A DNA stretch of 64,000 bases. Origin: an uncultured Algimonas sp. (GTDB lineage: Bacteria; Pseudomonadota; Alphaproteobacteria; Caulobacterales; Maricaulaceae). Shown in pieces: positions 1 through 64,000 of the stretch. Numbering within the stretch: position 1 is the first letter of the stretch; the number at the start of each line of letters is the position of its first letter. A program made the translations under genes and the position numbers. The DNA is taken from contig CAZMEN010000001.1 of the NCBI GenBank assembly GCA_964565335.1, positions 43,398 to 107,397 on the forward strand. Reading direction: 5' to 3'. Below the pieces are notes generated by a model. The model was not told the origin of the DNA and searched no databases. It saw only the letters and a program-made list of their open reading frames with translations.

Positions 1-97
1 GGAAGTCTAGGTTGATAGAGGCGGTAACTCAGTAAAATTTAGAAATAAGTCCCGTGAACATTGTCAATTATGAGGCTTTCATACATAGTCTCGGAGT

Positions 98-994
98 ATG
101 AAGCTCACTAAAATATTAGGCGTTGCAATAGCTCTGATAGCTTATGAAATTTCTCATGCTAAAGACGACACCCGCATAAAGTCTTCTTTAGAGATTCAAA
201 CCCAACAAAAAGATTTCATCTCCGCACTCATTGAGACAGCACCCTCACGCGGCACGCATAAGCAACGCGCACAAGCCGCCGACTTCCTACTCAAAAAACT
301 TAAGGAAGCCGGCTTGCCTGCTAAACGCCAAACCTATCAATATCCGAATATTCATGACCTATTGGATTTATTTGTCCCGCCCTATCGCGGGCAAAATATA
401 GTCTCGCACATTCCCGCCACACAGCCATCCGAGGAATATATCGTGATAGGCGCGCATTATGACACGGTATTAGACAGCCCCGGCGCGGATGATAATGCAT
501 CAGGTGTCGCGATTATATTTTCGCTCGGCCAAGCTTTGCTGGAATTAAAAGAAAGAGATGTAAATTTTTTGATCGTCTTCTTTGATCACGAGGAAGATGA
601 CGGTTCAGGCAGCAAAGCCTATCTGAGAACATTGCAAAAAGAAGGTCTCTCAATTATCTCAATGCATAATATTGATATGATTGGTTGGGATGGCGATAAA
701 GACAAAACCATAGAATTAGAATTCTCCACGGATAAGATGGAAAATATTTATCGTTCCGCCGCCACGGCGCACGGCGTAACGATAACACCTGTCACCTATA
801 ATTCTTCGGACCATATTCCATTTCGCCAGGCAGGCATTGAAGTCGTTTGTATGTCAGAGGAATATAATAGCGGTGACTCAACCCCTCATTATCACAAAGC
901 TACAGACACAATAGAGACTTTAGACTTTGAATATTTAGCCTCTACCACCTTGATTCTAACGGACGTCATGACATCACTGGCGAGGCAAGATTGA
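98..994 (+). CDS. M28 family metallopeptidase, secreted
   Basis: Signal-peptide-like N-terminus; M28 motifs IGAHYDT, PGADDNASG, DHEED, SDH and YH. Confidence 0.85.
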   Translation: MKLTKILGVAIALIAYEISHAKDDTRIKSSLEIQTQQKDFISALIETAPSRGTHKQRAQAADFLLKKLKEAGLPAKRQTYQYPNIHDLLDLFVPPYRGQNIVSHIPATQPSEEYIVIGAHYDTVLDSPGADDNASGVAIIFSLGQALLELKERDVNFLIVFFDHEEDDGSGSKAYLRTLQKEGLSIISMHNIDMIGWDGDKDKTIELEFSTDKMENIYRSAATAHGVTITPVTYNSSDHIPFRQAGIEVVCMSEEYNSGDSTPHYHKATDTIETLDFEYLASTTLILTDVMTSLARQD

Positions 995-1386
995 ACGCCT
1001 TAAAGGAAACATCACCGCGCATAATCTGGAGTGTATTGCTCATCTGGCTTGTCTATTTTTCAGCCAGAGGCGTACAGTTTGCATTTATCGACTCTTATGC
1101 CCCTCTTATATTTTCAGGGTTCTTAGGCCTGATAACAATCGCCGCCTATGTGATGAAAGGCAGAGCGAGAAGAAAGGCGATTAAACTCTTCGGACTCATC
1201 TTAATACTATATAGTATTATAAAAGCTTCACTTGGCCTGTTACTAAAGTTTGCCCCTGTTAATTCGGTGCATGCCAGCGAAAGTGCATCTATTGCCTACT
1301 TCCTTCTGACAGGTCTAATTCTTACCGGCGGCCTCTACCTCTTTAAAGTCAAAATGGACGATCAAGAAAAAGGCGTCGCGAGATAG
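991..1386 (+). CDS. Hypothetical membrane protein (about 4 TM segments)
   Basis: Four hydrophobic stretches; the TTG start overlaps the upstream TGA stop (TTGA). Confidence 0.65.
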   Translation: MNALKETSPRIIWSVLLIWLVYFSARGVQFAFIDSYAPLIFSGFLGLITIAAYVMKGRARRKAIKLFGLILILYSIIKASLGLLLKFAPVNSVHASESASIAYFLLTGLILTGGLYLFKVKMDDQEKGVAR

Positions 1387-1539
1387 TTTAGAAACCATCC
1401 ATCACGCCCCTCAACAAGCAGGAATAAAGCAGACATTAGCAAGTGTTTTACTTGGAGCGACTTTAAGACATTCAATTTAGATGATAACTCGTGAACCAGT
1501 TATAATTTTTGACGTGTTCTGCAATTTTCTAAAGAAGCA

Positions 1540-2796
1540 TTACTTAGCCCCTCTCTTTACCAAAGCCATTGAGCCTGGCCCTGCGCCTGTGCGCAGCACA
1601 TATGAGCTTTTGATCAGAGCAAACCCATCGATCTCATAAACGCTGATATGACCAGCTGTGGTTGATTGCACAAACAGCATTGACCCATCGGGGCTGAACT
1701 CTACACCTTGGGGTGAAAAATCGACCGGCAGGTAGGAAAGAACCCGCATAGATTTCGACGTAAGATCAATTACTGCCAAGTGCCCGATATAGGGGCCGTC
1801 GAGACAGGTGATCACAGCGAAACGTCCGCTTGGATGAAAGGCGACACTCTCCAGTCCTTGCGCCAGATCTGGAATCGCGTCTGTGACTTCAGGGGGTGTT
1901 GCTGTCATATCGATGCTAAGGACAGCGTCGAGCGGCTGTTTAGCCACGATGCCGAGCCCATTTAAAACAAGGACACGCTTGCCGTCCGGGCTGAAACGCG
2001 GCGCAAAGGGCTGGTCTATTTCGCCAATATCGGGGGCAATACCAATCTCAGACACATGGGTGATGGTATTTTCTGTCAGCGTGAAAAGATGCAGCGCCAC
2101 GGGCGTTGTATAATCAAGTCGCTCTGCCGCCGTTGCAATGATAGCGCGTCCATCGGGGCTGACTGCGAAGGATGTAAAGTGGCGCGGGAATGGATCACTT
2201 TCTGAGATCAGAGTCGGCTCTCCATCATCCATTGAGAAAAGATGGAATTGACGATCGCTTATCGCGATGACTCGTCTATCATCAGGATGGGCCATGACCT
2301 GCCAAGCATGATACGGCAAGTCGAAGGTTTGAATGATTGAAAGGTCGTCTGCATCCAAATCAACGACAGCAACCTGGTTTGGCTCGTCTTTGGCACCGAC
2401 ACTTGCTCCAAATGGATGGTTGGCGATAAAAGCATAACGTCCTGCCGATATAACAGCGCCATAGGGCGCGCCAGCAAATGTGTTTGGTGCTGCATCTTGG
2501 ACTGTTCGTGTTACGGGCGGCGCGTCGGGCATAAGATCAATAACGGTGACTGAATCTGGAAATTTGCGCTCTCCACCCCACACCGAAGCAAGCGCATCCC
2601 CATCATTAACACTTACAATGCGCAGCGGCGTAGCGGATGTGATGTAAGGGTTAGTGGACTCTCTACCCATCTCTGGTGCGGTGCAAGCGACACAGAGCAG
2701 AGCGATAGTTAAGGTCAAAAAAAGCAATATACGCCGCGTGCCAAATGACAACCAGTTCTGGTCTTCGATGTGTTTAATATTGCTGCGAAGTAACAT
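1540..2796 (-). CDS. Beta-propeller lipoprotein (lactonase/YncE-like)
   Basis: Repeated SPDG/HPSG/FSPDG blade motifs; hydrophobic signal ending in LCVAC. Start may be slightly downstream. Confidence 0.65.
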   Translation of the reverse strand: MLLRSNIKHIEDQNWLSFGTRRILLFLTLTIALLCVACTAPEMGRESTNPYITSATPLRIVSVNDGDALASVWGGERKFPDSVTVIDLMPDAPPVTRTVQDAAPNTFAGAPYGAVISAGRYAFIANHPFGASVGAKDEPNQVAVVDLDADDLSIIQTFDLPYHAWQVMAHPDDRRVIAISDRQFHLFSMDDGEPTLISESDPFPRHFTSFAVSPDGRAIIATAAERLDYTTPVALHLFTLTENTITHVSEIGIAPDIGEIDQPFAPRFSPDGKRVLVLNGLGIVAKQPLDAVLSIDMTATPPEVTDAIPDLAQGLESVAFHPSGRFAVITCLDGPYIGHLAVIDLTSKSMRVLSYLPVDFSPQGVEFSPDGSMLFVQSTTAGHISVYEIDGFALIKSSYVLRTGAGPGSMALVKRGAK

Positions 2797-2964
2797 GATG
2801 CGCGCCTAATCCCTTAAAGCGAACATAGCGTTTTCCGTATTTCTGTCTAGGGATGGTTCAGCATCCTTCTTTGAGCACTTTAAGCCCCTCAGCTAATATC
2901 CGTCATGGGGAGCAATGCGTCATCCGACACACTTCGCCGCTATCCAAAACGCCCCTAAAACCAC

Positions 2965-4632
2965 TCACAAAACCCCCGGTAAGTTCAACCCCTTCTCTGC
3001 CGCACACTCTTTCGCAATCTCATATCCTGCATCGGCGTGGCGCATGACGCCTGTGGCGGGATCATTCCAGAGCACGCGGTCTAACCGCCGCGCGGCATCG
3101 TCTGTGCCGTCAGCGACGACGACCATGCCCGAATGTTGAGAGAAACCCATGCCGACACCGCCGCCGTGATGGAGGCTCACCCATGTAGCGCCTGACGCGG
3201 TATTCAGCAGCGCATTTAATAAGGGCCAATCCGAGACAGCATCCGATCCATCTTTCATGGCTTCGGTTTCGCGGTTCGGGCTTGCCACAGAACCGCTATC
3301 CAAATGATCGCGCCCAATCACGACGGGCGCTTTCAATTCGCCGCTTTTGACCATTTCATTAAAGGCCAAACCCAAACGATGGCGGTCACCCAGACCAACC
3401 CAACAGATACGCGCGGGTAGGCCTTGGAAGGCAATGCGGTCTCGCGCCATGTCGAGCCAATTATGAAGATGGGCGTCATTAGGCAAAAGCTCTTTTACCT
3501 TGGCATCTGTTTTATAAATGTCTTCGGGGTCACCGGATAACGCCACCCAACGGAACGGGCCTATACCACGGCAGAAAAGCGGGCGGATATAGGCGGGGAC
3601 AAAACCCGGAAAATCAAAGGCGTTTTCCAGCCCCTCATCTTTGGCAACCTGCCGAATATTATTACCATAATCCAGCGTCGGCACGCCTTGGTGCCAGAAA
3701 TCGAGCATGGCTTGGACTTGAACCCTCATCGATTTTCGCGCCGCTTTCTCGACAGCCTTTGGATCCGCCTCGCGCTTGTCTTTCCACTCGGCCATGGACC
3801 ACCCCAGAGGGAGATAGCCATTAACAGGGTCATGAGCCGAGGTCTGGTCAGTCACCATATCGGGGCGTACACCACGCTTGACCAGGTCAGGAAAAATCTC
3901 TGCCGCATTTCCGCAAAGCCCCACAGATTTCGCCTCCCCCGCTTTCGTCCATGTCTCAATAAGGGCGAGCGCCTCATCCAAGGTGTCGGCCTTCTCATCC
4001 ACATAACGGGTCCTCAGGCGGAAATCGATGCTTTCGGGATTACATTCCACGGCGAGGCAACACGCCCCCGCCATGACGGCCGCGAGCGGCTGTGCGCCGC
4101 CCATACCGCCTAGACCGCCCGTTAAAATCCATTTGCCTGTTAGGTCACCATTATAGTGTTTACGGCCTGCTTCGACAAAGGTCTCATAGGTACCCTGCAC
4201 GATACCTTGCGTCCCAATATAAATCCAAGATCCTGCTGTCATCTGGCCATACATCATCAATCCGGCCTTATCGAGGTCATTAAAATGATCCCAATTCGCC
4301 CAGTTAGGAACAAGGTTTGAATTGGCAATTAAAACGCGCGGCGCGTCTTTATGGGTTCTGAAAACACCAACAGGCTTGCCCGATTGCACCAAGAGCGTTT
4401 CGTCCTCGGTGAGGGTTTTGAGGCTTGCCGTAATACGGTCAAAATCTTCCCATGTGCGGGCGGCTCGGCCAATGCCGCCATAGACCACTAATTCGTCAGG
4501 GTTCTCCGCAACCTCTCTGTCGAGATTATTTTGCAACATGCGAAACGGCGCTTCGGTTGTCCAGCTAAGGCAGTTGAGCTCTGCGCCTATCGGGCTTTTC
4601 ACATCGCGTCTGTTTTTTAAAAATCGTGTCAT
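2965..4632 (-). CDS. hutU: Urocanate hydratase
   Basis: [39 protein letters not shown] and [18 protein letters not shown] motifs. Confidence 0.98.
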
Positions 4633-4672
4633 AGCGTTCTCTTAAAGGAGATTAAATATTTAAAGTGACGAC

Positions 4673-6202
4673 TTAAAAGCTAAGGCGATCAGCCGCGCCG
4701 CCAATGCCGTCGAAATTCGGATCACGCATCAGGGCCGCCAAATTTTCAATATCCGGACTGACAATGCGGTCTTCGGTCAAATGCGGGCAAACCGCGCGGA
4801 GTTGGTCGATTACATTTTGCAGAGGCGCACTAGTTTTAAGCGGCGCGCGGAGCTCTATGCCTTGTGCGGCGGCCATGGCTTCGACGGCTAAAATGCCAGA
4901 CAGGTTCTCATGCATTTCCAATAAGCGCCGCGCCCCGTGACAGGCCATAGAGACATGGTCTTCTTGGTTGGCAGACGTCGGTGTGGAATCTACAGAGCGC
5001 GGATTGGCCAGCGCCTTGTTCTCGCTCATCAATGCCGCAGAGGTGACTTCTGCAATCATCAATCCAGATTTCAAACCGGGATCAGGCGCCAGGAATGCGG
5101 GGAGGCCAAAGCTCAAAGCCGGGTCGACCAAAAGCGCGACACGGCGCTGCGCGATACAGCCAATTTCCGAAATCGCAATCGCCGCCAAATCCGCCGTCAA
5201 TGCCACAGGTTCAGCATGGAAGTTCCCGCCCGAGACTATTTTCCCGTCCGATAATACGAGCGGGTTATCCGTCGCCGCATTGGCTTCGATTTCCAACGTC
5301 CGCGCGACATGGCGAAGCTGGTCAAGACACGCCCCAATAACTTGCGGGGCACAGCGTAGGCAATATGGGTCTTGAACGCGCTCATCCTCTTCGCGGTGAC
5401 TGTCGCGTATTTCCGACCCCTGCAACAAATCGCGGAGCCTTTGCGCGCTTTCAATTTGGCCCTGATGGCCTCGCAGCTTGTGAATTTCAGGGTGGAACGG
5501 CGCACTTGACCCCATAGCGGCATCAATCGATAGCGCCGCCGTTGTCAGAGAGAGTTCGGCCAAATGCCACGCGTCAAACAAACCAATCAAGGCCAAAGCC
5601 GTCGAGGCTTGCGTGCCGTTTAGTAATGCCAAACCTTCTTTGGCATGGAGTTCCACAGGCTCTAATCCAGCTTTGCGCAAGGCTTCGCCTGCCTCCACTC
5701 TCTCGCCTTTATAAAAAGCCTCCCCGTCTCCGATAAGTGTCGCCGACATGTGGGCCAAGGGCGCTAAATCACCTGAGGCGCCGACGGAACCTTTTTCAGG
5801 AATCAAGGGAATGACATCTGCTTTCAGTAAATTCTGTAAGGCCGTAATGACTTCGGGCCTAACGCCGGAGGCCCCCCGCCCCAGAGATAAACATTTCAAA
5901 GCAATGATGAGGCGCACAACGGGTTCCGGTAAAGCCTTGCCAAAGCCTGCGCTGTGAGAACGCACAAGATTGCGCTGCAAATCTTTAAGCTTATCATCTT
6001 CAATTCGCACAGAGGCGAGTTTGCCAAACCCCGTATTCACACCATAAATTGCGTCGCCCGTCTGGATGGCGGCATTAAGGCGGCCTGCGCTTTGGGTGAC
6101 TGCGGCAAAGGCCGACGGGGCGATGTCGAAACTCTCCCCTGAACGGTAAAAGGCTTCGAGATCTGACAGCCCTGCTTGCCCCGGTGTGAAAGTGAAACTC
6201 AT
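4673..6202 (-). CDS. hutH: Histidine ammonia-lyase
   Basis: YGVNTGFG and [14 protein letters not shown] (MIO-forming ASG) motifs; start moved to ATG 6202, which overlaps the hutI stop (ATGA). Confidence 0.97.
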
Positions 6203-7413
6203 AAAGTATCCCCTAACGATAGGCGGCCATGCAGAGGAGAAGCGCCCATCCAATAGCTAAGTTCTGACGGATGAGCGGCATCCCAGACGGCCAAATCAGA
6301 ACGAAAACCTTTGCGTAATTGGCCGTGCTGTGTCCCTAACCCCAAGGCTTTCGCCGCGTGACGTGTTACCCCCGCCAAGGTTTCTTCTGGTGTCAAGCCG
6401 AACAGGGTGCAGCCCATATTCATGGCCATTAATAAGGAGCACAAAGGCGAGCTGCCCGGATTGCAATCCGTCGCCAAAGCCATGGGCACATCATGTTTAC
6501 GCAAGGCCTCAATCGGCGGGAGTTGTATCTCGCCCAGCGTATAAAATGCACCCGGTAATAAAACGGCCACCGTTGCGCTTTGCGCAAAAACAGGCACATC
6601 ACCGGGGTTTAAATATTCCAAGTGATCGGCAGAGAGGCCGTCATAGGCGGCGGCCAATAGAGCCCCTTTTTGGTCGGAGAGTTGTTCGGCATGGAGTTTG
6701 ACGGGCAGACCCAATTCTTTTGCTACATCAAAAATGCGTCGCATCTGCTCCGTCGAAAAACCAATGCTTTCACAGAACCCATCCACCGCATCGACGAGGC
6801 CCTCTGAGTGAGCTTGTCGCAGACCCGCAATGACCACCTCATCAATATAACGGTCAGCCTCACCTTTATACTCAGGCGGCAGAGCATGCGCAGCGAGCCA
6901 TGTTGTTTTGATGACAACATTGCGTCTCTCACCAATCTTACGGGCAATACGCAACATCCTTATTTCATGCTCAATCGACAAGCCGTAGCCTGATTTAATC
7001 TCAATCACGCCTACACCATCGCAAAGCAGCACATCAACACGGCGCAATGCTTGGCGCAACAAGCCTTCATCAGACGCCGTCCGCGTGTCGCGCATGGTGG
7101 ACAAGATTCCGCCGCCCGCTTTCGCAATCTCCGCGTAACTCGCCCCGTTCAGTCGCATTTCAAATTCTTTGGCGCGGTTTCCCCCGAATATAATATGAGT
7201 ATGGCAATCTAACAAAGCCGGCGTCACCAAACGCCCGCCAAGGGATTGTTTAGGCGTATCCGAGAACGCGTGGGGCAGATCATCCATCGGGCCCACCCAT
7301 AGAATTTCGTCTACATTGGCCACGAGCGCGCCATTTTCTATCAAACCATAGGGCTCAATTCCTGCTACCATCGTGGCGAATATGCCCTCATGATATAAAA
7401 CTCTATCCGTCAT
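6199..7413 (-). CDS. hutI: Imidazolonepropionase
   Basis: [23 protein letters not shown] and [10 protein letters not shown] motifs; ATG 7413 follows a GGAGGG Shine-Dalgarno. Confidence 0.96.
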
Positions 7414-7475
7414 AGCCCTCCACGGCTTTTCTGATTTATGGCCTTTTGAATTGCTATCGCCCGCCACATCATTTA

Positions 7476-7489
7476 TATGTATGCACATA
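7476..7489. promoter_or_regulatory. Putative HutC operator
   Basis: Palindrome TATGT-ATGC-ACATA between the divergent hutI and hutC genes; resembles the TGTA-N2-TACA HutC core. Confidence 0.7.
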
Positions 7490-7511
7490 ATAATGAATTG
7501 AGGCAAGCCTA

Positions 7512-8207
7512 ATGGCGACGCATTCGCATCACGATATTCGACAATCCTTGCTCTCCCGCATCCAATCCGGAGAGTGGCCTTTGGGCAGTCTTATTCCCGG
7601 AGAGATGCAACTGGCGGAAGATTATGGATGCGCAAGGGCGACCGTGAACCGCGCTCTCCGTACCCTCGCCGAAGACGGCCTTGTCATTCGCAAGCGAAAA
7701 GGCGGTACGCGTATTCGGGCTAACCCTGTCCGCGCGGCCAAACTCACCATCCCGATTATTCGTGAACAAGTCGAAGCCAGAGGCCAGAGTTACACTTTCA
7801 AAAATCTGCAAACCTATGAAGCCGACCCGCCTCCCGCAATCCAAGAAAGGCTGCGCCTAACAAAGACGGACAATGTGCTTTATGTCGAAACGCTACATTT
7901 CGCAGACGACGCAGTTTTTGCTCTAGAGAACAGGTGGCTCAACCAAAACGCTATTTCGCAATTTGGAGACCTCCCTGACGAAAATGGCCTCAGCTTGAAC
8001 GAGTGGCTCGTCAAAACCGTCCCCTTTTCCAACGGCGATATGCGCTTTTCCGCTATGCAAGCAGACGCCGCGACAGCAACAATTATGGGTGTAAGCCTAG
8101 GCGAAGCGCTCTTTGCAATTGACCGAACAACTTGGTCGGATGAGGCGTTTATTACGACGACGCAGCTCCTGCACGCTCCCGGTTTTGACGTTTATTTACA
8201 GGTTTAA
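7512..8207 (+). CDS. hutC: Histidine utilization repressor (GntR HTH plus UTRA)
   Basis: GntR HTH (IPGEMQLAEDYGCARATVNRAL); C-terminal UTRA-like domain; hut context. Confidence 0.88.
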   Translation: MATHSHHDIRQSLLSRIQSGEWPLGSLIPGEMQLAEDYGCARATVNRALRTLAEDGLVIRKRKGGTRIRANPVRAAKLTIPIIREQVEARGQSYTFKNLQTYEADPPPAIQERLRLTKTDNVLYVETLHFADDAVFALENRWLNQNAISQFGDLPDENGLSLNEWLVKTVPFSNGDMRFSAMQADAATATIMGVSLGEALFAIDRTTWSDEAFITTTQLLHAPGFDVYLQV

Positions 8208-8222
8208 ATCAAGGTTACACTG

Positions 8223-9167
8223 ATGTCCGTTTTTCATACGCCTGCCCAAAAAATGACCGGCCGTGATGATATCGAGGACGGACCCTTGGCCAAACGTGTT
8301 TATCACTTCGCTCAGCCAGAAGAGGCCGGGCATGAAACCGAAATCGCCCTGATGGGCTTTGCCTGCGATGCAGGCGTGAACCGCAATAAAGGACGCATCG
8401 GCGCCAAAGCAGCCCCGGCCGCAATCCGCAAAGCGCTTGCGAACCTTGCCGCGCCAGAAAGCTTCAGCGTATTCACAGATTGGGGCGACATAACGGTAGA
8501 GGGCAATGATTTAGAAGAAGGGCAAGCGCTCTACGCCGAGCATCTGAGCGCTGCTTTAAAAATCCACAAACGCGTCGTCGTTCTAGGCGGCGGACATGAA
8601 ACAGCTTATGGTAGTTTTTGCGGGTTACGCGCTGCTTACCCCAAGGCTTCCATCGGGATAATTAATCTAGATGCGCATCTGGATTTACGGAATATCGGCG
8701 CGGACGGCCCGTCTTCAGGCACTCCGTTCAATCAAATCCGTACCATGGAAAAAGGCAACTTTGATTACCTTTGTATCGGCGCGGCGCGCGAGGCCAACAC
8801 GCAAGCCCTCTTTGCTCGCGCCAAAGAGTGGGGCGTGAATGTTGTGTTTGATACAGAGCTTGCCAAAGACCCAAATTGCGCGGCGCAGAAAATCACGCAC
8901 CTTTTTAAACGTAACGACATAATTTATTTGACTATAGACATAGACCTGCTCCCGCATTTCCATGCCCCCGGCGTCAGCGCCCCCGCCGCCCGCGGCGTCC
9001 CTCTCTCCACAGTCGAATTAATTCTTCATCAAATTAAAAGCGCCGCCAAAGACACCCAAACGCCAATACCAATAGCCGACATAGTCGAAGTCTCTCCACC
9101 TCATGACCGAAATGGGATGACGGCAAAGACCGCGGCGGTGTTGGCGCTTGGGTTGATGATTGGGTAA
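8223..9167 (+). CDS. hutG: Formimidoylglutamase (arginase family)
   Basis: GVNRNKGRIGA, GGGHETAYG, NLDAHLDLR and TIDIDLL...APGVSAPA motifs. Confidence 0.93.
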   Translation: MSVFHTPAQKMTGRDDIEDGPLAKRVYHFAQPEEAGHETEIALMGFACDAGVNRNKGRIGAKAAPAAIRKALANLAAPESFSVFTDWGDITVEGNDLEEGQALYAEHLSAALKIHKRVVVLGGGHETAYGSFCGLRAAYPKASIGIINLDAHLDLRNIGADGPSSGTPFNQIRTMEKGNFDYLCIGAAREANTQALFARAKEWGVNVVFDTELAKDPNCAAQKITHLFKRNDIIYLTIDIDLLPHFHAPGVSAPAARGVPLSTVELILHQIKSAAKDTQTPIPIADIVEVSPPHDRNGMTAKTAAVLALGLMIG

Positions 9168-9511
9168 CTGGCTACCTGCCCCAAATATCATCATTTTTAA
9201 TTTTTAATCTGGCATTCAATTATAATACGTCAAAACCTACGACTTTATATCGTTAGCAGGCCTCTAGAAACCACGCGGACATGACGGTTTTCTAGGGTTG
9301 TAGGATAGTGCCACTTTGGATTCACCGTATAAAAGTTACTGAAAAAGTAGCGCTCAATCGCGGAGGTAGGGGGTGTTGCACTCTTTGCAAATTAGCAAAA
9401 ACGGTTCTAAGGCTGATTAAAATAATTTCAAAATCAGCTTGATGAGCGAATGACCTAAGTGGTAGCAAGAATGCTTTTTTCATAAAAGTGACGTTGAACT
9501 TGGAATAAAAA

Positions 9512-11050
9512 ATGCTCTTAAAAAATACATTGCCGCCCACTTATGAGAGTTGTTTGTTATCCGTGACTAACGGAAAGGCCAAACATGACCGGTCGTTCGA
9601 TGCAATTTTCCGAGCGCTTAACCCTGCCCGCGTAACATCTATTACTGATGAAATGCGGAAGGCGCTTTGGTCAATTGAATCTCAAGGATCCGATGGATGG
9701 TGGATGGAGTCAAAAAACATAGTCAAGCCGATACTCAAATCAATCGAGGAACGTCCTGAAATTTCGGCATTGTTTTCTGTATCATGGAACGGATATGTAC
9801 GTGAAAAGGCTGTGAGGGAATGGCCTCGCGTAAACACTTCTTTTGAACTCGCTCTTCTCCTTATTCGACTAAATGATTGGGTTGAACAAGTCCGTCTAGC
9901 CGCAACTCTCAAACTTGAAACTTTTATAGCCATGCCCGTTAGCAAGAGCGGTTTAACCCAAGAAATAGTCCTTGGATGCATGGACCTTATTTTAAGTACG
10001 GAGCGTTTTGGTCGAAGCAAAGAGATAGAATTTCGAGTTCTAAATCAACTGTTGAACATGAATGAGATGCCATACGCCCTCGCTAACTACATCACTTATA
10101 ATGCCCTCGACCATGCCCCAAGATACCTGAAACATGGGCTTAAAAGAGGCATTCTTGTTGACGCGTTGCCAGACATGGCAACTAAAGGCGAGCACCCAGA
10201 GGTTCGACGAATAGCGACCCACGCATTGCTAACTGGCGAATATTATTGGAAACAGAACGGCAGTATACACAAGAAAGAAATTGACCTAAAAATCAACAAA
10301 ACAAAACTTGCTGCAACGGCCTTGCTTGATAAAACACCTACAGTTAAGTGCGTAGCCCTTGGCTACATTTCCCATTACAAACCCACAGATTTGCATACCG
10401 AAGAGACCTACAGGAGCCATGTAGCGGATAAGCGTTTTTCAGTCGTCGAGCGCGCAATTTACGGCTTAAAGACGCTCGGCATCAACTATGTAAATCAAGT
10501 CCGCCAGCAGATTAGTATGGGAGAGATATCGAAACGCGCGTTGGAGATACTCGGAAGATATGGGACGGTAGAAGATGGAAAACTGATATTCGGTCAACTG
10601 AAAAAAGTATCAGAAAACAACAAAATATCAGCTCTAGGGGCCGCCTCGAAACTTGGAAACAGACAAGCACAGGACGCCTTGCAAGAAATAGCTTTCGGAC
10701 AAAACTGCGATGAGGCCCGTAAAGCTTCCCATAAGTTATCCAAGATAGATTACAGCCCTGATATACGCTTAGTTTTGAATGCGATACGAAGCGACAAAGA
10801 CGTAATCAAGCGTGGTAATATACGTTTATTTCCAAAGCTGACGACTATGAAATTAGCTCTAGCATTATCCGAGCTCGAGGCTTCGCCAAGGGAGGTCGAT
10901 AGCCTGAACCTTTGGCAACTCCTTAGGAGAAAAAGGAATACTGGCGCGTTTTTACCGTCGGACAAGGAAATAGTTGCGCTCAAGAACAGCGTCGATAAAA
11001 CCCCCTTTCTTAAGGAGGAGTTTTACAAAACGCTTGGGATAAAACTCTAA
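9512..11050 (+). CDS. Hypothetical HEAT/ARM-like repeat protein
   Basis: 512-aa ORF with helical repeats (NGYVREKAV, LLLIRLNDWVEQVRLAA, HPEVRRIA, PTVKCVAL, FSVVERA). Confidence 0.6.
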   Translation: MLLKNTLPPTYESCLLSVTNGKAKHDRSFDAIFRALNPARVTSITDEMRKALWSIESQGSDGWWMESKNIVKPILKSIEERPEISALFSVSWNGYVREKAVREWPRVNTSFELALLLIRLNDWVEQVRLAATLKLETFIAMPVSKSGLTQEIVLGCMDLILSTERFGRSKEIEFRVLNQLLNMNEMPYALANYITYNALDHAPRYLKHGLKRGILVDALPDMATKGEHPEVRRIATHALLTGEYYWKQNGSIHKKEIDLKINKTKLAATALLDKTPTVKCVALGYISHYKPTDLHTEETYRSHVADKRFSVVERAIYGLKTLGINYVNQVRQQISMGEISKRALEILGRYGTVEDGKLIFGQLKKVSENNKISALGAASKLGNRQAQDALQEIAFGQNCDEARKASHKLSKIDYSPDIRLVLNAIRSDKDVIKRGNIRLFPKLTTMKLALALSELEASPREVDSLNLWQLLRRKRNTGAFLPSDKEIVALKNSVDKTPFLKEEFYKTLGIKL

Positions 11051-11153
11051 CGTGAGGTATTTATAAGCCCCTTAATCATTAGATGGACAATCCTAAATGT
11101 TGATTTTGCGAAGATGAAGGTCCAAAATTCCGCCTAAAACGGTAGGCTCATAC

Positions 11154-12095
11154 TTACGCCGAACAACTCCCGCCGCCTAAAACGCAAAAGCTCGCGCAAT
11201 AGGGATGGTTGAGAGAGACCGCTTTTCGCGCTTCTTTCAGTGTGCCTCCTAATTCAAAACGCTCATCATAAGGAATAAGGGTGCAAGCCACGACGGCGGC
11301 TGTTCCCGCACCTTTGCGCTTAACAACCATACGGCTGTTTGAGCACATTTGTGCGGACGGTGATGTGTTCAGAATATCCCAACACGCTGTTGTGATTTCG
11401 GGCGGATCATCCCCCTCTTTCATTTCGGGAAATAAGACCAAACACGATGTGTCCGCTGGGTCTATACCAAGTTTGTAATCCTCAATAATTTGGGCGTAGC
11501 CTGCCCGCGAAACGGTCTCTTCTTCGCCCCAAACGGTGCGGCCTGCCAAATCAATTTCAAAGCCTTCTTCGGCCAACCAATGCAAGCCAATCATGGCCGA
11601 AGAAAACGCCCCCTGCCCCCGTTCCGCGTCATGTAAATCTTGCGAGTAATGATCGAGGCTGACGCGAAAACGCATTTGCGCATTATAGCGTGTTTGCAAA
11701 GCTTTAAGAGCCTTTTGAACGCGTGCGCGCATGAGTGGTTTCATGGCGTTGGTGAGGATAAGTGCGTCGTGACCGCGGCTAACTGCGGCCTCTATCATGC
11801 CCGCCATCTCCGGCGCGAGAAAAGGCTCCCCGCCCGTAAAGCCAATTTCAATTCCGCGCTCACCCGCTGCGCTCAGCTCCTCCAAATAAGGTACGACATC
11901 ATCGACGGTCAGATAAACAAGGCGGTCATTTTTTGGGGAGCTTTCAATGTAACAATTCAAACACTCAATATTACACAATGTGCCCGTATTAAACCAAAGC
12001 GTCTTCGTCCCGTCATATTTAACCCAAGCGCGCGTTTCGCCCTTGGCTGTTTTGTGCGGATCTGAAAATTTGGTCTTTGGCGCTGCGTCTAGGAT
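11154..12095 (-). CDS. Radical SAM protein, probable ATC start
   Basis: CNIECLNC (CxxxCxxC), FTGGEP and a Cys-rich C-terminus. The frame is open upstream of the track's TTG at 11978 (KFSDPHKTAKGETRAWV...TLWFNTGTLC) with no ATG/GTG/TTG; ATC at 12095 lies 7 nt after GAGGT. Confidence 0.85.
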   Translation of the reverse strand: MLDAAPKTKFSDPHKTAKGETRAWVKYDGTKTLWFNTGTLCNIECLNCYIESSPKNDRLVYLTVDDVVPYLEELSAAGERGIEIGFTGGEPFLAPEMAGMIEAAVSRGHDALILTNAMKPLMRARVQKALKALQTRYNAQMRFRVSLDHYSQDLHDAERGQGAFSSAMIGLHWLAEEGFEIDLAGRTVWGEEETVSRAGYAQIIEDYKLGIDPADTSCLVLFPEMKEGDDPPEITTACWDILNTSPSAQMCSNSRMVVKRKGAGTAAVVACTLIPYDERFELGGTLKEARKAVSLNHPYCASFCVLGGGSCSA

Positions 12096-12218
12096 GTTCG
12101 AAACCTCGAATAAGTCGAAAATAGATATGACCGCTATACAGGGTTATTCTTCTTTTCCAAGTCAGGGATGGTGAGCCGCCCTCAGCCAGCCCCACTAGTC
12201 CGCTTTCGGGTGGGTAGC

Positions 12219-12247
12219 TTGACAACCCCTAAGTGTTAATTGATAAA
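12219..12247 (+). promoter_or_regulatory. Putative sigma70 promoter of the 12267 gene
   Basis: TTGACA, 17-nt spacer, GATAAA; ATG 12267 follows AAGGAA. Confidence 0.55.
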
Positions 12248-12266
12248 AATACTCGAAAGGAATTTT

Positions 12267-13760
12267 ATGCGTTTTTTGTTAATTATGTGCCTTTGGGTAT
12301 TGGGCACTTTACCGGCTTCGGCCGCTTGGGTTGAGGCAAAGTCAGAAAATTTTATCTTCGCCGGAGATGTGTCTGAAAAACGCGCGAAATTAATTATCAG
12401 CGAATTGGAAGAATATCGCACGACGATCTTTAACCTTTTCAAATGGGGCGCAGAAACTGAATTAGTCCCCGTGCGGGTCTATGCGGTTGAGGACTCCAAA
12501 GACATCGAAGATATTACCGGCAATGAATGGGCAAGCGGAATTTATACATCAACCGACGAAGGGCCCGTCTTTATCATTAGCGTCAAAGGCGGCTTTCGGC
12601 GCGGCAGCCCAGCGCGCAATACGGCCTATCACGAATATACCCACCACCTCATCAATATGTATAGCGGCACGATTTATCCGCAATGGTATAATGAAGGCAT
12701 GGCCGAGTATCTATCCACCTTTGATGCACGTAACAGCAAACTCATCAAAATTGGGCTGCCAAATAAATATCGATCACTGGCGTTAAGCCGAAAGAATTGG
12801 TTGGATACGGCTCTGATTGTCAATGCGGTCAGAAGCTACCCTTGGCGAAATGGCGGGGCAAATTCTGCCGTCATCGATCAATTTTATGCGCAAGCTTGGC
12901 TTGCCACACATTATATTCAATCGACGCCCGAGATGACTGAAAAACTCATAGATTATATGCGCCTCATCAACTCAGAATATCGCCCCGCGCAAGCCTTTGA
13001 GAAATCTTTTGGTATGACGACTGCGGAATTTGAAGGTGTTTTGAAAAACTATTATAAGCGCAACAAATTTATGACCTTACGGGTGAGCCTCGACGAAGGA
13101 TATGCGCCCGAAGCCGTTTCTACCCGTAAGCTATCTAAAGGCGAGCGTCACTTCCATTTCGCTGAAGCTATTCGGCGCTATGGCCGCAATAAAGACTCAT
13201 TTGAACGCGCGGAGGGTTACTACCAAAAAGCACTCGCAGAGGGCGGGCCAAAAGCGCAAATCGCCGCTTCCCGCGCGATTGTGGCTCTCGGACTTGAGAA
13301 AGAAGACGCTGCCAAGAGGTTTGCGAAAGACGCTCTTACGCTTGCGCCGAATGATAGCCGTACACTGCATATTGCGGGACATGTCGGCGTTCATACCTTT
13401 AAGGACACAGGCCTGACGACAAGCGAGGAACAATTAGAAACGGCGCGGGACAATTTGATAAAAGCCATGAAGGCCGACCCGCGAAACATCCAGGCCCATT
13501 ATGATTACGCCATGAGCTATTTTCTCTCTAGCCAAGAACCGAATAAACAAGCCCTTAGTTCTGCTGAAGAAACTTTATACTATTACAGAGGCCGCAGTTT
13601 CATTGATCATAATTTGCCGATTGCGCAGCTTTTAATGGAGGCAGGCAGGACTGACCTCGCAAAATATGTTTTTAAACGCGCCACTGTTTGGTCAAATGCT
13701 CGAAGCAATAGAAGTACGGCGGAAAGACAATTACAGAGAGCCCTGACACAATCCCCATAA
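12267..13760 (+). CDS. Secreted gluzincin-type metallopeptidase-like protein with TPR region (DUF1570-like)
   Basis: Signal peptide (LPASA); HEYTH followed by NEGMAEY; C-terminal helical TPR-like repeats. Confidence 0.7.
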   Translation: MRFLLIMCLWVLGTLPASAAWVEAKSENFIFAGDVSEKRAKLIISELEEYRTTIFNLFKWGAETELVPVRVYAVEDSKDIEDITGNEWASGIYTSTDEGPVFIISVKGGFRRGSPARNTAYHEYTHHLINMYSGTIYPQWYNEGMAEYLSTFDARNSKLIKIGLPNKYRSLALSRKNWLDTALIVNAVRSYPWRNGGANSAVIDQFYAQAWLATHYIQSTPEMTEKLIDYMRLINSEYRPAQAFEKSFGMTTAEFEGVLKNYYKRNKFMTLRVSLDEGYAPEAVSTRKLSKGERHFHFAEAIRRYGRNKDSFERAEGYYQKALAEGGPKAQIAASRAIVALGLEKEDAAKRFAKDALTLAPNDSRTLHIAGHVGVHTFKDTGLTTSEEQLETARDNLIKAMKADPRNIQAHYDYAMSYFLSSQEPNKQALSSAEETLYYYRGRSFIDHNLPIAQLLMEAGRTDLAKYVFKRATVWSNARSNRSTAERQLQRALTQSP

Positions 13761-13943
13761 TGCCGATACTCCCTTAATCTTAGGGAAATTTTGCGGACAT
13801 TTGCCTTGAATAAAAATCCGTTCACGCAACAAGTTTCCAACGTCATGAAGCAAAGACCCGCTCGGTAAAAGATAAAGCAAGCCCTAAAGATAGAGTTCCG
13901 CTTTTACCTTTCCCTTAAACGCTGCGCGAACTAAAGCCTCTTC

Positions 13944-15113
13944 ATGTCATTTGATGTTATTATCATAGGCGCGGGCGCCGCTGGACTCATGTGCGCGGGG
14001 CGCGCTGTTCAACGGGGTCTTAAGGTCCTTGTATTGGATCACGCAAAAAAGCCGGGAGAGAAAATTCGTATCAGCGGCGGGGGACGGTGCAACTTCACGA
14101 ATATTCACTGCACAGCTGATAATTTCATCTCGCAAAACCCGCATTTTGCGCGCTCCGCTCTGGCCCGTTACACGCCGCAGGATTTTATTGACCTCGTAAA
14201 CCGTTACAAAATTGCTTGGCATGAAAAGACAAAAGGTCAGCTCTTTTGCGATAACAGCTCCCAACAGATTATTGATATGCTTTTGGTCGAGGCGGATAGC
14301 ATGACATTGCGGTTGGAGGCGGAGGTTCTTGGCGTCGATAAATATGAAGCAGGCTTCGTCGTCACCACCGCCCGCGAAGCCATCGAATGTCAATCCGTCG
14401 TAGTGGCCTGCGGCGGACCGAGCATTCCAAAAATGGGAGCCTCGCGCTTTGGGTATGAACTCGCCAAGCGTTTCGAGTTGCCCGTTATTGAGCCCGTCCC
14501 CGCCCTCGTGCCGTTGACATTTACGGGGGACTTAAAAGACCCTATTGCCGCTTTATCCGGCGTCAGCACTGATACGATTGTGAGCCATCCGGATCATAGT
14601 TTTGAAGAAGCGCTGCTTTTTACCCATCGCGGCCTTTCTGGTCCGGCAATATTGCAAATCTCCTCTTATTGGTCTCCGGGCGACTCCATTACGGTCAATC
14701 TTACCCCCAAGGCAGATATCTTGTCTGAATTGAAAACGGCACGAACGCATACGCCTAAGATCAGCCCTGAAAATTGGTTGAGCCAGTATTTGCCCAAACG
14801 CCTCGCTGCATATTTTGCAGGCCACATCAAACAGATCCGTCTGGCAGATATGAGCGATGCGGCGCTGAATAATTTGGCTCTCATGATCAATCACTGGCAT
14901 ATTACACCCGCCGGAAGTGAAGGGTTTCGTAAAGCGGAAGTCACAAAGGGCGGCGTCGATACAAATGTTTTATCGTCTAAAACGATGGAGGTGAAAGCTA
15001 TCCCCGGGCTTTATTTCATCGGAGAAGTTGTCGATGTCACAGGGCATTTAGGCGGTCACAATTTCCAATGGGCGTGGGCCAGCGGCATGGCTTGCGCGAA
15101 CGCGCTGAACTAA
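13944..15113 (+). CDS. HI0933/YhiN-family NAD(P)/FAD-dependent oxidoreductase
   Basis: IGAGAAG, KIRISGGGRCNFTN, LFTHRGLSGPAIL and GEVVDVTGHLGGHNFQWAWASG motifs. Confidence 0.92.
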   Translation: MSFDVIIIGAGAAGLMCAGRAVQRGLKVLVLDHAKKPGEKIRISGGGRCNFTNIHCTADNFISQNPHFARSALARYTPQDFIDLVNRYKIAWHEKTKGQLFCDNSSQQIIDMLLVEADSMTLRLEAEVLGVDKYEAGFVVTTAREAIECQSVVVACGGPSIPKMGASRFGYELAKRFELPVIEPVPALVPLTFTGDLKDPIAALSGVSTDTIVSHPDHSFEEALLFTHRGLSGPAILQISSYWSPGDSITVNLTPKADILSELKTARTHTPKISPENWLSQYLPKRLAAYFAGHIKQIRLADMSDAALNNLALMINHWHITPAGSEGFRKAEVTKGGVDTNVLSSKTMEVKAIPGLYFIGEVVDVTGHLGGHNFQWAWASGMACANALN

Positions 15114-15121
15114 GCCTTACT

Positions 15122-15874
15122 CTAAAAAATTCCATCATAGAGAAGCTTGCACCCCGTCAAGAAAATTAAACCGTATATGATGCGGTAGAACAACACTTGA
15201 TCGATCCGTTTTAATAACCATACACCGATAAAAACACCGATTGGCGCAAGCGGAATAAGCATGGCGGAAGTTTTAAGGTTGGTTGCATCAAATTGCCCCA
15301 AGGCGGCATAGGGAATAACTTTTACGGCATTCACAATCGTAAAAAATACGACGGCCGTACCAGCATAAACCTGTTTCTCCAATTTATGCGGGATGGCATA
15401 GGCTTGAAAGGGCGGGCCGCCTGCATGAGCGATAAAACTAGTGAAACCAGCGGTAAGCCCTGCAATGGCGCCCAAGGGTTTGTTCCATAACATCGATTTT
15501 TTTGGGCGGCGCTTTGAAACAGCTCCTGCGACCGCATAAACAGGAAAGAGAATGGCAATCATTCCTACCACAATGCGCGCTATGTCATCATTGACATGCC
15601 CGGCTAAAAGGCCGCCCACAGCAATGCCCACCAAAGCACCCGGCAATGTAAGCCAGAGAAGTCTTTTGCTCCACGTTTTACGGTAAGCCCATAAACTTAC
15701 CCAATCCATTACAATCAGAATAGGCAACATAATGCCCGCGGCTTGGATAGGTGATGTTGTGAGCGCCATAAGCGGTACGGCAAAGAGAGCCAATCCGCCA
15801 AATCCGCCTTTTGAAATACCCGTTACAAGAACGGCAATTACAGCGGTGACCCAAAATATCGGATTGTCAATCAT
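15122..15874 (-). CDS. TauE/SafE family permease
   Basis: GISKGGFGG, AHAGGPP and multiple TM segments. Confidence 0.85.
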   Translation of the reverse strand: MIDNPIFWVTAVIAVLVTGISKGGFGGLALFAVPLMALTTSPIQAAGIMLPILIVMDWVSLWAYRKTWSKRLLWLTLPGALVGIAVGGLLAGHVNDDIARIVVGMIAILFPVYAVAGAVSKRRPKKSMLWNKPLGAIAGLTAGFTSFIAHAGGPPFQAYAIPHKLEKQVYAGTAVVFFTIVNAVKVIPYAALGQFDATNLKTSAMLIPLAPIGVFIGVWLLKRIDQVLFYRIIYGLIFLTGCKLLYDGIF

Positions 15875-15937
15875 AAGCACTCATGACGTTTCGTTTAGGG
15901 ATAGTCTAATGCAAATTTGGAGGTTAAGATGATTTGA

Positions 15938-16711
15938 ATGAATATGATCGATTTAAATGCTGACATTGGCGAAGCCAACACCCCAGAATGGGTTAAAGCC
16001 GAAGCCGATATTTTGTCTTTTGTCAGTTCAGTTAATATTGCCTGCGGCGGCCACGCCGGAGACGCAAGCTCTATGCGGCGCACAGTGAAAAACGCGCTGG
16101 CAAACAACGTTGTCGTCGGCGCGCACCCCGCTTACCCTGACAAGGATAATTTCGGGCGAGTATCCATGACATTGGGCAAAGATATATCCTCTCGAAACCT
16201 TAAAAAAAGCCTGACCCAACAAATCGTATCGCTAGCAGAAATCGCGTTCTCGGAAAATGTCGAATTACGTTATGTGAAGCCTCATGGCGCTTTATACAAT
16301 GATGCGGTCAAAGACGCGGAGAAGGCTAATATCGTCGCGCAAGTTATTTATGACATCGACCCCAATCTGGCTTTACTCGGCGGCCCGCATTCTGAGATGG
16401 AGAAAGCCGCCAAGAATTTTGGGCTGCGGTTCATCGCCGAAGGATTTATAGACCGCCGTTATACAGATGACGGGCATTTATTAAGCCGCGCCATAGACGG
16501 CGCCGTCCTGAAAGAGGATGCAGAGAGAATATCTCAAGCCATAGATATCGCCGCTCGTCAGCAGGTGAAAACGAACAGCGGAGACACTCTATCAATCAAT
16601 GTCGGTTCGCTCTGCGTGCATGGTGACAGCCCCGGCGCGGTTAAGACCGCCAGAAAAGCCAGAAAAGCGCTTGAAAACCATGGCCTGACCGTAAAGTCTT
16701 TCGTAACATAG
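15938..16711 (+). CDS. pxpA: 5-oxoprolinase subunit A (LamB/YcsF)
   Basis: IDLNADIGE, NIACGGHAGD, GAHPAYPD, YVKPHGALYN and LCVHGDSPGA motifs. Confidence 0.93.
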   Translation: MNMIDLNADIGEANTPEWVKAEADILSFVSSVNIACGGHAGDASSMRRTVKNALANNVVVGAHPAYPDKDNFGRVSMTLGKDISSRNLKKSLTQQIVSLAEIAFSENVELRYVKPHGALYNDAVKDAEKANIVAQVIYDIDPNLALLGGPHSEMEKAAKNFGLRFIAEGFIDRRYTDDGHLLSRAIDGAVLKEDAERISQAIDIAARQQVKTNSGDTLSINVGSLCVHGDSPGAVKTARKARKALENHGLTVKSFVT

Positions 16712-16756
16712 CTTATTGGCACACCGCAGAATCAGCTGCAAAAGGGTTATCCATTC

Positions 16757-17443
16757 ATGTCGCTCAGACCGAAAACCTCGAAATTGGAACCTCGCATCGA
16801 ACCTTATGGAGATTATGCTGTTCTGGTGTCCTATGATGTTGAGGGGTATTCTGAGAAAGCTTGTAAAACTGTGCACCGTTTGGCGGACGTTTTACGGGGT
16901 GGAAAAAATTGGACGAATGTCATTCCGGCCTATGACAGCTTAATGCTGACCTTTAATCCGGCAGGTCTCAGCACTGCCTCTGCAGTACAGACCGTCAAAC
17001 GCGCCCTCTCTCATGTTGAAAAATCGAAACGCGAGCGCAAGCCGAAGCCCATTGATATTCCAGTTTTTTATGGCGGCGAGAATGGTCCAGATATGGAAAC
17101 GATTTGCAAAAGCGCCAAGCTCTCGGAAAATCAGGTGATAAAACGTCACAGCGCCAATGTTTACCGTGTTTGCATGATGGGCTTCATCCCTGGCTTCACC
17201 TTTTTGTCTGCTACGGATAAAAAACTCCACCACCCCCGACTGAAAACGCCGCGTGCCAACGTGGCGGCCGGATCCATCGGAATTGCGAACTGGCAGACAG
17301 GCATTTACGGACTTGAAAGCCCCGGCGGGTGGCAGATTATTGGCCGCACCCCTTTGAACATTTTTGATGCCAAACGCGACGATCCTTTTGCGTTAAAGGC
17401 GGGCGATATTGTGCGCTTTATTCCCCAAGGGAGCGCGTCATGA
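16757..17443 (+). CDS. pxpB: 5-oxoprolinase subunit B
   Basis: IPVFYGGENGPD, GFIPGF, PRLKTPR and SPGGWQIIGRT motifs. Confidence 0.92.
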   Translation: MSLRPKTSKLEPRIEPYGDYAVLVSYDVEGYSEKACKTVHRLADVLRGGKNWTNVIPAYDSLMLTFNPAGLSTASAVQTVKRALSHVEKSKRERKPKPIDIPVFYGGENGPDMETICKSAKLSENQVIKRHSANVYRVCMMGFIPGFTFLSATDKKLHHPRLKTPRANVAAGSIGIANWQTGIYGLESPGGWQIIGRTPLNIFDAKRDDPFALKAGDIVRFIPQGSAS

Positions 17444-18387
17444 GCAATGTCTTAATGACCGTTTTAAACGGCGGGGCACATACAACATTACAGGATGCTG
17501 GACGTCCCGGATATCGCCATTTAGGCATTCCAAGAAGCGGCGCGGCCGACCGCCTGTCTTTTGCCATTGCGAATTACCTTGTCGGCAATGACTGGGACGC
17601 TCCTGCATTGGAATGCACACTAGGAGGGCTCCATCTCCGGTTTGAAAAGGATACACAAATTGCCATTTCTGGGGCCGAGATGTGGGCTCAGATTAACGGC
17701 ATGAACATTCAAATGAACCGAGCATTGCCCGTTAAGAAAGGCGACATTCTTACCTTCAGTTTCGCTCGCATCGGCTGCCGTGCCTATATCGCGGCAAAAG
17801 GCGGATTAGTGGGGCAATCTTTTTTACAATCCGTATCAACCTACGCGCCTGCGAAACTCGGCGGGCTTGACGGCCGCGCCTATCGCGTCGGTGATATCAT
17901 TGCGGGTGCCAATCAGGACAATAAAGGCCCGCAATCTCTACCCACAGGTTACACGCCGATTATGTCCCGCCACATCGTATTGCGTGCGCGCTCTGTTTCT
18001 GAATGGGATAGGCTCAGCCCAAATGCACAGCGTTATATGTACACCTCTCCTTTTTTGACCACGCAAGACACAGACCGAATGGGAGCCAGATTGATTGGCG
18101 ATCAGATTGATTTGATAGATCCGTCCCCACTTGTCAGCGGCCCTATTCTGCCGGGAACATTACAAGTCCCGCCTGACGGAAAACCGATTTTGGCGATGAC
18201 AGACGGGCATTGCACAGGCGGCTATGCGCGCGCGCTACAAGTTATTTCAGCTGATCAATGGCTTCTCGGTCAAATCGCGCCCGGGTCACCCGTCAGCTTC
18301 AGACGATGCTTCGTCGAAGAGGCCGCGGATATTTTGAAAGGCCGCAATGCCTTTTATGCGGGCCTTATTCCAGGGTTTCGGTTTTAA
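17440..18387 (+). CDS. pxpC: 5-oxoprolinase subunit C (biotin-dependent carboxyltransferase family)
   Basis: TLQDAGRPGY, GAADR, DRMGARL, GTLQVPPDGKP and TGGY motifs; ATGA overlap with pxpB. Confidence 0.92.
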   Translation: MSNVLMTVLNGGAHTTLQDAGRPGYRHLGIPRSGAADRLSFAIANYLVGNDWDAPALECTLGGLHLRFEKDTQIAISGAEMWAQINGMNIQMNRALPVKKGDILTFSFARIGCRAYIAAKGGLVGQSFLQSVSTYAPAKLGGLDGRAYRVGDIIAGANQDNKGPQSLPTGYTPIMSRHIVLRARSVSEWDRLSPNAQRYMYTSPFLTTQDTDRMGARLIGDQIDLIDPSPLVSGPILPGTLQVPPDGKPILAMTDGHCTGGYARALQVISADQWLLGQIAPGSPVSFRRCFVEEAADILKGRNAFYAGLIPGFRF

Positions 18388-18399
18388 ACCCGACCTCAT

Positions 18400-20172
18400 A
18401 TGAAACCCTTTGTTTTATTAGACGACCAAAAGACGGGCGAGACTCGTTATTTCACCCGTCCCGAAACTGTGATCGAGGCCTCTCATATCCATGATTTGCC
18501 AACGGCCTTCGACCGGATTGAGAAGGCCCAAAACTCCGGATGTTATCTCGCAGGTCTCTTCTCTTATGAACTCGGCTACGCCTTAGAGCCTTCCCTGCAT
18601 GACCGCGTCCCCAAAAATACCGGTCCTTTATTGCAATTAGGCGTTTTCAAAAACCCGCCTAAGCCCGCCCCGGCCCATATGCTTTACAATGCAAAATCAG
18701 TGTCATTGGCTTTAGACCCGAAATGGACATTAGAAGATTACCTAAATCGTTTTGGCGTCATTAAAGGCTATATTGAGTCTGGCGACGTCTATCAGATTAA
18801 TTTGACCTTTCCCATGGAGGGTCAGACCAAACATTCCCTTGCAAAAATTTATGCCTCCTTTCGTCGAGCGCAACCCGGCCGTTATGGCGGCATTGTAAGT
18901 TTGGGCGGTCCAGACGTTATCAGCTTTTCGCCCGAGCTGTTCTTTGAAAAGAAGGGGCAGCACATGCGTATGCGCCCCATGAAAGGAACACGTCCTCGTA
19001 AACACAATACAGCCCAAGATCAGGCGTTACGCGAAGAACTGTTGAATGAACCCAAATCAAAGGCAGAGAACCTTATGATTGTTGACCTGCTGCGCAATGA
19101 TCTATCTCGCCTCTGCGAAGCCGGTTCTGTGAAGGTTCCGGAATTATTTCACGTTGAAACCTACCCAACTGTGCACCAGATGATTTCCGAGGTGACAGGC
19201 ACTTTGCGCGAAGATGTGAACTGGATAGACATCTTCACGGGGCTGTTTCCTTGCGGTTCCGTGACGGGCGCGCCTAAAATCAGGGCGATGGAAATCATTG
19301 ATGATTTGGAAACACAGCCGCGCGGCGCTTATTGCGGGGCAGTCGGTTATATCGCGCCGGATGGCGATGCCTGTTTCAACGTCGCCATCCGAACATTGCA
19401 AATCGATTCTAAAGGCAATCAAGAGAGATCCTTTCGCTATGACGTAGGGAGCGGCGTTGTCTTCGATAGTGAAGGGCGTGATGAGTATGAGGAATGCCGA
19501 TTAAAATCAGAGATATTTGCGTCGTCCAAAAAAGGATTCTTCGAGACATTTCGTTGGGACCCTAATTCGGGCTATATCCGCCTCGATTTACATTTAGACC
19601 GCTTTATGAAAGCTGCGGTAGCCTATAAAACGAAAATCAAAAGATCGACTTTATCTAAATTTTTATCCGAACATGCTCCACACGAAACAATCCCTCAACG
19701 AGTCAGGCTATCCCTCAGTGACAGCGGCGCGCTTAACCTCAGAACCGAAGACCTGAAACCGCTCCAGCGTACACCCGCGCATATTTGCGTGTCGCCTTAC
19801 CCTCTTCGCCCTGCACGGCAAATCACGGCGCACAAAACTGAGAACAGAGATTTTTACGATGGAGAGCGGCATCGTATGCAGGCCCGCTTTCAGGTCGATG
19901 AAGTGCTATTCCAAGCGCCAGACGGCATGATGGCAGAAGGCAGTTTTACGACTCTTTTCATTGAAGAGAATGGCGCGTTACTGACCCCATATTTAAAGCA
20001 CATTCTCCCGGGTGTCTTACGGCAGTCTTTAATCCAAAATGGAGACGCCGTAGAAGCCGCGATTCCTCTTGCTCGTCTGCAATCCGCTGACAAGATTTTT
20101 ATAGGGAATTCATTACGCGGACTTGTACCCGCGAAGCTGATTGAAACGAATAAATCGGTTAAGAGTCCATGA
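18400..20172 (+). CDS. pabB: Aminodeoxychorismate synthase component I fused to a class IV aminotransferase (ADC lyase-like) domain
   Basis: GDVYQINLT, SPELFF, PMKGT, AENLMIVDLLRNDL and FPCGSVTGAPK; C-terminal HLDR...HKT...EGSFT...LPGVLR domain. Confidence 0.9.
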   Translation: MKPFVLLDDQKTGETRYFTRPETVIEASHIHDLPTAFDRIEKAQNSGCYLAGLFSYELGYALEPSLHDRVPKNTGPLLQLGVFKNPPKPAPAHMLYNAKSVSLALDPKWTLEDYLNRFGVIKGYIESGDVYQINLTFPMEGQTKHSLAKIYASFRRAQPGRYGGIVSLGGPDVISFSPELFFEKKGQHMRMRPMKGTRPRKHNTAQDQALREELLNEPKSKAENLMIVDLLRNDLSRLCEAGSVKVPELFHVETYPTVHQMISEVTGTLREDVNWIDIFTGLFPCGSVTGAPKIRAMEIIDDLETQPRGAYCGAVGYIAPDGDACFNVAIRTLQIDSKGNQERSFRYDVGSGVVFDSEGRDEYEECRLKSEIFASSKKGFFETFRWDPNSGYIRLDLHLDRFMKAAVAYKTKIKRSTLSKFLSEHAPHETIPQRVRLSLSDSGALNLRTEDLKPLQRTPAHICVSPYPLRPARQITAHKTENRDFYDGERHRMQARFQVDEVLFQAPDGMMAEGSFTTLFIEENGALLTPYLKHILPGVLRQSLIQNGDAVEAAIPLARLQSADKIFIGNSLRGLVPAKLIETNKSVKSP

Positions 20173-20260
20173 TGGCCATCAACCATCAAATTGTCCGAAA
20201 TGCGAGTGCAAGCTTGACCCGCTTTTATACCCGCCTAAAGTGTAAATCGGACACACCCCT

Positions 20261-21229
20261 ATGAAATGTTTACAACACGCTTTTTTAATCGATGAAACTG
20301 GTAAAGCCCATCAGCTTCCGACTGAAACTATTCCTGTCGCGCCTAAAAACGGCAATGGGTTTCTGTGGCTCCATTTCGACAAGAGCGACCCGCAAACACG
20401 GCAAGTCCTAAATGATGATGAATTGATAGATAATATTGCCACCGACACATTGCTGGCGGAAGACAGCCGTCCTCGCACAATTGTCCGAGAGCAAGATGTG
20501 TTAATCAATTTGCGCGGTATGAATTTAAATGACGGCGCGGAACCCGAAGACATGATTCCTATCCGCTTCTTCGTGCATCATAACCGCGTTATTTCCGTGA
20601 GCGGACGCTCTATGCAGGCAACGAAAGACCGTATTGAAAGACTGAAAACCCAGAGAGTATCGCCCACGCCTGGAGGTTTTATAGCAGGGTATGCTCTCTC
20701 CTTAGCTGAAAACATGGCCCCTACCATTACGGGTTTAAACGAAAAAGTAGATGCTTTAGAGGAACAGATTGAAGACAAAAAAAGCGAAGATGCGCGCTCC
20801 TCTGTTTCCGAATTGCGGCGTAGCGCGATATTACTGCGACGCTATATTGCGCCTCAAAGAGACGCTTTGAATGTTCTGGCCTCGCAGTCATTGGATTGGG
20901 TATCAAATGATGACCAACTCCGCCTGCGGGACGCAGGTGACCAGGCTGCTCGAATTACAGAGGAATTGGACGCGGTGCGGGAACGTTGCGCGATTGTCAA
21001 AGATCAGCTCACAGATATACAGTCAGAACAAATGAACCGTAACATGATGGTCTTATCTGTTGTTGCCGCAATTTTCTTACCCCTTGGTCTTATTTCCGGC
21101 ATGATGGGCATTAATGTTGGGGGCATGCCCTGGGTCGATAACGGGCTGGGTTTTTGGTATGTAGCCGGCATGATTGTCATCATCGGAATAATTCAATTGA
21201 TATTATTCCGTCTTATGAAATGGATATAG
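20261..21229 (+). CDS. zntB: ZntB-like CorA-family metal transporter
   Basis: LRGMNLN, RRYIAPQRDAL and IFLPLGLISGMMGINVGGMP (GIN motif) plus two C-terminal TM segments. Confidence 0.85.
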   Translation: MKCLQHAFLIDETGKAHQLPTETIPVAPKNGNGFLWLHFDKSDPQTRQVLNDDELIDNIATDTLLAEDSRPRTIVREQDVLINLRGMNLNDGAEPEDMIPIRFFVHHNRVISVSGRSMQATKDRIERLKTQRVSPTPGGFIAGYALSLAENMAPTITGLNEKVDALEEQIEDKKSEDARSSVSELRRSAILLRRYIAPQRDALNVLASQSLDWVSNDDQLRLRDAGDQAARITEELDAVRERCAIVKDQLTDIQSEQMNRNMMVLSVVAAIFLPLGLISGMMGINVGGMPWVDNGLGFWYVAGMIVIIGIIQLILFRLMKWI

Positions 21230-21235
21230 GACCTC

Positions 21236-22054
21236 TTGTTTTTCCGTTTCCTCATAAGTTTGATGTTCTTCGCGGTAACCATGTGCGGCGGGTCATTGGC
21301 TCATGCCCAATCCACATCGCCCGAAGAGAGTGAACCGCAGGCCACTATAATACTAGACGTCGAGAATACAGAAATAGCACAAACGAAAGCGACACAAGAC
21401 GCCATCTCATTGGATAATTTGGATACGGCCTTTCGGAAATTAAAATCTCAGGACCAATTACAATTTGTTTTAGCCGAAGCCCCGCCTCCCCCTAAGTCGG
21501 ATTGGCTTGTAAAACTCTTGGGCCCAATCCTCGCCTTTCTCAAAGCGATTTCGCCTATATTAAAAGTCGTTTTTTGGGTGTTTGTGGCGGGGTGTTTTGC
21601 CTTGATTGCTTATATTGTGCTTCAGGCAGTTCTCGGTATCCGGCGCGCCCACATTGAACGGCGAGAAAAAGACGAGGATGAGCTGGTTCTTTATCGCCCT
21701 TCGCAGAAAAAAGCGCGCATATTGCTAAACGCCGTCGATGCTCTGGCGGCCAAAGGACAATATGCAGAAGCGGTGCACCTGCTGCTCTATCGCTCCATTC
21801 AGGATATCGGCTTGACGAAACCAAATATGATTAAGCGCTCTTTGACCTCTAGGGAAATCTCGGCGCTGTCTTCCCTCAGCCCAGAGACGCGGCAAGCATT
21901 TACGCAAATCGCAACAGAAGTAGAGCGATCACATTTTGGGGCGCAGGCATTGGATGCTGCAGCGTTTCAGAGGTGCCGAAAGGCCTATGCACAATTTGCG
22001 GTGCCAGAGCGCAATGAAGAAACCCTTTCCATAGTGAAAGGGCTGCCCGCATGA
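21236..22054 (+). CDS. DUF4129-type membrane protein
   Basis: Signal peptide, central TM, C-terminal AVHLLL...SLTSRE...VERSHFG pattern; operon context. Confidence 0.65.
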   Translation: MFFRFLISLMFFAVTMCGGSLAHAQSTSPEESEPQATIILDVENTEIAQTKATQDAISLDNLDTAFRKLKSQDQLQFVLAEAPPPPKSDWLVKLLGPILAFLKAISPILKVVFWVFVAGCFALIAYIVLQAVLGIRRAHIERREKDEDELVLYRPSQKKARILLNAVDALAAKGQYAEAVHLLLYRSIQDIGLTKPNMIKRSLTSREISALSSLSPETRQAFTQIATEVERSHFGAQALDAAAFQRCRKAYAQFAVPERNEETLSIVKGLPA

Positions 22055-23343
22055 GTTCGACCGAATTAAATCCGCCCACACCGAGCGTATCTAAATCGAC
22101 CCAACACATTATGGGAACAGGGTTTATTATCGGCTTGGTGTTAATCGGCCTGTTTTCCTTTACAGCGCTGATTGGTTTATCCGGTTATGCGGATGATTTA
22201 CGGGACCGTAATAATGGCGGCGCTCACGCCTTCTCTACATCGGCGATAGGGTTTTCAGGTCTGCAGCGCCTTTTGAAAGGATTAGGCGCGAATGTCACAC
22301 TCGACCCGAATAAAGCGGCTTACGGAGAAAACACCGCGCTTCGTATTTATACTTTAGGTTCGGCCTATCAAACAGACGGTCTCGACGAATTAAGAGCCGG
22401 TGCCCCTAAGCTTATCATCCTGCCCAAGTGGAATGTAACACGAGTGCCCAAAGCGCCCGGTTGGGTCAGAAAATTTCCTGACAGAGATTTACAGCGCGCA
22501 GAGCCGTTAGCTTCAAACCTCGAAGCGCTTGCGGGCGAAGTAAGTTTTGACCGCATTGGAAAAACCGGCGGCGACCTTGCTAAAGAATTTACGTTTACAC
22601 TCACGGATAAAATCTCGGGTAGTGACGTAATCTACACAGATTATTTTCCGCGGCTTCAGACAATCAGCGGAGAGAATTTACTGCCCTGGGTCACGACCGC
22701 GTCGGACGCGATCGTCCTCGCCCAAATTAAAGAGACTAATACCTATATCTTGGCTGATCCTGATTTCATGAATACAGCTGGATTAAATACCAAGTCCCGC
22801 GCGCGTTTTAGTATGAATATATTGAACTCCGTCATGTCAGATTCGGGCGCAAATCGCATTATCATCGACCTGTCCGTTCACGGTATAGGAGGCAAACAAA
22901 ACATGATTAAATTATTTACCCGACCGCCTTTCCTTTCGGTGACCTTGCTCATTTGCGCTCTAATTGGTCTATTGGGTTGGCAAGCCTTTTTACGGTTTGG
23001 TGACCCTCAAAAAGGGCAGGCAGAAGATTTTGGGGCCGACTTGGCTATGGGTCCACAATCTTTAGCCAAAACAACCGCAGAGTTTCTCGCCATCGCGCGG
23101 CGAGAACCTCATGTCATGGCCGACTATGCAGCGCTCATCCGAAAACAGGCTTTGGAAGAGTTACGGTCTCAGGGGCGAACAGGGACAGTCCCGGACGCCG
23201 TTTTGGAAAAACGGGAAACGCTTAAAAAAATTGACCCTAAATTTCGGGTTTTGGACGCGAAAGCCCGACAAATCACGAAACGAGAAGACATGGCGCAAAT
23301 GGCTGAAGCGCTACAAAATTGGAAGAAGGATATAACGGAATGA
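22051..23343 (+). CDS. DUF4350-type membrane-anchored protein
   Basis: N-terminal [12 protein letters not shown]-terminal TM followed by RFG; lies directly upstream of MoxR. Confidence 0.65.
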
Positions 23344-24305
23344 GCGAACTAAATCTGGAGCCAGTCGAAACACTGGCCAACAATTTGAGACAGGAAATTG
23401 GTAAAGCCATTATCGGCCAAAAGGACACAATTGAGCTTATGTTGGTCGCCTTACTCTCAGGGGGACACATATTACTCGAAGGCGTGCCGGGAACAGCGAA
23501 GACATTTTTAGCGCAGGCTTTTTCTTACGCTATGAAACTAGATTTCGGACGCATTCAGTTCACCCCTGACCTCCTTCCTGGGGACCTTATCGGGACGAAC
23601 TTGTTTAATTTTCAGACTTCCAAATTCTCACTGATTAAAGGCCCCATTTTTTGCGATCTTTTATTGGCGGATGAAATCAACAGAACGCCGCCTAAAACGC
23701 AGGCCGCCTTATTGGAAGCAATGCAGGAGCGACAAGTTACGATTGACGGCAAGCCTCATGCTTTGGGTAAAAACTTTATGGTGATTGCAACACAAAACCC
23801 GATTGAACAGCAAGGCACCTATCCTCTTCCCGAGGCGCAATTAGACCGCTTTCTATTCAAACATGTTCTAGATTACCCAGACAGAGACGAAGAGATTGAA
23901 ATTATCAACCGGCACGGTGCGCGGTCAGGGTCTCCGGACTTAAAATCAATGGGCTTAAAGCCTGTGGCGACCCCTACGAAAATAAAGGCGGCCTTAGACG
24001 TTATTCCTGAAGTTCGCATCGGTGATGATGTTACACATTACATCGTCGATTTGGTTCGCGGCACACGCAATAATCCCCTCTTTGAAACAGGAGCCTCGCC
24101 CAGAGCTGCCGCCATGATTGCGATAGCGGCGCGCGCGAGAGCGGCGCTTAACGGACGGTCTTACGTTATTCCGGATGATGTGAAAGCGATTGCTTTGCCC
24201 GCCCTACGGCATCGAGCCATTCTATCGCCCACGGCAGAGATTGAAGGCCGTAGCGCAGACGCCGTTATCAATGCGGTTATCGAACAAACGGAAGCGCCGA
24301 GATAG
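23340..24305 (+). CDS. moxR: MoxR family AAA+ ATPase
   Basis: [11 protein letters not shown] (Walker A), [20 protein letters not shown] (Walker B) and [22 protein letters not shown]; ATGA overlap with the upstream gene. Confidence 0.95.
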
Positions 24306-24307
24306 CC

Positions 24308-25711
24308 TTGGCAAAAGAGCCTAATATCAATCCGTCAAAGCGGGCCAAGAAAACAGTGGATACTGAGCGTCCTAAGTTTTCGCTTTATCCAACGCAGCGC
24401 GCGATTGCGTTGTTGAGTTTGGGTATCCCTGTGGCTCTGATTATTGCCGTGCTCTTCCCGCCGCTTTGGAGCATTGGCGCGGCTTGGGCCGCAGGAACGC
24501 TGGGCTTTATCATTCTGGATGTCATGTTGGCGACAAAATCCAATGTGATGGAACCGACACTCACATCGCCTAAACGGCTCTATATCGGCACACAAGACAG
24601 TCTACATTTTGATTTTCTCGATCTGCAAAATCAACCGCCAAAGAATGCCGAATTTCGACTAACGCATAATGACCGCTTTTCTGTCTTTCCTGAAACAGCA
24701 GCGTTTAGCCCAGATGATAATCAGCGCCCCATCGTGCGATTTGATTTGACGACACGGCGACGCGGTGAAGGAACCTTGCTGCGTCTGTGGTCACGGTGGC
24801 AAGGGCCGTTAGGCCTAATCTGGATACAAAGGCAAGATCCGTTAAAGACAGATATTGCGATTGTTCCCAATACGAGAATTGTCAAAAACACAGCCTTACA
24901 GTTCTTCGCGCGTGACGCCGCCTTTGGTCAGAAAATTCAGCAATTACGCGGTGAAGGTACGGAATTTGATGCACTCTCTGAATTCCTGCCGGGCATGGAC
25001 AAACGGACAATCGACTGGAAACACTCGGCTCGCCACAATACACTTCTGGCGCGGGAGTACAGAACAGAGCGTAATCACAACATTATCTTTGCGCTCGATA
25101 GCGGATATCTAATGTGCGAAGATATGCTGGATGATGACGCCGTCAAACTGACCAAGCTGGACAGAGCCATTTCCGCCTCTTTGGTGATGGGTTATGTTAG
25201 TCTAAAAATGGGTGACCGCGTCGGACTCTTCAGCTTCGACAAATCCCCCCGCGTTTACAGCGCCCCTGTATCCAGCACGGCCATGTTCGCGGGTCTACAG
25301 AACCAATCGGCCGCGATTGATTATTCCAATGAAGAAACGAATTACACATTCGGTTTGTCATTTCTAGCACAAAAACTTCGGCGCCGTAGCTTGGTCGTTG
25401 TCTTCACAGATTTCATCGACACGACCCAATCAGAGTTAATGCTCGAAAGCGTTATGCGCCTTATCAAAAAACATGTGATTATTTTTGTCGCCTTTCAAAA
25501 CCAGCCCTTAGAAGATTTAGCACGGCAAAAGCCTGACACGCCAGACGATGTTAGCCGCGCTGTTATTGCGCAGTCGCTCTTATCAGAGCGTGATATTGTC
25601 TTGGCGAAATTAGAGCGCATGGGTGTGGATGTGATTGACGCCGACCCGAACACGTTAAACATTGATATTGTGAATCGGTATCTCGACCTGAAAGGCAAAG
25701 GTGTTATTTAA
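24308..25711 (+). CDS. DUF58 domain-containing protein (VWA-like)
   Basis: GEGTEFDALSEFLPGMDKRTIDWKHSAR, degenerate MIDAS-like DSGYLM, GDRVGL and RRSLVVVFTD; two N-terminal TM segments. Confidence 0.9.
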   Translation: MAKEPNINPSKRAKKTVDTERPKFSLYPTQRAIALLSLGIPVALIIAVLFPPLWSIGAAWAAGTLGFIILDVMLATKSNVMEPTLTSPKRLYIGTQDSLHFDFLDLQNQPPKNAEFRLTHNDRFSVFPETAAFSPDDNQRPIVRFDLTTRRRGEGTLLRLWSRWQGPLGLIWIQRQDPLKTDIAIVPNTRIVKNTALQFFARDAAFGQKIQQLRGEGTEFDALSEFLPGMDKRTIDWKHSARHNTLLAREYRTERNHNIIFALDSGYLMCEDMLDDDAVKLTKLDRAISASLVMGYVSLKMGDRVGLFSFDKSPRVYSAPVSSTAMFAGLQNQSAAIDYSNEETNYTFGLSFLAQKLRRRSLVVVFTDFIDTTQSELMLESVMRLIKKHVIIFVAFQNQPLEDLARQKPDTPDDVSRAVIAQSLLSERDIVLAKLERMGVDVIDADPNTLNIDIVNRYLDLKGKGVI

Positions 25712-26760
25712 TGGCGATCTCTCCTTCACAGCCTCTTCAAAATTCTGTCGGCGCTGAGAGCCATGCGCTGAAGTCTCAACGCTTTCGCGATGCGCGTGCC
25801 GCCGAATGGAACAAGCTTGAGACACTGCTGAGTAAAATTGAAAAACGCGGCGCAAAAAGGTTATCCAAAGACGAAATTATCGAACTACCTCGACTCTATC
25901 GCAGCGCCTTGTCAGCTCTCTCTGTGGCGCGGGCCACATCGCTCGATCAAAACGTCACGGCCTATTTAGAAAACCTTTCTACGCGCGCTTATTTCCGTCT
26001 TTACGGAACGCAAGAAGGGCTAGGCAAACGTATCCTCACCTTCCTCTCCAGAGATTGGCCGCTCGCAGCCCAACGCCTCTGGAAAGACACATTTGCGGCG
26101 GGTTTTCTTATTCTAGTATCAACTTTGGCGGCCTATTTTATGGTGCAATCAAACCCCGACTGGTTCTACTCCTTCGTTAATGCAGAATTGGCCGGAGACC
26201 GAACACCCGCCGCTTCGACCGAAGCCCTAAGGGCCACCATTTATGATAAACCTGAAGACTCAACGGGGCTCGGAGTATTTTCCAGTTACCTTTTCTCAAA
26301 CAATTCGCGGGTTGCAATCTTTGCTTTCGCGCTCGGATTTGCTTTCGGTATTCCCACCATACTTTTTATGCTCAGCACCGGATTTATGGTGGGTGGATTT
26401 TTAGGGCTTTTTGCCAGCCGTGACTTGGGTTTCGAAATTGGAGGGTGGCTCATCATTCATGGCTCCACTGAAATTCTGGCGATCATTCTGGCAGGCGGGG
26501 CGGGACTGCATATTGGACGTGCCATTGCCTTCCCGGGGAAGCTCTCACGTATTCAGTCTGCCTCTTTAGCAGGGCGAACATCCGGTCTCTTAATGGTCGG
26601 CGTCGTCATTATGCTATTCTTTGCTGGTCTTCTTGAAGGCTATGCAAGGCAACTCATCACGAGTGACGCATTGCGCTATTTGATAGGCATTGGGCTGTTA
26701 TTATTCTGGATGGCTTATCTCTATATTCCTCGCTCAGAGGACGGCGGAATACAGTTATGA
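25711..26760 (+). CDS. SpoIIM-family membrane protein
   Basis: LPRLYRSALSALSVARA, FSNNSRVA and HGSTEILAIILAGGAGL; multiple TM segments. Confidence 0.88.
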   Translation: MAISPSQPLQNSVGAESHALKSQRFRDARAAEWNKLETLLSKIEKRGAKRLSKDEIIELPRLYRSALSALSVARATSLDQNVTAYLENLSTRAYFRLYGTQEGLGKRILTFLSRDWPLAAQRLWKDTFAAGFLILVSTLAAYFMVQSNPDWFYSFVNAELAGDRTPAASTEALRATIYDKPEDSTGLGVFSSYLFSNNSRVAIFAFALGFAFGIPTILFMLSTGFMVGGFLGLFASRDLGFEIGGWLIIHGSTEILAIILAGGAGLHIGRAIAFPGKLSRIQSASLAGRTSGLLMVGVVIMLFFAGLLEGYARQLITSDALRYLIGIGLLLFWMAYLYIPRSEDGGIQL

Positions 26761-27638
26761 GTGCGGCTCCCCAACCTATTCCGACACTGCGAAATACGGA
26801 TAGACGCGTATTAGTCACGCCCGAAGGCGTTGATTTGCAAATTCTGATCGCTGATGTCGGAGCGAGAATTGGGGCGGTCGTCATTGATCTAATAATTATA
26901 ATTACCACGCTTGTGGCGTCCATTTTTGTTTTTGTCTGGGGCGGATTAGCAATCAGCGGAGAACTTGCCATAAGCCTTTTTATTCTGTTCGCATTCTTCC
27001 TAAGAAACTTTTATTTCCTCGTCTTCGAAATGGGCCCAAAAGCGGCGACACCGGGCAAACGCTTGATGAAAATTCGTGTCGCTGCGCGAAACACCTCTAT
27101 GGGGCAAGCGAGACTATCCGCCAATGCCGTATTCGCTCGAAACGCCCTTCGCGAGATTGAGTTATTTCTGCCCATTAGTTTTTTCTTTTCACAACAAGGC
27201 TCCGTTGACGGAATGATAGCAACTCTCGGCCTGATTTGGAGCGGTGTTTTCTTGCTTTTTCCTTTGTTCAATAAAGACCGACTAAGAGCAGGGGATCTAA
27301 TCGCTGGCACATGGGTCGTGCGCGCGCCCAAGCCGATATTGGGCCGCGACCTAGCGCAACAATCAAAAGAAATTGTAGAGGCGTTTTCATTTTCGCCCGA
27401 ACAGGTCAATGCTTATGGGGTTCACGAATTGCATGTTTTGGAAACAGTTCTCCGAACGCGCAAACGCGAAACAATGGCAGAAGTGGCCGAACGTATTCGC
27501 AAGAAAATTAAATGGGAAGAGACTTCAGGCGAAACCGACCACGCTTTTCTCAACGCCTATTACCGCGCCCTAAGAGAACGGCTAGAAGCCAGAATGCTCA
27601 TGGGTGTTAAACGCGAGAATAAATTCGATATGCGTTAA
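26757..27638 (+). CDS. RDD family membrane protein
   Basis: TPEGVDL, RIGAVVID, TPGKRLMKIRV and RAGDLIAGTWVV motifs. Confidence 0.88.
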   Translation: MSAAPQPIPTLRNTDRRVLVTPEGVDLQILIADVGARIGAVVIDLIIIITTLVASIFVFVWGGLAISGELAISLFILFAFFLRNFYFLVFEMGPKAATPGKRLMKIRVAARNTSMGQARLSANAVFARNALREIELFLPISFFFSQQGSVDGMIATLGLIWSGVFLLFPLFNKDRLRAGDLIAGTWVVRAPKPILGRDLAQQSKEIVEAFSFSPEQVNAYGVHELHVLETVLRTRKRETMAEVAERIRKKIKWEETSGETDHAFLNAYYRALRERLEARMLMGVKRENKFDMR

Positions 27639-27642
27639 CCGC

Positions 27643-28491
27643 TTATATGGGTTTAGGCTGTTTTTTGGCCCGTATCATCCATTTGATCCAAAGCCAAAAA
27701 ATTCTCGGGCCTTCAATCAGGTAGCGCTTCCAAAGACGTTTCGGCTCGCTCAGTAATCTGAACAACCATTCCATACGAATGGACTGAACCCATTTCGGGG
27801 CGCGTTTTGTACGGCCGCCTAAAAAGTCCAATGACGCGCCTACACAGAGGCCAAGCCCGACGCAATCGCCTCTTTCAAGACACGCTTTCGCGACCATTTC
27901 CTGCTGCGGAGACCCCACACAGATGAAAGTATAACGAGCAGGATTGTTTGCGATAAATTCGGCCGCCGCCGCAATGGCTTCGGGTTTACGGCGCATACCC
28001 ATGGGCGGTTGATGCAAGTTGACCTTGTTTAATCCATAAATGGATTTCACTTTTTCGACAATTTCTTCATCCGCGCCAATTACGTTGATTGTATCTTTTT
28101 CCGTAATCACATTATCAAAAAGCTGTTGCGTCAAATCGGACCCTGGCACAGCCTTTAAAGGAATACCTGAAAACGCTGCCATTAATTCTAATATTCTGGA
28201 GTCGCAAACGGAAAGCCAGGATGCTTCATAGAGAGGTTTGAAGACTTCAGGTTCCTTAGACAATCGTACAAGGTGATCGACATTCGGCGTCACGATAAAC
28301 CGAAACCCGTGGTTTTCCGTTACCCATTTTGCGCGCGCCAAGGTCTGCATAGGTGTCAGCGGGTCAAAAGTTGCTCCGATGAAATCATAGCAACGTTCAT
28401 TTACGCGCCAATCCATGTCGTTTTCGCGTTCGACTTGACGACGATCTTGGCCCCGCCCAACGGGCGGAATGATATGCTTTTGCCCACTCAT
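27643..28491 (-). CDS. WecB/TagA/CpsF family glycosyltransferase
   Basis: VTPNVDH, VPGSDL, CVGSPQQE, VGASLDF and RAPKWVQSIRMEWLFRL; ATG 28491 follows AGGTG. Confidence 0.9.
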   Translation of the reverse strand: MSGQKHIIPPVGRGQDRRQVERENDMDWRVNERCYDFIGATFDPLTPMQTLARAKWVTENHGFRFIVTPNVDHLVRLSKEPEVFKPLYEASWLSVCDSRILELMAAFSGIPLKAVPGSDLTQQLFDNVITEKDTINVIGADEEIVEKVKSIYGLNKVNLHQPPMGMRRKPEAIAAAAEFIANNPARYTFICVGSPQQEMVAKACLERGDCVGLGLCVGASLDFLGGRTKRAPKWVQSIRMEWLFRLLSEPKRLWKRYLIEGPRIFWLWIKWMIRAKKQPKPI

Positions 28492-28612
28492 GAAATTCAC
28501 CTGTAATTTTTTGGTGTCGCTCCCATGCGACGCCGCTTCCCTGACACAGCTTTTACACAAAGAGCGTTAGCATTGGGTTTACAACACAAGCCAGAATGCC
28601 CACATCACATCA

Positions 28613-30484
28613 ATGTCCGATGAATCTCCCTCACCTGCCGCTCTCGACTCAAGCTCAAACAGTTTCGACCAACGAATTGAGGCGATGAAGGAACAAAGTA
28701 TTGGGGAACAACTCAAAGGGTTAGGGCGGCTTAAGCCTTATCTTTGGCCTGCCGGTAATCTAGAATTTAAGATCCGCTCAATCTTGGCCATCCTTCTTAC
28801 TGTCAGCGGTAAGTTCGTGTTGGTCGGCGCGCCTTTTATTTTTGGTTGGGCCGTCGATGCCGTCAATAACGCCCGACAATCTGGCGACGTCTGGCAAGAG
28901 GTCTCCCTCGGTATTTTTGCCTTTATTCTTGGATATGGGGCTTTGCGGGTTTTTTCAGTCCTTTTGACTGAAGGCCGCGAATATATTTTCGCGCCCGTCG
29001 CTCAATTCGCGCAACGCAGTGTGGCGACAGCGACATTCAAACATATGCATGTCTTATCTCTACGCTTTCATTTGGACAAACGCACAGGTGGGTTGACGCG
29101 CATTATTGAGCGCGGTGTCAGGTCGATTGATTTTCTATTCCGCTTTTTATTATTCAATATCGGCCCGACCCTATTAGAACTTTGTATCGCCGCCGCAGCT
29201 TTCTGGCTGGCTTTTAACCGATGGTTTGCCCTCATCGCCGTCATAGTTGTTATCGGTTATATTTATTTCACCGTCGCCACAACAGAATGGCGACTGAAGT
29301 TCCGCAGAGAGATGAATAAGCGCGACACCGAAGCGGCGGGCAAAGCCGTGGATAGTCTTTTAAATTATGAAACAGTCAAATATTTCTCCGCGGAAGACTT
29401 TGAAATTGACCGGTATGACGCGGCTATGGAGGGCTATCAAAAAGCTGCCATTCGCTCGCGGACGTCCCTCGCTACAGTCAATATCGGCCAGTCCTTTATA
29501 ATGAATGGCGGCCTCGTTGCGATTATGGCTTTGGCTGGATATAACATTATTAAGGGCGGGATGAGCATTGGCGATATGACAGCGGTTGTCATGGTGATGA
29601 CGCAACTCTATCGCCCGCTGAATATTCTCGGTTTTGCCTATCGCGAGATTAAGCAAGCGCTGACGGATTTAGAAAAAATGTTCATCCTGTTGGATATTCG
29701 TCCTGAAATTCAAGACGTCCCAAGCGCGCAGGACATAAGAGCTATTAAAGGTCACATCCGTTTTCATAAAGTCGGCTTCCGATATGATCCCGACCGCACC
29801 ATTCTCAAAAATATGAGCTTCGAGGTAAAACCCGGTCAAACTCTCGCCGTTGTCGGGCCTACAGGTGCCGGAAAGTCCACGCTTTCGCGCATACTATTCC
29901 GATTTTATGATATTAGCGAAGGGCGAGTGGAAATTGACGGGGAAGATATTCGCGGCATCACACAAAAGAGTCTGCGAAAGCTTATTGGCATTGTTCCGCA
30001 GGATACGGTTCTGTTCAACGACTCCATTCTGTATAATATTCAATATGCCAATCCAAACGCGTCAAAGGCAGACGTAGAACAAGCCGCGAAAGATGCCCAA
30101 ATTCACGACTTCATCCTTTCATTACCCCAAGGTTACGAGACGGTTGTCGGGGAACGCGGACTAAAGCTTTCGGGCGGAGAGAAACAGCGCGTGGCGATTG
30201 CGCGGGCGCTGCTGAAAAATCCCTCCATCCTTATTTTAGACGAAGCCACCTCTGCACTCGATAGCAGTACGGAAAGTGACATCCAATCGGCCTTAGACCG
30301 CGCCGCGAAAGGGCGTACCACTCTCGTGATTGCGCATAGGCTTTCAACAATTGTCAATTCTGACCGGATTATGGTGTTGGATGAAGGACAGATTGTGGAG
30401 CAAGGCACGCATGAGCAGCTCCTACAAAAAAACGGGCTTTACGCCCGTTTGTGGAAACAGCAGGAGGAATCCCCTGCTGTTTAA
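28613..30484 (+). CDS. atm1: ATM1/HMT1-type ABC exporter (fused permease and ATPase)
   Basis: SLRFHLDKRTGGL, DSLLNYETVKYF, GPTGAGKS, LSGGEKQRVAIAR and DEATSALD motifs. Confidence 0.9.
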   Translation: MSDESPSPAALDSSSNSFDQRIEAMKEQSIGEQLKGLGRLKPYLWPAGNLEFKIRSILAILLTVSGKFVLVGAPFIFGWAVDAVNNARQSGDVWQEVSLGIFAFILGYGALRVFSVLLTEGREYIFAPVAQFAQRSVATATFKHMHVLSLRFHLDKRTGGLTRIIERGVRSIDFLFRFLLFNIGPTLLELCIAAAAFWLAFNRWFALIAVIVVIGYIYFTVATTEWRLKFRREMNKRDTEAAGKAVDSLLNYETVKYFSAEDFEIDRYDAAMEGYQKAAIRSRTSLATVNIGQSFIMNGGLVAIMALAGYNIIKGGMSIGDMTAVVMVMTQLYRPLNILGFAYREIKQALTDLEKMFILLDIRPEIQDVPSAQDIRAIKGHIRFHKVGFRYDPDRTILKNMSFEVKPGQTLAVVGPTGAGKSTLSRILFRFYDISEGRVEIDGEDIRGITQKSLRKLIGIVPQDTVLFNDSILYNIQYANPNASKADVEQAAKDAQIHDFILSLPQGYETVVGERGLKLSGGEKQRVAIARALLKNPSILILDEATSALDSSTESDIQSALDRAAKGRTTLVIAHRLSTIVNSDRIMVLDEGQIVEQGTHEQLLQKNGLYARLWKQQEESPAV

Positions 30485-30509
30485 TAGTAATAGGCCTTAC
30501 AACGTCGCT

Positions 30510-31328
30510 TTAGAAGCGGCGGTTATAAGCGAGTGCAACTGATTCAGCCGCCTTATAATCAATAGCATTGATTGTGTCGCCATACTCATAACGTGTGTAA
30601 TCCAAACGGACAGAGTCGCGGTCATTCAATCTGTATTCACCGCCGCCGCCATAAGCAAAGCCGTCAACCGTGTCTGAAGCAAATGTTGTCGTTGCGCCAT
30701 TACGGACTTTTGAATCAATGTTCGTAAAGTGATAACCACCCCGTGCATGAACAGAGAACTTGTTACCGACAGGCAAACGGGCAACAGCAAAAGCTGCGGC
30801 TGAATAGTCTTGACCGCCTGTCACTTCGTTTGCGCCTCGATCAAAATCTTGATCTTTGAAACCGATAGTGCCTTCTAATTCAGCGCCCAAAATACCAGCT
30901 GTCTGATAACCAACACGTCCGACAACGCCGTAACCGCCATCATCAACATCATAATTGATTAGGCCAATGTTTCCGTATTTATAACCGGGACGCATAGGTC
31001 TGTGCATACCGCGTAAGCCGTGGTTACCATGATTTCCAGCGTAATATGCGCCTTGAGTACCATGATTACCTTGTGTGTGATAAGACACACTTGGTGTAGG
31101 CGTCGCAACGTGATGTGATGTTGTGTGACCTGTACCGTGATAAGATGTTGATCCAGTTGTTCCGTGAACGGGCTCGGAATATCCTGTGTCAGCTACAGAA
31201 TAAGCATAAGATGAACCACAAGAATTATGACAGCTATCATGTGATGATAGGTCGTAACCCTCGCCGCCCGTTAAAAATGAACAACCTGACAATGCCACAA
31301 TTGGCACCGCTAAAAATAAATGACGCAT
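30510..31328 (-). CDS. Outer-membrane beta-barrel protein with lipobox and His-rich linker (copy 1)
   Basis: VALSGC lipobox; His/Gly/Ser/Thr-rich segment; amphipathic strands ending YNRRF. Start set by analogy with copy 2. Confidence 0.8.
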   Translation of the reverse strand: MRHLFLAVPIVALSGCSFLTGGEGYDLSSHDSCHNSCGSSYAYSVADTGYSEPVHGTTGSTSYHGTGHTTSHHVATPTPSVSYHTQGNHGTQGAYYAGNHGNHGLRGMHRPMRPGYKYGNIGLINYDVDDGGYGVVGRVGYQTAGILGAELEGTIGFKDQDFDRGANEVTGGQDYSAAAFAVARLPVGNKFSVHARGGYHFTNIDSKVRNGATTTFASDTVDGFAYGGGGEYRLNDRDSVRLDYTRYEYGDTINAIDYKAAESVALAYNRRF

Positions 31329-31925
31329 AAGCCCCAAACTCCCTAAGATATAATATTTTTGATAGGTGGGTGTTATGCCAAAATACTTAAAAATACCTGA
31401 GAACGGCGTTAACCGACTGATAAGTATAACTATTAGGAAGTATCTCTGTTTTCTTGAATTACGATCTCAATAAAGAATTCTATCTCAAACCGAGAAACCC
31501 CCATGAAACTGTGCATCTCTGTCTTGTGAATATGACCCATCACCTCTTGAGCAAGCGTCGCGAGGTCCAATAGTTTTGTTAAGGTTTACCGAAAATGAGA
31601 TTATCTCTGTAAACAGAGAAACATTTTTTGTTCGGCTATTCACGCGAAAATCGGGCTAGCAATAGCAAAAAAATTACTGCTAATGGAGTTGAAGTGGCAA
31701 TCGCGGCCAAAGCGCCAGAATGCTGTACCAACTTAATACATACACTTTATACCTCTGCAAAAGAATTGCGGGAGAAGGCGAACGCGCCCTAACAAAGCAT
31801 TCCGGATGCAGCTTATTTCGTCTTGACATACGCTTAAGAAAAGCTGCTCAAAGAATTTCTTATCGATGTGATCGTCCTTGAAGACAATGGAACAGAGGCG
31901 TTTTCAATGTCCGCCCAATTAGAAT

Positions 31926-31957
31926 AGCAGGGGCCTTTTTAAAAAGAGGTCCCTGCT
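31926..31957. terminator. Hairpin, possible intrinsic terminator
   Basis: AGCAGGGGCCTTTTT/AAAAAGAGGTCCCTGCT inverted repeat about 30 nt after the copy-2 stop; U tails are short on both strands. Confidence 0.5.
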
Positions 31958-31985
31958 TTCAGATTAGAGTATCGTCAATGCGCGT

Positions 31986-32810
31986 TTAGAAGCGACGATT
32001 ATAGGCGAGTGAAACTGAGTCAGCCGCGTCGATACCTAATGAGTTGCCTAACTCATAACGTGTGTAATCCAAACGTACCGAGTCACGTTCGCTCACCTTG
32101 TACTCACCCCCAACGCCATAGGCGAAGTCGTCAACTGTATCTGACGCGATCAGTGTTCCGGGACCAAAGTCGATTTCGGCATCAACGTCAGCGACGTGAT
32201 AACCACCACGTGCATGGACAGAGAATTTATCGCCGATCGGCATACGGGCTACAGCGAACGCACCGCCAGAGTAGTCTAGACCACCCGATACTGCTGTTCC
32301 GCCGATTGCAAAAGAATCGTTTTTAAGGCCAAGATTGCCTTCAACTTCTGCACCCAAAATACCGGCTGACTGATAACCAACACGGCCGACAAGGCCTACG
32401 CTCTCGATATCCTCAGGACCAACATCAACAGAATAGTAATTCAGACCCAAGTTACCGTAAGCATAACCTTTGCGCTTTGGCTTATGCATGCCACGAAGAC
32501 CGTGATATCCGCCATGTTGCCCGCCCTGAACGCCATGATTGGCTGGTGTGTGATAGGTTACGCTTGGTGACGTTGTCGTTAACGTTGTTGAACCCGAATG
32601 GCTCATTGAATGACCAGAATGGTTTGCCGAACCATATGCCGTAGCACTTGGTGTCGTGTAAACAGGTTCATTGTAACTAGAATGCGCTACAGAATGAGAA
32701 GAATGTCCATAACCATCATGATATGAAGAATGTCCATAACCATCGCCGCCCGTTAGAAACGAACAACCCGAAAGTGCCACGATCGGCACTGCTAAAAATA
32801 AATGACGCAT
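31986..32810 (-). CDS. Outer-membrane beta-barrel protein with lipobox and His-rich linker (copy 2)
   Basis: Same N-terminus MRHLFLAVPIVALSGCSFLTGG and C-terminus SLAYNRRF as copy 1. Confidence 0.8.
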   Translation of the reverse strand: MRHLFLAVPIVALSGCSFLTGGDGYGHSSYHDGYGHSSHSVAHSSYNEPVYTTPSATAYGSANHSGHSMSHSGSTTLTTTSPSVTYHTPANHGVQGGQHGGYHGLRGMHKPKRKGYAYGNLGLNYYSVDVGPEDIESVGLVGRVGYQSAGILGAEVEGNLGLKNDSFAIGGTAVSGGLDYSGGAFAVARMPIGDKFSVHARGGYHVADVDAEIDFGPGTLIASDTVDDFAYGVGGEYKVSERDSVRLDYTRYELGNSLGIDAADSVSLAYNRRF

Positions 32811-32847
32811 AAGCCCCTACTCCCTAGATTAAAGATTACATGTAATA

Positions 32848-32863
32848 TGCAGGTCTCATGCCA
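32848..32863 (-). promoter_or_regulatory. Putative sigma54 promoter of beta-barrel copy 2
   Basis: Minus strand reads TGGCAT-GAGAC-CTGCA with exact GG-N10-GC spacing, 38 nt upstream of the ATG. Confidence 0.5.
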
Positions 32864-33083
32864 AAACCCCTAAAATGCGTCACATTTGCGTTAACCATTT
32901 GATAACTATAACTTTTAAGGAATACCTTTGAGTTTTGGAATTGAGTCTCGAGTGAGAGTTTCGTACAAAATCGAGACGCCTCCGATAGAGGCATGCAATA
33001 TTGTCGTTAAAACATGAACCATCGTCGCTTGAGCAGCCGTAGGTAAGCCGATAGTTTTAGTAAGATTTACAAAAGGTAGGTAT

Positions 33084-33962
33084 ATGTCTCTCAAAGGAAA
33101 AACAATTTTCATGTCCGGTGGTTCGCGCGGAATCGGTCTGGCCATGGCTAAAAAATGTGCCGAAGACGGGGCCAATGTGGCGATCGCTGCTAAAACAGCA
33201 GAACCTCACCCTAAACTCGAAGGCACTATATATACGGCGGCCCAAGAAATAGTAGATGCTGGGGGACAAGCCCTCCCTGTTATTTGTGATATCCGGGATG
33301 AGAAGACCGTTGAAGACGCTGTCAACGCGTGCGTCGACAAATTTGGCGGCATTGATATCTGCATTAACAATGCCTCTGCCATTTCACTTACGCCCACATT
33401 GGGCACGCCAATGAAGCGCTATGACCTGATGAACCAAGTTAATGCGCGTGGAACATTTTTAGTCTCTCAAAAATGCCTGCCGCATTTAAAGAAATCAGAT
33501 AACCCGCATATTCTGAATATCGCGCCGCCACTAGATATGAGTGCGAAGTGGTTCAAGAACCACGTCGCTTATACCATGGCGAAATATGGCATGAGCCTGT
33601 GTACTTTGGGCATGAGCGAAGAGTTTCGCAAAGATGGTATTGCCGTGAACTCACTCTGGCCCATGACGTCGATTGATACGGCGGCTGTTCGAAATGTTTT
33701 AGGCGGTGACAGTATGGCGAAGATGAGCCGAACGCCTCAGATTATGGCGGATGCGGCGTATTGTGTGTTAACACAGCCCTCCAAAGATCTGACCGGACAA
33801 TTTATCATTGATGAATTTATTCTGTCCCAAAATGGGACAGAAGATTTCAGCATTTATAACCAACCCGGCTATGACGGGCCTTTGGCCGCAGACTTTTTCG
33901 TGCCTGATGAATGGCTTTCCAAATCCAAATCCAATGTGATGCAACATCCGGGTTATAAATAA
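33084..33962 (+). CDS. Short-chain dehydrogenase/reductase (HSDL2-like, no SCP2 domain)
   Basis: SGGSRGIG, AAKTAEPHPKLEGTI, NNASAI and YTMAK (YxxxK) motifs. Confidence 0.9.
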   Translation: MSLKGKTIFMSGGSRGIGLAMAKKCAEDGANVAIAAKTAEPHPKLEGTIYTAAQEIVDAGGQALPVICDIRDEKTVEDAVNACVDKFGGIDICINNASAISLTPTLGTPMKRYDLMNQVNARGTFLVSQKCLPHLKKSDNPHILNIAPPLDMSAKWFKNHVAYTMAKYGMSLCTLGMSEEFRKDGIAVNSLWPMTSIDTAAVRNVLGGDSMAKMSRTPQIMADAAYCVLTQPSKDLTGQFIIDEFILSQNGTEDFSIYNQPGYDGPLAADFFVPDEWLSKSKSNVMQHPGYK

Positions 33963-33965
33963 GGT

Positions 33966-34397
33966 ATGAGCTCTTTAGACACCCCCACGTTAAACGCGAC
34001 TGACCCCACACCGGAGCAAATAAAATCCTTTCTGGGTGAGAGCCCAAAAGGCGAACCCGTTTTCATGCTCAACCTTTTGAAATTTAAAGAACGGGCGACA
34101 TATAATGACGGCGAGGATGTCTCTGGCGCCGAAGCCTATGGTCGATATGCCAAAGCGTTTGGCGAAATGCTGAAAGAACTCAATATAGAGGGTGCGGAAA
34201 CCGTTTTTGGCGGAAATATGAACCATGTCCTGATTGGGCAAGGCGATTGGGACGCCGCAGCGATTGTGCGTTACCCTGATGCTCAGACCATGTTTGAGAC
34301 GGTAAGCTCAGACCGCTATCGAAAAATTCATTATCACCGCAAAGCAGGCTTGGCAGGTCAACTGCTGATTAGTTGCGACGCGAGAGGAGTATTTTAA
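33966..34397 (+). CDS. DUF1330-type protein
   Basis: PVFMLNLLKF, GAEAYGRY, WDAAAIVRYP and HRKAGL pattern. Confidence 0.75.
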   Translation: MSSLDTPTLNATDPTPEQIKSFLGESPKGEPVFMLNLLKFKERATYNDGEDVSGAEAYGRYAKAFGEMLKELNIEGAETVFGGNMNHVLIGQGDWDAAAIVRYPDAQTMFETVSSDRYRKIHYHRKAGLAGQLLISCDARGVF

Positions 34398-35482
34398 TGA
34401 ACGAAACATTATTGGTGAATAAATCCGATTTCGCGGATGTGACATTGGTGAAAAAACCCGTAGCCCCGCTGGTAGATGGGTTTATTCGCTGTAAAGTTGG
34501 GCCTTGGGCACTGACGGCCAATAATATCACCTATATGGTGACAGGGCATCAAATTGGATATTGGCATTATTTCGATCCAAATGCTTATGATATGCCGACA
34601 CAGACCGATGGACGTATGCCTGTCTGGGGTTATGCGGAAGTGACGGAGAGCCGGTGCGATGACACAGAGGTGGGGAAAGTGATTTATGGCTTTCTCCCGA
34701 TCACGCAAACATTCGACATAAAGCCCTCGAAAATTTCAAAGTCCGGGTTTGAAGACGGGAATGACCACCGTACCCCGCTTCACAGTATTTATAATCGTTA
34801 CACTTTTGTAGACGCGGATCCGTCTTTTGCGATGCATAAAGACTTACAGCCTGTTCTGCGTCCCCTCTTTACCACCAGCTTCTTGATCGATGACTTTCTG
34901 GAGGAAGAAAATTATTTCGGCGCAGAGCAAGTTCTGATTTTATCCGCGTCATCCAAAACGGCTCTCGGTACAGCATTTTGTGCAAAAGCCCGCGGAGCTG
35001 TCAAAGTCGCGGCCCTCACCTCGGATGGTAATAAAGACTTTACGGTTAAGACTGGTTTTTATGATAGCGTTGATACTTATGATGCGCTGACCAATCTTAA
35101 TCCCGATGTGAAGACGGTCATCGTTGATATGTCAGGCAATACAAAAGTCTTGGCATCACTTATGGAACATTATGAAGAGAACCTCACTTATGTATGCCGT
35201 GTCGGGCTCTCTCACTGGGATGCAGAGAACACCGCGCTCCCTAGGGGTGAAGCGCCTGTGAAATTCTTCTTCGCACCTGACCAAGCCAAGAAACGTATTG
35301 CCGAATGGGGACCAGGGGGTTTTGCGCAAAAAATGGGCGAACGGTGGGTGCCGTTTGTATCGGGCGCGCAAGATTGGCTGAGAATCGAAAAGGCCGAAGG
35401 TGCGAGCACTTTACTGAAAACTTACAAAGATGTTCTGAACGGCGACGCCGCGCCGGATATAGGTTATCTTTTCACACTTTAA
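34397..35482 (+). CDS. DUF2855 family protein
   Basis: ALTANNITY, YWHYF, PVWGYAEV, LRPLFTTSFLIDD and SASSKTALG; TAATG overlap. Confidence 0.82.
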   Translation: MNETLLVNKSDFADVTLVKKPVAPLVDGFIRCKVGPWALTANNITYMVTGHQIGYWHYFDPNAYDMPTQTDGRMPVWGYAEVTESRCDDTEVGKVIYGFLPITQTFDIKPSKISKSGFEDGNDHRTPLHSIYNRYTFVDADPSFAMHKDLQPVLRPLFTTSFLIDDFLEEENYFGAEQVLILSASSKTALGTAFCAKARGAVKVAALTSDGNKDFTVKTGFYDSVDTYDALTNLNPDVKTVIVDMSGNTKVLASLMEHYEENLTYVCRVGLSHWDAENTALPRGEAPVKFFFAPDQAKKRIAEWGPGGFAQKMGERWVPFVSGAQDWLRIEKAEGASTLLKTYKDVLNGDAAPDIGYLFTL

Positions 35483-35524
35483 TTGATCTGTAGCCAACGA
35501 GCCAAAAGATAAAAGGACGCTGCT

Positions 35525-36355
35525 ATGACTTACACATGCTTTGATGTGACTATTGAAAATAAGATCGCTCATGTCGTGATGAAGCGACCTGAAAAACGCA
35601 ACGCCATGATTGCGGAATTTTGGACGGAACTTCCCGAGATCATTCGCGACATCGATGACAACTCCAAAGCGCGCGTTATTGTCTTATCCTCAACAGGCCC
35701 CGTCTTTTCCGCTGGAATTGACCTTAGTATGTTTGCACAAGGCGACGGTATAAGCGGTGATAAAAATGTGCCGACACATGGCGCAGCGTTTTTGCAACAA
35801 GTGCTCCGTCTACAAGACAGTTTCAACGCCATTGAAGACTGCCGTATTCCAGTGCTCGCCGCCATTCAAGGCGGCTGTTATGGCGGCGGTGTTGACCTCA
35901 TCACGGCCTGCGACATGCGTTACGGCACAGAAGATAGCTTTATCACAATCTACGAAATCATTGTCGGCATGACGGCCGATGTCGGGACCTTTCCGCGGAT
36001 CTTAAATCACTTACCGGAAGGTCTGGTACGGGAGCTGGCATATACAGGGCGCAAAATGCATTCCGCTGAAGCACACGAGCAAGGCCTGTTCAATGCTGTG
36101 TATAAAGACCAAGGCAGCATGATGGCAGCCGTTATGGACATCGCCAAAGACATCGCGGCAAAACCGCCCCTCGCCGTTTATGGCTGCAAACGCGCCATTA
36201 CTTATGGCCGTGATCACACAACCAAGGACGCCCTAGAGAACATCGCTATTTGGAATATGTCCATGCTTATCCCGTCTGAAATGATGGAAGCCATGCAAGC
36301 AAAGGGACAAAAGCGGGATGGTAAATTCGCGGATTTGCCTAAAAAAATACCTTGA
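35525..36355 (+). CDS. Enoyl-CoA hydratase/isomerase (crotonase) family protein
   Basis: FSAGIDL, GCYGGGVDL and ADVGTFPR motifs. Confidence 0.9.
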   Translation: MTYTCFDVTIENKIAHVVMKRPEKRNAMIAEFWTELPEIIRDIDDNSKARVIVLSSTGPVFSAGIDLSMFAQGDGISGDKNVPTHGAAFLQQVLRLQDSFNAIEDCRIPVLAAIQGGCYGGGVDLITACDMRYGTEDSFITIYEIIVGMTADVGTFPRILNHLPEGLVRELAYTGRKMHSAEAHEQGLFNAVYKDQGSMMAAVMDIAKDIAAKPPLAVYGCKRAITYGRDHTTKDALENIAIWNMSMLIPSEMMEAMQAKGQKRDGKFADLPKKIP

Positions 36356-36470
36356 TACACACCAAGTCCAAATGAATCGGGCTCGACACATATGGCATTA
36401 AGCCACACTATCGAACCCGATATTTGCGCCCCGAAATAGGGGGAGTTAGGGGAGTCCTAACTATCAAAAG
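36341..36470 (-). ncRNA. Candidate small RNA divergent from araC
   Basis: A 46-nt hairpin (36376-36421) pairs fully only on the minus strand (4 G-U pairs versus 4 A-C mismatches on plus), with further hairpins and a stem plus U7 at 36341-36366. Ends are approximate. Confidence 0.45.
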
Positions 36471-36483
36471 GAAACCCTGACGG

Positions 36484-36557
36484 CTTGTCATTATTAAAAA
36501 ATTGACTTGTCATTTTATGCAACCTACTTGTCATTTTATGAAAAAAGTCTTGTCATT
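36484..36557. repeat. Four phased direct repeats CTTGTCATT (putative AraC-family binding array)
   Basis: Copies start at 36484, 36506, 36527 and 36549 (spacing 22, 21, 22); a partial CTTG lies at 36573. Confidence 0.85.
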
Positions 36558-36608
36558 TTTTTATCATAAAGACTTGCGCCTATTTTCAGCTATTTCGGCG
36601 AATCGTAG

Positions 36609-37643
36609 ATGAGCTCAGTCGAAAATATGACCATGGCCTCTCAGTATTTAGAGGCGCAAATAAAAACATTGAACAGCTTGGGATTCGCAACGTCCAAGAG
36701 TTTGGATGTGTTGGAAATTACGGACTCTCAACTGGCTGATAAATATGCTCGCTTTGACGTCGCAACGCTGATTCCTCTATATGAAGCTGCTGCAAGGGCG
36801 CTCAGCAATCCCAGCATCAGCCTAGAGACTGGCTTTCAATTCCGAGTCTCAACCTTTCAAAAGACAGGTAATATTTACACAGTGTGCGATAATATTCGCC
36901 AAGTTGTAGAGATGAACAGACGTTATCAACGGGTCGCAATTTATGCTGGTGATGTGAGTTTAATAGAGGACAAAAATCCACCTCGACCTTATTTGAATTT
37001 CGAACCCTTTTATTCCAACTTGGAAAATAGCCATCATATCACGAATTTAATCTTCGGGGCCTATGGCTCCGCCTTTCGCTGGTTAAATTGGGGTACCGGC
37101 AAAGGTTTGAAACATATCTGGTTAAAGCAAGCGCCGCCAGAAAGCACCGGCGTATATAAAGAAGTTTTCGATTGCCCTGTGACCTTCTCTGCTCCCTATA
37201 ATCGCCTCGAATTCTTCCCAGAGCATATTGATCTGGAGTTTCCAACTCGTAACCGCGTTAAACGCGCCCAATTTGAGGCTCAGTTAGATCATGTCCTCAA
37301 AGCTGCATCGAAATCAGACAGCTTTCTTATGGCTGCGCAACTGATATTGGATAAACTATTAAAAGAAGGCCGCGTGAATTTTTCTGATTTTTCAGCGGCC
37401 ATAGGTATGAGCGAGCCGAAAGTCAGAAAGAGCTTTAAATCAGCTGAAACAAATTTCCGAAAGCAACTCGAGTTAGCCCGTATCAGAAATTTCAAATCCT
37501 TGATTGCTGAAGGCAATAATTACGCGGTTATCGCACAAAAGCTCTGTTACAATGACCAAGCCGCTTTCTCGCGTGCCTTTAAACGGTGGTATGGGGTCGC
37601 CCCTGGAGACTGGACCGAAGATTTGCCGCTTAAGTCAGTTTAA
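36609..37643 (+). CDS. AraC-family transcriptional regulator (OruR/Arabinose_bd_2-like N-domain)
   Basis: C-terminal IAQKLCYNDQAAFSRAFKRWYGVAP HTH; about 340-aa length; VFDCPVTF motif. Confidence 0.88.
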   Translation: MSSVENMTMASQYLEAQIKTLNSLGFATSKSLDVLEITDSQLADKYARFDVATLIPLYEAAARALSNPSISLETGFQFRVSTFQKTGNIYTVCDNIRQVVEMNRRYQRVAIYAGDVSLIEDKNPPRPYLNFEPFYSNLENSHHITNLIFGAYGSAFRWLNWGTGKGLKHIWLKQAPPESTGVYKEVFDCPVTFSAPYNRLEFFPEHIDLEFPTRNRVKRAQFEAQLDHVLKAASKSDSFLMAAQLILDKLLKEGRVNFSDFSAAIGMSEPKVRKSFKSAETNFRKQLELARIRNFKSLIAEGNNYAVIAQKLCYNDQAAFSRAFKRWYGVAPGDWTEDLPLKSV

Positions 37644-37734
37644 ACGGCCCTTGAACCAAACATCTTAAACATGATTAAAACCTGCCAATTCTATGGCCTA
37701 ATTTAATGACCCTATATTGTTAAATGCAGTCATT

Positions 37735-37772
37735 AAAAAACCCCGCATAGCGTTGGCCATGCGGGGTTTTTT
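37735..37772. terminator. Bidirectional intrinsic terminator
   Basis: AAAAAA-CCCCGCAT-loop-ATGCGGGG-TTTTTT between the convergent araC and etfA genes. Confidence 0.9.
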
Positions 37773-37793
37773 ATTCTTAGCTAAACTTTAAAC

Positions 37794-38735
37794 TTAGTAT
37801 CCAGCTTTGCTCAATTCTGCTTCTAGCTCAGGAAGAGCCTTGAATAAATCGGCGACCAATCCGTAATCCGAAACGGTGAAAATCGGGGCGTCTTCGTCTT
37901 TATTAATGGCGACGATGACTTTTGAGTCCTTCATGCCAGCCAAATGTTGGATGGCGCCGGAAATACCAACGGCGATATAAAGCTCAGGCGCTACGGCTTT
38001 ACCTGTCTGGCCGACTTGCCAATCATTGGGCACAAAGCCCGCATCGACAGCCGCGCGCGACGCACCCATGGCTGCGCCAAGTTTGTCGGCAATGCCTTCA
38101 ATGAGTTTGAAATTCTCGCCAGAGCCCATGCCGCGGCCGCCGGAAATGACAGTCTTAGCCGCGGTCAGCTCAGGGCGATCAGACTTTGAAAGCTCCTCAC
38201 CGATATATTCCGATTTGAACGGCCCTTTAGGGTCGGCCAAAACCTTATCTGACGCTGAGCCGCCCTCGCCTGCCGCCGCAAAAGCCGTGGTGCGAACCGT
38301 GATGCATTTTTTGGCGTCCGTTGATTGAACCGTCGCCATGGCGTTACCCGCATAAATCGGGCGTACAAATGTATCGGCGCTTTCAACACCGGTAATAGAA
38401 GAAATTTGCTGCACGTCGAGCTTCGCTGCGACACGCGGCATGTAATTTTTATGCGATGTCGTATCTGGCGCTAAAACGGCATCATAATCGGCCATCAAAG
38501 GCACGACCACTTGCTCCATGCTTTCGGCCAATTGACGGCGAAGGCTCTCGTGATCCACGCCTAATACGGCGCGAACGCCCTCTATCTTAACGGCCTGGGC
38601 CATGACGTCTTTGACGCCCTTACCGGCTACAAGGACGTCCACATCTCCGCCCATCGCCAAAGCCGCCGTCACAGTTTTATGTGTGGCGTCTTTCAGATTT
38701 TCATTATCATGTTCTGCTACAACAAGGATCGCCAT
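37794..38735 (-). CDS. etfA: Electron transfer flavoprotein alpha subunit
   Basis: [24 protein letters not shown] and [15 protein letters not shown] motifs. Confidence 0.97.
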
Positions 38736-39484
38736 TAGATCACTCCCGCTTCATTTTTCAACTTGTCGACCAATGTGGCGACATCTTCGACGATAATGCC
38801 CGCTTCACGCGCAGCAGGCTCTGTGACTTTTAATGTCTTCAAGCGCGACGTTGTATCAACACCGAAATCTGCCGGTGTTTTGGCATCAATTGTCTTGCGC
38901 TTAGCTTTCATAATATTTGGCAAAGACGCATAGCGCGGCTCGTTCAAACGTAAATCGGTTGTCACAACAGCCGGCAATGTCAATTTGACAGTTTGCAGGC
39001 CGCCATCAACTTCTTTGATAACTGTCAGGCTGTCACCATCTTTAGACATAGAATTTGCAGCTGAACCGATGGGCCATCCCATTAGCGCGGCAAACATACC
39101 GCCCGTTGTCCCGTGGTCATTATCAATGGCCTGCTTGCCGAGTACAACCAGTTCTGGACTTTCTTCATCCGAGATTGCTTTCAAAATCTTGGCGATGGCA
39201 AGAGGCTCTAGATCATCGTCGGTTTGAACGTGAATGCCGCGGTCTATACCCATGGCAAGCGCCGTGCGAATAGTTTCTTGCGCTTTAGCAGGGCCGACAG
39301 AGACAACAATCGTCTCAGACGCGGTTCCGGCCTCCTGAAGACGAACGGCTTCTTCAACAGCAATCTCATCGAAGGGGTTCATCGACATTTTCACATTGGA
39401 AAGATCAACACCGGATTGGTCGGATTTCACCCGCGCTTTCACATTATAGTCAAGCACTCGCTTGACGGGGACAAGGACTTTCAT
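38735..39484 (-). CDS. etfB: Electron transfer flavoprotein beta subunit
   Basis: [28 protein letters not shown] and [18 protein letters not shown] motifs. Confidence 0.97.
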
Positions 39485-39656
39485 TCAGCAACTCCTAAGA
39501 TTTCACCTCATGAGATTTCACCAAAAAGCGAGTCTCACCGGTAATTCATGGCCTTCAAATTAATATTATTCTGAACCGTATATGCGTTAGGTAGGACATG
39601 ATTTCAAGCAAAGCCCCTGCGCAGAATCGCCGCAAAAACGTAGAACGGGGTAATAT

Positions 39657-40388
39657 TTATGAATGACCTTCAGTAGAGGCAGCTTTTTCCGGATTATACT
39701 TCCGCGCCAACCAAGCTCCAAACGGCCAATTCAGAACCAAAAGCCAACCTCCGAAGCCATAGATTGGGTTAATCTGACAAACCATCGCGACCAAAATACA
39801 TAAGAGGGTCATGAAGCTATACATAGCCAGAGTTCCACGGGACAAGATCATTTCAGACTCTGACAGTTCCAAAACATCCGCCTTTTTAATGGCGTGCCTA
39901 TACATGAAAACGAAACAGGCATTAATCGCAGCATAGCCCATTGCGAAATAAGACAAAATCAATCCCGAACGCTGAAAATTCAAATGCATGGCGGTTGCGC
40001 GTTGGTAATTATCCAAGGGTCCGGTGACAAAAGCAAAAAAGCTCTCAAATGCAAACCGTAGGGGATAAGCCGCGAAAAGGACGAAAAAGAGCAAAATCAC
40101 ATTGAATAAAATTATACGTCCATCGGCGACACCGAACCGCCTGAAAAACGTGAAATGTCCATGCCAAATTTGCAACAATAAAATAAACGACGCAAAAGCT
40201 GGAATAATATTAAAAAGGAACGCTTGAAGATCTTCGAACGTCTGCGGGATATTGGACGACAAAATTATCATACCCATCGCCAAGGCGAAGACAATATCCG
40301 ACAGATTTTCAATTCGCGTTACAGCTTCCCCGCGCCACCGAAAATGGGGGTCATGATCAAGCGTTTTGGATAGAGAGCCTCTTATCAT
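39657..40388 (-). CDS. TMEM175 family (DUF1211) potassium channel
   Basis: RIENLSDIVFALA (RxxxF/LSD motif), WHGH and FFRRFG; about 6 TM segments. Confidence 0.8.
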   Translation of the reverse strand: MIRGSLSKTLDHDPHFRWRGEAVTRIENLSDIVFALAMGMIILSSNIPQTFEDLQAFLFNIIPAFASFILLLQIWHGHFTFFRRFGVADGRIILFNVILLFFVLFAAYPLRFAFESFFAFVTGPLDNYQRATAMHLNFQRSGLILSYFAMGYAAINACFVFMYRHAIKKADVLELSESEMILSRGTLAMYSFMTLLCILVAMVCQINPIYGFGGWLLVLNWPFGAWLARKYNPEKAASTEGHS

Positions 40389-40443
40389 ATTTTAATATGC
40401 TTCAATTCTGAGCCCCAGTGACCAGCGTAAGGAACTAGTCAGT

Positions 40444-42087
40444 CTATTCACTCACGCCTGCCGAAAAGCCCAAAGATTTCGGGTTCAGATTTTTCTCTCT
40501 CGCCTGAGCCAAGTCCATAATAGAGACGGGTTCTGACGGTTTCATAGCAACCGTGAAGGTTCCTCCGGATTCGACAAACTTAGCGAATGCGTCCCCCGTT
40601 TGCCCTAAGAGCTCTTTTTCTAACTCACTTTGGGCCATAAGGGGGGCCGCCATAACGGCGACTTTTAGTTGCCGCTTGAGCATTTCTTCTGATTGACCTG
40701 TCATTTCGCTCGCCAATTTCAGGCCGCGCTCAAGGATAGAGTTATCTTCCAGACTGATTTTCATCGCACGAACTTTTAGAGCCTCCAAGCTCTCCATCAA
40801 TACGTCTGCATCCCTGTCACTGCCAGAGCCGTCGGTCGCATATTTGGTTTCTGCGGCTTTTGCGGCGTCAACCATAGCCGACAGACCTTCAGCCTCATAT
40901 GTATAGTTGAGTTTAAAACTATCCTTCATTTCCAGAAGTCCATTTTCAATCGCTACGGTGTCTTTATTCTTATCCATAACTTGAGTTTGCGAAGTGGTAA
41001 AACTCATCGTGTCGAACCCTAGGTTTTTCAGCATTGTATAGGCCTGTTTGCCCTGCAAAGTTTTCGGCTCTTTCAAGAATGAAAACGTCATAGGTTTACC
41101 GATTTGGGTGATTTTTGTAACGCCACCAGACTCTTTCGCTTGGCCTTCAAACCCTTCAAAATCGAAGCTAAAAACATCATTCGAGAATAGGCCTTTTCCG
41201 ATTGTGAATTCGTCATAAGGCTTAGCGAAGAGATTCATCTGACCCAACATTTGTCCTAAGCCCATAGTCTGCCCCAGACCCATGCCGTTCATATCGCGCG
41301 ACATGTTTTTGTACGGTTCCATATTGACGCCACGAGCTGACCCGCCTTCAAATTTCAACACGGAAACCATCTCATCATCGCCCTTGATTGTGAAATCAAT
41401 CTTGCCAACTTTGCCGTCACCAAGATTTGTATTTTCGTCGGACCCCCAAATAATATGATCAACCGTACCTGTTGCCTGCTCCGCCGTAAGAGTAATATCG
41501 TTCATTGAAATGGCGCCCAAAGTTAAAACTTCGCCGTCTTCAATATCTAGTTTGATGTTATCTGTGCCTTCTGCATTCTGGATAGCCCCCAGAATGGTTT
41601 GCGCCATTTTTGGACTTGGGCGGGCAAGGCTCATTGAACCGATATTCATAACAACATCATCACCTGTGATTTTTAGGTCTTGGAAATCCGCTCTATCGAA
41701 AGTCGCTTCGTCGCCTTCCATATGGACGCCGAAAATTTGAGCCTGTCCAATTAAAAGTGTGCTGTCATCATTTTTTACCCCAAGGTTTTTATAAACGTAA
41801 TTTCCGTTCTCACCAGATTTATTCGCCCAAGTCATTTTTCCTTCTTCGGCCAACGACAGAGATTTGAGCGCAGTTTGCGCTTCGGACTCAGTTGTCGTGC
41901 GAGGGGCAACTTCAAAATATTGTTTGAAGTCTTTTTTATCATTGGCCTTCAACCCTAACGGGGCTGCCGCAACTGAAATTTGTGCATCCTCGCTCTTGTC
42001 CTTTGAGTTACAACCGCCCATCAAGAGAGCCGTAACGGCAATCGCCGTCGCTGTAGTGGAAAATAAAGATTTGCGTAAAGTCATCAT
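40444..42087 (-). CDS. Hypothetical lipoprotein, beta-rich
   Basis: Lipobox LLMGGC; long run of beta-strand-like segments; helical C-terminal region. Confidence 0.7.
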   Translation of the reverse strand: MMTLRKSLFSTTATAIAVTALLMGGCNSKDKSEDAQISVAAAPLGLKANDKKDFKQYFEVAPRTTTESEAQTALKSLSLAEEGKMTWANKSGENGNYVYKNLGVKNDDSTLLIGQAQIFGVHMEGDEATFDRADFQDLKITGDDVVMNIGSMSLARPSPKMAQTILGAIQNAEGTDNIKLDIEDGEVLTLGAISMNDITLTAEQATGTVDHIIWGSDENTNLGDGKVGKIDFTIKGDDEMVSVLKFEGGSARGVNMEPYKNMSRDMNGMGLGQTMGLGQMLGQMNLFAKPYDEFTIGKGLFSNDVFSFDFEGFEGQAKESGGVTKITQIGKPMTFSFLKEPKTLQGKQAYTMLKNLGFDTMSFTTSQTQVMDKNKDTVAIENGLLEMKDSFKLNYTYEAEGLSAMVDAAKAAETKYATDGSGSDRDADVLMESLEALKVRAMKISLEDNSILERGLKLASEMTGQSEEMLKRQLKVAVMAAPLMAQSELEKELLGQTGDAFAKFVESGGTFTVAMKPSEPVSIMDLAQAREKNLNPKSLGFSAGVSE

Positions 42088-42129
42088 GGGACAAGTCCAG
42101 TCATATGTCTGTTCAGGCGGTCAAAGCCT

Positions 42130-42882
42130 ATGAGTTGGTTAAACCATAACACCTCAAGCGGCCCTGCCAAGACTGATTTCCCGTTGCGGGACCCTTCAGA
42201 CCCCAGAATTCTTTATGTTTTGAGTGATCGAGCGCGGCGCATATCGCTCAAGGTCAAAACCTCTGACCGAGAAGTCAATGTGATTGTACCCGGTTTCCGG
42301 CATTTCAAAGCGGCTGCTAAATTCGCAAGAGAGCAAACCGATTGGATCGATGTGCAGTTGGAAGCCCTGCCTCCACCCCAACCTTTTATTCCCGGACAGG
42401 ACATTCTCTATCGCGGGCTGTCTTATCGTCTAATCAAACCAGAGGGTCGCGGGCGAGCGCGTGTCGATGATGTTAAACGCAAAATTGTTGTGCCCTCCCC
42501 CGATTTGGACAGTTTTTCTGGACGCGTGCGGCGCTTTCTTATTCGCGAGGCCCGCGCGGAATTGGAGGCTGCGAGCCATCATTATGCGGAGAAGCTCGGC
42601 AAGCGGATTGGTAAGATTAGTGTTCGCGATACATCGTCTCGATGGGGGTCCTGCATAACCCGAAACGGCGAGGGCCATATCAGCTACTCTTGGCGCCTCA
42701 TATGCGCGCCCGCCAATATTTTGGATTATGTCGCCGCGCATGAATGCGCCCATATGATTGAAGCTAATCATAGTCAGGCCTTTTGGGATGTTTGCGATTC
42801 CATTTTCGAAGACGTGAAAGGCTGTAAGAAGTGGCTCAATAAAAACGGCAGTTTTCTGCATGCTGTTGGGGCCGATTTTTAA
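42130..42882 (+). CDS. YgjP/DUF45-type (M48/SprT-like) metal-dependent hydrolase
   Basis: SRWGSC, YSWRLI and DYVAAHECAHM...NHSQAFW motifs. Confidence 0.88.
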   Translation: MSWLNHNTSSGPAKTDFPLRDPSDPRILYVLSDRARRISLKVKTSDREVNVIVPGFRHFKAAAKFAREQTDWIDVQLEALPPPQPFIPGQDILYRGLSYRLIKPEGRGRARVDDVKRKIVVPSPDLDSFSGRVRRFLIREARAELEAASHHYAEKLGKRIGKISVRDTSSRWGSCITRNGEGHISYSWRLICAPANILDYVAAHECAHMIEANHSQAFWDVCDSIFEDVKGCKKWLNKNGSFLHAVGADF

Positions 42883-42993
42883 CCGACCACCAGCACAATT
42901 TCGTGGTCCCTTTTCGTAATGTCCTAATTCATGCACATGGATTAAACTTAGGCTTCGTTGACGAAAACATCCCCCCATGAAATTGCTAATAAA

Positions 42994-43040
42994 AATGCAA
43001 TTCAGTCGCATTTAACGTTGATTTTGCAAATCATTCTCAA
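42994..43040. promoter_or_regulatory. Two putative Fur/iron-responsive boxes
   Basis: AATGCAA-TTCAG-TCGCATT (42994-43012) and TTGCAAATCATTCTCAA (43024-43040), upstream of a TonB receptor. Confidence 0.65.
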
Positions 43041-43094
43041 TATAGGCTCTGTCAAACAAAGCTGATGCAATCACATCAGCCCAAAAGGACTAGC

Positions 43095-45200
43095 ATGAAA
43101 ACCGAGCTTAAATTAAGCGTTTGCACATCCGTGCTCATGACACTGATGGGAACTACAGCGCTAGCGCAAGCAACCGAGGTCGACTTTGTTGATGAGGTCA
43201 TTACTCAAGGACAATTTCTTTATTCCGACCAAGTGAACGCGCTGAAATCCCCCACGCCCATCATCGATGTTCCGCAGAGCTTATCTATTGTCACGGCTGA
43301 CCAAATTACGCTTCAAGGCTTCACTGAAATCGGCGACCTGATTAATTATACACCTGGTGTGAATACGTCCCAAGGCGAAGGCCATAGGGACGCCATTGTT
43401 TTTCGTGGTATCCGCTCAACAGCCGACTTTTTTATTGATGGCGTACGAGATGACGTTCAATATTACCGCCCGCTTTATAACTTGGAGCAGGTTGAAATCC
43501 TCAGAGGTCCTAATGCTCTGTTATTTGGGCGCGGTGGCACAGGCGGTATCTTAAACCGCGTCTCTAAAAAGGGACGAATCGGCGAACAGTTCACAGGCTA
43601 TAAAGCCAGCGTGAATAGTTTCGGCGAATTTGATGTTCAGCTCGACAGTAACTTTTCAACTGGCGATGCAAGTGCCTTCCGTATCAATGCCTATTACGAA
43701 AATCTGGATAACCACCGTGATTTTTATGACGGAGAGCGGATTGGTTTTAATCCCACAGCAAAATTCGAATTGACGCCGTCCACTGTTTTGGATGTATCCT
43801 ATGAATATGCAGACCATGAGCGTTTTATTGATCGCGGCATTCCCACCGGAGCAGATGGACGCCCTGTTGAAGCCTTTGAAGAGATTGTCTTCGGCGACCC
43901 CGAACTAAACGAAGCAACATTAGAGGCCCATTTATTCCGCGCCTCACTTCAGCATTCTTTCTCCGAGACCCTAAAAGGTAATTTTCACGCTTTTTACGGC
44001 AACTATGACAAATTTTACGGTAATTTTTACGCTTCAGGCTATGATGAGACAAATACGCCTGACCGTGTCACGCTCGACGGATATGAAGATGTCACAGATC
44101 GTCAGAACTTAAGTGTCTCAGGAAACTTAGTTGGAGAAGTTGACACGGGCAGTATCCATCACACGATTATAGCCGGCGCTGAATATATCGGCACATCATC
44201 CGACCAATTTCGTTTTAATGCGCTGTGGGACACAACGTCAGATGACAATGAGGTTTTTACAATCTCTCGACCTCTCGCCCTCATAAACGGTGTGGGCACA
44301 AATGCGTCCGGCGCCGCGACAACGAATGATTTCACGTCTGATTTGAATGACGATACGCGCGTAGATATTGATGTGTTCTCAGCCTATATTCAGAATGAAA
44401 TCGCTCTGTCAGATATGTTCGATATTGTCCTCGGCGCACGTTTCGACAGCTTCGATATTCAAGTCCTCAATGTACCTGCGAATGAAACGCGCACGCGCAA
44501 GGATGAAGAAATATCGCCGCGCCTAGGTTTGATCTTCAAGCCACAAGAAAACATGTCTATTTATGGCAGCTATAGCGAGTCCTTCTTGCCGCGGAGCGGC
44601 GAGCAATTCGCCAACATCAATGGCGATAATAACCGCCTTGATCCGAACACCTTCGCAAATCTTGAAGCCGGCGTTAAATGGGATTTCCAATCAGGCCTGA
44701 GCCTGACGACCGCAATCTTTGAAATTGAACAAGAATCACCTGTTGTGTCTGACATAGATGCCAGCCAATTTGATATCATAGAGACAACAATTAATGGAAT
44801 TGAAGTTCAACTTCAGGGGCAGCTCACCGACCAATGGTTTGTCTCCGCTGGTTATAGTTTTCTAGATGGCGAGCAAGCGAATGCAAGTTTACGCCCGCGG
44901 GAATTACCGAAACATATGTTTTCGCTTTGGAATAATTATCAGCTTACAGATCAATTCGGTCTTGGGCTCGGCGTCACCTATCAGGATGAGAGCTTTATCA
45001 ATAATAGCAATAGCGCCGAATTACCTAGCTATACGCGCTTTGATGCTGCAGCCTATTACGATGTTTCAGACGCCCTACGAGTTCAAATCAATCTCGAAAA
45101 TTTGACGGATGAATTGTACTTTCCAAACGCACACAGCACGCATCAAGCCTCTGTGGGCGCCCCGTTAAATGCCCGTTTTACCATCAGCGGACGTTTCTAA
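43095..45200 (+). CDS. TonB-dependent siderophore receptor
   Basis: Plug motifs PQSLSIV, IRGI...DFFIDGVRD and EQVEILRGPNALLFGRGGTGGILNRVSK; ends in F. ATG 43095 follows AAGGA. Confidence 0.92.
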   Translation: MKTELKLSVCTSVLMTLMGTTALAQATEVDFVDEVITQGQFLYSDQVNALKSPTPIIDVPQSLSIVTADQITLQGFTEIGDLINYTPGVNTSQGEGHRDAIVFRGIRSTADFFIDGVRDDVQYYRPLYNLEQVEILRGPNALLFGRGGTGGILNRVSKKGRIGEQFTGYKASVNSFGEFDVQLDSNFSTGDASAFRINAYYENLDNHRDFYDGERIGFNPTAKFELTPSTVLDVSYEYADHERFIDRGIPTGADGRPVEAFEEIVFGDPELNEATLEAHLFRASLQHSFSETLKGNFHAFYGNYDKFYGNFYASGYDETNTPDRVTLDGYEDVTDRQNLSVSGNLVGEVDTGSIHHTIIAGAEYIGTSSDQFRFNALWDTTSDDNEVFTISRPLALINGVGTNASGAATTNDFTSDLNDDTRVDIDVFSAYIQNEIALSDMFDIVLGARFDSFDIQVLNVPANETRTRKDEEISPRLGLIFKPQENMSIYGSYSESFLPRSGEQFANINGDNNRLDPNTFANLEAGVKWDFQSGLSLTTAIFEIEQESPVVSDIDASQFDIIETTINGIEVQLQGQLTDQWFVSAGYSFLDGEQANASLRPRELPKHMFSLWNNYQLTDQFGLGLGVTYQDESFINNSNSAELPSYTRFDAAAYYDVSDALRVQINLENLTDELYFPNAHSTHQASVGAPLNARFTISGRF

Positions 45201-45225
45201 GACATACCTGTTCCAACAAGGCCTC

Positions 45226-45657
45226 TCACCAAGCGCCTAAATTCACCAGTTTTGTGCGCAGGGCCGCAGGTAGCTCTCCCCCGCTTCCCGGCCCTTCTAG
45301 ATCTTTTGGCGCATCCTCTTTTTGCAAATACCGCCAACCTTGAAAGGCCCGTCTGGGCGTCGGTATGACTGGAATAATTTTGGGGTCCATCATTATGGCG
45401 CAGGCTCGATGGCCGTTCTTGGTAGTTTCCTCCAAGCCGACAATAGGGTTCCGGCATTGGATCAGACCTTTAATCACCCAATAGATGGAACCGCCGTCCA
45501 AAAGAGCCTCTCCGCGTTTCGGGAACATACGCGTAACATGGATGTGGTGAGGCGACAGTCCTTGCTTCTCGCGACGCCTGACCACCAGTTTTTGCCAGTC
45601 CCGCAAAGTCGCTATGGACTCTGATCCAACCGACAATTTCTGTAAGTGCAATGTCAC
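45226..45657 (-). CDS. DUF1489 family protein
   Basis: LHLQKLSVG, TRMFPKR, GGSIYWVIKG and RRAFQGWRYL motifs. Confidence 0.88.
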   Translation of the reverse strand: MTLHLQKLSVGSESIATLRDWQKLVVRRREKQGLSPHHIHVTRMFPKRGEALLDGGSIYWVIKGLIQCRNPIVGLEETTKNGHRACAIMMDPKIIPVIPTPRRAFQGWRYLQKEDAPKDLEGPGSGGELPAALRTKLVNLGAW

Positions 45658-45764
45658 GCATGCAGGCTAAACGAAAAATCGCGGCAGGAGAAGATGAGCT
45701 GTCGCGACAAAACGTCAAAATTGAGGATAAGCGATGCCTTCTTTCCTAAAGGACGGAACTAATA

Positions 45765-46703
45765 TTAGAAACACCGCTCAAAAGGATCAATATCGACCAA
45801 GTAATTTGGAGCATTGGGATCCAGTTTAAACGTCACAACATCTGGCTGCGACTTATCGGGCAGAAGTCCCGCCTTTTTAATAACGCGGCCAAAAACCGAT
45901 TTTACCTGCCTAGCAACGGCGCTGTCATCTTTATAGCTAGGGTTCATTCCCAAACGATGACGGAGAACGGAATTTGTAATCATCGCCGCGTTCTTCATCC
46001 CGCTTTCCCGCGTTGAATATTCCGTCGTGACAGACACACAGAATGTGCGGTTATCGACACGGTGCGGAGAATGGAGCGGCCAAGAACCACCTTGCCCTGG
46101 TTCTAAATCAAGGATCGTGGCATGTTCATTGAAATACTCATGAAACGGCAAATCATCCTCAGTATAGCTGGCAAGCGCATTTTCGTGAGACTCATCCGGA
46201 ATGAACTCTTGGGTCTGCGGATAAACGTAAATGCGCTTTTGCCCGCGGACATGCCATAAGATAACTTCGGTCTTGTCGAAATGATAAGGCACTTTAGCGA
46301 CGGGCGAGCTAATAAGAACGCCGCCATTTGCATTAAAAACGGCTGAGCCGCTGACCTTAGCAAGATTGCCATACATACTATCAAGCACTGCTTTATATTC
46401 GGGGTGAACATTCATCGCACGACGAACATTAATCCAGATTTTACCGGCTTTTGCGGCTTCGAGCATTACTGCCCCGGACGCATCCCTAAAATCTCCGGTT
46501 CGGAACCTATTAGGATAAAGCTTATGATCTGATCCACCCATCGTACACACATCCAGCATGTCCGCTGGGTGTTTCTCTAACAGTTCAATAAGCGCCTCAT
46601 CCGTAAACAACCCTGTCTCGGCAAGACGATGTTCAAACGTAAAAATTTCTTTTTGGAACTGAGCTGTTTTCTCATCCGTCCAATTTACAATCATTTGCGA
46701 CAT
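45765..46703 (-). CDS. Cupin/JmjC-like protein
   Basis: LISSP...VPYHFD...LWHVRGQKR and WPLHSPHRV metal-binding cupin motif. ATG 46703 chosen for its SD; 46829 and 46838 are alternatives. Confidence 0.72.
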   Translation of the reverse strand: MSQMIVNWTDEKTAQFQKEIFTFEHRLAETGLFTDEALIELLEKHPADMLDVCTMGGSDHKLYPNRFRTGDFRDASGAVMLEAAKAGKIWINVRRAMNVHPEYKAVLDSMYGNLAKVSGSAVFNANGGVLISSPVAKVPYHFDKTEVILWHVRGQKRIYVYPQTQEFIPDESHENALASYTEDDLPFHEYFNEHATILDLEPGQGGSWPLHSPHRVDNRTFCVSVTTEYSTRESGMKNAAMITNSVLRHRLGMNPSYKDDSAVARQVKSVFGRVIKKAGLLPDKSQPDVVTFKLDPNAPNYLVDIDPFERCF

Positions 46704-46830
46704 AGCATCTTCACCCTCAGTCCGTAGCAAATCCTGGCCAAGCGCAGTGTTCTGCTCTGGCGATTTAAGGCGCGGTATAGGCGGAAAATCTTTAACTGAG
46801 GTGTAAGCCTTTTTGGAAAATGAAAACATG

Positions 46831-46846
46831 GTTAACATCTCGTAAA
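46831..46846 (-). promoter_or_regulatory. Putative CtrA box
   Basis: TTTA-CGAGATG-TTAAC, one mismatch from TTAA-N7-TTAAC. Confidence 0.55.
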
Positions 46847-46860
46847 ATTAGAGTTTTGAT

Positions 46861-48516
46861 TTAGCGAAAGGCGCGGCGCACTAAATAGTAAAAACCGCCC
46901 AGAAGCATCAGGCCTCCAATAAGAGCCCCCGCCAGAACGATAAGCGGCCCCCACTCGCCCAATAAGCGCTCGGCGCCTTGGTAATTCACAGCGAAAGCCA
47001 AGAATAAGGTCACTAAGCCTAAGACCATGATAGCCCAGAGCCCTATGGAGCTCGAAGGTTTCTCAACGGCTTGCGGCATTTCTCGTGATGCAAACGGATC
47101 AGGGCTGTCGCCATGTAAGCGCATCGCATCATCTTCGGCCAGATTATCAATAATTAAATCCGCAGGCCTTGCATCAATTTCGTCTTTAATGACCTCGGCT
47201 GTCAAATCAGCGGGGGCCGTAAGAACGGCTTCTTCATTGGACCGTAATGTTTGCGCTACTTGCGGCGTCTCAACCTCATAAATTTCTTCAACCTCAACCT
47301 CGACGGGTTCAGCTGGCGTTTGTGGTTGAATGAGTGTTTCGGGCCAGTCCTCTGCAGAAGGCTCATCACCGTCCCGCACGTTTTCTATCAAAGCATCCAG
47401 GCGATCGGAAATATCCGCCGCCGCTTCAGCAATGACGGACCTTGGGGCCTCTATTGGATCATCGCCCAATTCAGACAAAGGACGTTCTGCCTCAAACTCC
47501 GCAACGCTCTCCAAAACGGGTAGATCTTCAGCGCTTATTTCGTCTAACTCGTTTAACTCCAATATTTCATCCAACACGTGGATTTCGCTGACCTCCGTCG
47601 TTTCGACAGGGGTTTCGACTGCAATTTCAACGACTTCTACATCAGGAGAGACGATGGGAGCGTCGAGACCATCAGATGTGTCCTCTAGGATCGCTTCATT
47701 AAGGATAGTGTCTTCATTCTGAAATTGCGTTGCAGCTTGAGCTTCAAGCGATTCCGCAAAATCACCTGTCGCAACTTCGGCAGGCGGCTCTTCCTCCACC
47801 CAAGGCGTCTCTTCTTCTGCTAGGGACAACGCTGCATCATTTTGCTCAGACGCCTCAATAGGGGCTTGCTCAACGATACCAACTTTGGCGCTTTCTAGAC
47901 GATAAGCCTGCTCGGTCTTGTCACCTTCTAATGGGCCAGGTGTCGCATCAAAGTCTTCGGGCAAAACAGGCGTATCATCAACAACGGACGAGACGATACC
48001 ATCCCGTTTTGGCGGCAAATCAATCGTAGGGGCTGGTTGAGGCTGTTTGTCCGTACGAAGAAATAAGGCTTTCTCTGCCGTGCGCCGGCGCATGAGCGCG
48101 TCGATGACATAGGTTTTACCGTTAATAGTCGATTTTCGCCATACATCTAAGCTATTGGCAGCGTCCAGATAACGACCATTATTCAGCGCATGCACTGTGT
48201 CTGAGACCAAGAAAGCACGCGGTCCGATATTGAAAGAGAAACTGACCAAAGCATCAAATTGCCCCTGCGTCAGAGGCGCGTGGATATTCTCGTTGATCAT
48301 ATCCTCATAGGGCTGCAAGTCAGATTTCAGCAATTTTTCTGCTTGATTTTTTGATAATTTGTGGGGGTTCTCGTCATATAATTTATGACCATACCCTACA
48401 ACACGCTGGCCATTGACCAACGTCCTATCAACAGGGCGATAGCCCTCAAAAGCCTTGATTAATTTCAAGCCTCTTTCTGATAATGTCAGCCCGTGGGAAG
48501 CCGTTAATATGCTCAT
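46861..48516 (-). CDS. spmX: SpmX-like polar scaffold (GH24 muramidase domain, acidic disordered linker, two TM segments)
   Basis: LIKAFEG...GYGH, LTQGQFDALVSFSFNIG and IDALMRRRTAEKALFL; long E/D/P-rich linker; two C-terminal TM segments. Confidence 0.88.
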   Translation of the reverse strand: MSILTASHGLTLSERGLKLIKAFEGYRPVDRTLVNGQRVVGYGHKLYDENPHKLSKNQAEKLLKSDLQPYEDMINENIHAPLTQGQFDALVSFSFNIGPRAFLVSDTVHALNNGRYLDAANSLDVWRKSTINGKTYVIDALMRRRTAEKALFLRTDKQPQPAPTIDLPPKRDGIVSSVVDDTPVLPEDFDATPGPLEGDKTEQAYRLESAKVGIVEQAPIEASEQNDAALSLAEEETPWVEEEPPAEVATGDFAESLEAQAATQFQNEDTILNEAILEDTSDGLDAPIVSPDVEVVEIAVETPVETTEVSEIHVLDEILELNELDEISAEDLPVLESVAEFEAERPLSELGDDPIEAPRSVIAEAAADISDRLDALIENVRDGDEPSAEDWPETLIQPQTPAEPVEVEVEEIYEVETPQVAQTLRSNEEAVLTAPADLTAEVIKDEIDARPADLIIDNLAEDDAMRLHGDSPDPFASREMPQAVEKPSSSIGLWAIMVLGLVTLFLAFAVNYQGAERLLGEWGPLIVLAGALIGGLMLLGGFYYLVRRAFR

Positions 48517-48563
48517 CTTCGTCCCAAACTAAAACAGTTGACGTGTTAACTTACGCAGGACTG

Positions 48564-48579
48564 TGCAAGTTTCAGGCCG
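48564..48579 (-). promoter_or_regulatory. Putative sigma54 promoter of spmX
   Basis: CGGCCT-GAAAC-TTGCA with GG-N10-GC spacing; spmX is sigma54/TacA-dependent in Caulobacter (established knowledge). Confidence 0.7.
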
Positions 48580-48600
48580 AACTCGCGCAAATAGGGAAAA

Positions 48601-50004
48601 TTACAATAAGATTGCAGCGGCGAAGCCTAAAAAGGCAAAAAATCCGACCACATCTGTGACGGTCGTTACAAAAACACTGGAGGCCACAGCCGGGTCCGCG
48701 CCGTAATGTTTGAGGATAAGAGGGATGCTGACACCCGCAAGGCCTGCAAACACATGGTTTATAATCATGGCGATAAACGCCACGATCGCCAAGGTTAAAT
48801 TCCCAAACCAAAGATAAGTAATCAGGGCCAAAATAACGGCAAATATAAGTCCGATAATCAGCGCCGCCAGAGCTTCGCGCCGAACTGCACGCCACGCCGT
48901 ACGCGACGTCAAATCCCGCTCTGTCAATGCCCGCACGGCAACGGCCAGAGCCTGCGTTCCCGCATTACCGCCCATAGAGGCGACAATTGGCATCAAGACG
49001 GCCAAGGCCACAATTTCCGAAATCGCATATTCAAATTGGGCGATGACGAGAGACGCTAATACGGCTGTCGCCAAATTCACCAAGAGCCAAGGTGCTCGGC
49101 TTTTGACTGTACTCATGGCCGTATCAGTCAAACCCGCATCGCTTACGCCGGCAAGCGCGAGAATATCTTCTTTGTTTTCATCCTGAATAATCTCGATAAT
49201 GTCATCGACGGTCATCATCCCGACCAAACGGCCATCCTTATCGACAACCGGGGAAGAAATCAGGTTATATTTTTCGAATAGGTAAGCGGCTTCTTCCTGA
49301 TCCATATCTTGCGGAATCGTTGCCAGAAGGTCTTCCATCACACTTTGCAATGTAACTTTGCGCTCGAAGCGCATCAGCTTGGAAACGGGTATATATCCAA
49401 TGGGTTTAAAGGCTGTATTGACGATATAAATATTGAAAAACAATTCGGGCAGCTCTTCGCCCGTTGTACGCATATGATCAATCGTATCACCGACAGTCCA
49501 AAATGTAGGGGCGGCCACAAATTCCCGCTGCATCAACCGGCCGATAGTCTCGTCATCAAAAGCCAGAGAGGCTTCAAGCGCGGCCCGCTCAACCGGTTCT
49601 AGGGCGTCCAGCACGTTTTCGCGCTGCGCTTTTTCCATCTCCTCAACAATTTGAGTCGCGTCGTCATTATCGATTGTCGTAATGGCTTCCGCAAGTTGGT
49701 TGGCCGGGATTAAAGGCAGAATATCTTCCACCACTTCATCTTCGAGTTCGGCCAAAATTTCTCCTGAGATTAATTCAGGAACCCGCGTGACCAGATCCGA
49801 TCTTTGTTCGGGTGTCAGCTCTTCGAGTTGATCAGAAAAGTCAGCCGGGTGCAGACCCTCAAGTTTATGAACTACGTCATCATGATGTGCGAGCAGGAGA
49901 GCGTCTTTAAGCTCATGCCCCGGATCAAGGTCTGTATTTTTATCTTGTAATGAGGCAGATTTTTCCTCTTCAGCCTTGGGAGTACGCTCAGTTGTGTCAG
50001 TCAT
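48601..50004 (-). CDS. mgtE: Magnesium transporter MgtE
   Basis: N-domain, CBS pair, RAPWLLVNL, MPIVASMGGNAGTQ and DPAVASSVFVTTVTD motifs. Confidence 0.97.
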   Translation of the reverse strand: MTDTTERTPKAEEEKSASLQDKNTDLDPGHELKDALLLAHHDDVVHKLEGLHPADFSDQLEELTPEQRSDLVTRVPELISGEILAELEDEVVEDILPLIPANQLAEAITTIDNDDATQIVEEMEKAQRENVLDALEPVERAALEASLAFDDETIGRLMQREFVAAPTFWTVGDTIDHMRTTGEELPELFFNIYIVNTAFKPIGYIPVSKLMRFERKVTLQSVMEDLLATIPQDMDQEEAAYLFEKYNLISSPVVDKDGRLVGMMTVDDIIEIIQDENKEDILALAGVSDAGLTDTAMSTVKSRAPWLLVNLATAVLASLVIAQFEYAISEIVALAVLMPIVASMGGNAGTQALAVAVRALTERDLTSRTAWRAVRREALAALIIGLIFAVILALITYLWFGNLTLAIVAFIAMIINHVFAGLAGVSIPLILKHYGADPAVASSVFVTTVTDVVGFFAFLGFAAAILL

Positions 50005-50114
50005 GGCAGGCCTCCCGTTTCAGGCTTGTAAATCGCCTTCGCTTTGCGCCAAATTCTTACGCACGTCAAAGTGAAATCAGTTTCCACAATGACTTTCCGG
50101 CGTTATCAAAGCTC

Positions 50115-50594
50115 ATGACACTTTGGCTTTATTATGCGTTTTTCGCCGCCATTCTTTTGGCGGGACTGACCTTATTGGCTTGGACAGATATAAAGACATA
50201 CCGCCTGCCAAATGTGATAACCTACCCGCTGATGACGTTGGGTTTAGGCAGCGCTTTTGTTCTGCCGCAAATATCACCTCGAAACGCCTTAATAGGTCTC
50301 TGCATTGGCTATTTGGGCTTGGTCTTAATAGAGATGGTTTTCAAGCGCGTTTACAACAAAAATGGACTGGGCCGCGGAGATGCAAAACTTTTAGCTGTAG
50401 GCGGCGCTTGGTGCGGCGCGTTTGGATTACCATTTATCATTCTTATAGCCAGCCTTTGCGGCTTGGTATTCAGCCAGATGCCGTCTCAAAAAAAGCGGCT
50501 GGAAAACGCAGGCGGGCAAATACCCTTTGGCCCTTTTCTGGCCTTAGGGATAACCGTCATCTGGATCGGTCAGATTTGGTTTTGGGTTCGTTAA
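50115..50594 (+). CDS. A24 prepilin peptidase, short form
   Basis: WTDIKTYRLPN, GLGRGDAKL and IPFGPFLALG; no N-terminal Cys/Zn domain. Start inferred at ATG 50115. Confidence 0.85.
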   Translation: MTLWLYYAFFAAILLAGLTLLAWTDIKTYRLPNVITYPLMTLGLGSAFVLPQISPRNALIGLCIGYLGLVLIEMVFKRVYNKNGLGRGDAKLLAVGGAWCGAFGLPFIILIASLCGLVFSQMPSQKKRLENAGGQIPFGPFLALGITVIWIGQIWFWVR

Positions 50595-50595
50595 G

Positions 50596-51057
50596 TTACG
50601 CGGCGCGGCAGTTTAAGAGCGCCACAACAGGCATTAATCTATCCCATCCTTCGGCTGTCTTCGAAGAGAGTTGTCCATTAAACCGCTGGCCTTCGGCAAT
50701 CTCCCGGTCAGGTTCCAATGATAGGTTAAATGTTTGGCCTGTTTCCGAAACCACATATTGACGGCTAGCGGAATCCAATGCTCCGGCGTCTGAGCGTACA
50801 GCCTCGGTACGGAGATTATTCAAAATATATTTGGCGGTTCCATTCGTTTCGAAACCCACGAATTTTTGGCGCTGCCCTGCTGTCCACACAAACAAGCCAC
50901 ATTGCCCTGACGCGAGTGTTTGCGGGGGCAACACACCCTGGGGCGATTGCGTCTCTACCGACTTTTGAGTGGTTTCCAATGAAGGTAATGTCGCGCAGGC
51001 TGACAAGCCAAACACGAGAAACAAAGGTACAAGGAATAATTGAGTATGCTGTCTCAT
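50596..51057 (-). CDS. Hypothetical lipoprotein in the gsp operon
   Basis: Lipobox GLSAC; ATGA overlap with the gspN stop. Confidence 0.75.
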   Translation of the reverse strand: MRQHTQLFLVPLFLVFGLSACATLPSLETTQKSVETQSPQGVLPPQTLASGQCGLFVWTAGQRQKFVGFETNGTAKYILNNLRTEAVRSDAGALDSASRQYVVSETGQTFNLSLEPDREIAEGQRFNGQLSSKTAEGWDRLMPVVALLNCRAA

Positions 51058-51785
51058 CGCCAATTCCCCTGCTCTCTCAACCGAAAGACATTCGCCCCGT
51101 TCTGAACACCCAAAGCCTCAAACCCAAAGAGAGGCAGAACCTGCGCTGCGTCTTGATCGTTTGTCGTCACATGTATATCTGACTTATACTGTCCCGTAGC
51201 AGAGACTAAAATTTTGGCTGTAATATTTTGCAGCTCATCCTGACCAGACAAATCAAACAGAAACTGACCGTCTCCTGCGCAGGAAAGAGGCCCGGATAAG
51301 ACGGGCCCTTCCCATTGAAACAGAGCGCGGTTACGCGTCAAAGCATCCGAACGAACTGTGCCTTCAAATACCTCGCATTGACCGTCTTTTGCCCATTTCG
51401 CCTTGTCCACACGGGCTGTCATTTGACCTGACAAACCTTTTAATCGCGGGTCAGGGAGCGGCAAGCTGGCAATATTCATTTGAAGAGTAACGTCTCGCGC
51501 TTTGCCCGATGCCGCCAATGCAGATGCCTGCAAACCCGGCGCTGTGACCGAAACTTCTAACGGATGCCCTCCTCCAAATATGGAAAAAGGTTTTAGCCTG
51601 AAATCAACAGTCTCTACGTCGCGGAGTGAGAGGACACTCCCTTTCCAAATCGTCCCCGAATACCGCGTCTCTTGCGTCTTGAAATTATCAGGAACGATGT
51701 GAGGGCCGAGCCAAGATAGCGGCATAAAAACCAATAAGCCAAGCAAAAGCCCCGGCACTAACCAAAAGAGATTTCTTGACATCAT
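51054..51785 (-). CDS. gspN: Type II secretion system protein N
   Basis: N-terminal TM with FMPLSWL and SGTIWKG; adjacent to gspD. Confidence 0.8.
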   Translation of the reverse strand: MMSRNLFWLVPGLLLGLLVFMPLSWLGPHIVPDNFKTQETRYSGTIWKGSVLSLRDVETVDFRLKPFSIFGGGHPLEVSVTAPGLQASALAASGKARDVTLQMNIASLPLPDPRLKGLSGQMTARVDKAKWAKDGQCEVFEGTVRSDALTRNRALFQWEGPVLSGPLSCAGDGQFLFDLSGQDELQNITAKILVSATGQYKSDIHVTTNDQDAAQVLPLFGFEALGVQNGANVFRLREQGNWR

Positions 51786-51791
51786 TGTGGA

Positions 51792-53696
51792 TTATTGAAC
51801 CGGCGTAATGACATCATCGAGTTTCGAATAATCTCGGCCCGATTGGCTCATATCTTCGCGGCGGATTTGATTAAGCCTGTCCTGCGTTAGCGGTCTGGCA
51901 TCCTCGCTATTTCGAATGATAGTCGGACGCAGGAAAACAACTAAGTTCGTTTTAACACGCGACTTGTCCTTATTGCGGAAAAGACTACCGACAATCGGAA
52001 CATCCCCTAAGACGGGCACCTTCTCAATGGTAATCTGCTCGTCATCCTGAACCAATCCGCCCAGAACGATAATCTCTTTATTATTGGCTAAAACTGTTGT
52101 CTCTATTTCGCGCTTATTGGTCACAAAATCCGATGATAGGCTGGTGATCGCACCTGCAATAGAACTGACTTCTTGGGCAATTTCCAAACGAACAACGTCG
52201 CCTTCACTGATTTGCGGGAGTACATTTAATTTAATACCCACTTCTTTGCGCTCAAAGGTCCGAAAAGGGTTTATGGTATTTGTGGTCAAGCTTTCACTTG
52301 TCGTAATGGGAATTTCTTGCCCAACCAGAAACGTGGCCGGAACATTATCCAAAGTGGTCACAAAAGGCGTCGAAAGGACATTACTGTTTTCGTCGCGCTC
52401 CAACGCATTTACAATCGCTGCAAAGACCGTATCTCCTTCGACGCCGCCAAAGCCGGCTGTGCCGCCCGTCAAACCTGTGATGGAGCTAATGGCTGCAGTC
52501 TGCAAAGCAGACGTTGTTGTATCGTCTAATCCGATTTGATCTCCGGCAATCGCGCCCGCCAAAGCGAGCATGTTTGGTCCGTCTGCAAACCCAGTACTCA
52601 GGAGCGGAATAGAACTCCCATCCAAACCACCGACGGCTAATTGTACGCCTAATTCCTTCGCTGCCGTGTCCGAAATTTCTACAATGATTGCTTCCACAAG
52701 GACTTGCGGGCGGCGTACATCTAACCGCCTAATAATAGACTCAAGCGCCGCTTGAGTTTCTCCGTCAGCGCTAATGACCAGCGTATTGGAAAATGTTTCA
52801 TAGGCCACTGTCGGGGCTGGCTGCCCTTCAACCGTATATGAGGGCAGAAGTGTCGATAGTAACTCTACCAGAGTTGTTCCGTCAGCAAAGCGTAAAGGGA
52901 TAACACTGACCGCGCCTCTTGGCGCGACTGAACCAACATCCATACTGCTGATGACAGGGCGAAGACGCGCAATCTCTTCTGCCGGCCCCTCAATAATCAA
53001 AGAATTAGACATCGGTATTGAAACGACTTTGACGCGGGGCTTGGGGCCAGCTAATTTTTTCAGCGCTTCTTCGGCGTCCAAAGCGGAGAGCTGTCGTAGC
53101 TGAATGGTTTCCGTAACGTTGCCCGACTGATCCATAGCAGCAACGATAGAACGAGCTTTACGTAGGTTTTCAGGGAAATCCGTAACTACCAAAACATTTC
53201 CGCCGGGATTGGCAGTCACTTGCCCTTGGGTATGCATGACAGGTTTAATTAATCGTGCGGCCTCCGCGGCATCAGAATAAGTCAGCTTTATCACTGTTGT
53301 CGCAAAGCGGCCATTGATACCATTGCCCGTTACGAAAGGCGCGTCCTGCGCTGAGCCCTGCAGCAAAGTGATACGATACTCTCCGGTGGCCGTGCGAATG
53401 ACGGTATATCCATGTACCCGCATCACGTCCTTAAACACCTCGAACACTTCGCCTTTGCTTAGGGACTGCTCGGAACTTATCGTCACTTTCCCTTGCACAC
53501 GCGGGTCGACTAAAAAGGTCTTTCCCGTCACCATAGAGACGTCGTCAATAAAGGCCCGAATATCGGCCTGCTGCATTGTGATGAGGTGATCACCCGCCGC
53601 GAAGGCAGCGGGCGCAACAGGCAAAATACTGAGAGCCGCTCCTGCCATAATAGCCGCGGAAAAAGACTTGATAGAAAAAGACTGGAATATTCTCAT
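51792..53696 (-). CDS. gspD: Type II secretion secretin
   Basis: ADIRAFIDDVS...GKTFLVDPRVQGKVT, LDVRRPQVLVEAIIVE, NVLSTP, KVPVLGDVPIVGSLFR and LVVFLRPTII motifs. Confidence 0.95.
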   Translation of the reverse strand: MRIFQSFSIKSFSAAIMAGAALSILPVAPAAFAAGDHLITMQQADIRAFIDDVSMVTGKTFLVDPRVQGKVTISSEQSLSKGEVFEVFKDVMRVHGYTVIRTATGEYRITLLQGSAQDAPFVTGNGINGRFATTVIKLTYSDAAEAARLIKPVMHTQGQVTANPGGNVLVVTDFPENLRKARSIVAAMDQSGNVTETIQLRQLSALDAEEALKKLAGPKPRVKVVSIPMSNSLIIEGPAEEIARLRPVISSMDVGSVAPRGAVSVIPLRFADGTTLVELLSTLLPSYTVEGQPAPTVAYETFSNTLVISADGETQAALESIIRRLDVRRPQVLVEAIIVEISDTAAKELGVQLAVGGLDGSSIPLLSTGFADGPNMLALAGAIAGDQIGLDDTTTSALQTAAISSITGLTGGTAGFGGVEGDTVFAAIVNALERDENSNVLSTPFVTTLDNVPATFLVGQEIPITTSESLTTNTINPFRTFERKEVGIKLNVLPQISEGDVVRLEIAQEVSSIAGAITSLSSDFVTNKREIETTVLANNKEIIVLGGLVQDDEQITIEKVPVLGDVPIVGSLFRNKDKSRVKTNLVVFLRPTIIRNSEDARPLTQDRLNQIRREDMSQSGRDYSKLDDVITPVQ

Positions 53697-53699
53697 GTT

Positions 53700-54590
53700 C
53701 TAACGTCCAATATTAACTGTCTGAGGACGGCCGTCCCGAATGATTTGCATTTTAATTTGTTTCGCATCGCGTAGTGAAGCCGCTAACTGTAAGAGATTTA
53801 AGCGCTCGCTCAAAAGGCTCGTTGAATTAACCTGCGTAATCACGTCGCCAGCTTTTAAGCCAAACTGTTTCAAGCCCGCCTCTCCTTTTGATGAGGAAAC
53901 GCTATAGCCTGATAAACGGCCCTGATCATAATAGGGATTGAATTTTACAGTCTTTAGAAGCTCTGATGCGTTTACCCCCGAAGCTGACCCGATGACGCCA
54001 TTATTTTGCACTTTAATTTTTTTTACTGTCGCAGGCGCAATGACAGCGGTCGGTTCTGTTCGCTCGGCGACCAATCCTGTCGTACTGTCTCTCAAGAATG
54101 TGAGCCTTTGTAACTCGCCGCGTACGTCAAGCACAATAAATTTGGCTCTGACAGCCTGCAAGGTCACACCGTTCATGACGTCTTCGCCGACACGGTAAGA
54201 TTTTTCTTGATTATCCGGCGTTTGGAGAACAGCCGAGCCAGGATTGCCGACTGTGCGGCCTTTCAAAACTAAATTCAGGTCTGTTTCGGGCACATCTAAC
54301 CCATCATCAAAACTAATGCTGTTACTACCGCCGACTTGAGACGTGATTGCCATAGCAAAAGGGTCAGAAGAGAAAGCATATGTCTGCTGAACCTGCGCAG
54401 AATTTCCGTTCACGGCATTCGGAACGGCAGGCAGAGACGTCCAAGCGGATTCTGGATTGAAAAACAATATCAGCGCCCTGATGAGCAACCATCCCAAGGC
54501 AATCAAACCCAAAATTTGAACAAGCCTTATGACCAGAGGCAAGGATTCACCTTGTCCTTTTTGGCTTCTTTGTTTCACCCAAGCTATCAT
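53700..54590 (-). CDS. gspC: Type II secretion system protein C (HR plus PDZ domains)
   Basis: TM segment, PETDLNLVLKG HR domain and C-terminal PDZ (GLKAGDVITQVN). Confidence 0.8.
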   Translation of the reverse strand: MIAWVKQRSQKGQGESLPLVIRLVQILGLIALGWLLIRALILFFNPESAWTSLPAVPNAVNGNSAQVQQTYAFSSDPFAMAITSQVGGSNSISFDDGLDVPETDLNLVLKGRTVGNPGSAVLQTPDNQEKSYRVGEDVMNGVTLQAVRAKFIVLDVRGELQRLTFLRDSTTGLVAERTEPTAVIAPATVKKIKVQNNGVIGSASGVNASELLKTVKFNPYYDQGRLSGYSVSSSKGEAGLKQFGLKAGDVITQVNSTSLLSERLNLLQLAASLRDAKQIKMQIIRDGRPQTVNIGR

Positions 54591-54642
54591 ATCTCTTTTG
54601 TCGCAGTCTTTTCCTAAAACGTCCAGTTAGCGTTGTTTAATG

Positions 54643-56232
54643 TCAGTCTCGTAACAATGTTCCACTATCAGGCAATGTCTCTACAGCCTCAATGAATTTT
54701 GGCGTGATGCGTTTGCGGCTGGACTGCTCATAAGCATACCCAATCGCCATAATGTTTTCATCTTGCCCAGCTTGGCCCATAAAGGACAGACCAACTGGCA
54801 AGCCATTCACCTCTCCCATCGGAACAGTGATATGCGGATAGCCCGCAATCGCCGCCATCCATCCCGCCCCAGTGCCGCTAGGGTAGTTGTCTCCATAAAC
54901 GTGATCAATCAAGAAAGTCGGCGCTGCTGTGGGCGCGACCAAAGCGTCTAATGACTCGCTGCCTATAAATTTATCTATGCCGTCTTTTCGGGTGGCTGTT
55001 TGCACCAGTTCCAAAGCCTGCAAATACTCTTCACTGTCTAGCCCCCCTAACGCTTCAGACATTTCGAGGATATCTTGGTCAAAAACGGCTATTTCCGCGG
55101 GGGTGTCTTTTGTCTCGCGAATGACGTCAGCCAGCGTGCGGGCCGTTACGCCCGAGGCCGTTTCCGCCAGATAGTCATTGAGCGTCGCTTTGAATTCATA
55201 CTTCAGAACATCAAAAGCCGCGCTCCAAAATCCTTCGGGCGTGTCATAAGCTTCAATCTCAACCAATACCGCGCCCTCGGCCTTTAAAGCCTCTAGAGCC
55301 GCATCAAAGTTCGTATTCACACCGGAATTTGATCCACGCGCAAAACTCAAAACACCGATACGTTTGCCGGAGAGCGTTCCGCCTTTTGCAGCCTCGCGAT
55401 ACGCACTGCCCTTCCCGGTCATCGCGTCCATCATAATAGCGGCATCTTCGACAGTCAGGGTCATCGGCCCGGCCGTATCTTGCGACGAAGAAATCGGCAC
55501 AATTAGATCTTGGGGAATAACGCCCACTGTCGGTTTAAATCCGACGATGCCATTCATGGCTGAAGGACAGATAATGGAACCATTAGTTTCCGTCCCCACG
55601 GCGGCGGGAACAATCCCGGCGGCCACCGCTGCGCCGCTGCCCGAACTAGACCCACAAGGCGAACGGTTTAGGGCGTGAGGATTTTTAGTCTGCGTCCCCA
55701 AAGCGCTCCATCCGCTTGTCGAATTCGTGGAACGAAAATTCGCCCATTGAGACAAATTGCTCTTGCCCAGAACGACAGCGCCTGAGCTGCGTAAGTTTTT
55801 TACCAAAGGCGAATCCCGCCCTGTATTATTGGCCGACAAAACGGTGCTTCCGGCTGTCGTTGGCATGTCAGACGTTTCAATATTATCTTTGATAAGAACG
55901 GGCACGCCATGAAGCGGGCTACGTTTTGTCGTCTCGGCGTCCAATGAATTCGCAATATCGCGGGCCTTAGGATTAATCAGCAGCACACTTTGAAGCTTTG
56001 GGCCAGAATGATCTATTCGCTCAATGCGTTTCAGCGCGAAATCTACACGGCTGACGGCAGATTGATTCGATTGAGGCGCAATGCCTTCATAAGCCGCGGC
56101 GGCGGCATAAACTTCCTCTAAACTCTGGGGCGCTGTCACAGGCTGACACCCAGATATTACAAGGCAAGATGCTGTTGCTGTTAAAGCAATGAGCGCTGTT
56201 TTCTTAATGCCGCGACTATTGGTAAACTGCAT
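54643..56232 (-). CDS. Amidase-signature family enzyme, lipoprotein-like signal
   Basis: [34 protein letters not shown] and [11 protein letters not shown]; LVISGC lipobox. Confidence 0.92.
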
Positions 56233-56433
56233 GTTAACTCCCCTGACCCTTCGCTAATATCAAGTAGAGTTGCCCCAGTGTCCATATACGTTATGCTCCT
56301 GAGTGACCTTCAAAAGACGATTTGTAGCCGCGCAGACTTTATTGTGGACGAAAGACACTAGCGAGTCGCTATGAGACTAGTAAAACCATATGATTGTCAC
56401 AAATAATCGCTTTACGATGTTAGGCCCCACACC

Positions 56434-57339
56434 ATGAACGCCGATTCAGATATGCCCAATAAAATTGACGGAAAAAATATTGCCGCAAAAGTTAGAGCCA
56501 GTGTCGCAGAAAGTGTCTCGCATTTACCGAGCGCGCCAAGTCTGGCCGTTGTCTTGGTCGGCGACGACCCTGCCAGCCAAGTTTATGTTCGCTCCAAAAT
56601 CAAGTTCACTAAAGAATGCGGCATGCGCTCCATCGAACGCAGGCTCCCTGCAACCGCAACGCAGGACGAGGTCATCAAAACCGTTCGTGAATTGAACGCC
56701 GATAACGCTGTTGACGGCATATTGGTCCAGCTCCCTCTCCCGGGCGGTCTCGATAGCGACGCGGTCATTGAAGAAATTGACCCGGCCAAGGATGTTGATG
56801 GCCTGACGGAAACATCTGCTGGACGGTTGATTTTAGGCAAACCCGGATTAAGGCCCTGCACACCGACTGGCTGTGTGATTTTAGCAAAAGCCGCCTTAGG
56901 GGATTTATCGGGTAAACATTGTGTCGTTCTGGGCCGCTCAATACTGGTCGGCAAGCCCGCCGCTCTATTATTTCTGGAGCAAAACTGTACAGTGACAATC
57001 GCCCATTCTCGGACACAGAATTTAGCCAATGTTTGCCGAAGTGCCGACATTTTAGTCCCCGCTGTCGGGCGTCCTGAAATGGTGAAAGCCGATTGGGTAA
57101 AGGCAGGAGCCTGCGTGATTGACGTTGGCATAAACCGTGTCGACAATCCTAAAAAGCCCGGAAAAACGCGCCTCGTCGGGGATGTCGCCTACGCAGAAGC
57201 GCTGGCAGTGGCCGGAGCGATTACGCCTGTTCCTGGGGGCGTTGGCCCCATGACCATCGCCTGCTTATTGCGTAATACCGTTTTGGCCGCTTGCGCGCGG
57301 CGAGGCTGGGATGTGCCAGACCCTATTTTGGACCTATAG
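56434..57339 (+). CDS. folD: Methylenetetrahydrofolate dehydrogenase/cyclohydrolase
   Basis: [35 protein letters not shown] and [15 protein letters not shown] motifs. Confidence 0.97.
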
Positions 57340-57416
57340 ATTGCGTCCGTTTTAAGCTTTGTAAAAAACTCTTTTATTCCGGGTTCTCAATTTAGTGGAA
57401 ATACGTAAAAGATAGT

Positions 57417-58607
57417 ATGACTCAGACTGAATTCATTTCGCCCTCCGCCCTCCGTCAGCGCTTTTCTGATGCGCTCTCTACGCTTTATCGCGAAGAAGTT
57501 CCCGCTTACGCAACGCTCCTTGATATTGTCGCAGATGTGAACGCCAGAATAGACCCCGAGCAGGCTGTCGATGCCGCTCGCTTAGGACAAGAAAGGCATG
57601 GCGCTATTCGTGTCGGAACGCCGAAAGACTTGAATATTTTAAGGCGCGTCTTCGCGCTCTTAGGTATGGAGCCTGTGGGATATTATGATTTGAGCGTGGC
57701 AGGTTTGCCCATTCACTCCACAGCCTTTCGCCCCATCACCGCCAAAGGGCTGGCCGAAAGCCCGTTTCGGATGTTTACCTCGCTGCTGCGGCCCAAGCTC
57801 ATTGATGATAAGCCGCTGCGTCAAGAGGCAGAAAACATTCTAAACCAACGCGATATTTTTACGCCTAGCCTTATGGCGGCCTTACAAAAGGCTGAGAAAA
57901 ATAAGGGGGTCAATCAGAGTGACGCGGATGCCTTTGTCGCGGCTCTCCTGCCGACCTTTCAATGGCATGATAAGGCGGAGGTCTCCCTTGAAACATATGA
58001 GCGCCTGCAAGCTCATCATACATTAGTGGCCGATATCGTTTGTTTTAAAGGCCCGCACATTAATCATCTGACGCCGCGCACATTAGATATCGATACCGCC
58101 CAATCCGTGATGAAATCTCGCGGATTGAAAGCCAAAGACAGGATTGAGGGGCCGCCCAAAAGACGATGCCCCATCCTGTTGCGCCAAACGGCTTTCAAGG
58201 CGTTGAGCGAGGCTATTCTTTTTCAGTCTAACGGCGAATGGATAACAGGGCATCACACAGCCCGCTTTGGCGAGATCGAGCAACGCGGTGCAGCCCTTAC
58301 GCGCAAGGGGCGCGCACTATATGACACATGTCTGGCTGCAAAGGACTTTAGCGACTTTCCAGACGATTGGGAAACACTGCGAAAGGAAGATTTGGCCTTT
58401 TTCAAAAATGTCGAAGGCCAAATGACACCGCTTACCTATGAAGACTTCCTCCCTGTTAGTGCCGCCGGTATTTTCAGATCGAATTTAGGCGAGGACGGAG
58501 ACGCGCAAGCTCTGAAAGCCGAAGCGAACCAAGCGCAATTCGAAGCGGCATTAGGACGTCCCGTACACGACATGTTCGCCCTTTATAAGGCCGACGCAAA
58601 ATCATGA
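57417..58607 (+). CDS. hglS: 2-oxoadipate dioxygenase/decarboxylase (DUF1338, YdcJ-like)
   Basis: ERHGAIRVGT, HSTAFRP, FKGPHINHLTPRTLDID, HTARFGEIEQRG and YEDFLPVSAAGIF motifs. Confidence 0.88.
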   Translation: MTQTEFISPSALRQRFSDALSTLYREEVPAYATLLDIVADVNARIDPEQAVDAARLGQERHGAIRVGTPKDLNILRRVFALLGMEPVGYYDLSVAGLPIHSTAFRPITAKGLAESPFRMFTSLLRPKLIDDKPLRQEAENILNQRDIFTPSLMAALQKAEKNKGVNQSDADAFVAALLPTFQWHDKAEVSLETYERLQAHHTLVADIVCFKGPHINHLTPRTLDIDTAQSVMKSRGLKAKDRIEGPPKRRCPILLRQTAFKALSEAILFQSNGEWITGHHTARFGEIEQRGAALTRKGRALYDTCLAAKDFSDFPDDWETLRKEDLAFFKNVEGQMTPLTYEDFLPVSAAGIFRSNLGEDGDAQALKAEANQAQFEAALGRPVHDMFALYKADAKS

Positions 58608-60538
58608 GCCATGCGCCCGAACTTGGCGTTTGTTATTATCCTGAGCATTGGCCCGAAGCCCGTTGGGGAACAGATGCCAAATTAATGGTAGAAGCCGGAA
58701 TTCGGTGGGTTCGCATTGGCGAGTTTGCTTGGAGCCGAATTGAGCCTGAACAAGGGCGTTTTGAATGGGACTGGCTGGATAGGGCCATAAAGACACTCGG
58801 CGGGGCAGGCTTAAGAATCGTCTTGGGTACGCCGAGTGCGACGCCGCCGCGTTGGATGGTATCGCGCTTCCCTGACATGCTCGCAGTCACAAGAGAGGGA
58901 CATCCCCGAAAGTTTGGCTCTCGGCGTCATTATAGTTTTTCTCATATGGGCTATAGACAGGCAGCGGCAGACATGGCCTGCCTCTTATCCGAACGTTTCA
59001 GCAAGAACCCTCATATTCAGGCATGGCAGGTGGATAATGAATATGGTTGCCATGACACTACACTCTCCTATGACCCCTGCTCTTTGTCATCTTTTAGGCA
59101 TTGGCTCAAAAACAAATACGATACTGTTCAATTCTTGAACCAAGCTTGGGGGAATGTCTTCTGGTCGATGGAGTATCCAGACTTTGAAGCGATTGATCTT
59201 CCAAACCTGACGGTGACGGAACCCAATCCCGCGCATGAATTAGATTTTCGAAGGTTCGCCTCTGATGAAGTCGTGGCTTGGAACCGTGAACAAGGAAACG
59301 CCATCCGAAAACATTCAAACCTTCCCATAATTCATAATTATATGGGGCGGGTTTTGGACTTTGATCATTTCGCGGTCGGTAAAGATCTCGAAATCGCCAG
59401 TTGGGATAGTTACCCGCTTGGATTTTTGGAAGACCGCTCTGATCAAAGCGAAGCTTTCAAATCAAAATTTTCCCAACAGGGGGATCCAGATTTTCAAGCC
59501 TTTCACCATGACCTTTATCGGGCCGTCGGCAATGGCCGTTGGTGGGTCATGGAACAACAGCCCGGGCCTGTGAATTGGGCCCCTTTTAATCCCGCGCCAT
59601 TGCCTGGCATGGTCAAACTGTGGACGTGGGAAGCCATTGCACATGGCGCCGAAGTGGTTAGTTATTTTCGCTGGCGACAAGCGCCATTTGCGCAAGAGCA
59701 GCTCCATGCAGGGCTTTTATCGACCGACGGCAGGGCCATGCCTGTTATGGATGAGATTAAATCCGTCGCAAAAGATTTGGCTAGACTTGGGGGTGTTGCG
59801 ATGAAGGCCGACATTGCAATCGTGTTTGATTATGCCTCTCAATGGGCATGGGAGATACAGCCCCAAGGGCAGAGCTTTGATTATTTTCGTTTGGTTTTCG
59901 ATCTCTACTCTCAGTTACGCCGCCGTGGATATGCGGTAGATATTCTGCCCTCTGATACCGATGACTTTAATGGTTATTCTCATGTGTTCGTCCCCGGCCT
60001 CTTCGCTTGGTCAGATACGCTTTTCGAAGCGATTGAGACATTCCAGGGGCGCGTTGTCTTAGGCCCCAGAAGTGGGTCAAAAACATCTGATTTCTCTATC
60101 CCTAAAAACGTCCCGCCTGACATTCCCAGTATGGATATTAAAATTCGCGCCGTCGAAAGTCTGCGAGACGGCGCATCCGTAAATTTGGAAAAAAGCGGCA
60201 GAGCTATTCATTGGCGAGAATTTGCTGAGACGTCAGAAGAGGTAATTTTAAACTATGCTGACTCGTACCCGGCTCTTATTCGAAAGGATAATTTATTCTA
60301 CGTCACAGGGTGGTGGGATGAAGGCGCCTATCAGGCTGTTTTTGAAAAGTTAGGCCTGACTCAAACACGCCTCCCCAATGGATTGCGATATAAGGATTTT
60401 GGTTCCTATAGACTTTTTATGAATTACGGCACGCAAGATGAGACCTTCACATTAGATGCGGAAGCATTTGAAATCGAGGCCGCCGCCATTCGCCTCTTTA
60501 AACGAGACGAAGAGGGTTACACTTTGGAATCAATGTGA
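58604..60538 (+). CDS. GH42 beta-galactosidase
   Basis: GVCYYPEHW, RIGEFAWS, DNEYG (acid/base Glu) and WVMEQQPGPVNWA (nucleophile Glu). Confidence 0.92.
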   Translation: MSHAPELGVCYYPEHWPEARWGTDAKLMVEAGIRWVRIGEFAWSRIEPEQGRFEWDWLDRAIKTLGGAGLRIVLGTPSATPPRWMVSRFPDMLAVTREGHPRKFGSRRHYSFSHMGYRQAAADMACLLSERFSKNPHIQAWQVDNEYGCHDTTLSYDPCSLSSFRHWLKNKYDTVQFLNQAWGNVFWSMEYPDFEAIDLPNLTVTEPNPAHELDFRRFASDEVVAWNREQGNAIRKHSNLPIIHNYMGRVLDFDHFAVGKDLEIASWDSYPLGFLEDRSDQSEAFKSKFSQQGDPDFQAFHHDLYRAVGNGRWWVMEQQPGPVNWAPFNPAPLPGMVKLWTWEAIAHGAEVVSYFRWRQAPFAQEQLHAGLLSTDGRAMPVMDEIKSVAKDLARLGGVAMKADIAIVFDYASQWAWEIQPQGQSFDYFRLVFDLYSQLRRRGYAVDILPSDTDDFNGYSHVFVPGLFAWSDTLFEAIETFQGRVVLGPRSGSKTSDFSIPKNVPPDIPSMDIKIRAVESLRDGASVNLEKSGRAIHWREFAETSEEVILNYADSYPALIRKDNLFYVTGWWDEGAYQAVFEKLGLTQTRLPNGLRYKDFGSYRLFMNYGTQDETFTLDAEAFEIEAAAIRLFKRDEEGYTLESM

Positions 60539-60740
60539 AGTGTTTAAGGAAAGATAACGAGCAACTCAGATTTGGGGTTTAGGATGTGGAAAACTGAGTT
60601 GCTCGAAATTGAGAAGCTATGTCCGATGGATGGTTCAGCCTCAATATGGAGTATTATTTAAATAACACTACAATGGTGTATAATGATGAAAAGCTTACCA
60701 ACTCCTTAACGAATACGTAAAACTATTTGTTATTTCCAAT

Positions 60741-60825
60741 AAAAAAAGCGCGTCTTGTCAGGGGATAACAAAACGCGCTCAGGGACACAAAATCCGGCTT
60801 GGAGGTACCGGAGTGATGTGGAAAG
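60741..60825 (-). ncRNA. Candidate 3'-UTR-derived sRNA ending in an intrinsic terminator
   Basis: Hairpin TCCGGT-ACCTCCAA-GCCGGA, single-stranded TGTCCCTG, then GCGCGTTTTGT-TATCCCCTG-ACAAGACGCGC-T7. The terminator is well supported; independent sRNA status is inference. Confidence 0.5.
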
Positions 60826-61140
60826 CTAGCTATATTGGCGAAGTTGCGCTGTAGGGCGAAGAGACTGTGTCTTTTGCGGCGCTGTGTCGTTTATCAACTC
60901 TTTATAAAAGTAATTGGGCGTCACAGAAAACAAGACAGATAACTCCCACAAACGGCCGACACTGATACGGTTTTTACCGCGCTCATATTTTTGAATTTGT
61001 TGAAAACTTACTCCCAAAAGATCAGCTACGTCTTTCTGGCTGTAATCATGCTCGCGGCGTAATTTTGTTAGTTTTTCTCCGACAAAAATATCGACGTGAT
61101 TTGGGGAACGTGGTGTTGAGTTCGTTAGCATGATTAGCAT
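60826..61140 (-). CDS. XRE-family HTH transcriptional regulator
   Basis: PNHVDIFVG...SQKDVADLLGVSFQQIQKYERGKNRIS motif typical of alphaproteobacterial XRE proteins. Confidence 0.9.
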   Translation of the reverse strand: MLIMLTNSTPRSPNHVDIFVGEKLTKLRREHDYSQKDVADLLGVSFQQIQKYERGKNRISVGRLWELSVLFSVTPNYFYKELINDTAPQKTQSLRPTAQLRQYS

Positions 61141-61508
61141 CCTTCCAAGAATTTAGAGACTGACAGAACAATTTGATCGCCGGCGCTGAGACTTTTCGTC
61201 TTTTGATCACCGACCACTTCGTTTCGCCAAAGTGTCAGAATTGCTTTCACATCATCCATGGAATGAATTTTCATTTTCATGGCATCGTTTAAGAGGCGCG
61301 CATGTTGATCAAATAATTCGCGCTCTCGGGCAATCAAGCTGTCAACATTATCGACAGAATCCGGCACTTCATCTGCTATCTCATTTAGTTGATCACAGAC
61401 GTGCTGGTATTTATCTATAATTTTAGTCAATGACTGAGAATATACGATGCTGGGCTTATAGCCTGCCCTCTCCGCTCTTACTGCCGTTTCGGTATTCATA
61501 TCTAACAT
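61134..61508 (-). CDS. Hypothetical helical protein
   Basis: ATG 61508 follows a purine-rich SD; the stop abuts the XRE start. Confidence 0.65.
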   Translation of the reverse strand: MLDMNTETAVRAERAGYKPSIVYSQSLTKIIDKYQHVCDQLNEIADEVPDSVDNVDSLIARERELFDQHARLLNDAMKMKIHSMDDVKAILTLWRNEVVGDQKTKSLSAGDQIVLSVSKFLEGC

Positions 61509-61613
61509 GGTTCTGCCCTTCTTTCCCTTATTATGCATTTTGTATGGCACAGCGAGAAATTAACCATAATGGCTTAGATGCCCCCCTAAATCTAAGGGGG
61601 TCATATTCTAGGG

Positions 61614-61629
61614 GTTAATAAAAGCTAAA
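61614..61629 (-). promoter_or_regulatory. Putative CtrA box
   Basis: TTTA-GCTTTTA-TTAAC upstream of the hypothetical-XRE pair; further TTAA half-sites lie nearby. Confidence 0.45.
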
Positions 61630-61770
61630 CAGATATACCCCGTTAATACATACCGGCTAAGGTAGGTGTATTGACAGCTAGATGATTTTATGGGTGAGGC
61701 GTAAACAACTGATTCGTTTGCCGTTTTGAGGCTAATTACGATGTTATTTCTTGGGTGCCCTATACACGCA

Positions 61771-62196
61771 TTAAGATATGTTTTGCAACCATATTTTTTG
61801 AGTATTTTCAGCAGAGGCTTTCATGTGCCTTTTCGCAGCCTCTGCGCGGAACAATCTAATTTGCTTTTCAAAAAAGGATTCTTTGACAATTAGGCTCTTT
61901 AATTCTTGTCTAATCTGGCTTTGCGTCACGGCCAAAGCCTCTTTGGCCTTGCGTATGTCGAGCATCTTCTTTTCTTGCATCAAACGCCAATGTTCAAATC
62001 GAGTAAATTTGAGAGCATCAATCGCGCTGGAAGTATCATCAAACAGTTTTTTTTCGGCCTCATCAATTTGGCGCTGGGTGGCTTCCAGCTTCAGGTCCAA
62101 TGCGGAAATCTCCGCCACCGACTTAGCAAAGCGCTGCTCTGTGTGCCTCTTATGCATTTGCACAATATTCAGCAGGGTCAGTTTCTTTTTTAGCAT
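61771..62196 (-). CDS. FliJ-like coiled-coil flagellar protein (tentative)
   Basis: 141 aa, all-helical heptad pattern, directly downstream of flhB. Confidence 0.45.
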   Translation of the reverse strand: MLKKKLTLLNIVQMHKRHTEQRFAKSVAEISALDLKLEATQRQIDEAEKKLFDDTSSAIDALKFTRFEHWRLMQEKKMLDIRKAKEALAVTQSQIRQELKSLIVKESFFEKQIRLFRAEAAKRHMKASAENTQKIWLQNIS

Positions 62197-62206
62197 TTAA
62201 TAGCCT

Positions 62207-63301
62207 CTAATACTCAGACGGTTTTAAACTATCGGCAAAATGAATCGACGCCGCTACAGCCGCGTAATGTTCCGGCTTAATCGGCTCTCCAATCTCAACA
62301 CCGGCATAAACTGAACGCGCACAAGGCGGATCAGAATAAATCGGAATATCATGCATTTTGGCCCGCTGACGGATTTGAAATGCTATCTCATCAACGCCCT
62401 TAGCCAACAAGACGGGGACAGATTTTTGGCCGCGATCCCACTTAATCGCCACAGCATAATGAGTCGGGTTAACGATGACGACATCAGCGGCTAAAACATC
62501 GTTCAACATACTGGACCGCGAGAGAGCGATAGCCCGCGAACGGCGTTGGCTTTTCATATGAGGGTCACCCTCACTATCCTTGTTCTCATCTTTAATCTCT
62601 TTCATCGTCATACGCAGCTTTTTCAAATGAGAAAATTGCATATACGGCAAGTCAATGAGCGTGATGAGCGCCACAGCGACAACCATATAGAAAATAAGCT
62701 GCATCGCGATCTTATGCATTTCCGGCACGATTAAATTGGTCGGAATGGCGCTCTCGCCCGGAAGGACGATGATTAAGTTATAGAAGAAAACGCCGCCAAT
62801 TACGGCAATGAAGCAAAGCTTGAAAAATCGTTTCCCAAACTCGAACATACCTCTGGGCCCGTATTTTTCCTTTGCATTGGAAATAGGCGAAAGACGGGAT
62901 AATTTCGGTTTCAATTTGGACGGCGCAAAAACTATCGATCGCTGCAAAACCAGTGAAGACAGAACGGCGAGTATCAATAAGAGAAACAAAGGCGCGAACG
63001 CCGCTATCGGCGACCAGAGCAAATCAGACGCATCATTCCCGCCCGGACGTGATTTCTCCCCGAGTAATAGATTGGCTCCGATATCTTCTGGGTGCTCCAA
63101 CATGCCGGACAAAGATAAGAGCGTATCAAAGGCTACCGCTTTTCCGAAAACTAAAATCGCAACGAGCAAACCAACATAAAGAAAAAGCGTGTTAGCTTCC
63201 ATTGATTGGGGCGTATCGCCCTTCTCTCTAGACTTTTTGATTTTTGTTTCCGAAGCATCAAAGGCCTTTTCTTCGGAGCCGGATTCTTCATTATCACTCA
63301 A
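62207..63301 (-). CDS. flhB: Flagellar export protein FlhB
   Basis: SRLSPISNAKEK, LKKLRMTMKEIKDENKDSEGDPH and the VNPTHYAV autocleavage motif. Confidence 0.95.
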   Translation of the reverse strand: MSDNEESGSEEKAFDASETKIKKSREKGDTPQSMEANTLFLYVGLLVAILVFGKAVAFDTLLSLSGMLEHPEDIGANLLLGEKSRPGGNDASDLLWSPIAAFAPLFLLLILAVLSSLVLQRSIVFAPSKLKPKLSRLSPISNAKEKYGPRGMFEFGKRFFKLCFIAVIGGVFFYNLIIVLPGESAIPTNLIVPEMHKIAMQLIFYMVVAVALITLIDLPYMQFSHLKKLRMTMKEIKDENKDSEGDPHMKSQRRSRAIALSRSSMLNDVLAADVVIVNPTHYAVAIKWDRGQKSVPVLLAKGVDEIAFQIRQRAKMHDIPIYSDPPCARSVYAGVEIGEPIKPEHYAAVAASIHFADSLKPSEY

Positions 63302-63313
63302 TGAAACCTCCCC

Positions 63314-64000
63314 CTAAAACCCGAGAAGAGACGTAGAATGATCGCGCATATGCCCGAGCCATAACGTCATAATCGCGCCGATGGAAAGAGAGAGTAAGAC
63401 CATACCAATCCCAATCATCGCAGGCATACCGACGAAAGAGACCAAAAGCTGAGGCATGGCGCGGTTCACGAAACCCAACAATAAATTATAAATGAAATTC
63501 AACAGGACAAAGGGAAAGGCCAGTGACAGGCTTATACGAAAAACGTCCACGGCTTTGTGAGTCAAACTATAAGCAAACCCATCCAAATCCGGAGAAGAGC
63601 CGAGAGGGAAAACTTTATAACTATCTTGGAGAATGCGGAACGCTTCGATGTGAAAATCCAACGTCACTAAAAGCGTGACGCCCGCCAACATAAAAGCCGT
63701 ACTCAGCGTTGTATTTGGCTCGGTCGCAATGCCTTCTCCCAAAGGCTGAGAGATAGACATGGATTGTGACACGATATTGCCGACGACTTGCAGAATAAAG
63801 ATAAAGAGTCTGAGCATGAGACCGAGAAAAGCCCCGAAAGTGGCTTCTTTCGCGAACACCAAAGTCGCCCCTCCCAAAGTCGACATCTCGGGCAATGGGC
63901 TCGCTAATACGCCTGGGAGCATCAACCACGTCAGCATAAAAGCGGCCAATAAGCGGGAGCGTGTGGAGAGTGTTCTCTCCCCAAATGTCGGTACAATAAT
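63314..64000 (-). CDS. fliR: Flagellar export protein FliR (5' end outside the window)
   Basis: Hydrophobic protein with LAFPFV and LLGFVNRAMPQLLVSFVGMP, upstream of flhB. Confidence 0.9.
   Translation of the reverse strand: MIVPTFGERTLSTRSRLLAAFMLTWLMLPGVLASPLPEMSTLGGATLVFAKEATFGAFLGLMLRLFIFILQVVGNIVSQSMSISQPLGEGIATEPNTTLSTAFMLAGVTLLVTLDFHIEAFRILQDSYKVFPLGSSPDLDGFAYSLTHKAVDVFRISLSLAFPFVLLNFIYNLLLGFVNRAMPQLLVSFVGMPAMIGIGMVLLSLSIGAIMTLWLGHMRDHSTSLLGF

Follow-up and report, generated by a model that had tools for sequence, protein, structure and literature searches.

A predicted small RNA gene of probable antisense action next to an AraC-family regulator in Algimonas

In the OxyR-OxyS, GcvA-GcvB and SgrR-SgrS systems, a regulator activates a small RNA (sRNA) whose gene is divergent from its own, with one control region serving both. 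Structured antisense RNAs, such as those of the CopA/CopT and RNAI/RNAII systems, expose apical loops that are complementary to the loops of their targets and make the first contact with them, and the decoy RNAs CsrB and RsmY/Z repeat a short motif, defined by GGA, in several hairpin loops. AraC-family proteins also act on sRNA genes: AppY, a member of this family, binds over the -35 element of gadY and activates it (PMC10057817), and the sites of ToxT, pairs of 13-bp toxboxes, are located just 5′ of sRNA genes such as TarA (PMC5568370). A preliminary description of the locus analyzed here had proposed a “possibly undescribed” AraC-sRNA regulatory module; given GadY and TarA, AraC-family control of an sRNA is already known (PMC10057817, PMC5568370), and that part of the proposal falls away. 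Instead, the comparative analysis gives good support to the prediction of a new family of sRNA whose type is already known, linked to a transcription factor and probably antisense.

The locus lies in a 64,000-nucleotide stretch of DNA from an uncultured species of Algimonas, a marine alphaproteobacterium (the window, to which all coordinates refer unless a relative is named). A 253-bp gap, which contains the region 36341-36470, separates the crotonase (enoyl-CoA hydratase, ECH) gene (35525-36355, plus strand; stop codon TGA at 36353-36355) from the gene for an AraC-family regulator with Arabinose_bd and HTH_18 domains (36609-37643, plus strand). Crotonase is the last gene of an SDR-DUF1330-DUF2855-ECH operon and is convergent with the predicted RNA. 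The RNA had been described as divergent and embedded between a lipid-catabolism operon and etfBA. Divergence does apply to the predicted RNA and araC, but araC and crotonase are both on the plus strand and co-directional; the upstream operon is present and consists of SDR, DUF1330, DUF2855 and enoyl-CoA hydratase genes, but its “lipid catabolism” label was a guess; and etfBA does not hold as the flanking context, being located 3′ of araC in only some of the eight close orthologous loci. The DUF1330 and DUF2855 genes (33966-35482) are always linked to the SDR, crotonase and AraC genes across Algimonas and its relatives, and the SDR, DUF1330, DUF2855 and crotonase genes make up a conserved, putatively catabolic four-gene unit. 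A promoter-like motif, CTTGAG-N16-GATAGT, is found 5′ of the SDR operon (33029-33058) and is kept in four Algimonas genomes, with CTTGAG accompanied by GATAGT, CTTAGT or CCTAAT; read as a promoter, it is a local view of the housekeeping promoter consensus. At the other end of the locus, the N-terminus MTMAS common to all AraC orthologues begins at 36627, and the annotated araC ATG at 36609 is probably too early, the real start being at 36627.

The closest parallel is with Escherichia coli GadY, likewise an sRNA encoded on the opposite strand between co-directional genes, which pairs with the 3′ UTR of the upstream gadX and whose own neighbors, gadX and gadW, encode AraC-family regulators. However, there is no sequence or Rfam similarity between the two, and the present RNA is predicted in an alphaproteobacterium, downstream of an enzyme operon, with four phased regulator sites and a GGGGCGC motif. 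TarA and TarB of Vibrio cholerae share the arrangement of an AraC-family activator (ToxT) at paired sites 5′ of an sRNA gene, but their genes are not adjacent to that of ToxT, they regulate known mRNAs in trans, and they show no sequence relationship to the Algimonas RNA. As in OxyR-OxyS, GcvA-GcvB and SgrR-SgrS, the predicted RNA diverges from the regulator gene via a common control region; OxyR, GcvA and SgrR represent the LysR or SgrR type, whereas the regulator encoded here belongs to the AraC family, and, unlike OxyS, GcvB and SgrS, the Algimonas sRNA is also convergent with the upstream operon, which would allow a cis-antisense role. The proposed interaction, between G-rich loops and the C-rich loops of the opposite strand, recalls CopA/CopT and RNAI/RNAII, although these are plasmid copy-number controls with YUNR-type loops. 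Similarly, the predicted Algimonas RNAs repeat a short motif in hairpin loops as the Csr/Rsm decoys do, but the motif is GGGGCGC, present in only one to three copies, and the loops are devoid of the multiple GGA motifs that characterize Csr/Rsm decoys.

For the comparative analysis, 27 crotonase-to-araC spacers from Algimonas and its relatives were collected, with the module found in about 25 related genomes; the orthologues are kin, and counts over the 27 spacers overstate independence. The close set comprises eight distinct spacers, in which AraC is 56-71% identical and the gene order is SDR-DUF1330-DUF2855-ECH followed by AraC throughout. All eight carry three or four CTTGTCATTTT repeats spaced by 21-23 bp, and an invariant GCGCCC (GGGCGC on the minus strand) which abuts a long hairpin and, in five of the eight, is 52-55 bp away from the first repeat. 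The sequence of this hairpin varies but its pairing is kept: by a formal covariation count covering the eight close orthologues, 12 of 13 predicted pairs show compensatory changes. The wider family includes about 20 more Algimonas species with crotonase-AraC pairs (AraC ~31-37% identical) and a second clade, L052-L054 (AraC ~40% identical). Both groups carry a richer module of two or three hairpins with GGGGCGC-type motifs, often in G-C-closed apical loops. In the larger clade, the long hairpin was not recovered by RNAalifold on a MAFFT alignment, because that alignment is not structure-aware, and extraction of the hairpin arm by arm gave non-homologous registers. A covariance model search of 151 family genomes returned this locus only, model R1 barely detected the other clades (E 0.15-0.9), and a metagenome scan with the AraC alignment gave no matches.

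The spacer contains an array of four direct repeats, CTTGTCAT(T/A)(T/A)T (36484-36559; starts at 36484, 36506, 36527 and 36549, with spacings of 22, 21 and 22 bp), each of which reads AAAATGACAAG on the minus strand. The array is conserved in all orthologous spacers, and phased pairs of its site occur nowhere else in the 2.93-Mb genome. TTGTC sites accompany the regulator gene even in loci that are without the RNA. The AraC-family regulator encoded next to the repeats probably binds them, as judged from this adjacency and from the fact that TTGTC sites and the regulator gene are found together in all loci. No fixed -10-like element was found on the araC side of the array, and no CTTGTCATTTT array was present 5′ of the SDR operon in the four genomes examined. 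Given these two observations and the lack of other phased pairs, the array seems to be built for a promoter on the minus strand. The arrangement differs in the larger Algimonas clade (L016-L023, L029, L058), where TTGTC occurs twice, followed after a ~30-bp gap by GACAA twice, so that there are two opposed site pairs, one facing each divergent promoter; in the clade of the window, all four sites face the small-RNA side.

The predicted promoter became apparent when the minus strands were aligned on the site nearest to the hairpins, with xxGACAAx set as columns 0-7. A TA dinucleotide falls on columns 28-29 in seven of the eight close orthologues, a score reached by 0.04% (0.0004) of random-offset controls, and in 23 of the 27 spacers, where the maximum among 3000 offset controls was 13 of 27. 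In the window, the invariant TA (36462-36463) is part of the predicted -10 element GATAGTT (36459-36465, minus strand), whose hexamer GATAGT (36460-36465) is identical to that of the SDR promoter-like motif; beyond the TA, which is identical on both strands, the -10 hexamer is only loosely conserved. The predicted transcription start, 36451 on the minus strand, corresponds to column 40, 11 nt past the invariant A. This column is a purine preceded by a pyrimidine in most spacers, but a C in this genome and in G009, which leaves a margin of a few bases on the exact start. From column 40 on, the predicted RNA is conserved in sequence or structure: it begins with GUGUGGGGCAACCAC in the large clade and, in L053 and L054, with a stem-loop, AGAUGAU-AGGGGCGC-AUCAUCU. 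With column 40 as the start, the proximal site spans about -40 to -33, which places the repeat copy at 36484-36491 where the -35 element of the predicted promoter would be. Repeats ~21 bp apart (22, 21, 22), a proximal one over the -35 region, and a -10 TA and start at a fixed distance from it are all found, and the predicted layout is the -11A/+1 geometry, with a regulator site over -35, that is usual for AraC/XylS-type activators.

All four structures that had been listed in the region 36341-36470 were found at their positions: the small stem-loop CTTGAT-ACAC-ACCAAG (36351-36366), which reads CUUGGU-GUGU-AUCAAG on the minus strand, is followed there by U7 (36341-36347) and overlaps the crotonase stop; a 46-nt hairpin on the minus strand (36376-36421; 20 bp, -30.5 kcal/mol), followed by UUCAUUUGG at 36375-36367; a CCCC-GAAATA-GGGG hairpin (36429-36442) inside the conserved core-motif segment; and the inverted repeat AGTTAGG-GGAGT-CCTAACT (36444-36462), to which no strand is assigned. 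The last of these had been counted as part of the RNA. It overlaps the predicted -10 element and start point, so that its 5′ arm would stay untranscribed, and it is missing in the closest relative, G009; the hairpin is probably outside the predicted RNA. The first, a second and weak stem-loop on the minus strand followed by GUAUUUUUUU (36341-36366 in all), is seen in this genome only and is a possible back-up terminator. The four G-U pairs reported in the 46-nt hairpin were confirmed: 4 of its 20 bp on the minus strand are G-U, whereas on the plus strand the hairpin alone forms 14 bp with zero G-U (-18.0 kcal/mol). The region 36341-36470 as a whole folds at -52.2 kcal/mol on the minus strand (z -5.76), with 0 of 200 shuffles as good, and at -39.0 kcal/mol on the plus strand (z -4.64). 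Rfam comparison and covariance analysis had been suggested as tests of such an RNA, and they differed in outcome: Rfam 15 gave two chance matches in 35500-37500 (E 2.6-3.2, far under the gathering scores) and nothing near threshold at six related loci, but the spacer structure is conserved, as the compensatory changes attest. A repeat of the REP or MITE type was rejected, as there is one copy in the 2.93-Mb assembly and the motif occurs elsewhere without an adjoining hairpin; specifically, TTGCGCCCC is present elsewhere in the genome, but never with such a hairpin. A minus-strand small ORF of 27 codons, starting in the proximal repeat, was likewise rejected: in G009 it stops after 4 codons.

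The small RNA is predicted to terminate intrinsically at the 46-nt hairpin, whose pairing is conserved and which may also stop or stabilize the crotonase mRNA. The 20-bp stem of this hairpin is followed on the minus strand by the U tract UUCAUUUG (5/8 U). Among the eight close orthologues, the plus strand has three or fewer U after the stem, whereas the minus strand has U6-U7 in five; the minus-strand tract is weak or absent in two of the eight, L037 and L040, as well as in several members of the larger clade. Of the 27 spacers, 20 have a hairpin with a U-tract on the minus strand (mostly -18 to -34 kcal/mol) and 10 have one on the plus strand (mostly -10 to -17 kcal/mol). In 22 of 27, the minus strand reaches the lower minimum free energy (mean difference 5.3 kcal/mol), which is partly expected because the minus strand is richer in G+T. 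G-U pairs make up 160 of 1272 pairs in the predicted minus-strand helices versus 87 of 1161 on the plus strand, although in the main hairpin, leaving out the window, the counts are only 6 versus 3. Antisense-oriented terminator-like sites are not rare in this genome: they are found in 7% of its tandem spacers, as opposed to 13% in the sense direction. By a crude ORF-based count over the whole genome (G000), textbook hairpin-plus-U-tract terminators follow only ~13% of gene ends in tandem arrangement and 19% of those in convergent arrangement, and most transcription ends there are therefore non-canonical. The order of elements on the minus strand, promoter, stem-loops and terminator, is that of an sRNA gene. 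The preliminary description had put the RNA at ~110-130 nt. A minus-strand unit is supported comparatively, by promoter geometry and terminator, but at roughly 85-110 nt it is smaller: in the window, the predicted RNA would start at ~36451 and be 84 nt long with its end at ~36368, or 111 nt if transcription continues as far as the U7 at 36341. It would be composed of a C-rich leader followed by the small CCCC/GGGG hairpin, GCGCAAAU and, last, the terminator.

A conserved part of the predicted transcript is the core motif CCCC-UAUUUC-GGGGCGCAAAU (36422-36442, minus strand), in which GGGCGC (36427-36432) does not vary among the eight close orthologues. In the wider family, the G-rich motif recurs one to three times per predicted RNA, often in apical loops, as GGGGCGC, GGGGCA or GGGGCGU. 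Conservation does not extend to the C-rich loop that had been put forward as an anti-SD seed, and the element that is invariant, GGGGCGC, is G-rich. At L040 (2800-2850), the motif ATTGCGCCCC is duplicated 22 bp apart, a distance equal to the period of the regulator sites. Several other readings of the motif were rejected. Taking it for a sigma-54 or sigma-32 promoter, or for the -35 element of a plus-strand promoter, would place the partner boxes in the variable hairpin arm, where they are not conserved. Pairing of the plus-strand UAUUUGCGCC with GGCGCAAAUA (araC codons 8-12, a 10-bp duplex) is broken in three orthologues by an Ala GCC codon, and the match arises because the residues E-A-Q-I are conserved. 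The araC leader (36573-36586) carries CTTGCGCC, complementary to the GGCGCAAG-like part of the predicted RNA motif; this complementarity is only weakly kept, as CTTGCGAT in G009 and CTTGCCAT in G008, and is thus probably due to chance.

Taken together, we favor, with a probability of roughly 0.6, the reading of the spacer as a minus-strand sRNA gene with an array-driven promoter and a hairpin terminator, the product of which most likely acts as an antisense RNA. In the proposed mechanism, the neighboring AraC-family protein would bind the repeats and activate the minus-strand promoter. The first of the four CTTGTCATTTT repeats would lie over -35, with GATAGT 20 nt on and the start 11 nt past the invariant A, a layout which, judging from the conserved geometry, would need a bound activator. 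The RNA would then be made with the invariant motif GGGGCGCAA(A)U and end in the 46-nt hairpin and U-rich tract. It would act on RNA, and most likely as an antisense to the crotonase-to-araC read-through transcript, because the predicted RNA is an exact complement of any such transcript and convincing plus-strand terminators occur in only a few spacers; most are without one, so crotonase transcripts probably run on towards araC. The G-rich loops and their C-rich complements could be the first contact points, and, by analogy with GadY at gadX-gadW, the antisense action might exert feedback on the regulator or on the operon. The previously claimed antisense overlap with the crotonase 3′ end is present in this genome, but in the relatives the terminator sits past the stop codon. 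A trans role for the repeated GGGGCGC motif is possible.

The most substantial competing explanation is that there is no functional RNA: the hairpin would be the terminator of the crotonase operon, possibly a bidirectional one, with the minus-strand U-tract only insulating the operon from stray transcripts that come out of the AT-rich regulatory region of araC, and the conserved GCGCCCC would be a DNA site or a by-product. A terminator role fits the location of the hairpin directly 3′ of the crotonase stop in every locus, the U-rich sequence on both sides at some loci (L052, L010), and the distant L048 and L055 spacers, which consist of just a hairpin and a palindromic operator; furthermore, with textbook terminators in 13-19% of spacers, U-poor ones may be normal. 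We nevertheless consider it unlikely, as it leaves unexplained both the invariant GGGCGC, with its two or three loop copies in the other clades, and the TA and purine start fixed relative to the proximal site. Moreover, the conserved sequence starts exactly at the predicted start, whereas an insulator needs no conserved transcript body.

C-rich loops are a common type of sRNA seed, as in RsaE/RoxS and the alphaproteobacterial CCUCCUCCC RNAs, and the C-rich GCGCCCC loops of the plus strand resemble them, which lends some appeal to the idea that this strand is the functional one, in the form of a crotonase 3′ UTR or a crotonase-araC intercistronic RNA that acts as a 3′-UTR-derived regulator or controls read-through into araC and its translation. 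Plus-strand RNA probably does cross the region, given that plus-strand terminators are absent or weak in most spacers, and some araC leaders have GGGGC-type sequences able to pair with the C-rich loops; however, these G-rich sequences are not positionally conserved. There is also neither room nor a signal for a promoter between the crotonase stop and the first hairpin, no plus-strand terminator follows the last hairpin, and the terminator-like hairpin comes first, the reverse of the sRNA order. With folding energy and G-U counts also in favor of the minus strand, we regard a plus-strand function as quite improbable. Least credible, and in our judgment very improbable, is regulation at the DNA level, with GCGCCCC serving as the site of a second protein or as a distal operator looping to the array, and the hairpins being incidental. 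The distances between motif and array (52-55, 63 and 73 bp) and the 22 bp between the motif copies of L040 are near whole helical turns, but the 36 bp of L047 do not fit this phasing. Elsewhere in the genome, the motif shows no enrichment alongside hairpins, and covariation in its surrounding stems points to RNA pairing, not DNA sequence, as the object of selection.

In the distant loci L048 and L055, the crotonase-AraC spacer is short and contains a palindromic TTGTC-N4-6-GACAA operator and a simple hairpin, and GGGGCGC hairpins are absent from both the L048 (3886-4001) and the L055 spacers; it thus seems that the regulator-operon pair existed first and acquired the RNA module later. A further-reaching possibility, which we advance tentatively and regard as doubtful, is that essentially the one strong genomic target of the regulator is this RNA, which would pair through its loops with the read-through transcript and thereby control the araC message and the operon, or else that the GGGGCGC loops titrate a C-rich RNA or a protein. 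If true, the locus would be a self-contained protein-RNA feedback device, long kept across Algimonas and its relatives.

Promoter, start point, motif and terminator are unusually clear from the comparison, and the only phased cluster of the regulator's sites in the genome coincides with the predicted promoter, illustrating that an sRNA call made from sequence can gain backing from comparative analysis without a transcriptome. If expressed, the RNA would represent a new alphaproteobacterial sRNA family absent from Rfam, and would provide a testable model in which an AraC-type regulator acts via an RNA instead of directly on the adjacent catabolic operon.
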